A stretch of 64,000 nucleotides of DNA from Schmidtea polychroa (Eukaryota). Both the position numbers and the translations under genes were made by a program. The stretch is taken from assembly GCA_044892525.1 (NCBI GenBank), contig CM097885.1:4650001-4714000 (forward strand), in the 5' to 3' direction. The notes under the pieces are model-generated. The model saw nothing but the letters and a program-made list of their open reading frames with translations, did not search any database and was not told the origin of the DNA. Position 1 is the stretch's first letter. Each line of letters starts with the position of its first letter. Positions 1-64,000 of this stretch are shown piece by piece.

Positions 1-743
1 ACATGCATAACATTGAAATCTCCTTTTTATATTACATTCTCTGCTACTGTGTCCCGGTTTTTGACACGTCCAGCATTCTATCACTTTAATTCTTGTCTCT
101 GGTTTCCATTCGTTGATTTTTCTCTTCGTGGCTCCAACTTGTACTACATCTCTATAAGTTCTTCCCCCAGTTGTAGGTCGTATTGATCTCACCGTGTTTA
201 CTTGTTCAATAACCTTGTTAACTTTTTCTATCTTCTTTATAGTTTCTTTAATTTGTTCCGCCGTTTTGAGATCTTTCATTTCGATTTCTTTCCTGACTTC
301 TTTATCTTTTACACAATGTGTCAACAAACATTTCTGAATTTCTTCCTCATTCCAAGTGTGTGAGGCCAATTTTTAGTCATTTTTGATATTTTCTCTATAA
401 ATATTTCCGCTGATTCGTTACCTTGCTCGTAGTTCAAGGCTTCTCTTAAGTCATCAATCAATGACGTTGGTCGATGAAAAGCTGCTCTTAATTTCTGTTC
501 AACGGTTTTACCTTCTGCGGTTTCATATTCTTCAATCAAAGTCCTGTCCAGAAGTGTAATAACTAGTACCATTTGGGTCTTCACTGGTGTCTTCGTTATT
601 TCAAAGAACATCTGACATTCTTTGATAAATAATTCGAGGTCATCTCCTCTGTGGAATTTTTCTGGAAGTAATCTTCCAATAAGCAGATCCGTTGGAATGG
701 TCGCCATGTTAGAAGCTATAACATTTAATTCTTCTGTCATCAA
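1..743 (-). mobile_element. LTR-retrotransposon (Ty3/Gypsy-like) gag remnant with CCHC zinc knuckle, one frameshift; runs off the window start
   Basis: Restoring one A in the A-run near 371-375 joins ORF 321..743 to a frame reading ...VKDKEVRKEIEMKDLKTAEQIKE...ECWTCQKPGHSSRECNIKRRFQCYAC (CX2CX4HX4C knuckle, with a second knuckle starting at the window edge). Confidence 0.8.
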
Positions 744-2442
744 AATAAATTACTAAGACTATTAAATCCAAAATTATATTTCATTAAATCTGATTATATA
801 AACAAATATTCTTGGGACATTTTCTAAATTTTAATTTCAACCAAATATCAACATACCATCGCATTCATACTTGAATTTCAATTTTATTAAAGATTATTTT
901 ATTTTAAAATTTCAATTATCATTTCAATTTTAATATCTTAAAATAATTTAAGTTTCAATTAAAATTTTACAAATTTTAATCATGAACTAATTTAATTTAG
1001 TATTTTAATTTTAACTCCTCACATATATTATTGAATATATTGAAGGAATACATATTATGTTTATGTGTGTATATTATTGAATATATTGAAGGAATAAACA
1101 TTATGTGTATGTATGTATATTATTGAATATATTGAAGGAATCAATATTTCATTAAATAAATTGATAAAATTATGTTCATGTATCAGTAGATGGTTGTGGG
1201 CCATCTAGATCAGGGGCCCTCTGGATCACATATAGCCCCCAGCTGGAAAATATTTTTAAAAATTTTCTAGAGTCTAAAAGTACATTTTTTTTCAAGGTCA
1301 AATTTTAAACAAAGACACATGACTCTTCAAGGTCATTTAAACAAATACCATGACTCATCAAGGTTATTTCAAGATCGCATGACTCATCCAAGGTCATTTA
1401 AACAAAGACCATGACTCATCTTGATGACTCATCAAGGTCATATTATTATTTTTAAAAAATATTATTATAATTATTCAAAATATTATTAGTGATCCAGAGG
1501 GCCCATGGTTTTCGATTGGTCAAAAGTTATCGTTCAATCATTTTATCGATCGATAGCTCATTTTAAAGCCCAATGCAAGATCTATCTGTTGATATATAAA
1601 TATTATCATCATCATTATTATTGGTAAAGTTAATAACAAATGATGACCACCTTATTTTCATAGTTAAAATATTATTATTCAAAATATTATTAGTGATCCA
1701 GAGGGCCCATGGTTTTCGTTTGCCCAAAGGTTATCGTTCCCGTTATCCGAATTTATTAAACGATAGCTTCATTCGAAGCTTAGTGCAAGACCTTTCGAAG
1801 GAGCTATTGATGGTATCATCATCATTAATATTGACAAAGTTATTAACGTTTCTCCGAGACCATTTTCAAGGTCATATAATTATTTTTCAAAATATTATTT
1901 TTTCAAGGTCATATTTTAAAATTTAAATTAACAGAGTTCCCGCCAACGAAATTTATTCAACGAGACTATTTTATTATTATTTTTCAAAACATTATTATTT
2001 TCAAGGTCATATTATTATTTTTCAAAATATTATTTTTCAAGGTCAAATTTTTTTTTCAAGGTCATATTTTAAAATTTAAATTTACAGAGTTCCCGCCAAC
2101 GCAAATTATTCAACGATAGCTCATTTTAAAGCCCAGTCCAAGACCTTTCGAATNNNNNNNNNNNNNNNNNNNNNNNNNNNNNNNNNNNNNNNNNNNNNNN
2201 NNNNNNNNNNNNNNNNNNNNNNNNNNNNNNNNNNNNNNNNNNNNNNNNNNNNNNNNNNNNNNNNNNNNNNNNNNNNNNNNNNNNNNNNNNNNNNNNNNNN
2301 NNNNNNNNNNNNNNNNNNNNNNNNNNNNNNNNNNNNNNNNNNNNNNNNNNNNNNNNNNNNNNNNNNNNNNNNNNNNNNNNNNNNNNNNNNNNNNNNNNNN
2401 NNNNNNNNNNNNNNNNNNNNNNNNNNNNNNNNNNNNNNNNNN

Positions 2443-2640
2443 TTTCTCCATCAATTTCATGATTTTCAACATTTTCATCATTTGCATGAATATTTTAATA
2501 ATTTTCAATATTTTCATAATTTCCAACTTTATCAACATTTTCATGATTTTCATAAATATTAATATTTTCATGGATTTTTAAACATTTTCATAATTTTCTA
2601 CATTTTTATGATTATTTCAGGAACATTTTCATCAAATATT
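2443..2640. repeat. 9-bp-period minisatellite (ATTTTCATC/ATTTTCAAC variants)
   Basis: Degenerate tandem TTTTCA(T/A)(C/A)A units, producing low-complexity MKMLKI pseudo-ORFs. Confidence 0.75.
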
Positions 2641-2751
2641 TTTCAAATTAATATTTCCAAAGAATTATTTCCAAAGAGTTTTTCAAAGTTCTTCTTCTTA
2701 TTATTATTATTATTTTAAAAAGTATTTTTAAAGTTATATTATTTTCATGTA

Positions 2752-2817
<66 letters not shown>

Positions 2818-3439
2818 GGCAGTTATTCATGAAACTTAAATTCTATGTCAATTTAATGATTTTAACATTTTTATCATTTGCATGAATATTTTAATAATTT
2901 TAAATATTTTTCAATATTTCTTTACTATTATTATTATTATTTTAAATTAACATTTTTACAGTTATTTTGAAAGTTCTTCATCTTATTATTATTATTAATA
3001 TTTTAAAAGTATTTTCAAATACAAGTTCAAAGTATTACGCGCGCGGGGAATATTATTATCATATATACTCCTAGTCTATCCGACAAGATATTCTGTCCCC
3101 CTATGGGTATTGGTCATATGGGTAATGGTTAACAGGGTACTACTCACATTCAACATGTCTCAAAGGGTATAATATAATTATTATTAAATTCCGACCAACT
3201 TAAATCAATGAAAGGTAGGACAAAAATATATTATGTTGCGGTATTTTAAAATTTAAATATATTTTAAAAACTTATTTTGACGCTAAAGTTGACTTATTTA
3301 ACAAAGACATAATTATTGCACATGCTTTGCATAAATATTATTATTATTATTTGCAAAATTCTAACTATTATTTTATTTTAGAAGTTTCATTATTATTATT
3401 TACTTAAATATTCATAAAACTTAATTTCTGCATCAATTT

Positions 3440-3700
3440 ACGATTTTCAATATTTGATGATTAAATTCAGGAACATTTTCATAATTTTTAACGTTTTCAT
3501 CATTTTCAATATTTTCATCATTTTCAACATTTTCATCATTTTCAATATTTTCACGATTTTCAACATTTTCAGGAACATTTTCATAATTTTCAACATTTTC
3601 ATAATTTTCAACATTTTCATCATTTTCATAATTTTCATCATTATTTTCTTCAAAATTCTTATTTTATTTATAAATATTATTATTATCATTTTCAAAATTA
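3440..3700. repeat. 9-bp-period minisatellite, second block
   Basis: Same unit as 2443-2640; explains ORFs 3447..3695 and 3454..3708. Confidence 0.75.
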
Positions 3701-3747
3701 TTTTTTAAATTTCTTCTTCTTCTTCTTCTTCTTATTATTATTATATA

Positions 3748-4369
3748 CTCCTAGTCTATCCGACAAAATATTTTGTCCCCCTATGGGTACTGGTCACACT
3801 CAGCAGGTTGCAAGGGTACTAGTCATACTTATTATTATTGTTATACAATATGATGTTACTTAAACATTTGAAGGTTCAACCATGGTTACAATTTCTACAT
3901 TTTATAAAACACTAATTTGATTGGCTATTTCAATTTTTATAAATGTAAAAACAAAAGTAATTTAGTTATTAAGAAATTTATTTATTACTGATGATTTCTA
4001 CAAGTATGAACATGATTGTGTAAATCACAAAACACATTTGGTAACTTTATTATTTTGTCAATATATATATATATATATATATATATATTGACAAAATAAT
4101 AAAGTTACCAAATGTGTTTTGTGATTTACACAATCATATTCATACTTGTAGAAATCATCAGTAATAAATAAATTTCTTAATAACTAAATTACTTTTGTTT
4201 TTACATTTATAAAAATTGAGATAGCCAATCAAATTAGTGTTTTATAAAATGTAGAAATTGTAACCATGGTTGAACAATAATAATAATAAGCACAACTAGT
4301 ACCCTTGCAACCTGTTGAGTGTGAGCAGTACCCATAGGGGACAGAATATTTTGTCGGATAGACTAGGAG
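3748..4369. mobile_element. TA-flanked foldback MITE nested in the non-autonomous Polinton
   Basis: Starts CTCCTAGTCTATCCGACA and ends TGTCGGATAGACTAGGAG, with TA on both sides. Arms stay complementary for about 280 bp up to a central (AT)n at 4061-4088. A partial extra arm lies at about 3066-3150. Confidence 0.75.
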
Positions 4370-4386
4370 TATATATATATTAATAC

Positions 4387-4467
<81 letters not shown>

Positions 4468-5439
4468 TGTTAATAATATATGGCTCATTCGAAAGGTCTT
4501 GCATTGGGCTTTAAAATGAGCTATTGTTGACTAATTTTCGTTGGCAGGAACTCTGTAAATTTAAATTTTAAAATATGACCTTGAAAAAAAAATGACCTTG
4601 AAAAAATAAATGACCTTGAAAAAAAAATATTTTGAAAAATAATAATATGACGTTGATAATAATAATATTTTGTAAAATAATAATAAAATAGTCAAATGAC
4701 CTTGAAAATGGTCTCGGGAAAACGTTAATAACTTTGTCAATATTAATGATGATGATACGTGCTATAACTCATTCGAAAGGTCTTGCACTAAGCTTCAAAA
4801 TACGCTATCGTTTAATAAATTCGGATAATGGGAACGATAACTTTTGGGCAAACAAAAACCAAGGGCCCTCTGGAGCACTAATAATATTTTGAATAATAAT
4901 AATAAAATAATAATATTTTTTAAAAATAATAATATGACCTTGATGAGTCATCATGATGACTCATGTGACCTTGGGAATGACCTTGGGTGAGTCACGCGAC
5001 CTTGAAATGACCTTGATGAGTCATGTGTCTTTGTTTAAAATTTGACCTTGAAAAAAATGTACTTTTAGACTTAGAAAAATTTTAAAAAATTTTCCGGCCG
5101 GGGGGGTATATGTGATCCAGAGGGCCCCTGATCTAGATGGCCCACAACCATCTACTTGTATCATTTCTTCCATTTTAGGAAGGAGTCCCTCATATAATAT
5201 TTTTTGAGGTCTCGCCAACCTCACAGTCTGCCCTGTGTGGTAAACATTATGTAATTACTGTCCAAAATTGTTATCAAATTTTGAAAATATCAGATATAAA
5301 ATTATTCTTTAATACATTGTGTTCATTCAGTTTATTCATGCATTTAAACAAATTGAATGATTGAAAATATATTAACATAGAAAATCACAATTTCATCTAA
5401 ATTCCGGCAATTTTTAGGAATAGATTTACAAAGTCGAAT

Positions 5440-5598
5440 TCAATTCGCTTCGGTATCACATTTCTCAATTTCTTGTTCGGGACTAATCGTACTGCAGCGG
5501 GAAATGGTCGGTTTATCACTGGCTTCGATCTGATCACAGGAACCCGGACCCGTTAGTTTGGCAATGTTGTGCTCTTTTTTCCACTTCATCCGGCGGTT
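5440..5598 (-). CDS. Lox5: Lox5 exon 4: homeodomain end plus Lox5 parapeptide
   Basis: Acceptor tttcag| then NRRMKWKKEHNIAKLTGPGSCDQIEASDKPTISRCSTISPEQEIEKCDTEAN*. KLTGP after the homeodomain is the spiralian Lox5 signature. Confidence 0.92.
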   Translation of the reverse strand, partial: NRRMKWKKEHNIAKLTGPGSCDQIEASDKPTISRCSTISPEQEIEKCDTEAN

Positions 5599-6920
5599 CT
5601 GAAAGGACAATGTTTCAAAGGTTGCTTATTTACTCAAAAATGATGAATAAGTTTAGATTTAAAATCAACTCTTTAAAAAAACAACAGTTACCATCTTAGC
5701 AGCCCAAGTATCAAGAAAAGGTGAAAACAGAAAGGTTATGTAAATATTCATTGCAATGGTGATTTGTACGATTCCTTGTGGTCAATTAGATAGAATAAAG
5801 TAATGAAGAAGCTACAAATGGATATAAGGGCAATAATGAAATATTTAAACATATCTAATCACTAGTGTACATAATATTATTATTTTGAAGCAGGTAGGAA
5901 AAGTAATACGAGTGAAAACACACAAACACGGAATATCTACACAACGCATACACCACAGAATGAAACATACGTAAGGTCATCCGGCAAGGTCATCCGGCAA
6001 GGTCATACTGCAAGATCACTGCAGAATATGAAATTATATCTGATCCGTCGATGCTGTTATACTCATAAATTGTATGTTTATGTAAGTCATTTATTTTCAG
6101 GAATTTCTTTATGGGACAAAAAAGGTCTAACTCAAATCATGGAAATGAAGGAAACCTTTATATTTAGGCTCATTAATTGTAAGTTTTGGAGGGAAATATA
6201 GAAATTTAGATATAAACAAATTGAATCTTTATGTCAAGAAGGTCAGAACGAGGTCATGCAGGATTTAGTAAGGAAAACATTTCCAGCAACTAAATTGAGA
6301 TAAAATTTTATAAATAATTATTTAAATTTTTATATTTTTGTGAATTATTTGGCATAAAAAATCCATTTTGAAAAACAAAAATTCTTAATCTAATCTTTTT
6401 GCAGTTTTTCCAACTGCCCTGTTAAAGACACAAAACTAAAATAAAGTTGTCTGATTTTAGAACCAGGATATATACTTCGGCTCCAATGCCCTTATTCTAT
6501 ACATATGACTGAAAACTGGTATAAAGTCCATAATAGTTTGAGGGTCGAGTAGGTAAGAAATGTAAAGTTTCCAAGTATGCAATGTTAGGGTCAAACTATG
6601 TCCAAAACAAGAGAGAATCTAATTTTATTGGTCCTAGAAATCAGGAATCGAATTATGCAGGATTATATACGGTTATATGAGCCAGTTGTTAATTTTGAAT
6701 ATAAATTCACTTACAAATGCTGACATATCTTCATGGGGCGGGCAGGTAAGGGTCATTTTCTTAAATATATAAAAAATTAAAATTTCAGCTGTGCTCTTAA
6801 TATAATAAAAACACTACAACGAAATATATTTGCATGTTTTATTTTCTTCTCTTTTCATAGATTATTTCCAATTTCATTTATCCTCATTTCAGACTATAAA
6901 TCAATATTTCGATTTATTAA

Positions 6921-7000
6921 CACGTTGACGGACACTTGCGTCTATAGCCGTCAAATAGTGTCAATTTTCAAGTAGTAATTTTCTACTGTCCGTCAATGTG
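6921..7000. mobile_element. 80-bp TTAA-flanked piggyBac-type mini-MITE
   Basis: TTAA-CACGTTGACGGACA...TGTCCGTCAATGTG-TTAA (14-bp TIR, 1 mismatch). Confidence 0.65.
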
Positions 7001-7929
7001 TTAAATAAATAAAAGTATTGTTCAATTCTATAATTAATAATAATTTTAGAAAAATATTTCTTTTAATTTTTAATTTTTCCATTGTTTTACTACGTCAGTT
7101 TATTTTAATTGACAAATTTGAAATTTTTAATTTAAAATTTTATGTAATCTTTTCAAAATGATTATTAACCACTTAATGTACGTACCCGTGACATATACGG
7201 GCGAACATCATACATATTTACTTAGGAGCAACGCGCGCAGCAAAATTATTTTCAGCGCAGTATATTTAATTCAACCATTACGAATTTTTGATACTCAATA
7301 TTATTATGTGGTTCATTTTGAATATTTAGAAATTTTCAATGTTAATAACCAGATGCATAATAACGGTATATTTCTGTAGTGTCGTTTTAAAACTCTTACA
7401 ACCACGTTATAGCATTTTGACGCTCATTTGTATTTAAAGACTGCTCAGCGCAGCTGACTTTGCGCACACTGCTACTTATGGCTTAGAGGGAACATTGCTT
7501 AGGATTTCCAATATTCGTATAGAAACAAGTTTTTGAGATAGGTTTTTGACACAAAATTCAAAATAAATGTGTACATTAAGTGGTTAATCAAGGAATGCAG
7601 CAGTTAATGAGATTTTGTTTGTTTGCTTCAAAATATAACCGCTTATTTTCGTACAAAGTAAGAGAAAACATTGCCTACGCAACTAAAGTACAGAAAACAG
7701 AAAGCAATGGAAAAGTTCAATAACAGTTTTAAATTCCTAAAATAATAACATTAATGAAGGACAAAAAGACATTGACAAACTTAGCTAGTAAAGAACTTTC
7801 AGAAGTAAAGAAGTAATTCAAGCAAGTTGCAATGATAATTATGAAAAATATATTATTAAATCAAAATCAGGGATAATTTGTGGATTAATGCTTTGAGTAC
7901 TCATTCACAATTGATGGTATTGTTGAGGA

Positions 7930-8140
7930 CAGAGCTTCTCAAACTTTTTTTACTTAGCGACCTCATTAACCCTAACAAATATTCTGCCGATGAAAATAGT
8001 AATATAAAATAAAATATTTATTATATTCAAAAAATATTTTATTTTGAAGCCAACCTAATGTTTTTTAGTTACAATCTTCCGTTTTTTTAAAATTTCTACG
8101 ACCCCATCGTGGGTCGCGACCCACACTTTGAGAACCACTG
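7930..8140. mobile_element. hAT (Charlie/Buster-type) MITE
   Basis: CAGAGCTTCTCAAACTTT...GGGTCGCGACCCACACTTTGAGAACCACTG; the TSD is degenerate. Confidence 0.6.
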
Positions 8141-8626
8141 GTTTAAGGGGTTCAATGAAGAATTGTTGCAATTACTAACTAGCAGAGATGTTGAAGAATT
8201 CAATGACATCAAATCACGTTTCAAAATTATGTTTTCTTACAATTATTTGAAATTTTTTTGCAAAATGGATTAAAAACCAAATTGAACATCTAACATAGAC
8301 AAAACAAAACTAAACATGTTACAAATAGTGAATGAGAACATAAAATAGGACATACGGTAATAAGCTAGCTTTTAATTAGCAATAAGGAAAGATAAATAAA
8401 TTTTAATTGATAGTAATAATTAAAATATTTATTAATGTTATTGCAAATTTATTAACTCAAACTTGGCATTTGTTTAAATTCATTATTTTAGTATCAATTT
8501 TAAATAATAAATTTCACGAAATATTATTTTGTCCGTTGCAAAATTATGATTTTAATATCTTAACTTTGTTTTTAATGAATAATTTTATGAATATTTATAA
8601 TTAATAATGCATAAAATTATAACTAA

Positions 8627-9092
8627 CTAACTGGGGTACCCGGTGTTGTCTGGGACAATATAAGTTCTGTTGTAATATCGTTTTCTTTCAGTAAAACGCA
8701 CATTAATTTTCAACATCTATCACATGTTATAAACATATTGTTATTTGTCATGTAAACCCACACCGATAAACAACTTCTACTTCAAACAATGTCCTATTTT
8801 CACCACATAGACCCATTTTTGGGGTGTAACTTGAATGGTTCGGGTAGGGGGCTGCGAAAAAACCATAAAAATTTTATTATTTAAACTCACCCTGGTGAAT
8901 ACTTTTTGTTCCTGATAATTTCTTTGAATTATGTTGTTTACTGGTACTTTGCTTAGTAACCAGAAAACAGGATAATGTCGGCCTGGGTAAAATAGGAAGC
9001 TGTGGAAAATTTGTTTGAGATATCTTCAAAAATTTGGATTTGTATAGCGAACATACAGACACACACACACACACATTCACGATTATATATTA
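8627..9092 (+). mobile_element. Helentron-associated (HINE/DINE-1-like) non-autonomous element
   Basis: Begins AACTGGGGTACCCGGTGTTGTCTGGG and ends with ACATACAGAC(AC)n...ATTATATAT, a layout resembling DINE-type elements. Recognition is by resemblance only. Confidence 0.4.
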
Positions 9093-12088
9093 AATGAATT
9101 AAAAAATTGATCTAAGACATAATGAAAGATATCTAAAATCTCAAGCCTAAAATGTCATAACAAAATCAAGATGTCAGTAGTTGTACTTTTTCGGGCTTTC
9201 AAGGAAGAGACTTGCAAATTATATGGTATTATTTATGCGTCTGGTTTCTCTTTCCATAATTTGAAACTGTCTCAATGTTCTTGGAAAGGTTTTTTAATGT
9301 GGCAAGTTAAAAGGCGGTAAAAATGAACTGGGGGACACAAAGTATTGATAAATTTGATCAATATCCGTTAGCACAGCAGTTTTCAATATTTTTACGGACC
9401 GGTCAATTTACACAATGAAATCTGGACTGTTTAAAGTATTAATTCAAGTACGATGGTTCGATTCCTTGATATCAAATCATTGGAAAGGCTGCTCAGTAAT
9501 CTTACTAGGAAATTCATAGAAATGTCTGGGAATCACCCATGCAAAACGGATAGATAAAACTGCTAAAACACCTCACGTGATTTCTCTGTTTAAATGAAAG
9601 AAATAAGATTCAAAGCCGTCGGAATATCCGGAGATTCCTTGTGGTGGGCATGGGCAACTGTTCAGCACTTACAAAACCAGACATAATTTATTTGCACTGC
9701 TTCATCGCTTTCTATCGGGATATTTCTCCTTGAAATGTCAAGTTGTAATAAGAAAATTTTATTTTCCAAAATTTCACTTACTACTGATAAATTTCCCATA
9801 ATTTTTCCATATAGAGNNNNNNNNNNNNNNNNNNNNNNNNNNNNNNNNNNNNNNNNNNNNNNNNNNNNNNNNNNNNNNNNNNNNNNNNNNNNNNNNNNNN
9901 NNNNNNNNNNNNNNNNNNNNNNNNNNNNNNNNNNNNNNNNNNNNNNNNNNNNNNNNNNNNNNNNNNNNNNNNNNNNNNNNNNNNNNNNNNNNNNNNNNNN
10001 NNNNNNNNNNNNNNNNNNNNNNNNNNNNNNNNTTGCAAGCGATGTGATTTCCAGTGTACCGGGGAAAGTATGCAATAGAGTTGAATCAACAATATTGTAT
10101 ACTTACCTGGCGCGAAGAGAAATCTTCGTGTCTCCCGCATAGTATTGATGAGAGCCAAAAGCTCGAAACTAGTCTACTATTGGGATTTGCACTGGGTATN
10201 NNNNNNNNNNNNNNNNNNNNNNNNNNNNNNNNNNNNNNNNNNNNNNNNNNNNNNNNNNNNNNNNNNNNNNNNNNNNNNNNNNNNNNNNNNNNNNNNNNNN
10301 NNNNNNNNNNNNNNNNNNNNNNNNNNNNNNNNNNNNNNNNAAAGCCTTTTATTATTATAAGAACATTTTTTTCCAATTTCACCACTGATTATTTTTTCCA
10401 TTGAATTTATTATATAGGGAGCTTGAAGACTATAAATCAGTAATATATCAATGTTTTTTGATACTCATGAATTTTCGGCACTGTCTTTCACTTGAAATTC
10501 ACATGAAAAAGGCAGTGCCGAAAATTCGTGAGTATCAAAATACATCGATATATTACTGATTTATAGTTNNNNNNNNNNNNNNNNNNNNNNNNNNNNNNNN
10601 NNNNNNNNNNNNNNNNNNNNNNNNNNNNNNNNNNNNNNNNNNNNNNNNNNNNNNNNNNNNNNNNNNNNNNNNNNNNNNNNNNNNNNNNNNNNNNNNNTAT
10701 TTATATATTTGAATATATGAGTATCCTACTAGACATCAGTCATGAGTCCCTACCAAATGTGTTACAGTGATATTATTGAGGTGATTTGATAATTCTTGCT
10801 AGGTTTCATTACAATTGGACCTCTTATAGAACATTATTTCCGAAAACCAGGGAAACTTCTGAAATTTCCTGAGGTATGTCAAAGAGTATAACTCCATGCG
10901 CAACTCATCCTTGAGTTTGAAACGGCAAATATTGCAATATTTGTTTTTGATATTTTTGGATATTTAATAGAAATTAATATTAATAAATATTTATCCTCAG
11001 ATTTAGTAATAATGAATCTTTACTCCTTCATTCGTTTCCTTTCTAGATCTCAAATTGTATGCAATGAAATCCGAAAGTGCTGAAAAGAATCGAAAGAGAA
11101 AAACAAAAATAAAAATCATTCAAGAGGAGTCAGAAAAACAATTTTAGGATTTTTGTATTATTTATATACATTGAACTTTTTGCATTCCAGGATTATTCAG
11201 CCAATCAATTCAAACAAAAACTCCTTTTGAGAAAAAATGAAATTTTTCATTACACTCGACGGTTAAATTTTGTGCGTTTTTTCACTGTAAATTTGGGTGA
11301 CCTCGGCATAGTTGAAAAGAATTTTCAATTAAATTCGATTGATTCGAATCCCGATGACAAATTTCCCAATTACAGTAATCGTTCCCAAAATTATGTTCTT
11401 ACTAATTCAGCCATCGATTTAAACAAACACAAATGTGCTGGCTGTGAAATTCACATGTGCAAAACTATATNNNNNNNNNNNNNNNNNNNNNNNNNNNNNN
11501 NNNNNNNNNNNNNNNNNNNNNNNNNNNNNNNNNNNNNNNNNNNNNNNNNNNNNNNNNNNNNNNNNNNNNNNNNNNNNNNNNNNNNNNNNNNNNNNNNNNN
11601 NNNNNNNNNNNNNNNNNNNNNNNNNNNNNNNNNNNNNNNNNNNNNNNNNNNNNNNNNNNNNNNNNNNNNNNNNNNNNNNNNNNNNNNNNNNNNNNNNNNN
11701 NNNNGAATAAGTAAAGATATATAAAACATCGATATCATTGCTATTTCATATTCAAGTTTTTAAATAAATGCAATGTCAATTGAAAAGAAGTCAGTGGTGA
11801 AAANNNNNNNNNNNNNNNNNNNNNNNNNNNNNNNNNNNNNNNNNNNNNNNNNNNNNNNNNNNNNNNNNNNNNNNNNNNNNNNNNNNNNNNNNNNNNNNNN
11901 NNNNNNNNNNNNNNNNNNNNNNNNNNNNNNNNNNNNNNNNNNNNNNNNNNNNNNNNNNNNNNNNNNNNNNNNNNNNNNNNNNNNNNNNNNNNNNNNNNNN
12001 NNNNNNNNNNNNNNNNNNNNNNNNNNNNNNNNNNNNNNNNNNNNNNNNNNNNNNNNNNNNNNNNNNNNNNNNNNNNNNNNNNNNNNNN

Positions 12089-12187
<99 letters not shown>

Positions 12188-13142
12188 TTATAAAGTAATT
12201 ATTTTGGAAGACATACAAAATTGGGTGCGAATTTAATAAATATTATCAATTGACACTTTGGGAATGAAATGTGTACTTGTGAAAATATTGATTAAATTGT
12301 ATAAAATTTGAAATTATTTTACCCATTCAATTCTCCGAAAAAACAGCAAATGTCATTTATTACAATTTTATGCGTGGATTTGGTGGGATATTTTTATGAA
12401 TGATAATTGGAGGAATCGTGGGTGTCGGTCTAGTGAATATGTTTGATGGGTTTCTTGCTGTCGTTGATTCTCTGTTCAGAAAATCTTTGCCTTTTCTATC
12501 GGTTGTTTTTGTTGTTGTTGTTTTTATTGTGCCGTTTCGGTGCCTTTGATTCATTCTCATTGTCGGCAAGCCGGTAGCTAATTTCGTAATAAATTTGGAC
12601 TGTGTTTCCCCTGTCGTATGATGTAATCATTATCACACGAATCAACTTTCTCGCTAAAACTCGCCATGTGGTTAATGAATGTGGACGACATGGAGAAATT
12701 ATCTCTCCTGTTTCCAGATTATAAAGTGATAAATCACCGATTCGGTTTCACATGATTGCGTAATTTTTTATGGTCAATCTCTCCATTTGATTTGCACTTT
12801 GATCTGATATATTATTATTAAATTAAATATTTAATAAAAACAGCTTTAAATTTGCAATATTTATTGGATTTTTCCTTCTTATGAAAGCTATTACCTCCAC
12901 ATTCGAGTACCTCTTCCTCCCTTTGACCTTTCCTCGAGGATATTAAACTGCATATATAAGTGTATATGCAATGGAGTTATGTGTTATAGAGCCCCTCCGT
13001 ATCCATTGAATTTAATGGTTTATAAACCAGGGAAGCCATAAATCCAAGGGCGCTTAAGAACTTAACAAATAAAAAGATATTTTTATGATATTTATTGTTG
13101 CTCAGTTCAGTTTGGTTCCATGAGAGAATTAATGACAGTTCC

Positions 13143-13837
13143 TATTATTGATTGTCCATTATTAATTGTGCATTATTGATTGTGCAGTATTGATTGTGCA
13201 TTATTGATTATGCGTTATTGGTTGTCCATTATTGATTGTGCATTATTGATTGTGCATTATTGATTATGCATTATTGATTGTGCATTATTGATTATGCGTT
13301 ATTGGTTGTCCATTATTGATTGTGCATTATTGATTGTGCATTATTGATTATGCATTATTGATTATGCATTATTGATTGTGCAGTATTGATTGTGCAGTAT
13401 TGATTGTGCAGTATTGATTATGCGTTATTGATTGTGCATTATTGATTGTGCAGTATTGATTGTGCATTATTGATTATGCATTGTTGATTATGCATTATTG
13501 ATTATGCATTATTGATTGTGCAGTATTGATTGTGTAGTATTGATTGTGCATTATTTATTGTGCAGTATTGATTGTACATTATTTATTGTGCAGTATTGAT
13601 TGTACATTATTGATTGTGCATTATTGATTATGCATTATTGATTATGCATTGTTGATTATGCATTATTGATTGTGCATTATTGATTGTGCAGTATTGATTA
13701 TGCATTATTGATTATGCATTGTTGATTATGCATTATTGATTATGCATTATTGATTATGTATTATTGATTATGCATTATTGATTGTGCATTATTGATTGTG
13801 CATTATTTATTGTGTAGTATTGATTGTGCATTATTGA
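13143..13837. repeat. 14-bp tandem repeat (CATTATTGATTGTG variants), about 50 copies
   Basis: Directly visible array inside Lox5 intron 2. Confidence 0.9.
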
Positions 13838-16139
13838 ATTTAATTATTTATCGTTTCGCCTCGAAAACTTTATCCAGAATATAGAAAGTGTGGTTTATTT
13901 TTTTATATTAATAAAATTTGTTTATAGTATTTAAATTTGTAATTTTTATACATTACATACACCCCAATCGTCCTCACACTACTTATTGAGTGTCTCTTTC
14001 GGGCCTACAGTTTTTATTATATATAATACACATTATACATGCGCCATTATTACGTCATTATTCCTTTGTTCCCATGAGAAATTATTTTAAAATTTGTTAC
14101 TTAGAAATATTACTTTGTTGAATAATAAAATTAATTTTAATTAATATTTAATTATAACGGAAAGCCATGTCGGAGAGTAGCGGATGTCGGCATAGCTTCT
14201 AGATGAAAGGAGATTTGTGAACGTCACATATTATTGCCTTAATTAAGAAATTATTCGGATTATGAAATGTAAATTTGCAAATTTTCCATTCCTTATCTAT
14301 TATCAGAACCACAAAGTTGATGTTCACAAGTATAATTCTGACTCCATGACACTCGGATAAACAAACCAGTCCGTGGCCGGTCCAGTTGGCCGGGTGCAAC
14401 TTGTCAAATTGGAATATTATCGTAACTTCTATAATATTCTTTCAAAATTTAACATATTTAATTAAATTATCTTTTCTGTTAAATCTGAACCAGTATTTAT
14501 NNNNNNNNNNNNNNNNNNNNNNNNNNNNNNNNNNNNNNNNNNNNNNNNNNNNNNNNNNNNNNNNNNNNNNNNNNNNNNNNNNNNNNNNNNNNNNNNNNNN
14601 NNNNNNNNNNNNNNNNNNNNNNNNNNNNNNNNNNNNNNNNNNNNNNNNNNNNNNNNNNNNNNNNNNNNNNNNNNNNNNNNNNNNNNNNNNNNNNNNNNNN
14701 NNNNNNNNNNNNNNNNNNNNNNNNNNNNNNNNNNNNNNNNNNNNNNNNNNCGAATGCAACATCTTTATAATATAAAATCGTCAACTAAGTTAATTAAAAT
14801 GTAGCATTTGTATTAAATATGTTATTCGCAGCAAAAGGNNNNNNNNNNNNNNNNNNNNNNNNNNNNNNNNNNNNNNNNNNNNNNNNNNNNNNNNNNNNNN
14901 NNNNNNNNNNNNNNNNNNNNNNNNNNNNNNNNNNNNNNNNNNNNNNNNNNNNNNNNNNNNNNNNNNNNNNNNNNNNNNNNNNNNNNNNNNNNNNNNNNNN
15001 NNNNNNNNNNNNNNNNNNNNNNNNNNNNNNNNNNNNNNAAAATACCGAAAAAGAGAATAAAAGCATGATAACTAAAGCAATTTGAAAAAATAATATAAAG
15101 TTTATAATTTCTATTGCTTGAAATTTGTGTTTATCTGACCCTTTGAAGGCAAAAGTTTAAACAGGTTTGCATTTGACCTGAATTCACTTGGTATGAACTT
15201 ATTTCTTTTATAAAAATACAAAATTTTTTTTAAAATTAAGATCTCCGACCTTACAATAGCGGTTCGCGAGCTGCATTCCAACAGTTCGAGAGCCACAGTG
15301 CAACATCAAAGAGAACGTTAGGAAATATCGTGTCCAAACGAGCACCTGCTAATGGGCTATCATTTAGAGCCAAATTTATTCGGGAATCAATTCTTAAATG
15401 TCGTTATACTTTACCTATGAACGAATTCGGTGTCAGAATGCTTGTCCAATTTAAATTTTTTAGAACAAAAAAATAAATGACGATCCTACTTGAAGTTAGA
15501 ATTAAACAAAATATACAATTAAGCATCACATTGGACTAATGGACCAGTAATGATATGAAGAGGTACATAAACATCAATTTGCACGGTCATGGCAAGAAAT
15601 TGTTATTTAATCTTGGTCTAGTTAGAGTGTTTGGATCATGTTGAGCATCTGGTATAAGACTTCGTGGACATAAGATTTATCATTGTTAAAAACTGATTAT
15701 GTTTCAAAGAGCTAAGATCTAGAAGTTGAAGATTCAAAATACATCGTATGAATAGAAATCGAAGAATCAGGACATATTCCCATTGCAAAAGAGTTGGATA
15801 AGATTCTAACTAAAAGCATTGGAGGAAGGGAAAGTAAAATTTGATATTAATAAGTTGAAATAAGAATTTACTTTATTAAAAACAGAGAAAAGAGCAAATA
15901 ATTTGTACAAACTTTACGAGGATCTTTTAGTACTAAACCGACTTCAGAAAGAGAATTTTTGTCTGGAAGGTTTTGTATTTGACAAATCACTGAATTGCTT
16001 GATATTCTTAAAAGCATTTTTTTTGAAATAGCAAATGCTATTAGCAATTCTTTATTATTATTTTATTTATTACTACTAATTTCATGATTTGTATTATTTA
16101 ATTGATTATAACAATTACTAAATAATGGCATCGATTAAA

Positions 16140-16800
16140 ATATAAGTAAAACCCCAATCCAACTATAATACATTTCCACAGATACTCACTATCGACATCA
16201 GGTAGAATTGAAATTCAAACTAAATCGATCTAACTTGCTTTTGTTCGAACAAACTAAATCATTAATTTTTTAAATTATATTTTGCTAAAAATATTAAAAT
16301 TCTATCCATATGTATTCAATGTTGTAAGGTTGTTTCTAATTCTTGCTTCGTTAACTTCGTGTTTGTTAGTGGATTTCAAGTTCTACTTATATTGTGTTCG
16401 GATCTTGGTTATGAATATATATGTTATTGGTGCAATGCCACATACATTGGAATGACTGTCCGTCATCTCCGTTAGCATGTTCCTGATCACTATCGACTGA
16501 AGGAATTGATTAATATTAGTAAATACAATTTTGTGAAAAATTATTAATATGCTGTTTGATTTTGACTTTTATAAGTTTGAAACTTTTAAAAATTTTAAAA
16601 ATTTTAATTGAGAAAACAGAATTTATGATTTTGTAACAAAATATAATTTTAAAAAATGAATGAATTAGTTTATTTGAAAAATAACAATTTAGATTGATTT
16701 AGTTTGATTTTCAATTCTACCTGATGATGACAGTGAGTCTGTGGAAATGTATTGTAGTTTATATATATATATATATATTGGATTGGTGTTTTTACTTATA
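16140..16800 (+). mobile_element. 5'-truncated Penelope-like element: inverted pLTR copy, GIY-YIG remnant, 3' pLTR
   Basis: From 16323 it reads CKVVSNSCFVNFVFVSGFQVLLILCSDLGYEYICYWCNATYIGMTVRHLR*HVPDHYRLK, homologous to ORF 45694..46035. About 16140-16250 is an inverted copy of about 16690-16800. Confidence 0.75.
16717..16757 (+). ncRNA. Minimal type-I hammerhead ribozyme-like motif in the PLE pLTR
   Basis: CTAC-CTGATGA-T-GACAG-TGAGT-CTGTG-GAAA-TGTA-TT-GTAG: intact CUGANGA and GAAA core, stem I CTAC/GTAG, stem II ACAG/CTGT. Confidence 0.6.
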
Positions 16801-18699
16801 TTTAAATGCTGTTTCTTTATATTCTTATTGGCCAAAGTAGAACTTTATTTTGTTAATTTCATTAATTACTGAATTTTCTTTTAAAAAATATATTTTTTGT
16901 AAATTAAAATTTTGATTTTTTATTTGGGATCGGCAGTTCCCAATTATAAGATTTCGGATTCACTGACTCAAATACAGGCCGCGTTTTGACAAATTCTAAT
17001 CGTAATANNNNNNNNNNNNNNNNNNNNNNNNNNNNNNNNNNNNNNNNNNNNNNNNNNNNNNNNNNNNNNNNNNNNNNNNNNNNNNNNNNNNNNNNNNNNN
17101 NNNNNNNNNNNNNNNNNNNNNNNNNNNNNNNNNNNNNNNNNATCAACAAAACCTAGACCACAGCAGCTCCTTCTTTTCCATTTATTTCATTTCATAATAA
17201 ATTTTTAATTTTTAATATATATTTTAATTTTATCTCTGTCGTAATGTTTTTGAAAATTTTAATAAAATATCTTTTTGAATCAATTTAATACGATTTTTGA
17301 TAAAATTTGATTACGATTATTAGTTGTTAATTTGTTAGTATTATTATTTTCATTTAGTTGTGATTGATACGATTCTTAGCCTGAAGAAAACTGTTAAACG
17401 GTCGAAAAAAATAGCAATGTTATATTTTAANNNNNNNNNNNNNNNNNNNNNNNNNNNNNNNNNNNNNNNNNNNNNNNNNNNNNNNNNNNNNNNNNNNNNN
17501 NNNNNNNNNNNNNNNNNNNNNNNNNNNNNNNNNNNNNNNNNNNNNNNNNNNNNNNNNNNNNNNNNNNNNNNNNNNNNNNNNNNNNNNNNNNNNNNNNNNN
17601 NNNNNNNNNNNNNNNNNNNNNNNNNNNNNNNNNNNNNNNNNNNNNNNNNNNNNNNNNTGTCCCAGAAATGCAATTGTTACATAGCAATTTCGCAATCAAC
17701 CTTAATCCTGAGGATTTATTATGCTATGATGTAATTACTACATTATTATATAGTACTTGCATAATCTATGTACTATTGTGTACTAATTGGGTAGATTACA
17801 TGCAAAAATAGGTACATGCGAAAAGAAACAGTTCTCACATAAAAAGAAACAAGAAATAAGAAACATGGATATATTGACAAATAAAACTAAAAATGTAACA
17901 GTGAAATTTTTCTCAAAGAAGCCTAAAATATTTAACTGTCAAACAGCTTTACAATGTTTGACGAAGAAACGAAGAAAAGTAAGGTCATCAACACCCTTTG
18001 ATATAAGGTTCATAATGTCACAGCGTTCCTGCAATGTTGGGAATGCCTGGCTCATAGGGTCATTCATAAGTAAGTCATAAATTATTATGACACCTTTAAA
18101 AAATGTTGACATTCGGTCATATAATTTGTCCTCAATCATAATTTTATAATAAACACATGAAAATTGAATAAATAAATGCACCAATATGTCATTTAGATTA
18201 TTTGTAATTTTGCATTATTTTATAATTCTCAGTAACTCTAATGAAATATGGCAAAGCTAATATTGTGAAACAATTCAAATGAAAATATGAGAGTGAAATC
18301 CAAATATTAGGATTGGTATAGTTTGTGTAGCATTTTGTCAGAACCGATTTTCTGCTTACCTACTCGTGCATTTGAACTTTGACTCAACAAAAATCAGGGA
18401 TAATTATTGAGAGGTTCCTTCCTAATCATCATACTTCCCAAACCTCCAACCATCAAAATACCACCTACTTTACTCGATACAACATTTCAGTATTAGAAAG
18501 GAAATCATACATCAAGATGCAATTTGTGAAACATTCAAAGAGATTTTCGGTAGTAATGAGAAAGATATTTTGAAAGAGGGATTGACAACTTTTGTCCCTT
18601 TTGACAACAAGTTGTAGAAGGCAATGGAAAGTATGATGTAAAGGTTATGTAATCTTTGAAAAGAATATTAAGAAACGACATTACCTTCCAAATGATATA

Positions 18700-19600
18700 A
18701 TAGACCTAGTTTCAAGAACAATTTCTTACGTAAGCTCCTATATAAATCATGACATTTGTAATGTCCTAAGGAAGTATATGAAACGTATTTAGATATAGGC
18801 TTTATAGAGAGCCCCAACAAGGTGGACAAAGTGGAAACTGTGTTATTGGTACATTTGTTGTCTTGTAATTTGGTATGGTGTTTAGCAATTAGTTACTTAG
18901 CAATTACAATCCACAGCTTTCAATATTAGCTTTACACTTGCTTCACTGTTTTAAGAGGTTGCAGAGAAGAGGTTTCAGATAAATGCAAATTGCAGCCCTT
19001 CAAATAACCGCAGAGCTTCCTAAACAAGTAGTGACCTTTGCTAGATCAAAGGTTATAGAAGAATGATTGAAAGGTATATCGACTGTATAAATTGATATTA
19101 AAATGGTATATGAACTTGATTTGAAAGAAATTGCTAACGGATTTGTGTCGTTACCCTTTAAACACTGAGTTTCCTAGGGATTTGGCTTCTTAATTTTGAG
19201 CTTCCAGATACATTTATGGATTTAACCTGACTTTTAGATCAACACTTATTTGATCAACATGCTTACTGGCCTGAAGGGTTTAAAGGGTTGAAGGTAAAAT
19301 TGCGATTTTTCAATAGAGTCAAATTTGTTTAGCAATGATAACTTTGTCTCCAAACTTGCCTATTGGGTTGGCATTTTCAAAAATCTGAGTGATGATTCGA
19401 AGAGATAAAGTGAAAACGTTCATGGAGATATTATACTATATTTCCTTTCTAAGATCGCCCTTGCATCAGAAATGATTTAGAAGCGAAACAAAATCTTTCT
19501 ATTCCTCATTTGCAAAGTTTTCTAAAGCACTTTTTTATATTATTTCAATGATGGGGATTTCTAAACTTCCAAAACGTACAGAATTCATTCAGCCTTGACC
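18700..19600 (+). pseudogene. Heavily decayed hAT (Buster/SCAND3-like) transposase fragment
   Basis: Near 19340 it reads FVSKLAYWVGIFKNL, resembling the KLAYLxDIFxKLN motif. The rest is riddled with stops and the boundaries are approximate. Confidence 0.35.
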
Positions 19601-21450
19601 ACCATTATAGTTTCCAATTGACAGCTTTAATAGAAGAACAAATGATAGAATTTTCATGAAACAGTTCATTGGAAATAAGGTTTGTATCTGAAACCCTTGT
19701 TAACCTTTTGTTAAATATGAGTGAAGAGTCTAATACTTTGTCAAGGAAGTTCTGTTGCTTTTTGTAGCATCTTATTTATATAAAACTGTGTTTATGCCCT
19801 TGGTGCTTTAATATCAAAATATAGAAGGTGTTTAGTGGTGAAAAATGAGCTTAGTATTGGCAGTCCATCGTTTAACCCACGATTTGAAGCCCTCTGTCTG
19901 GGTACACAACCCCATTCATTGCATTGAAAATTAATTGACAGATTTGTGCTGTATTATAAGAGGACCTGGAAAAAATGTTTTTATATGGGGTGCAGTATCA
20001 TACCTTTGTAAACCATTGTCCTATGCAATCATGTTATGAATGGCTTGATGCTCGCATATTATTCAATGAAACAATATTATCCGTCTGCACTCGGAGTTTT
20101 AACCTTGTTATACATACTAGTGTATTCACTGCAAAAGGATTGTGAAATATATCTAACCTGTCCTGCAGGTGCGGCCTTTTAATAATCAATTGCAAATAAT
20201 TTAGAAATAAAAACATTTGCTTTCATCTAGATTTTATAAGAGGGGAAGGTAGCAAATAAACATATTAAGAGTTTTATAGCTAAGTTAATTGTTTGGTAGA
20301 ATTTGCAAAGTTTCTATGAACTGTCAGCTTTGCAAATATGGGAAATTATCAGCTGGGTCCATTTTATTAGTGTATTCATATTTCGGATAGAAGGAACAGA
20401 GGTTGAGGTCTAAGGTTTTATACTTTACAATGTTATACTTTTATAGAAAATGTTGACGTAGTCATCCTAGGATTTCTAATCCGGAATAAATAAAAAACTT
20501 TAAAATTTTTAAATTATACAAATATCTGGCTAAAGTCATCCTTACTAGCGGAATAATCAAAATTTGCGTGACAGAGCACGGGAGAATTTAGTAATAGGCC
20601 TGCAGTTACCCATACCCAGTTATACCCTTTAATCTCAATACTCTCCCGATAATGTTTAATTAATATTTACCCATCATTCATAAAACTAATAACTAATGCC
20701 TCCTAAAATTCTTCCTTGCCTCCACGCCATAGAACCTAAATATGTGCCCGGTGTATGTACTAGGTACATAGAATAAATCTTATTTGATTTTGGAATATGT
20801 TTATTAATAATTTACAATAGCCCCCAAGTTATAATTGAGTGGATCTCCATCTTACCCAAAAAAGGCTATGAGTTTGAGAATATAGTGTGAGGGTGTGCGC
20901 TATTATTGATGGCGGGTTATGAATAAAGAATGATTGGTCATTCGGATCTGTTTCCGTTCAGAAATTCAAAAGGCAGACAATAAACTTAAAGCTCAAAAGT
21001 AAAAAAACAAAAAGAGAAAGACATCATTTGTTTTAATAAGAAATTGTTGGATCGAGATCTAAAATGCAAAAACGAGAGCCGAGTATATCAGAATAAGCCC
21101 TTCATATGATTGTCTTATACACATTTGGAACTTTAGAAAAATTTACTTTTGCAGAGTTATTTTTATCTCTAATTAATTTTCATTGTTTTGTTTAAATGAT
21201 CTTCCCAATTATTTTGAATTCATGTAAAATTCAGAAAAGTTATGAACAAATTAAGGGGGAGGGGTTGCAGAAGTGCCGTGGCGCTTAGCGTAAAATTCCA
21301 TAAATTTCAAATTTTCTAATTACTCCAAAAATTTCATGTTTTAAAATTTAAATTCATTGTTTAATTTTTCATTTAAAAATAATTTTATATCATAATTATT
21401 ATTTGTTTTAATATTTGAATTGTCACTGGAATATATTTGAAATACTTTAA

Positions 21451-21934
21451 CCCTTTGACCACTGTCGGGACATATATGCCCCAGTCAAATTAAAAAAAAA
21501 TAGATGCCTTATTCTCTGAGCTATTACAACCAACGCTTGTCCCACTCGTGTTTATAGTATTTTCGACTAGTTTCGTTATTTCATTCGTTGTCACAGTTTA
21601 CAGCATGTGCTTTGTGAAATAGTGGTTATAATACCTACATTATTGTTTATTTTGGGAAGTATTTATATCAAAAGGTAAGCACATTTATTTTTTTTGTGTA
21701 TATATTTATATTTTTTTATAAAACTGCATGCAATAATACTTCTTGCCTTACATTTAGTTAGTGGGACGTATATGTCCAGTTTGAAAACACTGTTGGGACA
21801 TATATGTCCCGCACTCAAATTTGCAGCATAGGAAAAATTTAAAATCAACATTACAAGTTTTAAACAAGCTATATAGCTGATTTCTATCGTTAAAGTTACA
21901 GAAATTTCATTTTTTAAAATTCGTCGTCAAAGGG
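21451..21934. mobile_element. piggyBac-type MITE
   Basis: TTAA-CCCTTTGAC...GTCAAAGGG-TTAA, with subterminal GGGACATATATG(T)CCC repeats. Confidence 0.8.
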
Positions 21935-22239
21935 TTAAAGATCTTAAACAATTAAATGATAATTTAAGCCTTTTGCTGCGAATAATATATTGAATACGAA
22001 TTTCAATGAAATTGAAAAGGGCAATCTTTTAGTCGAAAGTTTTTTCATTTGTGTTAAATATATTATTAGCAGCAAAATGCTTGAATTATCATTAAATTGA
22101 TTAACATTTAATTAATGCTGCTACTAAGAAATTATCACCTAATAATTTAAAGAATTATTAAATTTAAATTTGGAGTCGCTAGGGACAAAATTTAAAAAAT
22201 TGAAGCGCAATTGCACTTGTAACAAATTTTTTATAACCG

Positions 22240-22410
22240 TAGTGCAAAAGAAGTTTCAGTAAACCGAAATTAGTCAAAAATTATTTAAGATCAACCATAC
22301 GACAAAAATGCTTGACAAACTTATCAATTGTTTCAATTGAACAGAATGTGGTCAGATCTTTTAGTTACGACCGTATCGCATATGATTTTGTGTCATCTAT
22401 AGTAGTGTTT
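22240..22410 (+). pseudogene. hAT transposase C-terminal dimerisation-domain remnant
   Basis: KRSFSKPKLVKNYLRSTIRQKCLTNLSIVSIEQNVVRSFSYDRIAYDFVSS matches the ERSFSKLKLIKNYLRSTM..RL motif. Confidence 0.7.
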
Positions 22411-22433
22411 CTTAAACGTCTGCACACAACGGG

Positions 22434-22977
22434 CATGGACGTAGCTAAGGGGCACTTGCCCCCCCCCCCCCAAATAAATTATGGATTATCAAATATAAAT
22501 TAGGGTACAAAAAATTTAAAGAAATTAAAATCAAACCGACTACTGCTATTGATACATTAGCAATATGTAATCCAATATTTTATAAAAATATTTATATTCT
22601 TCTCACAATATTTGCTACTTTGCCGGTATCAGCTTGTACAGCAAGGCGTTGTTTTCATCACTTAAATACCTGAATTCATATTTAAGAAATATTGTGGATG
22701 AAAAAAAGGTTAAACGGTTTGGCTTGGTTATATATTCATCAAGGCATTACAATAAGTTCGGATGAAATACTTTCTGAATTAATGAAAGGACAAAGACAAA
22801 TCAATATTATATTGTAATATATTCTATGTAATATACATTGTTAATAAATAATAATAAATTTGTTAATTATCTTAAAATATTTTTTTCTATTTTTCCGTGT
22901 CAACTTTTAACATTACTCGATGAGTTGCAATAATTAATAATTTTGCGCCCCAGGCTGAAATCCTGGCTACGTCCATG
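22434..22977 (+). mobile_element. Non-autonomous hAT element carrying a dimerisation-domain remnant
   Basis: TIR CATGGACGTAGC / GCTACGTCCATG. Flanks caacgg(-)g and caacggag look like an imperfect 8-bp TSD. Internal ILLTIFATLPVSACTARRCFSSLKYLNSYLRN-like text. Confidence 0.7.
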
Positions 22978-23092
22978 CAACGGAGTGCCACTAAGTTTTT
23001 GTTGAAGATGATAATTAATTTTTGTCTCTTAATCCTTTTGGCCAGTAATCTATTTTGTGATATTTTATTTTTCTCTGAAGTTAAACTAACTT

Positions 23093-23510
23093 TTGCCTAA
23101 ATGTAAGAAATTAAATATAAATATGTATTTTAAACGAGAATACCGAGATGCCAAAGAACTGTTCAACGAAATTCAGAACTGTCAGATGTTACTTACTACT
23201 AGAGATGATGTCTTACCATCGACACATTTGGAATTTATTTCTATCATTGTGTCGCATGGTGATGATGTCTTAGCCAATTTGTGCATTGCTCTGCAAATTA
23301 TTTTAACAATTGTAGTATCAATAGCCAGTTGCTAGCGTTGCTCTGGCAAGCTAAAACTCATTCTCTTATATCTAAGGGCGTTGATGGAACAAGATCGTCT
23401 CTGTGATTTTGCACTTCTCACTATAGAGAAGGAATCAGTTGAAAAAATAGACTGTGATGCTATTATTGACAAATTTGTGGACATGAAGGCGAGAAGAATC
23501 AATTTAGTAT
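23093..23510 (+). pseudogene. hAT (ZMYM1-like) transposase C-terminal remnant
   Basis: LANLCIALQIILTIVVSIASC*RCSGKLKLILLYLRALMEQDRLCDFALLTIEKESVEKIDCDAIIDKFVDMKARRINL. Confidence 0.75.
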
Positions 23511-24422
23511 GATGCATTTTTGGAATGGGTATATTGGGTGATGGTTGACATAGAATAACTGTCGTTGTAGAAGTTAAAATTTATTTTTATTCAAATTGTC
23601 TTTCTTAGGTGTCTTTTTTGGTGGTAGTGTTATTATGTTATATTGAATATTGACTACTGTGCTCCAATGTTTCAGTGACACGTGGGGGCGCAAATTTTAT
23701 ACCTTGCGCCAGGTTAATATTTTGTGGTAAAGATTAAACAAGTTATTGATTAAAGTTACTAAAAAATGAAGGCCGAAGGAAATGTAATAAGAATAATGGT
23801 GAACAAGATAAAAGATTTTGCCGATCCTTGTAAGCTTCAGGACATGTTAATATTTCGTCAAAATAATATATATTTATTTTTGTTTGATTGCACTTTTATC
23901 TTTTATATTCATGTCCCCTTCATAACCTCCTTTCACCATAAGTTACTAGTACAATGTCGATTACCTTTTTTCTTGCCATTTTTGCGTATTTTTGTTACAT
24001 TATTTCAAACCTTTCAGGAGTCACTAAGCATTTACCTTCCTTGAACCTAATATTTAAAACGCCAAAACCTGCATTAAATTAGAAGAATTTACTAGATGTA
24101 CCTCTGGTATGTAAACATGGAGAAATCAGTGAAGTGTGAAAATTGAAGATTTTCCTAACGGTTTCCTATACAATGTAACGACTCGAGTCACGCCAAGGAA
24201 TGCTGTCACATTTGTTGTCGGGCATCGTTTACGCCAGTCAGTTGTTGTGATTCTTGTTGAATGTGCCATCTGTATCATATGTCATTTATTTTCACTTTCC
24301 TGCCTCAGATTTCATTTTTTAAATAAACACAAATTGAGTTTAAAAAAACATTTAAATATAAATTTCTATTGATTTTTAACTGTGAAATCAGTGAAGCGTG
24401 AAAAAATATTAAAAATTCCTAC

Positions 24423-24510
24423 TTGTTAAAATGGAATTCCTTTTCTAACTCAAGGGTTTGATGGCGAGTGTAAGTTTGTCGAGTTCGTTTATTGTTTGAA
24501 CTATTGGGAT
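24423..24510 (-). CDS. Lox5: Lox5 exon 2: linker plus homeodomain N-terminal arm and helix 1
   Basis: tttaag|AT CCC...AAC AA|gtagg = (N)[28 protein letters not shown](K). It is 88 nt and its phases match exons 1 and 3. Confidence 0.93.
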
Positions 24511-24555
24511 CTTAAATACGTTTATAGCTAATGAATGTAACCAATAGTTACTTAC

Positions 24556-25021
24556 TGTCGGCTCCTGATTTCGGATTCATCCATGAGTAGAGCATCACGC
24601 TGTTGTTATTGGAATTTCCGTTATTGTCTGAGGGTTTCGAGTTCAAATTTTCGAAGCTGTTCATTGACGGACAAATGAGATGTCTACAGTTCTGTGAGTA
24701 AGCAGAAAACTGAGAAGTCGGAAGGTGAGGTACTGAGCTGAGATATGATTCATCGAATGAGAGGTCGTGTGGATGGAAATGTGAAGACCAAGAAGAATTC
24801 GGAAACGTTTTGGAATTTGAGTAGAGATTATTGGCGATAAAAGATCCAAAATGATCACTGGAGGGCACTTTTGTCAATGAAACTGGCCAATATCGTCCAA
24901 TACCAGTCGATGGATTGGATTTTGGTAGAGTGTTTGTTGAATGGTGAGCTGAGGGTCTCGATGCTGAGAGTTTATTTGGAGAGGTTTGAAAGGGATTTTG
25001 AATATTCTGATCAACGTGCAT
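24556..25021 (-). CDS. Lox5: Lox5 exon 1 with hexapeptide
   Basis: ORF MHVDQNIQNPF...SVMLYSWMNPKSGAD (YPWM-type hexapeptide). Donor GAC A|gtaagt, followed by a 45-nt intron. Confidence 0.88.
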
Positions 25022-25750
25022 TATATCGACTTCAATAGTCTATCTGTGATTTATGTATATTGTGCATTCCTATAAGAGTCAAATCCAGATTCCACGATGG
25101 AAAAATTGACCAATCAAATCTCTCTAAAAGATCATTAACAAGTATTGCCGGTATTGCCGGAGAGGTGTGCTTTCACAGTTTCTCTCGTTACGTGTGACCA
25201 GCTAGTGGTTCATCCTGTCAGTGTCTAACCTCCATTAATCTGGGAAAACTAGAGAAAGTTGCCATTAGCCGATAATGCGAACCAATATAATTAATATTCA
25301 TTTTCCATCAACCAGCATTTACAGAGAATCAACCATATGCCGTGATTATCCGGGACACATGTTTCCAATGCCCCTAGCCGTGACCACAAAGGAGCTCCGT
25401 GTGCGGAGGAAATGGTACAGTGATTTTGTTGAGTAGGGAATCAAGTTGTTTCAATTCTTGTCAAATACGCTCGCTGGCTTTCCTTTAATTCGTTGATAGG
25501 GAAAGGTAAGATGGATTGATAAAATATGTTGATATTCAATTCTGGAAAATATTCCTAGTCGGAGCCCCAAGAGATNNNNNNNNNNNNNNNNNNNNNNNNN
25601 NNNNNNNNNNNNNNNNNNNNNNNNNNNNNNNNNNNNNNNNNNNNNNNNNNNNNNNNNNNNNNNNNNNNNNNNNNNNNNNNNNNNNNNNNNNNNNNNNNNN
25701 NNNNNNNNNNNNNNNNTAGAAGTGTCCTTGGATAATGACAGTGGATAGGT

Positions 25751-25820
25751 CGCGGTGAAAAATCAAAGCCGAAAAATAAAGCGGTTACATCAAAGGGAGC
25801 TTTGATTGCAAACCGCCAAT
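25751..25820. promoter_or_regulatory. Candidate Wnt-response element: three TCF/LEF sites plus helper-like sites
   Basis: ATCAAAG 25762-25768, ATCAAAG 25789-25795 and CTTTGAT 25800-25806, interleaved with GCCG, GCGG and CCGCC. Confidence 0.55.
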
Positions 25821-37822: not shown

Positions 37823-40699
37823 ACCCTCCCAAGGAATTTGTGTAGCCAATTACTTCAAACGCAATAATACAATTCCTTTACTCCAAAAAATATCAGTATA
37901 TTATCGAGTGCTGTGTGAATGTGATAAATAAATAAATATTTAATTAAATATTAAATGCTGATTTGCGTTTGGATGGGGATCTGATTTAGTTTGCTTGTAC
38001 TTTTTAATTTTTTTTCTGTAACTGTGCTAATGAATGACATTAAGTCCTCCCAAAAATGGCATATATATTAGGATGTCCCACTTTACTATGGTAAAGATAT
38101 TCTTTTCCAATTTAAAGACACACCCCTAAAAAGGTTTTCCTCTTACCAATTACTACCTCCTGGAAAGTTTCAACGAAATTAAAAACAATTTGTGGTCTTA
38201 AAAGACTCCAGAACTTTAAAGAAATCACTTATATATCCCACACAAATAATTTTTCTCTTAAAAATCAACAAATTTACTAGATATTTTTATTCAATTGATA
38301 ATTTTTAGTAAAATAATTTTAAATAAATGCAATTAATACTTAATATATTTCTACTTTTATTCGTCTTCTTCTCATCAAAAACATTTCAATACCACTTCTT
38401 AGTGTATTTTCCTCGCATAGTACAATTAATGAATAATTCTAGCACTTATCTCAATGAAGATTTTCACCACCTACGAATAATATTTTCATTGCTAATGTTA
38501 TCTCCATTTACTTGTTTAAAGAATAATTCTCCTCCAATTTAACGCTACAGTGAAAATTTTTACCAATTTTTAGAATAATATTTTTCATCAAAGTTCTTAT
38601 CTTGATTTATTTAATTTAAAAGGAATTTAATGATAAATTTCAGGGAGTTATTTTCAGTTTTAATGATTTTATTTGAGTGATTAATTAGGTAAATTTGGGC
38701 TTCTAGGGGAATTAAATTCATTGGTAATTTTTAGTGTTGATGTTAACTGGTATTATGAAATATTCATGTGAATTTCTATCATTTTGTTTGTGAAATTTAT
38801 GTTGATTGAAAGAATATTTATAATTTTAAGGTTTTAATGTTGATTCTAAGATAAATTTAATTTATTTCTTGATAATTTGCATTAACTTTATTGACTTTGT
38901 TTTGATTTTTATTTTAAATAAAAATTATTTTTAATGACAGTTAGGTTAATAATTATAATAATCAAGTGATAGGATAAATTATTTAATTTTTTATCATAGC
39001 AATGATTATTGAATTTGACAAAATGATTTTTTCAATAACTATATATTTTCTATGAATATTTTCAAGCACCTCTCAATTTCTCCTTAGTCAATTTACTTAA
39101 TAAATATGGAACTTTAAAATATTGAAAATCTTAAGCTAAGGAACCTGTCAATTTCATCAAGGACATTACTCAAAAATTAATGTAGAATATACTGACATTT
39201 GTGATTTAGTTTGAACGGTATATCAGGCTTTTATTATTTGAAAAGCATTGAGGGAATAGGTGAAAAATTGTGATCAATCAATGAGAAAATATAATCTCTA
39301 GTTAGATATTTGCTGGTATATTAGGTGAAATATTTTGTTGATTATTAGAAAATATTGATTTTTGAGAGGGCTCTTACTACATGGATTAGGTACTAAATTA
39401 TTTCAATGGAATAATGTTGGGTATCGGTGATATTAAGTTAAAGAAAATTCATATTTTTTGAAGAATTTTTATGTTTTTATGGATTTGAGGAGGATTTAAT
39501 CGACTGAATTGATTTATTAAAATGGGATATACGATATCAAGTGGGTGAAATCTTTAGAGAAATTAAGGGATACATTGGGTTGAATATTGATGTTTAAAAA
39601 AGAATAGAAATATAGTTATTTGTCGAAGGACCGGTTATGATGGAAATATATGATCTATAATGGTGGATATAGTCGGTTGGATATTGATGTTTAAATGAGC
39701 AGAATTATAATGTTCTAGTGAGTTATCATTGGTAAAATATCAATGTTTTAAGTGAAATTACAATACCTTAGGGAATAGTCAGTATTTCACAAAGATTTAA
39801 TATTAGTTCATTGAATGTGTTGGAACATTATTGTTGGTTCTGACTCTTCTGCTCTGCTTTAATTATCAAAATAAGACCGAACTCAAAACATTTTATTAAA
39901 AATCAAAAAGTTTGATACAATATTGCTAATTTAATTTTTATTTAATCTGTGTTCGTCTCAACACTTGCTATCCGTACATTCCTCTTGGAATACAACTGGT
40001 GCTGAATGTCACTTTAGAATGCATTAAGGTTAATAGGTGGGTTTTTTATATCTCTTGAAGGCAGTGGTTTAGAACAAGAATTATTAATATTTGAGGTCTT
40101 TAGAGATAATTGGAAGTCGTAGAAAATCACAGAAAATAATTTGGCTATAACACCGCGAGTCTCGTGGACATTTAGCAGGTGCTTCCATTAACGGTTATGG
40201 GTGTTTATGAGTGTTCGCTTTTAAAGTGTATTATAGAAAATTGGGGTATTTTTTAGACCCCACTACCTTTTTTCAAATTTCCAAAAGAAAATGATTGTTT
40301 CACTGTATTGTCTGCTACGTAAATACATTCGAGAGCATTTTTAAAACGAAGTTATCAGTGAAAATGGTAAGATTGTTGTTCAATCTAATATAAATGGATG
40401 CAAATTTATTGAATATTACAGTTAAAGATAATCAAAATAGTATTATAAGAACTTTTTTCTATTTTCACCACTGATTTATTTTCAATTGACATTGCATTAT
40501 TAAGAAGGATTAAACTAAAATGGTCTGTTTGTCATATTTATGCAGCTCACTTGGACAAATGTTCAATATGCATTGCTAGAATAATTGATATTTCTGTACA
40601 AGAATGGCAAATGCCGTCAGATTAAGACCGTGTTGTAGTTTTATTATCATTTTTAAACTTCATCAGAAGCTTCGAACAGGCAGGGAAATTCTAAATATC

Positions 40700-43600
40700 A
40701 TTTTTCTATCGGAGATAATGAAAGGATTACGCCGAGCTGCTAAATCACTTGCAAATGGTATTCCTCTTGGAATGGAATCTTCGGCTGATGAAGGTAATCT
40801 TGTGATAGAAGAAGAAGATGAGGATGTTGCTGCTATTGGAATTGATGATGATACTGATAGTGATATATTTATTCTTCAAGGTAACATAAATGATGAAGTA
40901 AAAAAAATTATTGTATTGATGAAGATGTAATTGAGAATATGCCCGAAGAGCCTAGTGAAAAGAACCTGACATTAGTGGAGCAGAAGACGACCAAATGAAA
41001 TCTGCAAATGGTACAGTTTGGGAGGAGAAGCAATATTTGTAGTTTCACCGAAGGATTTCAAAAAGATATGTATTCCAACTCTAGAAATGAAGCATTAGAA
41101 ATATTTTTCCAAGAAAATATGGAGACTGTCAGAATTTATTCTAAAACGTATGGTAAAATGAAATATAGAAAGTAATGGAAACCTATGTAATATGTAGAAA
41201 TAAAATGCTTCGAAGAGTTCCATCTGATTACTGGTGATTACAAAGCTTCCCACAGCCACACACAAGGGTTATGATCTGAAGATGATGTCCATTCAATATT
41301 TCGACCATGCATGAGCTTTGGACGTTATAAAACTATAAAATCTGCGCTTAGATTCAATGACACTTTACGCATGGATAAGTCAGATTCATTAGCCCCAGTA
41401 AGAACTTTTGTTTCACAACTCAATGCAAATATGCTGAAATTTTATGTGACTGGACCTCATCTAACTTAAGCTGAGCAGTTGCTCGAATTTCATGGCCGAG
41501 TGAAATTTAGACGGTACATTTTAACTAAACTGGTGAAATATGGAATGTTGATCTACTGGATGTTGATGCCAAACTTTCTATTCCACTTAATAGTGTTGGT
41601 TACCTAGAGCAGGGGTGGGGAACCTGCGGCCTTTAGGCCGCATGTCGCCTCCCGGAGCTTCATGTGCGGCCTCCGGAGCCTTATCGAAATAAATCTTAAT
41701 TTATATAAAAAACCTTGAATTTTGAGGATTTACAAATAAAAATAATTATAACTACTGAACTGTATATATATCATATTGTACATGCATCCCGCCGAGTACA
41801 CAGAACGAAGGGCTTACCTCGCTTCTTTCTCTTCAAACCGACGCCCTGGTCCAAGGGACGTCTCTCCAAAATAGAACCTACACTATTTAAACGTTTCGCT
41901 CAATTTGTACCATAAAATTCAGAAAACTAAATATGACGCAAGAATTTCTTTCTCAATACATTTAATTGTGCCATACAACACATACAACAATCATAACAGG
42001 TTTTTTCCTTTACAGATTAACGGATAGGATGTCTTTGTACACTTTCTCCCGCGATACGAACGAAATTGAATATATTACTACATGTCGCCCTCGGCTCACA
42101 GGGCGTCGATATCTACCTGTAGCCGGGCATCGCTTCGCACTTTAGCTATTTCGGTAGAAACTATCCGGAAATCATTTATCGGAATAATTACGGTGGTCGT
42201 TGGGACTTGCTCTTTAGAAGATTGAGCAGCAAATAGGGATGCCTCAAGAGCGGCGATAGAATCTCGTCGCTTTTGATTCGTTTCAGCCCGTGAAGGGCGT
42301 TTTCGTTTCTTGGTAGATGAGATAGAATGATCCACATTAGGAATCGGTAGCGACGCATGAACAGTTCATGCATTTGTCAAAGATATACTATTTGTCTTGG
42401 ACGACCCGGATAGAATTGGGTCTACAAGCGGTGAAAAGTGACTCCCATGTCCGCTACAACTAGATTCTTTCGCTTGAGATTCTTCTTCCTGATGATGAAC
42501 GGGGAACACGTTGGTCCCATCTTTTATAGGGTATTCCCGGACCCTTCGCTGTATTTCTGCTTCTGAATACACCTTGTGTAGAGCCTCAGACTGGGATTTG
42601 ATTGTCAGCCGTTGACATTAGCTTTCTTCTAGTAGACTGTCTCGACAGTGCTCCAGCCGCAGTATTTTTGTCCTCTCTTCTTTCATTTGTGGTGGGGAGA
42701 ACCACGTACCCTCATAATATTCGATTCGTTTTTTCAGAGCCCCGTTGTATTCTTGGAGTTTCTTAATATCTGTATTTTTATCTGTGCAGGAAAAACATGG
42801 TCGAATATCCTTAGACGGCTGACTTGGTTCATTCATTCTAAAAGGGAATTCGTTATAAGAGATTTCATCGACATACCACAACACAATTAACTATTAACAC
42901 ATTCGATTTAGTTCCCACGCGCAATTCTCCCTTTTCTACATTACCGTATCCCTTACACCGTTCGTCGACACATTCCCACGGTACCATAATTTATGCGGGT
43001 GAAGATTTTATCAATGCGTATATTTAAAATTTTTCGGTTCAGCCCAACAATAGTATTGTTTATAACAGAGATAAAACTCTTGCTAATGACGAAAAGCAAA
43101 AACGTTCCTTTGCTGAAGTTCTATCTATAAAAGTTTCTGAGCCTTTTCTAGATAAAGGGAGGAACATGACAATGGACATTTACAAAAATTAGCTAAGAGA
43201 AAAACGACAATTGTTGCCACAATGCGCTCCAATTGAAGAGAGTTAGCTCCAGCTTCAAGAAGTTTACACGGGAGACAAAAGGGAGATACAATACTTTTCA
43301 AAAACTGTGAAACAACAATCGCGTCATTTTGGGACTAGTAAAAGAAACCTGTGATTCTGCCGTCATCAATGCATCTTTGTGAACCTTATGAAAAGGAAGG
43401 TAAATGTGAAATAATTGAGTTCTACAACGCCACCAAATCAGATAATGACAACTATGCCAAATTGGTTAGAACATACTGAAGTCAGCAAAAATGTAGCATG
43501 GATGAATGGATTTAGCTGATGGATGTTGCATTGTTTATACATGCTGTGTTCAAAGTATGAAACATTAACGGACAAAAACACTAGGTGGACAATCAGGAAC

Positions 43601-43900
43601 GGAAGTTGCTCAATTTATTTGGTGTTCAGTCACCAACTTTAAGTTTATATCTCACCGACCTCTTTATAGGTTGTTATCAGATTTTGCAGTTCCATCTGCC
43701 GTGAAAACTTGTTGGACTAAATATTGAGAAATAATACGAAATTGAACTACGTATATCATTGCGCATTTGCCAAGAAACTTATTCCAGCAAAAGTATATGA
43801 GAAATAAAATATACATTGGGCATGTTATTTTGTTTATTGAATATTTAAGAGCAAGAGGAGTCAGAGGTACCGAATGGTGTTCATTTCACGGAGGGTAAAG
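40700..43900 (+). mobile_element. Decayed piggyBac transposase, interrupted at about 41610-43060
   Basis: Acidic N-terminus and NGTVW; RPCMSFGRYKTIKSALRFND; EQLLEFHGRVKFRRYILTKLVKYG; resumes after the insert with KGRNMTMD, TIVATMRSN and CEIIEFYNATK. Many stops; boundaries approximate. Confidence 0.75.
42096..42884 (-). pseudogene. About 260-codon reading frame of unknown family with two in-frame stops
   Basis: ORFs 42618..42884, 42366..42572 and 42096..42335 are in the same frame within a visibly GC-richer insert. Confidence 0.45.
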
Positions 43901-44549
43901 GTACCAAATCAATTGCAATATCCCAGGTTCAGAAATTATGATAGGGATTGGAAGCCCTAAGTATAAGCAATTAGAAAATGAAATGCTAAACATTTGCTCT
44001 GGTTAATTTTAATTTAGTAAAGGTCTCCTAACAACGAAAATACAATCTAATTAATTATTTATTTAAAATTTTATTTACACCAATCATTTAGTTTGGAAAA
44101 CAAAATTACCGAGTTTGACAAGCCTATTATCGATCTGTCAAGTTGCGGCAGAATAATAAGAATTTATGCTGATTCATTCTAATATATTACCAAAAAATGG
44201 TAAAAATAAATGATTAATGTCACAACTGACTATAAAAGCAAAGAAAACTTAGTGAAATTTGCCAGTTACGGTCAACATGAATGCAACTAGTGATATTTGT
44301 ATATTTGTATATAAAATATAGAAATAAAATGTCACAAAATTGGGAACTAATTGCGAATATTCTTGGGAGTGAGAAAAACAAAATCTGGATTTAGAGATTC
44401 CTTACAGAACAAGTGGGAATAGAAAACAATAAATTGACATAATTACTGTTTTTATCTTACTTTCATTCACGGTTGAATAGGTTTTATGACAGAATTTTGA
44501 TTATAAATATATTCCACAGATGTTGACTTGAGTTCCTATTCTTCTCACC

Positions 44550-45218
44550 ATGAAATTTGTATCCATGTATTTGTCGTACAAATGGACAATTTTGTATGGA
44601 ATGATATCTTCATCCTCAGTTACTGGATCGTTACTGATCGTCACGGTGTTGGCAATACAGAACTACAACAATTATCCATTTGATCTATTTTTGGATTTCT
44701 TACCGTTGTCCATTTTTATCTTGCTGATTCTCATGGTCACTGTGATGGTACTGAATATCCGAATGTCGTTAATGACACAGACCAGTTCCTCACAGAGTGT
44801 TTCGTTGTTCTTCATCTTTCTTATTATCACCTCGATGGAACTGTCACTATTTTTAAAGTGCGGTCTGCTAGAAGAAAGAAATAAATTGCTGATAAAGAGT
44901 AAATTGGATGAGTCTGTTCAAAAATTCCAAGAAGGTGTAGGAATAGATTTTATTAATTATTTCCAAATGACTTTCAAATGTTGCGGTGTAATTGGGCCAA
45001 AGGACTGGATTAATCATAGTCCTGGGATACCCTTCAGCTGTTGTTATTCTGAATTCCGAAATTGCAGTTTATTAAAAACTTATTACAAAAAAGGCTGTTG
45101 GAGAGTGGTTAGAAGGATTCTTGAACATCAAATATATTATTCAGCAATCTCTGCAGCTGTTTTACTGGTCCTCCAGTTTGCCAGTTTTGTTGGAATATTA
45201 ATGCAATTAGATGACTGA
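44550..45218 (+). CDS. Tetraspanin, single coding exon
   Basis: Four hydrophobic segments. The large extracellular loop has CCG, PFSCC, a lone C and GC (6 Cys), plus QxxFKCCG and GPKDW motifs. Confidence 0.9.
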   Translation: MKFVSMYLSYKWTILYGMISSSSVTGSLLIVTVLAIQNYNNYPFDLFLDFLPLSIFILLILMVTVMVLNIRMSLMTQTSSSQSVSLFFIFLIITSMELSLFLKCGLLEERNKLLIKSKLDESVQKFQEGVGIDFINYFQMTFKCCGVIGPKDWINHSPGIPFSCCYSEFRNCSLLKTYYKKGCWRVVRRILEHQIYYSAISAAVLLVLQFASFVGILMQLDD

Positions 45219-45279
45219 CATCTATTTATGCTCATTTTTTTATTGATACTAATACTAATACTAATACTAATACTAATAC

Positions 45280-45322
<43 letters not shown>

Positions 45323-45380
45323 TTCTCAAATAAACTCGTTAAAGATTTTATTAATAAAAATCACCATTTGTACATCTTTT

Positions 45381-45421
45381 TCACTATATATTTCGATAGC
45401 ATCACTATCATCATAAGGTTA
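45381..45421 (-). ncRNA. Degenerate minimal hammerhead-like motif in the 3' region of a Penelope-like element
   Basis: TAAC-CTTATGA-T-GATAG-TGATG-CTATC-GAAA-TATA-TA-GTGA: perfect stem II and a palindromic TATA loop, but the core G5 is mutated. Confidence 0.45.
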
Positions 45422-45693
45422 CCTAAATTCTCGACGGATGAATCTATATACTATATTGATAATATATAAACAAATTATAAAATATATAAATTTTAAAATA
45501 TAAATAAAATTTTTTAATAATCATTCTTTTTAAAAACAATTTTAAATAATCAACTTTTAAAATTATTAAAAATATTATTTTAATTTTAATTATTATTATT
45601 TTTTATTTAATTATTTAACATAACTATTATTTATATACATCAACGTACAAAAACGTAATTAAAAACATTCAACACACACGTATTCACTGCATT

Positions 45694-46035
45694 CTACACA
45701 TTGATTTTAGGATTAAAAGTTCTTATCAATAATGCTTCACATATCACATGCTCAAAACAATTATCAAAATTTTTTGATAAGATTTTAAAATCAGACATTC
45801 CTAATTCTCTCATACAGACATTATTGTGATCCTTAATATTGGACACTCCCTTCGGTCGATAGTGTTCTTGAACTCGAGTACAGAGATGACGGGAAGTCTC
45901 TCCAACGTATGTGGCATTACACCCATTACATGTGAATTGATAAACGAGATCCGAAAACAATCCAACCGGCGTTTGAGATTTACTAACAAACATACTACGT
46001 ACTTTGCACGATTTTGAAACAATTCTATAATTCAA
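45694..46035 (-). mobile_element. Penelope-like element GIY-YIG endonuclease fragment
   Basis: LVYQFTCNGCNATYVGETSRHLCTRVQEH...ICEALLIRTFNPKIN. Confidence 0.85.
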
Positions 46036-46249
46036 TGTAAGTAGGTAGAAGTGAGCCCACGATGACTCAGCGTTAAGGTCAATTTAAGGTCATTTAAAAT
46101 TTTGAGGTCAACCCCTACCCCCTACCCCTAATTTTAAGGTCAAATTGAGGTTAAAATTAAAAATTTTAAAAATATTCATAAGTCCATTTAACGAATTACT
46201 TTATAGAAAATTTTCAATTTCAAAACACGTTTTAATACTACGTTTGCAA

Positions 46250-46385
46250 ATGTCTTTGTTACTCATGTATTTGCATTGCAAATGTCTTTGTTACTCATGT
46301 ATTTGCATTGCAAATGTCTTTGTTACTCATGCATTTGCATTGCAAATGTCTTTGTTACTCATGCATTTGTATTGCATATGTCTTT
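46250..46385. repeat. 32-bp tandem repeat, about 4 copies
   Basis: TTTGCATTGCAAATGTCTTTGTTACTCATG(T/C)A repeated. Confidence 0.8.
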
Positions 46386-46516
46386 GTATTACACACCTTA
46401 AGGATAGAAAAATATATCTAAGCGAGATCTAAAGTGAATGTGTGTAAAGGGCAATAAATAAGGGTAAAATCAAAGTTTTTTAAGAAAATACATGTAATTT
46501 GATTTAAATTTATGAA

Positions 46517-46557
<41 letters not shown>

Positions 46558-46922
46558 TTATTTTGGGCTGATAATCTATGTGTGTCTGTATATGAAAACA
46601 TTGATAAGGAGCAATAAATAAAGGACGGTTTTACTCACACACAAGTTTTATATCATTCGAAAGTCTACTATATATAATACATAATTGAATCGAATCAAAA
46701 TAAGGGCAACATCAAAAATGGTAAAATAAAGTGGTCATTATCAGAAATTTTAAAAAATATATTTTATCTATTTATTTTTAAATAAAAATATGTAATTATG
46801 AATTTTATAGTTAATTTAAGCACATATTTATTTCACTTTTCACAAAATAATTTTAAAATACCACAACGTAATATATTTTCTATCTTAATTTGAATTGGCT
46901 CATTTTCATTATTTTTTAATTC

Positions 46923-46993
<71 letters not shown>

Positions 46994-47339
46994 AGATAGC
47001 GATTGTGTCATAATTGAGGAACATTTGTTACTTCGATACCTGCAAAAGAATATGGACGAAAAAGTTAAATAATAATAATAATAATAATTCATTGTTTATT
47101 CTTAATTGTCCCTTCCAGGAAATTTTAATGAGGATTCAGTTGCTGATTCTGTTGCTTATGCTGTTTGAACTATTGGATATTTTGCAAAGAAGATTAAATG
47201 TAAGTAAATTACAAAATTTAACTTAGATTTCTATTTCTATAGTTCTTTTTTTAAGAAAATTTAAAATAGTAAAAAATGATATTTAATCAAATGTTATTGG
47301 TATTCAGTGTGCTAGCCAATTTGTAAAAAGATGTCAATA

Positions 47340-50140
47340 TGGCTGATAATACAAATGTTGAAAATTATACACAGTTCTTGTCCGAATTGGTATATAATGA
47401 ATTAGATATGCCAATGAAATTGAAGGACATTTCAAAAATTCGAAAAGCATAACAAAGGAATTGCTATCAATGTTCTCAATTACAATCCTAAAAATATGAT
47501 TGATATCGATAATGTGGATATTATAATGAAACATCCACATATTGATATAATACATCGGACTAAAGTAACTGGGGTTACACAGATGTATTTACTATTGTTA
47601 GAATCGAATGGCCAATACCACTATACTGCAGTTCCAGATTTACAGCGATTAATGAATTGTAGAAAACCTCATAGTTGCCAAGTCCGTATTCAATGCAGAT
47701 GGTGCGAGACATGTTTAAATGGTTTTAGAAGAGAAGATGCTTTTGACAGGCATGTAGCTTTATGCAAGAAAAACTAATTGGGAACAACATTATACACGTT
47801 GCCAGAAAACTCAGATTTAAAATTTAATGACTGGTCAAAAATGGTAACTCCACTTTTTGTTATATATGCTGACTTCGAAGCTGTTTTACCTCTTGATGAA
47901 AGACAACACCAAAAACATTTACCTATAGCAGCGGGGCTGTTACTGGGTCAACGAAATATAGTCATTTTATTGGACCAGATTGTGTATACAGATTTCTGAT
48001 GGATGTAGAAAATATTGTCAACAATATAGTGAAGGTTTATTATAAGACAAGAGAGCATTGTCAAATGAAATTTTTGACAAATCAAGAAAAGCTGCAATTC
48101 CACACAGCAATCAATTGTTACTTGTGCAAAAAGCCAATGCCAGAGAAAGTGAAAGACCATGATCACTTCACTGGCAAATATCTCGGAGCCTCATGCAATG
48201 TATGCAATCAACAAAGGAAAATCAGAGAAAAATTACCCATCGTATTTCATAATCTGAAAGGGTATGATCTACATCACATTTTGAAATATGGGCTCAATCA
48301 ATTTCCTCATTGGAGTCTCAGCTGCATACCAACAAGCACAGAAAAACCTTTAACATTGATAGCATGGCTGGGTAAATTTACAATAAGATTTATTGACTCA
48401 TATCAGTTTGTCAATACTTCATTACATAACGCAGTAAAAACATTGAACGAATTACCTTTGACCCGTTCAGTATTCAATACTGGAACCATCATAAACAACA
48501 AAGGAATTTTTCCTTATGATTTTGCCACAAGTGAGGGAATATTAGAAACAACATATGAATTTCCCGCTATTTGGGAAGGCGTTACAAATGAAGAGTATAT
48601 ATAGCGCAACAAATATGGCAAGAAACAAGTTGCGAAACTCTAATGGATTATTTACAAATTTATTTAAAACTTGATGTGTTTTTACTTGCCGATTTCTTCC
48701 AACAATTTCGAGCAAGATCAAAACCACATAATGGACTCGAGCCACTCAATTTCTTTGCAATCCCTGGAATGTCTTGGGGATCTGTGCTCATGACCTTAGA
48801 AGAACCAGTGGAATTACTGATGGACATGGAGATGTATAATTTTTTCGAGGGTGGGATCCGTGGTGGTCTCACATTTGTAAATAAACACTTCGCTGTAACA
48901 GATGATGAAACAGAGTTGCTTTATATCGATATTAACAACCTGTACGGGTGAGCGTTAAGCCAATACTTGCCATGTAGAGATTTTGAGTGGATATATAATG
49001 AAGTGGAATTATTATCCATTTTAGTTGACTGCATTAGTTCAAAACTAGAAAATTTAACTTATGGATACACATTGGAAGTTGATTTAGTCATCCCGTCTAA
49101 TATCCACGATCTATTAGACGATTTCCCAGTCGCAGCAGAGAAAATGTGTCCACCAGATTCCGCTGTATCAAAATTATTATTAACTCATCATGCGAAAACT
49201 AATTATGTTATTCATTGGAGACTTTTGAAATTATATATGGCCCTCGGAGTGGAAGTCACCAATATACATGGGGCAATAAAATTTACACAAAAGCCAATAT
49301 TGAAGGATTATATCAACACAAATATGGAACTTCGAGCTGAATCACAAAATAGTTTAGATAGAGATTTTTATAAACTTTTAAATAATAGTATTTACGGCAA
49401 GACAGTGGAAAATCTGAAGAAAAGAATAAATCTGAGATTGTGCAACAATGGCGAAAAATTGGTTAAATACACTTCAAAGCCAACATTTAGACGTTCAATT
49501 AAAATTGCTGATGATTTATTTGCCCTTTTGCTGAAAAAAGATGTAGTTTGTTTAGATAGGCCTAGCTACATTGGTCAAACAGTGCTAGACTTATCTAAAC
49601 TTAGAATGTATGAACTACAATATATTGAACTGTCAAAATATTGAGCACAGTCCAATTGCCAAATAAATATCATGGCCAGGGATACAGACTCATTCTTCTT
49701 CGAATGTAAATATGTCAAATTGCGATCACAATTACTTCCTGCAATGATTGCTGACGGATAGTTAGACACCATCAACTACGATCCTAGAGATCCATTATAT
49801 TCACGAAATTTAGATTCTGTAATTGGGAAATTCAAGGACGAAAACAAAGGCAAATCATATAAAGAATGGGTATTCCTCAGACCCAAATGCTATAGTTTGC
49901 TAACTAGTCATAATGATACTATAAATAAAGCCAAAGGTGTATCATTAAAGGGAACAGAAATCACACATCAATCGTATTATCTTATTATCTTGGAATGCGT
50001 AAACCGAAGGTGAATCAATCCCGGTTTGGTACAACCATCAATTATTTACATTTAGAACTAAAAAGGTAGCCCTTACAAATAACGATGATAAAGGGGTTTG
50101 GGTTGAAGAGAACAAGAGCTTCGCATATGGGCATTATAAT
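47340..50140 (+). pseudogene. Protein-primed family-B DNA polymerase (pPolB), multiple stops and frameshifts
   Basis: DHDHFTGKYLGASCNVCN, FHNLKGYD, FIDSYQF, KGIFPY, GIRGG, YIDINNLYG (motif A), KLLNNSIYGKT (motif B), DTDS (motif C), LRPKCYS, KAKGV, and terminal DDK...AYGH. Confidence 0.92.
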
Positions 50141-50556
50141 ATTTTAGATAATGAATTAAATAATATTTTGCCTCTTGATGAATCATCTGCAAACGAATGA
50201 TAATGATTAATGGTAATGATTTATCCGTTTTATTTTTAAAAATAGTTTTATTTTTATTTTAGTTTCTGCACAGTTTCTCCAGTTTTGACACAGTTTCTCA
50301 ACAGTTTTGAAAAGAGATGAGAACGAACCACCAATATAATGATTCATTTGCAACTTTTGTAATAGTACTTGTAACCAATATAATTGTCCTTTTAATGCAT
50401 ATCGTTTCTCATAATTATGTTTATTTTTATTGTGTTGGTTCTCTTTAGAGTCCTAAATATTTTATTGTGAATGTGTATACGTCCTCTTTAGGACTGCAAA
50501 TATTGATTGCATTTATTGTTGAGAAACGATTATTATTATTATCATTATTATTATTA

Positions 50557-50608
<52 letters not shown>

Positions 50609-50611
<3 letters not shown>

Positions 50612-50790
50612 AACAATAAAATGATAATTTAAGCCTTTTGCTGCAAATAATGTATTTAATGAAAGAATTTTCGACTATACGATAGTCCTTGTCAATCTCC
50701 AATCTGACAAGGACTATCGTATAGTCGAAAATTCTTTCATTAAATACATTATTTGCAGCAAAAGGCTTAAATTATCATTTTATTGTTTTA
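50609..50790. mobile_element. Palindromic foldback MITE (86-bp arms, 10-nt loop)
   Basis: Arms 50609-50694 and 50705-50790. The same AAGCCTTTTGCTGC sequence borders N runs near 14.8, 28.3 and 33.2 kb. Confidence 0.85.
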
Positions 50791-50885
50791 AATAATAAAT
50801 GCTGCTACCAAGCAATCATCATTTTATACTATTATTATTATTATTATTACTTTTATTATTATTAATATTATTAATAAATTCAAGG

Positions 50886-50951
<66 letters not shown>

Positions 50952-51050
50952 ATATATATAAATTTACATTTATTATACATAATTCAGTAACGACTTTGTT
51001 TAAATAAAGAACATCAATAAAGTAACACAAAATTTCTACAATACATTTAT

Positions 51051-51332
51051 TTAACAAAGATGTTTATACATTAGCCAAGCTAGACAATGTTGTTCACAAG
51101 TATTTGTTAATGGATGTTGAAACCGAATTTTATTGTAATCGACTTGACCAATAGTTGATAGCTTTTTGATCAATAGGGCTGGATAGTAAAATCCCATTGG
51201 ATCGAAAACATATATTTTATTCGGCTTCACGTAGACTGCAATCCAATGTTCTGCTCCCAGAGTAGACGAATCTGTGTTGACAATTATGGCTTGATTCACA
51301 TCTAAATAGGGGATTTTGTCTAGTGGGTACAC
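51051..51332 (-). CDS. Adenain-like cysteine protease of element 1 (probably 5'-disrupted)
   Basis: IIVNTD...AEHWIAVY...FDPMG...FQHPLTNTCEQHC (H-D-Q-C order). Confidence 0.8.
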   Translation of the reverse strand: MYPLDKIPYLDVNQAIIVNTDSSTLGAEHWIAVYVKPNKIYVFDPMGFYYPALLIKKLSTIGQVDYNKIRFQHPLTNTCEQHCLAWLMYKHLC

Positions 51333-51458
51333 TCCAACACACTCTTTACCTAATATTTGAGTACCAATTCGATTTATCTGAATAGAACAAACATAATAAT
51401 TTTATTAGTTTAAAGAAAACATACTCCATGACAAATGTATCTAGATTTATTCACACAT

Positions 51459-52632
51459 TTATACCAGCACAGTCCTATTTGCAGTAATTTGAACTTCATT
51501 TTCAAATACTCTTGTAAACTTTATATCCAGTCGTAAATTCCCGTTTTCTGGTAATCGACTCTGATTTAAATCAAAATCAGGGGCTAAAACAAATGTGAAA
51601 AATGGGTATTTGGTTTTAAATTCTTCAAGACTTATTCCACAATTTAAGTTTTTATCTAAATAACCCAAATTTCTAACAATACTCTGCATATATGTAGCAC
51701 AGTAATTATCACTTTCGAAATCTTGAGTATATGTTTGTCTTTAATCAGTATTTTTAGACAAAGTCAATGATGTAACACCAAAGTTTTGGAAAATTGAGCT
51801 GGATATAGTATATGATCCGTTATATTCAGTTTGAAATGTTATCAGGATAAGATTAGGCATTCTTCTGTCACCAAATATTTGTCCTTGATAGAATGATGAA
51901 GCACCTTTAGCAATAGCGAATTGTACAATTTCCTTTGTTTTTAATGGATAAATTGCATGTTTTGAATTAAGACCCAATTTATGACCAGCTAATACTGATG
52001 GGTCCACTCGAACTCTTCTCACCAATAATTTTGCTTCAACTAATTGACATATTGGTGCACCTGCACTAGTAAGAGATAATGCAGAAACTGATCTTTTCAG
52101 TCTAATATGTACATTAACTCCCGGTAGTAAATATTTCGGTTGATCCATAAAATTAAGTTGTAATGATGAGCACATGGTGAAAACCTTTGAGCCTTTTACC
52201 CACTTTTTTTTTCATCATCACTACCTAACCCATAGGAGTAAGACATGTATTTTTAGTATCGGAATTGTAATTTAAAATAGTTTCTATTCATGCCTTGTGA
52301 ATAAATGTATTATTTCTGCCCTCAATCTTGATATTATTAAATCCCAACACTGCATCTTTAAAAAGAATATGAAACAGGAAATTGTTCGGTATTACATCTG
52401 CATTGGCATCCAAAACCTTTCTATCTTTATCTACAACCTTAATCTGAACAGTCAATAAAGTATCGTTCAAATCTAAATATTCAGTTTGCGAACAATTTAT
52501 ATAAAACTCAATATCATTTCTACTATCAGTAATTGAATTCATAGGAAAAACTTCATCAAATGCCCCAAAGTCTATAACAGCCTGGGGTGATGGTCTATCA
52601 AATATGCATGATTCAGATTTACCACAAATCAT
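51459..52632 (-). pseudogene. Double-jelly-roll major capsid protein of element 1, in three fragments
   Basis: EVFPMNSITDSRNDIEFYI..EYLDLNDTLLTVQIKV; QPKYLLPGVNVHIRLKRS..AKLLVRRVRV..AIYPL; GNLRLDIKF. Confidence 0.85.
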
Positions 52633-52669
52633 TTTGCAAATATAGTTCCATGTCCTTTCATTCGTTTGT

Positions 52670-52996
52670 TTATACGTGATATTCCATGTCTTTTACGTTT
52701 GGAGCTGGAGCTGAAGCTGGAGGTTTTTCTTTTTGAAACCTACTTGCAACCCCTGGTAAAACTTTCCCTAATTCAGCTAAAGCATTTGTTTTTAGAGATG
52801 GTAATATTTTCTGTTCATTCATAATAACATCTTTTGCAGTTTTCATACCAAAACTACCAATACGTTTAGGAATAGGTAGGGCAAATCTACCAATTGTTCT
52901 CAACCATCCTGATCCGTACTGTTTACCAATAAAATATGGTAATTCACCGCCAGATTGGCTACCACTATACATACTAATAATATCAGAATTAGCCAT
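52670..52996 (-). CDS. Small basic core-like protein of element 1
   Basis: GGELPYFIGKQYGSGWLRTIGRFALP resembles the QxGxG.. core protein found upstream of the Polinton MCP. Confidence 0.6.
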   Translation of the reverse strand: MANSDIISMYSGSQSGGELPYFIGKQYGSGWLRTIGRFALPIPKRIGSFGMKTAKDVIMNEQKILPSLKTNALAELGKVLPGVASRFQKEKPPASAPAPNVKDMEYHV

Positions 52997-53560
52997 TTAT
53001 TTTACGAAGATGTAATGTCAAATGAGTTTTTGAATCTTTTGGAAAGTTTATAAGGTTTCAACTATCGTCACGAATATTTATTTCTATATTGTTTATACAT
53101 GAGCTTGCAATTGGTAAATACATTGGATTATCGATATTTATATTGACAACTTCATCGTGTTCATATTTTCCAATCCATACCGATTTCAAAAGAGGAACAC
53201 TTGAATCACCAACAATTATGGGCTCAATAATATCAGCTTTTCCTCAATATCTTTGCTTCTCTAATCCAAGTGTATTTGTCAAATTTTTATCAAATGTAAC
53301 TTCGCAAATTTCATCATTCAAACTGAAAGTAAACAACAAATCTTTCACAATGTCCAAACTTTTAAATATGTATGAACAATTGTACTTTAAATATTTAAGT
53401 AACACATCTAGTTTATCAACATATATGATTCCTCAACTTCATTATTATATGACACTAAGAACCAGAATTATTTCCAGCTTTGAGATATATATAATATATA
53501 ACCCTATGTGTGTAAATAGTGGTAAGATAGTAATTCTTGGAATAAAAAATATTTATTACA
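52989..53560 (-). pseudogene. Minor capsid (penton-like) protein of element 1
   Basis: DIIEPIIVGDSSVPLLKSV...NPMYLPI...IEINIRDDS*NLINF...THLTLHLRK. Confidence 0.8.
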
Positions 53561-54004
53561 ATAGTTGATAATATCATATCTGAAATTAAATCAATAATTG
53601 AAGGAAAGGAATTTTTAGATTTTTTATTATCACTTAATTAATTATTTATCATTGCAAATTCAGTGCAATTGAAATGCATCATTCTAATTGGTCGACATCT
53701 AATTGGCTGTCGATTGTTTAAAACATGATGTTTCTTCATTTATTAACAGTAGGTAGTTAGGGCACTGCGTCAACAATTGGGGGGGGGGGGGTTAAAAAAT
53801 GTTACGACTTTTAATTACATATTTGTTGCCGTAGACATTTTTTGCTTTTTGATTACATAATTGATGCCGTAATGCCCAATGTTTTTTTTCAGGGATTTTC
53901 AATAAGAAAGCCAAGGATAAGTCAGTATTATTTGGGTGGGTCTCCTTGGTCCTGGAATTTATAATACAAAAAGGCGGTCTACATTAAAAAAGCATAGTAA
54001 ATTT

Positions 54005-54290
54005 TTAAATTAAAGCAAATTATGGGTCTAAAAATCCAATTAAAGTAAATTATGGGCTAAGTTTTTTTAATTAAAGTAAATTATAGGTCTAAAATTGAAT
54101 TAAAGTAAATGATGGTCCAAAAAATTAAATTAAAGTAATCAATGGGTTCAAATAAGTAAATTAATGTTCAAATATTTAAATTAAAGCAAATTATGGGTCT
54201 AAAAATCCAATTAAAGTAAATTATGGTTTAAGATTTTTGAATTAAAGTAAATCAAGGTCCAAAAAATTAAATTAAAGTAATCAATGGGTT
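54005..54290. repeat. About 25-bp degenerate tandem repeat (TTAAAGTAAATTATGGG core)
   Basis: Directly visible array. Confidence 0.7.
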
Positions 54291-54891
54291 CAAATTTACT
54301 TGAAAATTATTGTAAGATATACTGAAATTTGTGATTTAGTTTGCTATTATGATCAATCAATATATATCATCTCTAGTTAGGTATTTGATGGGCGAAATAT
54401 TTGTAGGAAATAATAAGTTTATTACATAAGTCGACTTTAGCGTCAAAATGTGTTTTTAAAATAAATTTAAATTNNNNNNNNNNNNNNNNNNNNNNNNNNN
54501 NNNNNNNNNNNNNNNNNNNNNNNNNNNNNNNNNNNNNNNNNNNNNNNNNNNNNNNNNNNNNNNNNNNNNNNNNNNNNNNNNNNNNNNNNNNNNNNNNNNN
54601 NNNNNNNNNNNNNNNNNNNNNNNNNNNNNNNNNNNNNNNNNNNNNNNNNNNNNNNNNNNNNNNNNNNNNNNNNNNNNNNNNNNNNNNNNNNGATTGGTTA
54701 GAATTTGTTCCTGTTTATTATCTTCAGTCTATAAACAATAATCTATCATTAGTCACATTTAACAAATAGTTAACCTTTAAAAATGAATTCTTTAATAGAA
54801 AACGTTATGAATGTCCGAAAAAAAATTCAGAAATTTGGTAAATTTTAATTTATTGATTAATTAATTTATTAATTAATTTAGATAATAGATT

Positions 54892-55658
54892 TTGGCACTT
54901 TCTACACTTCACAATGATGACAAGATTGACGAGGAGACAGGAGACGCTCGTAAGCCAGAAATAATAACTTTCTACAACGCTACAAAAGGAGGAGTGGACA
55001 CTGTAGATCAAATGTCATCCCTTTACAATTGTGCTAAAAACACCAGACGATGGCCGATGGTCATATTTTATCGCTTAGTAAACATCGCAGGTGTCAATGG
55101 GTTTATCATTTATTGCAAAAATGGAAATAAGCCAATGCAAAGACGAACATTTCTGAAGAAATTGTGTCTAGAATTAGTTGACGATCACGTCAAGAAAAGA
55201 TCCAGTATCGTAACCTTGCCAAAGCAACTGCGACAGAAATTGTCCAAAGTAACAAACACAGAAGTACAAAATGAGGCCCCCTCAGTTGGCAAACGAGGGC
55301 GTTGTCATAAATGCCAGGGTAGAGACAGAAAGACTAAATACTTCTGTACCACGTGCCACAAGTATTTGTGTTTAAAACACGCTAAATTTATTTGCGAACA
55401 GTGTCTTTCTGATGATCAATAGCTTGCTTCACAGTATGCAGTTTCTTTTGTGCAATGAATAATTCTTTCCTGTGTTTTTTCATAAATTGTTGAATATTTT
55501 GAATGTAAAAACTTGTTTATAAAGTAATAAATCTTTTAAAATTTAATATTGCTTTATTTTGCCAATCAATAAGTCTATAAATCATGAGAAAACAATATTG
55601 GGTCTGTGAGACCCAACGCGCGCATCCATGTAATTTTTTAAGCGCGCGCTCTGCAGGG
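54892..55658 (+). mobile_element. piggyBac 3' part: transposase C-terminus with Cys-rich domain plus right TIR
   Basis: KPEIITFYNATKGGVDTVDQM..RRWPMVIFY..RCHKC..KYFCTTCHKYLCLKH..CEQC (ORF 54892..55422); ends GCAGGG-TTAA at 55658-55662. Confidence 0.9.
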
Positions 55659-57123
55659 TTAATGAAGACAATTTGAAATCGAAGATCAAAGGAAATTTGA
55701 AAAGAAAAAGTAAACATAATTTTTAATTTATTGATTTAATTAATTAATAATTTAGGTAATACGAATAAAGAGAAAAATTATGTCAATGTGTCAATAAATC
55801 GAAATGAAAATTTACAATGTAAGTATTGATTACTTTTTATAATTTAAAAGAAATTTAATATAATTTTTTTATTTAAGTAAATGTTAATATTTTTAATTTA
55901 GTAAATATTTATTTTTTAGTAAATAAAATTTGTAAAATAAATTTTTTAAATATTTCTTGTAATAAATAGTAATAATTTACAAATTTTTGCGTAAACATTT
56001 ATTAAAATATTTCATTTAAATTATATTTTTTTATTAAATTTTTATTTTATAGGTATACTTTACCCAAATTATTGTTCGGCAAAAGAACATAATAATAATT
56101 GCCATTCTATAATGGAAAATTATTACATGAAAAAATATTATAATAAAACTTATTTTTTATGCCCCATATGTAAAACTAGTGATATATTACGTTTTACAAT
56201 AAACATAAAAATCATTTAGATAGGTTTATTTTTAAAAGATCCTCAACCGTAGAAAAAAATATTACAAATAAAAAAATTAAATTAGTTCTTCTTTTGAATC
56301 CCAGGAGAGTAGCCCTACCAACAAAAACATACCTCCATTACGCTTAAACCATTAGAAAAACAACATAAAACCTATGCTTTTATAGTATTTTAACCCCATA
56401 TTTTAAACAACAACCACCCTTAATCTTTAAAGCCTCAAACTCAAAAGCTTCAAACTAAAAAGAGAATAGAAAAGAAAATGGCATTATGAAAAAGTTAGAG
56501 GGCTATTTGGGTTAGGGCTATATAAACACTACTTTTGATCGCAATCAAACTCCGGAGTTGATCTTTTTCAGATTATTGATTTTAAATTATATAAATTAAA
56601 AAATAAATGAAAAATAGTAAAACTGCTCTGAGGGGACAGTGGTATTTTTTTTTTTTTCACTGTCCCCTCAACAGTTTTTTTTGATCCGGATCATTTCAAC
56701 CTCTTTCGTTTATCAAATCTCTTCTAATATACAAGCTGGCCAGACTCATACATCAGAATCAATCCGATAATAGCAGCACACCTTATTATTCGCTTCTCGC
56801 CCGAATACGATTTCATCGGCCTTTTAAGCGTGCTGCTCGAAAGTACAAATGAATTCGAAAGTGAATCCGAAAGAGGTCCGAAAACAACTGAGAAATAAAT
56901 GTGCACATTATAGAATCGATCCGGGGGTGTTCGAAAGACTGGTGGCGATAATTACCGGTTCGCCACCACACCCGTTTCAATATTTTTTTTTTCATATTTA
57001 TGTTTAAAAAATAATTAATTAATAAAAAAATAAAATAAATAAAATAAATAAAATATACAACTGCTTTATAAATCTAAGATACCCACACTATTATTTTCAA
57101 ATTTTTAATATTATTTTATGTTG

Positions 57124-57206
57124 AAAAAAATACCAACCGTAGTTAGGATTTGAACCGCTATCTATTTGAACCACTGTGCCAGTCTAGCCCACTGCGCTAT
57201 CTGGTT
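57124..57206 (-). ncRNA. tRNA-like Pol III unit (A box, B box, T7 terminator)
   Basis: Minus strand: TAGCGCAGTGG...GGTTCAAATCC...TTTTTTT. It does not form a complete cloverleaf. Confidence 0.5.
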
Positions 57207-57243
57207 TTGGATTTTTGTCATTTTTTAAATTTTTATTATAAAA

Positions 57244-57790
57244 ATGAATAATATAAATCTTAAAATTCAAGAAAAAAATAAATTAAATCTTGATTATAAT
57301 AAAGAATTTACTCATGAAATCAAGAAAAATGATGTACTTAAAATCTCGCCAACTTCAGGATCTATTGCAAACTTAAATCGTAGGGGTGATATAGTTTTTC
57401 AATCTCTTCAAACATCAAACCCTATAGATATTTGTAATGCCAAATTATATAATAAAATCGAATTAGAAATTGAAGCAAACAAAGATATAACCCTAGAAAA
57501 TAATTTCTTTCCAAATTTATTCTCCAACATGAGATTAAAACTAGGATCATCAGAAATTGAAACTGTTTTACATCCAGGAGTATATTCTACCATGTTAAAT
57601 TTTATTTTGACTGGTTGTGATTATAAAAATGAATATGGTGAATTAACAGGCTGGATTCCTGATGTTAATAAAGGGGATTTAGATAAAGATGGTTTAGATA
57701 TAAATTATGGTTACTATAAAAGAGCTGAACTTTATAAATCTAAAAAATTTGAAGGTTATTTTGAATTAAAACACTTGTTTGGATTCCTTC
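57244..57790 (+). pseudogene. Major capsid protein N-terminal part of Polinton element 2
   Basis: LNRRGDIVF..IDICNAKL..ENNFFPNLFSNMRLKLGSSEIE..PGVYSTMLNF..LKHLFGF; a different MCP type from element 1. Confidence 0.75.
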
Positions 57791-58331
57791 AAAAAGAATT
57801 CCAAAATATTTATGGAGTGATAAAGGAACAGAATTTCATAACAAAGTTTTTACAAAGTTTTTAAATGAAAATGATATTAAATTATATTCAACAGAAAACG
57901 AAGGAAAAGCAGTCGTAGTTGAAAGATTAAATAGAACATTAAAAAATAAAATGTGGAAATATTTTACTGCTATTGGAAAACAAAAATGGAACAATGAATG
58001 GTTACAAAAGATTGTAAATGAATATAATAATGATGTACATAGTTCTATAAAATCAACACCTTTAAATGCTTCCTTGAATCCTTTGGAACTCATAAATCCT
58101 GTTGAAAATGATGTTATTGAAAAACCAAAGTGTAAAATTGGTGACCGAGTAAGAATATTTAAATATAAAAATAAATTTGAAAAAGGATTCACAGCACATT
58201 GGACAAATGAAATTTTTATTATAAATAAAATACATTATACAACCCCAATAACATATAGCATCATTGATTTAAATAATGAAAAAATATTAGGTAGATTTTA
58301 TAATAATGAGTTACAGAAAACAGATTTCTGA
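57791..58331 (+). pseudogene. Retroviral-type (rve) integrase, C-terminal part
   Basis: PKYLWSDKGTEF..KAVVVERLNRTLKNKMW..YNNDVHSSIKSTP..KIGDRVRI..FEKGFTAHWTNEIF. The first catalytic Asp region is missing. Confidence 0.88.
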
Positions 58332-58400
58332 ACTATAGAAAACAAGTTAAAACAAACTTTTCCATATTTCAGCTTCTCTATCCAAATAAATATAATTATA

Positions 58401-59156
58401 TTATTCTCTCCAATGATTATCAACAAACATATCAAACATATTCTTATCAGGTTCAACATTTGAAAATAAACCATTATAAATCATATTCTTATCACGGCGA
58501 TCTAATTTAAAAAATATAAAACAAATAGAATTATTTCTTATAGAGTTTTTATCTAAAGCATAATATGTTTGAGATATATAAATAACATTACAATTATTAT
58601 GTCTTCCTCTTGTAAAGTAACTCTTTTGAATCTCTTGATTTTTCATATTAACAACATCATCAAATATAACTAGATTCTTTTTATCTTTAGGAAGTAAATC
58701 ACAATGTAAAACATCTTCAGGTTTATTAGAGAATAAAACTTGAATCGCCTCTGCCTGCTCCTCATCTTCACAGATGTAATCATTTTTATTACTAATATCT
58801 GATTCTAAAATCATTTCCTTATACCAATCAACCATATCACAAGGTTGAAAAACTTCTTCAGGACATCTATGTTGGTTTTTAAAAATATCAATTATTGCTT
58901 TTTTAGTTAATTTATTTTCAAATCCACATTTCAAAAGTTGTAATTCTGGTTGATTTATGGTTGTAGAATAAAAGATTAAATTATTATAATCTAAAAAACC
59001 ATCTTCAAGCAACATTTTCAAAACAAGTACATTCTTTCCACATCCAGAAGAACCAACAATTAATAATCTAAAATTATCAGGAAATACTTTATTATTAAAT
59101 TTAGATTTATGTCTATTTAAAATTGGTTTCCAAATTATTGGACTTCGTACATCCAT
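58401..59156 (-). CDS. A32/FtsK-like packaging ATPase
   Basis: Walker A GSSGCGKN, Walker B LVIFDD, RGRHNN and YISQ motifs; ATG at 59154-59156. Confidence 0.9.
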   Translation of the reverse strand: MDVRSPIIWKPILNRHKSKFNNKVFPDNFRLLIVGSSGCGKNVLVLKMLLEDGFLDYNNLIFYSTTINQPELQLLKCGFENKLTKKAIIDIFKNQHRCPEEVFQPCDMVDWYKEMILESDISNKNDYICEDEEQAEAIQVLFSNKPEDVLHCDLLPKDKKNLVIFDDVVNMKNQEIQKSYFTRGRHNNCNVIYISQTYYALDKNSIRNNSICFIFFKLDRRDKNMIYNGLFSNVEPDKNMFDMFVDNHWRE

Positions 59157-59171
59157 TTTATTTATTATAAA

Positions 59172-59783
59172 ATGACCTCGAAGAGTTCCTCTACTGAAGA
59201 ATCTTTGCAAGAATTAATAAATTCAAATAAAAATAAATCAGTAGTAATTGACGGTAAGAAATATTTTATTGGAAAACATGTAAAAGAACAAGTTAGAGCG
59301 AAGCTGAAGGGCTCTTCGACTAATGAAGGCGGCATTCTTCCATTTGCTGCTTTAATACCTGCAATCATTGCTGGTTTATCAGGTGCTGCTGGAATAGCTG
59401 GAGGAATTGCAACTTCAGTTCAAAAAGCTAAAGAATCTCAAAAGACAGACCTAGAAAAAGAAAAACTACAAACTGAAATCGATTCAATGAAGAAGGTAGG
59501 GCAAGCTAAGGGAAAAGGACTCTATCTTAATCCATATGAGGGGACTCTGTCTGAAGGTCAAAAGTCTCAGGGGACTCTGTCCAAGGGTAAGGGTCTCTAT
59601 CTTGATCCTTATAAAGGTAGAGGTTTAAATGATTTTTTAAAAAATCAAATTTCTACATCTGAATCTTTATCTTCAAAAGATAAAGATGATTTAAAAAAAA
59701 TATGTAAATCTTTAAAGAATGGATGCCTTTGTAAAACTAAAAATGGTAAAGGTTTATACTTGAAGCCCTTCGAACGCCATTGA
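59172..59783 (+). CDS. Core-like protein with an adenovirus pX-like hydrophobic segment and GKGLYLxP repeats
   Basis: GGILPFAALIPAIIAGLSGAAGIAGG; three KGLYL(N/D/K)P(Y/F) repeats. Confidence 0.65.
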   Translation: MTSKSSSTEESLQELINSNKNKSVVIDGKKYFIGKHVKEQVRAKLKGSSTNEGGILPFAALIPAIIAGLSGAAGIAGGIATSVQKAKESQKTDLEKEKLQTEIDSMKKVGQAKGKGLYLNPYEGTLSEGQKSQGTLSKGKGLYLDPYKGRGLNDFLKNQISTSESLSSKDKDDLKKICKSLKNGCLCKTKNGKGLYLKPFERH

Positions 59784-59805
59784 TACCATTTTTAATACCA
59801 TAAAA

Positions 59806-60645
59806 ATGGTATATGAAGAAAGATTAGCACTTTTAAAAAAATTACAATCTGAACAAGATAAATATAATAAAAAAGATACAACTCAACATGCTGAATCTAT
59901 AATATTAAATGAGGTAATAACACAACAACAGGGGCCAACAATTAAAGCTATAGAGGGACTTAAAACTATAGAAGCTCCTCTAACCCCTGAACTTAAAGCT
60001 ATAGAACCTTCTAAAAAGGAATTATCAAGATTAATGGGTTTAAGAAAACGTAGAAATACTATTGATTTAGAAGAAGATTAACATCTCTTAACACCTCTTA
60101 AGACTCCAATTAATTTTAAAATTAATACATCACTAGCTCCATCAATTATACCTACTATAGGTTATGATCCTAGAGGTTTTCAAACAATAACAATTAATAA
60201 TCAAAAATTTTATATATATTTAAATTCAAAAAATAATCCAGCGATTATTTCAACAAATACTTTTATGAATAGAGAGCGTGTAGACATTGAACTTTCAGAT
60301 GGTTTTCATGGATTAATTTCTGGATATCTTCCAGATGATGTTAAGTAAGAAGAAATTGATAAATATTTAAACTTAATAAAATTAATACATGGTAGTTCTA
60401 AAGCAAAACATATTCAAGATTTAAAGAATTATTTAAATAAAAATGAAAGGGGTTATGTTGTTACAGAGGGTAAGGGGATGACTGTGGCTGCAAACCCAAT
60501 CAATCTTTTTATTGAATTAAGAAAACTATTAGCAGCTAAAAAAGCAGGACATAATAATTTAGATTCTGATATTTTAAAGATTTCTAAAGATTTGTTAAAA
60601 CAAGGAATAATTTCAAAAGATAAATTTAATAAGTATATAAAATGA
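59806..60645 (+). pseudogene. Polinton PZ-like protein with two in-frame stops
   Basis: C-terminal NPINLFIELRKLLAAKKAGHNN..LLKQGIISK resembles the conserved PZ motif; the whole span is one frame. Confidence 0.6.
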
Positions 60646-61127
60646 CTCCTTCAATATTAGATTTTTTAAAAACATTTGGAATAAATGCAAAAACAAATTT
60701 TGATTTAAAAGATTATGCAGATTATTTAAATTTAAAAATAAAAATATTAATGAATGATGAATTGAAAGGTCCGAAGGTCAAAGGTCAAAGGGTCACTCCA
60801 AAGAATATAATAATCAATTATCAAAATTCAAATGAAAAAGGATCTCATTGGGTTTGTATATATATGGACGAAGTCCCAATCTACTTTGATTCTTTTGGGA
60901 TTAAACCCACTAAAGAAGTTGAAGACTATCTGTCCGGGGTAAGCTCGAAGAGAGACTATACTTTTAATTCTTTACAAGTTCAACCTAATAATACTAACAT
61001 ATGTGGTATTTTAAGCTTATATGTTTTGTATAGATTGAATAAATCTCAAGGGACTCTGTCCAAAGGGGACTACTGTTTCACTTCCTTAATCCAAGAAATT
61101 TATAATGATTTAAAATCTCTACTATAA
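60642..61127 (+). CDS. Adenain-like cysteine protease of element 2
   Basis: IIINY..GSHWVCI..YFDSFG..QVQ..NICG (H-D-Q-C intact). Confidence 0.85.
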   Translation: MTPSILDFLKTFGINAKTNFDLKDYADYLNLKIKILMNDELKGPKVKGQRVTPKNIIINYQNSNEKGSHWVCIYMDEVPIYFDSFGIKPTKEVEDYLSGVSSKRDYTFNSLQVQPNNTNICGILSLYVLYRLNKSQGTLSKGDYCFTSLIQEIYNDLKSLL

Positions 61128-61150
61128 GAAATGGAAGATAATTTAAAAAA

Positions 61151-61867
61151 ATGGTAAACATAATGTCAGATAAATATTCAAGAACTTTATCTATAAATTC
61201 AAAAGAATCAGACTTTACTATAAATTTTGAAGATTCAATAAAATTAGATCAAAATTTAAATTATGAATTAGGTCTATTATGGTTTTGTGCTTATAATACT
61301 ATTTTTAATATAACTAAAGATATTAACACATTTAGTTATGTAAGCCCCCCAAAAACGGAGTATAACATAATAATAATAGAACCCGGGGCTTATGAGATAA
61401 AAGATTTAAATAATATACTTTCTAAAAAAACAAATGGAGCTATTGAAATTAAAATAGATTTACCAACTTCAAAATGTATAATGACTTTAAAGAATATAGG
61501 ACTTAGGTTTCAAAATAATAGTTTCTTTAGAACAATTTTAGGATTTACACAAAACCATTATACCACACCTGAAGTTACATCAGAAAATATTATAAAAATA
61601 ATAAATACAAACACAATAAATATTCATTGCGATTGTATAACAGGTTCTTATAATAATGGTAAACAAAGTAATATGTTATAGTCCTTTACCGCAAACACAG
61701 TTTCTATGGGATATAAAATAGTTGAAAGAATGAATCCTCCAAATTATGTACCTTTATGTAGAAAATATATAATGGATATTAATTTTAAAATTCTTAATCA
61801 AGAAGGAGAATTGATTGATTTTAATGGAGAAGAGATTTCAATGTATTTACATTTGAAACAGGTTTGA
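61151..61867 (+). pseudogene. Minor capsid (penton-like) protein of element 2 with one in-frame stop
   Basis: IEPGAYEIKDLN..TINIHCDCITGSYNNGKQSNML*SF..NYVPL..ELIDFNGEEISMYLHLK. Confidence 0.8.
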
Positions 61868-61891
61868 AGATTCATTTTAAATTATTAATAA

Positions 61892-62869
61892 ATGAGTTCT
61901 TATATTCCTTGTAATAGAGGTGGTGGAACAATAAAAACAGGGTTTAATACAGAAGAAATATTAACTTTAACAGAAAATAAATATATTAATGAAAGAGGTG
62001 ATTCAATGAAGGGAGATTTAAATTTAAATGGACACAAGATAAAAGATTTATCTTTACCAATTGATGAAGGTGATGCTGCTAATAAAAATTATACTGATTT
62101 AACAACAACAAGAATTGAAAGTTCATTAACAACAAAAATTGATTCAATGGAATCAAAGCTTAATAATATCGAACAACGATTTAATGATAAATTTGACAAG
62201 TTACAAAGTCTGTTAACTGAACAAGTTGTAAAGTTAAATACTAGTATATTAAATTCTAAAGATAAACAAATTATGAATACTAAATTTAATACAATATATA
62301 ATATAATAAATGAGATGATTACATCATTTAATAAAAGACTTTCAAATTTGGAATCTCATACAACACACATTAACACCACACATAGTATTAGAAAAAGAGC
62401 TGCTGAATTAGAACAGAATAAAACATTATTACCCCATACATATAAACATTTTATAGAACCAACTTTAATAACAACAAATAGTAAAGAATGGAGTGTTTTT
62501 ATGGTTGTAAAGATTATTGATCCTTATTTCTTTTTATTTGATGATGATAATGAAAGAATGAAATGGTTTGTGAAATGTGATTATAATAGTAAGCTTGAAA
62601 AGGGTGATGTTATAATGACTAGTTATGATTTACCACACGGAGATTGGTATGTTAATACTCATTTACATGGACTACATAAAGTTAAAAGTAAGAAGATTAT
62701 TTTTAAAAGCACACTTGTACAATATATAGATTTAATATTTTATGAAAAAAAGGTTGATGTTGATGAAGTTCGTAAAGCATTGATGGAATTGTATAAAGAC
62801 ATTCTCTCAACAAGAGTCTCTTATGATATCCGAGTATTGGTACCAGATAATAAAGTCTTATTTTTTTAA
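61892..62869 (+). CDS. Putative fibre/spike-like protein
   Basis: GDSMKGDLNLNGHKIKDL..DAANKNYTD tail-fibre-type motif, then a coiled-coil stretch and a C-terminal domain; intact 325-aa ORF. Confidence 0.55.
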   Translation: MSSYIPCNRGGGTIKTGFNTEEILTLTENKYINERGDSMKGDLNLNGHKIKDLSLPIDEGDAANKNYTDLTTTRIESSLTTKIDSMESKLNNIEQRFNDKFDKLQSLLTEQVVKLNTSILNSKDKQIMNTKFNTIYNIINEMITSFNKRLSNLESHTTHINTTHSIRKRAAELEQNKTLLPHTYKHFIEPTLITTNSKEWSVFMVVKIIDPYFFLFDDDNERMKWFVKCDYNSKLEKGDVIMTSYDLPHGDWYVNTHLHGLHKVKSKKIIFKSTLVQYIDLIFYEKKVDVDEVRKALMELYKDILSTRVSYDIRVLVPDNKVLFF

Positions 62870-62877
62870 TTATTAAA

Positions 62878-63468
62878 ATGGAAGAAGTAAGAGAAGAAAA
62901 AATTTAACCAGAATTGTCATCAAGATATTATTCTTCCAAGGCCTCGGCTCCCACAGAACTTGAAATTATGAGAGTAAAAGAATTTAAATCAGAAACCTTA
63001 CATTTACAAGATTTATTAAAGCATTATAAAAAAATTAAAAATAGATGGAATAAAGGGAATACAGTTTTAAAAGTTATAGGTTATTCTTTAGGATTTGCAT
63101 CTGCAATATTAACAGTTATTTTACCTATAACTTTACCAGTTTTAACAATTGCACCTGTAATACTTGGAAGTATTTCAGTAGCTGATGGTTTCCTAACTGA
63201 AATAGTTTCACTATCTTATACTTCTAAAAAGAAAAGTTTATATCGTGAAGTTTGTTTACCAATAGAATTAGGAATCTCTAAATAATTTTTATTTCAATTA
63301 AAAGCTTTGGAAGATGGAATCTTAACTGATGATGAAATAATGAAATCAAATCAAATAATACAAGATATTAAAAATAATATTATTAGATTGAAAAGTGCTA
63401 ATGTTATAACTAATGAATATTCTAAAAAAATTAAACGGGAGAAATGGTTAAAGAATTCTTACTTATAA
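62878..63468 (+). pseudogene. Polinton-type two-TM membrane protein with two in-frame stops
   Basis: HYKKIKNRW followed by two hydrophobic segments and KALEDGILTDDE. Confidence 0.55.
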
Positions 63469-63624
63469 AATGGGTGTATTTTTAAAAAAGTAGATCAGGT
63501 TGCTATAGTTGCTTAAATTAATTGTCAACATTTTATTATTAAAAAATTAAATATCGTTGAAAGCCAACCTTTGAATCATTAATTTATGATCTTTAAATTC
63601 TTTATCACTTAGACCTTTTATATA

Positions 63625-64000
63625 TTAAGGATCAGTATTAAAATATTTAAGTTCTAAACATATAGGATTAAAAACTTGAGAATATAAAGGCTTCTCGATT
63701 TCTCTCTCGGGATAAATGATTTCAACATTATAAATATCAAGATCAGTAATTTTTGTATCATATAACTTATTCAACTTTTCTAGATTTTTTATTATCGGTA
63801 TTAAATTATTTCCTATAGGAAGAGTTGTCTTTAAATCACTTAGGATGAATCTCTTATCATCATAATTTGATAATGATACTTTTTGAGATTCTATCAAGTG
63901 AATATCATGGTTTTCGCTTTTAATCTGATGCACTTCATCAATTTTATCTTTATGATTTGGATTCAATGTATCTATATAATCTTGATGAGAAAGATTCTTT
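63625..64000 (-). CDS. C-terminus of the pPolB of element 2 (continues beyond the window)
   Basis: QIKSENHDIHLIESQKVSLSNYDDKRFIL..TLPIG matches the pPolB terminal DDKR motif. Confidence 0.75.
   Translation of the reverse strand, partial: KNLSHQDYIDTLNPNHKDKIDEVHQIKSENHDIHLIESQKVSLSNYDDKRFILSDLKTTLPIGNNLIPIIKNLEKLNKLYDTKITDLDIYNVEIIYPEREIEKPLYSQVFNPICLELKYFNTDP

Follow-up and report, generated by a model that had tools for sequence, protein, structure and literature searches.

A conserved cluster of TCF-type sites with helper motifs upstream of planarian lox5a, a candidate site of direct Wnt control over posterior Hox genes

The window, by which we mean the whole 64-kb stretch of DNA that was analysed (G000:C1:4650001-4714000), belongs to a genome of 781 Mb, with four chromosomes and a GC content of 30%, which was also the target of the genome-wide searches described below. 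It contains a Lox5-type and a Post-2/Abd-B-like gene that are arranged head-to-head, their ATGs lying 9.6 kb apart:

24555–25021, minus strand: lox5a coding exon 1, with its ATG at 25021, ending in a hexapeptide-like YSWMNPKS that is followed by a GT donor
24422–24500, minus strand: lox5a exon 2, encoding the N-terminal third of the homeodomain (accurate to 1–2 nt)
12097–12172, minus strand: lox5a exon 3, encoding the rest of the homeodomain and running into an N mask
34648–35135, plus strand: start of a Post-2-type Hox gene, probably post-2c, with homeobox part 1 at 35001–35135 and helix 3 at approximately 37766–37822

The closest named protein to lox5a was the Girardia tigrina homeodomain protein (P0002), with the Lox5 signature KLTGP. 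The lox5a homeobox is split after approximately homeodomain residue 21 by an intron of about 12 kb, and an identical split was found in another planarian, where the donor follows ...FHFNK (L001:2290-2370).

Published tables for Schmidtea mediterranea list lox5a as SMESG000022667 and post-2c as SMESG000022668, and an analysis notebook places Lox5a in front of post-2c on dd_Smes_g4_189. Currie 2016 found two Hox genes together on a single contig only, and the lox5a/post-2c pair is reported to be the last remaining Hox linkage in the otherwise atomised Hox complement of S. mediterranea. Judged from this adjacency rather than from a sequence match, the pair in the window very probably corresponds to lox5a/post-2c. 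With the identity of the genes taken from the adjacent identifiers, the dependence of these Hox genes on Wnt/beta-catenin signalling that the earlier note took as established agrees with the literature, in which the flanking genes are beta-catenin- and wnt1-dependent: both lox5a and post-2c drop quickly after beta-catenin-1 RNAi (log2FC of about –2.0 to –2.4), and both are reduced after wnt1 RNAi.

On the upstream side of lox5a, exact CTTTGAT/ATCAAAG 7-mers are located at 25762–25768 (minus strand), 25789–25795 (minus strand) and 25800–25806 (plus strand), spanning 45 bp in total, with GC-rich motifs between and beside them (GCGGT at 25752–25756 and at 25781–25785, and ACCGCCA at 25812–25818). 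The earlier note had reported three such 7-mers within 45 bp, interleaved with GC-rich motifs and lying about 750 bp upstream of Lox5, and each of these observations was recovered, the distance from the cluster to the lox5a ATG (25021, minus strand) being 741 bp. All three cores match the CTTTGWW(S) HMG consensus, the trailing S being present only in core B (25789–25795), and cores A (25800–25806) and B form a perfect inverted repeat across a 4-nt spacer.

The 7-mer as such is not enriched in the window (19 observed versus 17.6 expected). Chance should produce 0.0014 triples within 45 bp per window and, with all orientations counted, about 18 in the whole genome, and a genome pattern search for the same orientation class with gaps of at most 30 bp returned 4 clusters in 781 Mb and 0 in the reversed control, against a Poisson estimate of about 6 for this class genome-wide. 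The triple cluster by itself is therefore not beyond genome-wide chance; it is lifted above chance by its position, its helper motifs and its conservation. Another of the four clusters in this orientation class (L094, G000:C3:22546665-22546779) has four cores in 115 bp together with CCGAGCGG-type GC motifs, and is located about 1.9 kb upstream of an Hsp90-like 691-aa ORF.

Each of the three cores was found to be followed, on its own strand, by 3–5 nt and then by ACCGC. We classified these arrangements according to Archbold 2014, whose oligos combine an 11-bp HMG site (CCTTTGATCTT) with a 7-bp helper (GCCGCCA), and in whose scheme FF denotes a helper 3′ of the HMG site on the same strand:

25799–25818, plus strand: TCF pair A, core CTTTGAT at 25800–25806, 2-nt spacer, helper ACCGCCA at 25812–25818; FF2
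25779–25796, minus strand: TCF pair B, core CTTTGAT at 25795–25789, ACCGC at 25785–25781 directly after the 11-bp HMG site; FF0
25750–25769, minus strand: TCF pair C, core CTTTGAT at 25768–25762, 2-nt spacer after the 11-bp site, ACCGCG at 25756–25751; FF2

As helper we accepted the consensus taken from the literature (RCCGCC or GCCGCCR, with the short form RCCG) at approximately 0–11 bp from the HMG site. The helper of pair A (ACCGCCA) matches the full RCCGCCR, and those of pairs B (ACCGCT) and C (ACCGCG) match the extended consensus at 5 of 6 positions and contain the short RCCG form. According to Archbold 2014, FF0 and AK6 are the best-bound and most active arrangements, and peaks bound by Pangolin are enriched for FF0–2 and AK0–6. 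The FF2, FF0 and FF2 arrangements observed here thus fall within those favoured by C-clamp TCFs, on the assumption that the rules established in the fly transfer to planarians.

Searched genome-wide, CTTTGAT-N(3–5)-ACCGC occurred 50 times versus 44 times in the reversed control, which indicates no general enrichment, and 3 of these 50 pairs are located within 65 bp at this locus, no second locus having three; because the ACCGC helper was defined from the lox5a locus itself, these pair statistics are partly circular. Within the 64-kb window, RCCG or CGGY was present within 12 bp of only 7 of the 69 CTTTGWW cores, and five of these seven sit between 25762 and 26965, a stretch of 1.2 kb.

This stretch includes a second TCF-type module (26887–26971), about 1.9 kb upstream of lox5a. 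Its first site is a CTTTGAT at 26887–26893 (plus strand) with GCCG four nucleotides downstream at 26898–26901 (sequence context CTTTGATCTT), and in its other site an ATCAAAG (26959–26965) abuts a perfect GCCGCCG helper (26965–26971). The two modules are located 0.7–1.9 kb from lox5a and 7.7–8.9 kb from the post-2c ATG. Apart from these, just one CTTTGAT of the window has a helper-like motif nearby. It is located at 12544–12550, with CGGT 2 nt upstream, in the large lox5a intron and 370 bp from the homeobox exon. Elsewhere in the genome, a lone CTTTGAT-N3-ACCGC pair (L092, G000:C4:23250814) was observed 3.4 kb upstream of a Meis/Prep-type TALE homeobox exon (…NWFINARRRILQPMLD).

Conservation was assessed by comparison with a 2.7-kb Logan contig (L001, run SRR33002330) from another planarian, which was retrieved by a protein search with lox5a exon 1 through its 173-aa ORF (P0001; 60–64% amino-acid identity) and which has the same gene structure of exon 1, short intron and exon 2. 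Because the genome of the window matches this contig at the lox5a locus only, we consider it to be the ortholog. The 1.7 kb of upstream sequence common to both consists of discrete conserved blocks with unalignable DNA between them:

25022–25300, minus strand: proximal promoter of lox5a, 78% identity, with CCAAT-like and TATA-like boxes by eye
25301–25575 and 25941–26095: in-between stretches, 45–48% identity, unalignable
25576–25716: N mask, adjoining the TCF-site block on the gene side and hiding its promoter-side edge
25717–25940, minus strand: conserved non-coding block of about 220 bp with the TCF sites, upstream of lox5a
25861–25940, minus strand: distal part of this block, 91% identical, the most conserved part and outside the TCF cores
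26096–26240: further upstream conserved block, 77% identity
24555–25021: coding exon 1 for comparison, 66.5% nucleotide identity

The block at 25717–25940 aligned to L001:737-974 with 83% identity (181/218; BLASTN E = 2e-51), and is thus found at the orthologous position with an identity above that of its 45–48% flanks. Its distal part shows, by eye, a CACCC/Sp-KLF-like box overlapping an E-box (CACCTG), two GATA-like sites and a TAATTG, and might correspond to the sp5 footprint published near these promoters. The block at 26096–26240 contains a conserved GCCGCCG without an adjacent HMG core, and a homeodomain-like motif (CAATTAAAT). The second TCF-type module lies beyond the end of the contig.

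In pairs A and B, both the core and the ACCGC are identical in the other planarian, and core C reads CTTTGAA there, which still matches CTTTGWW, with its helper and spacing unchanged. All three core-to-helper spacings and all three ACCGC motifs are therefore unchanged, while the spacer between cores A and B differs at 4 of its 4 nucleotides. Over 25752–25816, conservation amounted to 35 of 36 motif positions versus 18 of 29 spacer positions (one-sided Fisher p = 3e-4), with p = 0.045 for the HMG cores alone, in what is one pairwise comparison with one other planarian. Such selective conservation of the motifs is the pattern that would be expected of binding sites under selection, as far as a single pairwise comparison can indicate. 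Protein searches with Lox5 exon 1, one of them an exhaustive search of representatives, yielded four proteins, P0001–P0004, for which the usable upstream sequence amounted to the 2.7-kb contig of P0001 and about 120 bp for P0003, P0002 (Girardia) and P0004 coming without DNA. Scanning metagenomes with an 18-nt stretch of the block that avoids the TCF sites yielded 68 matches, all of them unrelated.

Searching 25717–25990 against the 781-Mb genome returned the self-match only, and because the block is single-copy it is not a transposable element; the multiple copies by which a TE-derived block would be recognised were not encountered in this whole-genome search. The earlier note had named membership of a TE family and a lack of conservation as findings that would speak against its enhancer reading, and neither materialised, given the single copy and the 83% identity in another planarian.

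Five loci with a TCF-type HMG box (HIKKPLNAFMLFMKEMR...) were found in the genome:

C1:201946267: L076
C1:61088440: L077
C1:17468236: L078
C2:139534025: L079
C2:27028584: L082

When the regions downstream of these boxes were translated, a C-clamp was found within 3 kb only at the C2:139534025 locus (G000:C2:139534025-139534231, minus strand), which lies 74 kb downstream of a weak beta-catenin-binding-domain match. Approximately 300 nt past this HMG box, a sequence is encoded that ends at an exon boundary and that we take to be the first half of a C-clamp of the kind known from fly and human. A search with a degenerate DNA pattern for the second half gave no match. The organism thus appears to encode a TCF with a C-clamp, represented by the first half of the clamp at this locus. 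This, together with the ACCGC at FF0–2 spacing beside all three cores, strengthens the idea of helper sites put forward in the earlier note. Three planarian TCFs were described by Su 2017, and the expression of published planarian TCFs is described as mainly in the CNS. Among the papers searched, none described a C-clamp/helper code for planarians, and a PAE-family search for notum, as an independent Wnt-target control, gave no exon-level match.

Published regulatory data concern the same genes. In Pascual-Carreras 2023, CREs are called from ATAC and H3K27ac data, with enhancer classes that extend to 10 kb from the TSS, and HMG-type TCF motifs are given for the 'enhancer' CRE of post2c, lox5b and hox4b; the table leaves lox5a unflagged for a TCF motif in promoter and enhancer CREs alike. 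The three genes with TCF motifs in their ATAC/H3K27ac-defined CREs have been proposed as direct Wnt1/beta-catenin-1/TCF targets. Since the enhancer classes reach 10 kb and the present element is located 8.8 kb from the post-2c ATG, it could be the CRE that was scored for post2c. On dd_Smes_g4_189, Neiro 2022 highlights 364625-364675. The CRE catalogue of Pascual-Carreras 2023 and the beta-catenin targets of Tewari 2019 share the genes and the idea with our analysis, but unlike the lox5a element described here, the accessible part of the catalogue comes without coordinates, helper sites or conservation.

Four other readings of the locus were weighed. A cluster that is merely a chance, neutral or repeat-derived feature could draw on the few triple clusters expected in a 781-Mb AT-rich genome, of which four were found in the orientation class, and on the window being without overall enrichment of the 7-mer. 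However, the block is single-copy and holds 3 of the 50 core-helper pairs of the genome, and it recurs with 83% identity at the orthologous position in another planarian, between flanks that cannot be aligned; we therefore regard this reading as extremely improbable and close to refuted. It is also very unlikely that the block is transcribed, as a 5′ exon, a non-coding or structured RNA, or the template of a small peptide. Mechanical ORFs do cross the block in both species and a hairpin between cores A and B is conceivable, but any reading frame shared by the two would be broken by indels of 3, 5 and 1 nt, no covariation is seen in the A/B stem, and the block is separated from the ATG by conserved promoter-like boxes. 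Because these indels relative to L001 break the frame between the species, a coding or peptide reading of the block was rejected. An Rfam search gave no match on the block. Sub-threshold Rfam microRNA matches at 26006–26088 and 26763–26853 coincide with (TA)n/(TG)n microsatellites and are low-complexity artefacts.

Alternatively, a different HMG-box protein, for example a SOX dimer, might occupy the cores, making the block a tissue enhancer without direct Wnt reading. An inverted repeat with a 4-nt spacer is the geometry of dimeric SOX sites, and the A/B palindrome (ATCAAAG-N4-CTTTGAT) has such a spacer, which varies freely; ATCAAAG also formally fits the loose SOX consensus WWCAAWG, and many SOX-type HMG boxes are present in the genome. 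Yet all cores have the TCF optimum, with a T before CAAAG, and not the SOX-preferred ACAAAG or ACAAT, and a SOX dimer would leave the third core and the conserved, constantly spaced ACCGC unexplained, besides the known dependence of lox5a on Wnt. This makes SOX binding an unlikely explanation. Rather unlikely, too, is a real enhancer that is driven by its other motifs (CACCC/Sp5-KLF, E-box, GATA, homeodomain), with an indirect Wnt dependence of lox5a, for example via sp5, and with TCF-like cores that contribute little or only Groucho-mediated repression. The most conserved stretch (25861–25940, 91%) does lie outside the TCF cores, the conservation of the whole block means that the cores could have been carried along with neighbouring motifs, and lox5a is unflagged for TCF in the published CRE table. 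Against this stand the selective conservation of the motif positions relative to their own spacers and a helper architecture that fits the preference of C-clamp TCFs.

Taken together, the block is probably a Wnt-response element in a proximal lox5a enhancer, built as a conserved bipartite module for TCF binding. A planarian TCF bearing a C-clamp would bind each pair with its HMG domain on the core and its C-clamp on the ACCGC. Posterior Wnt signalling would stabilise beta-catenin-1, which would be recruited by the bound TCF to activate lox5a, and without Wnt the bound TCF would be neutral or repressive. The enhancer would also carry the conserved CACCC box, E-box, GATA-like and homeodomain-like sites seen by eye. 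Both TCF binding and the direction of its effect are presumed in this model, and, in view of the co-regulation of the two genes, the module may also act on post-2c over a distance of 8.8 kb. The direct Wnt-response enhancer of the earlier note has accordingly gained partial support, from the helper architecture, the single copy, the conservation and the C-clamp TCF; its suggestion of a bidirectional input, or an input shared by the Hox pair, is something that we only infer. At the level of sequence, the interpretation has so far survived the tests which that note proposed, and the element appears to be a strong candidate for a site at which Wnt acts directly on posterior Hox genes.

The closest known counterparts are the bipartite HMG-Helper modules in the W-CRMs of Drosophila TCF/Pangolin (nkd, Notum; Chang 2008, Archbold 2014) and those of C. 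elegans POP-1. In common with the fly modules, the planarian element has several CTTTGAT-type HMG sites, each accompanied at a distance of a few bp by a GC-rich helper (GCCGCCR/RCCGCC), in the FF0–2 arrangement that is preferred in vitro and in bound peaks, and in a genome where a C-clamp TCF is present. Unlike in the fly modules, the full helper consensus is reached only in pair A, all three pairs are FF, two cores form a tight palindrome, and the element is known from its sequence alone. The vertebrate Sp5 and Axin2 WREs, bound by TCF1E/TCF4E, are likewise clustered, with helper sites, near the promoter of a Wnt feedback or patterning gene, but they differ in target gene and phylum, and the C-clamp is provided there by an alternative isoform.

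The element is newly found and well defined, while the class to which it would belong (bipartite TCF Wnt-response elements) and the Wnt dependence of lox5a were already known; it involves no new mechanism and is not surprising in kind. The directness of the link from Wnt to posterior Hox genes has so far rested on genome-wide motif calls. The element is a concrete, selectively conserved target of 65 bp, with three cores and three helpers as the design for mutations. We consider it rather improbable that the linkage of lox5a and post-2c was kept because both genes read Wnt through the TCF modules as one shared enhancer; if true, such a shared enhancer would tie the posterior Wnt gradient directly, at the molecular level, to Hox expression in an adult animal that regenerates, and would be the reason why this one Hox linkage survived. 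More broadly, the element suggests that the code of HMG and C-clamp helper sites used in flies, worms and by vertebrate E-tail TCFs may work in flatworms, which would sharpen the prediction of Wnt targets in the planarian genome.
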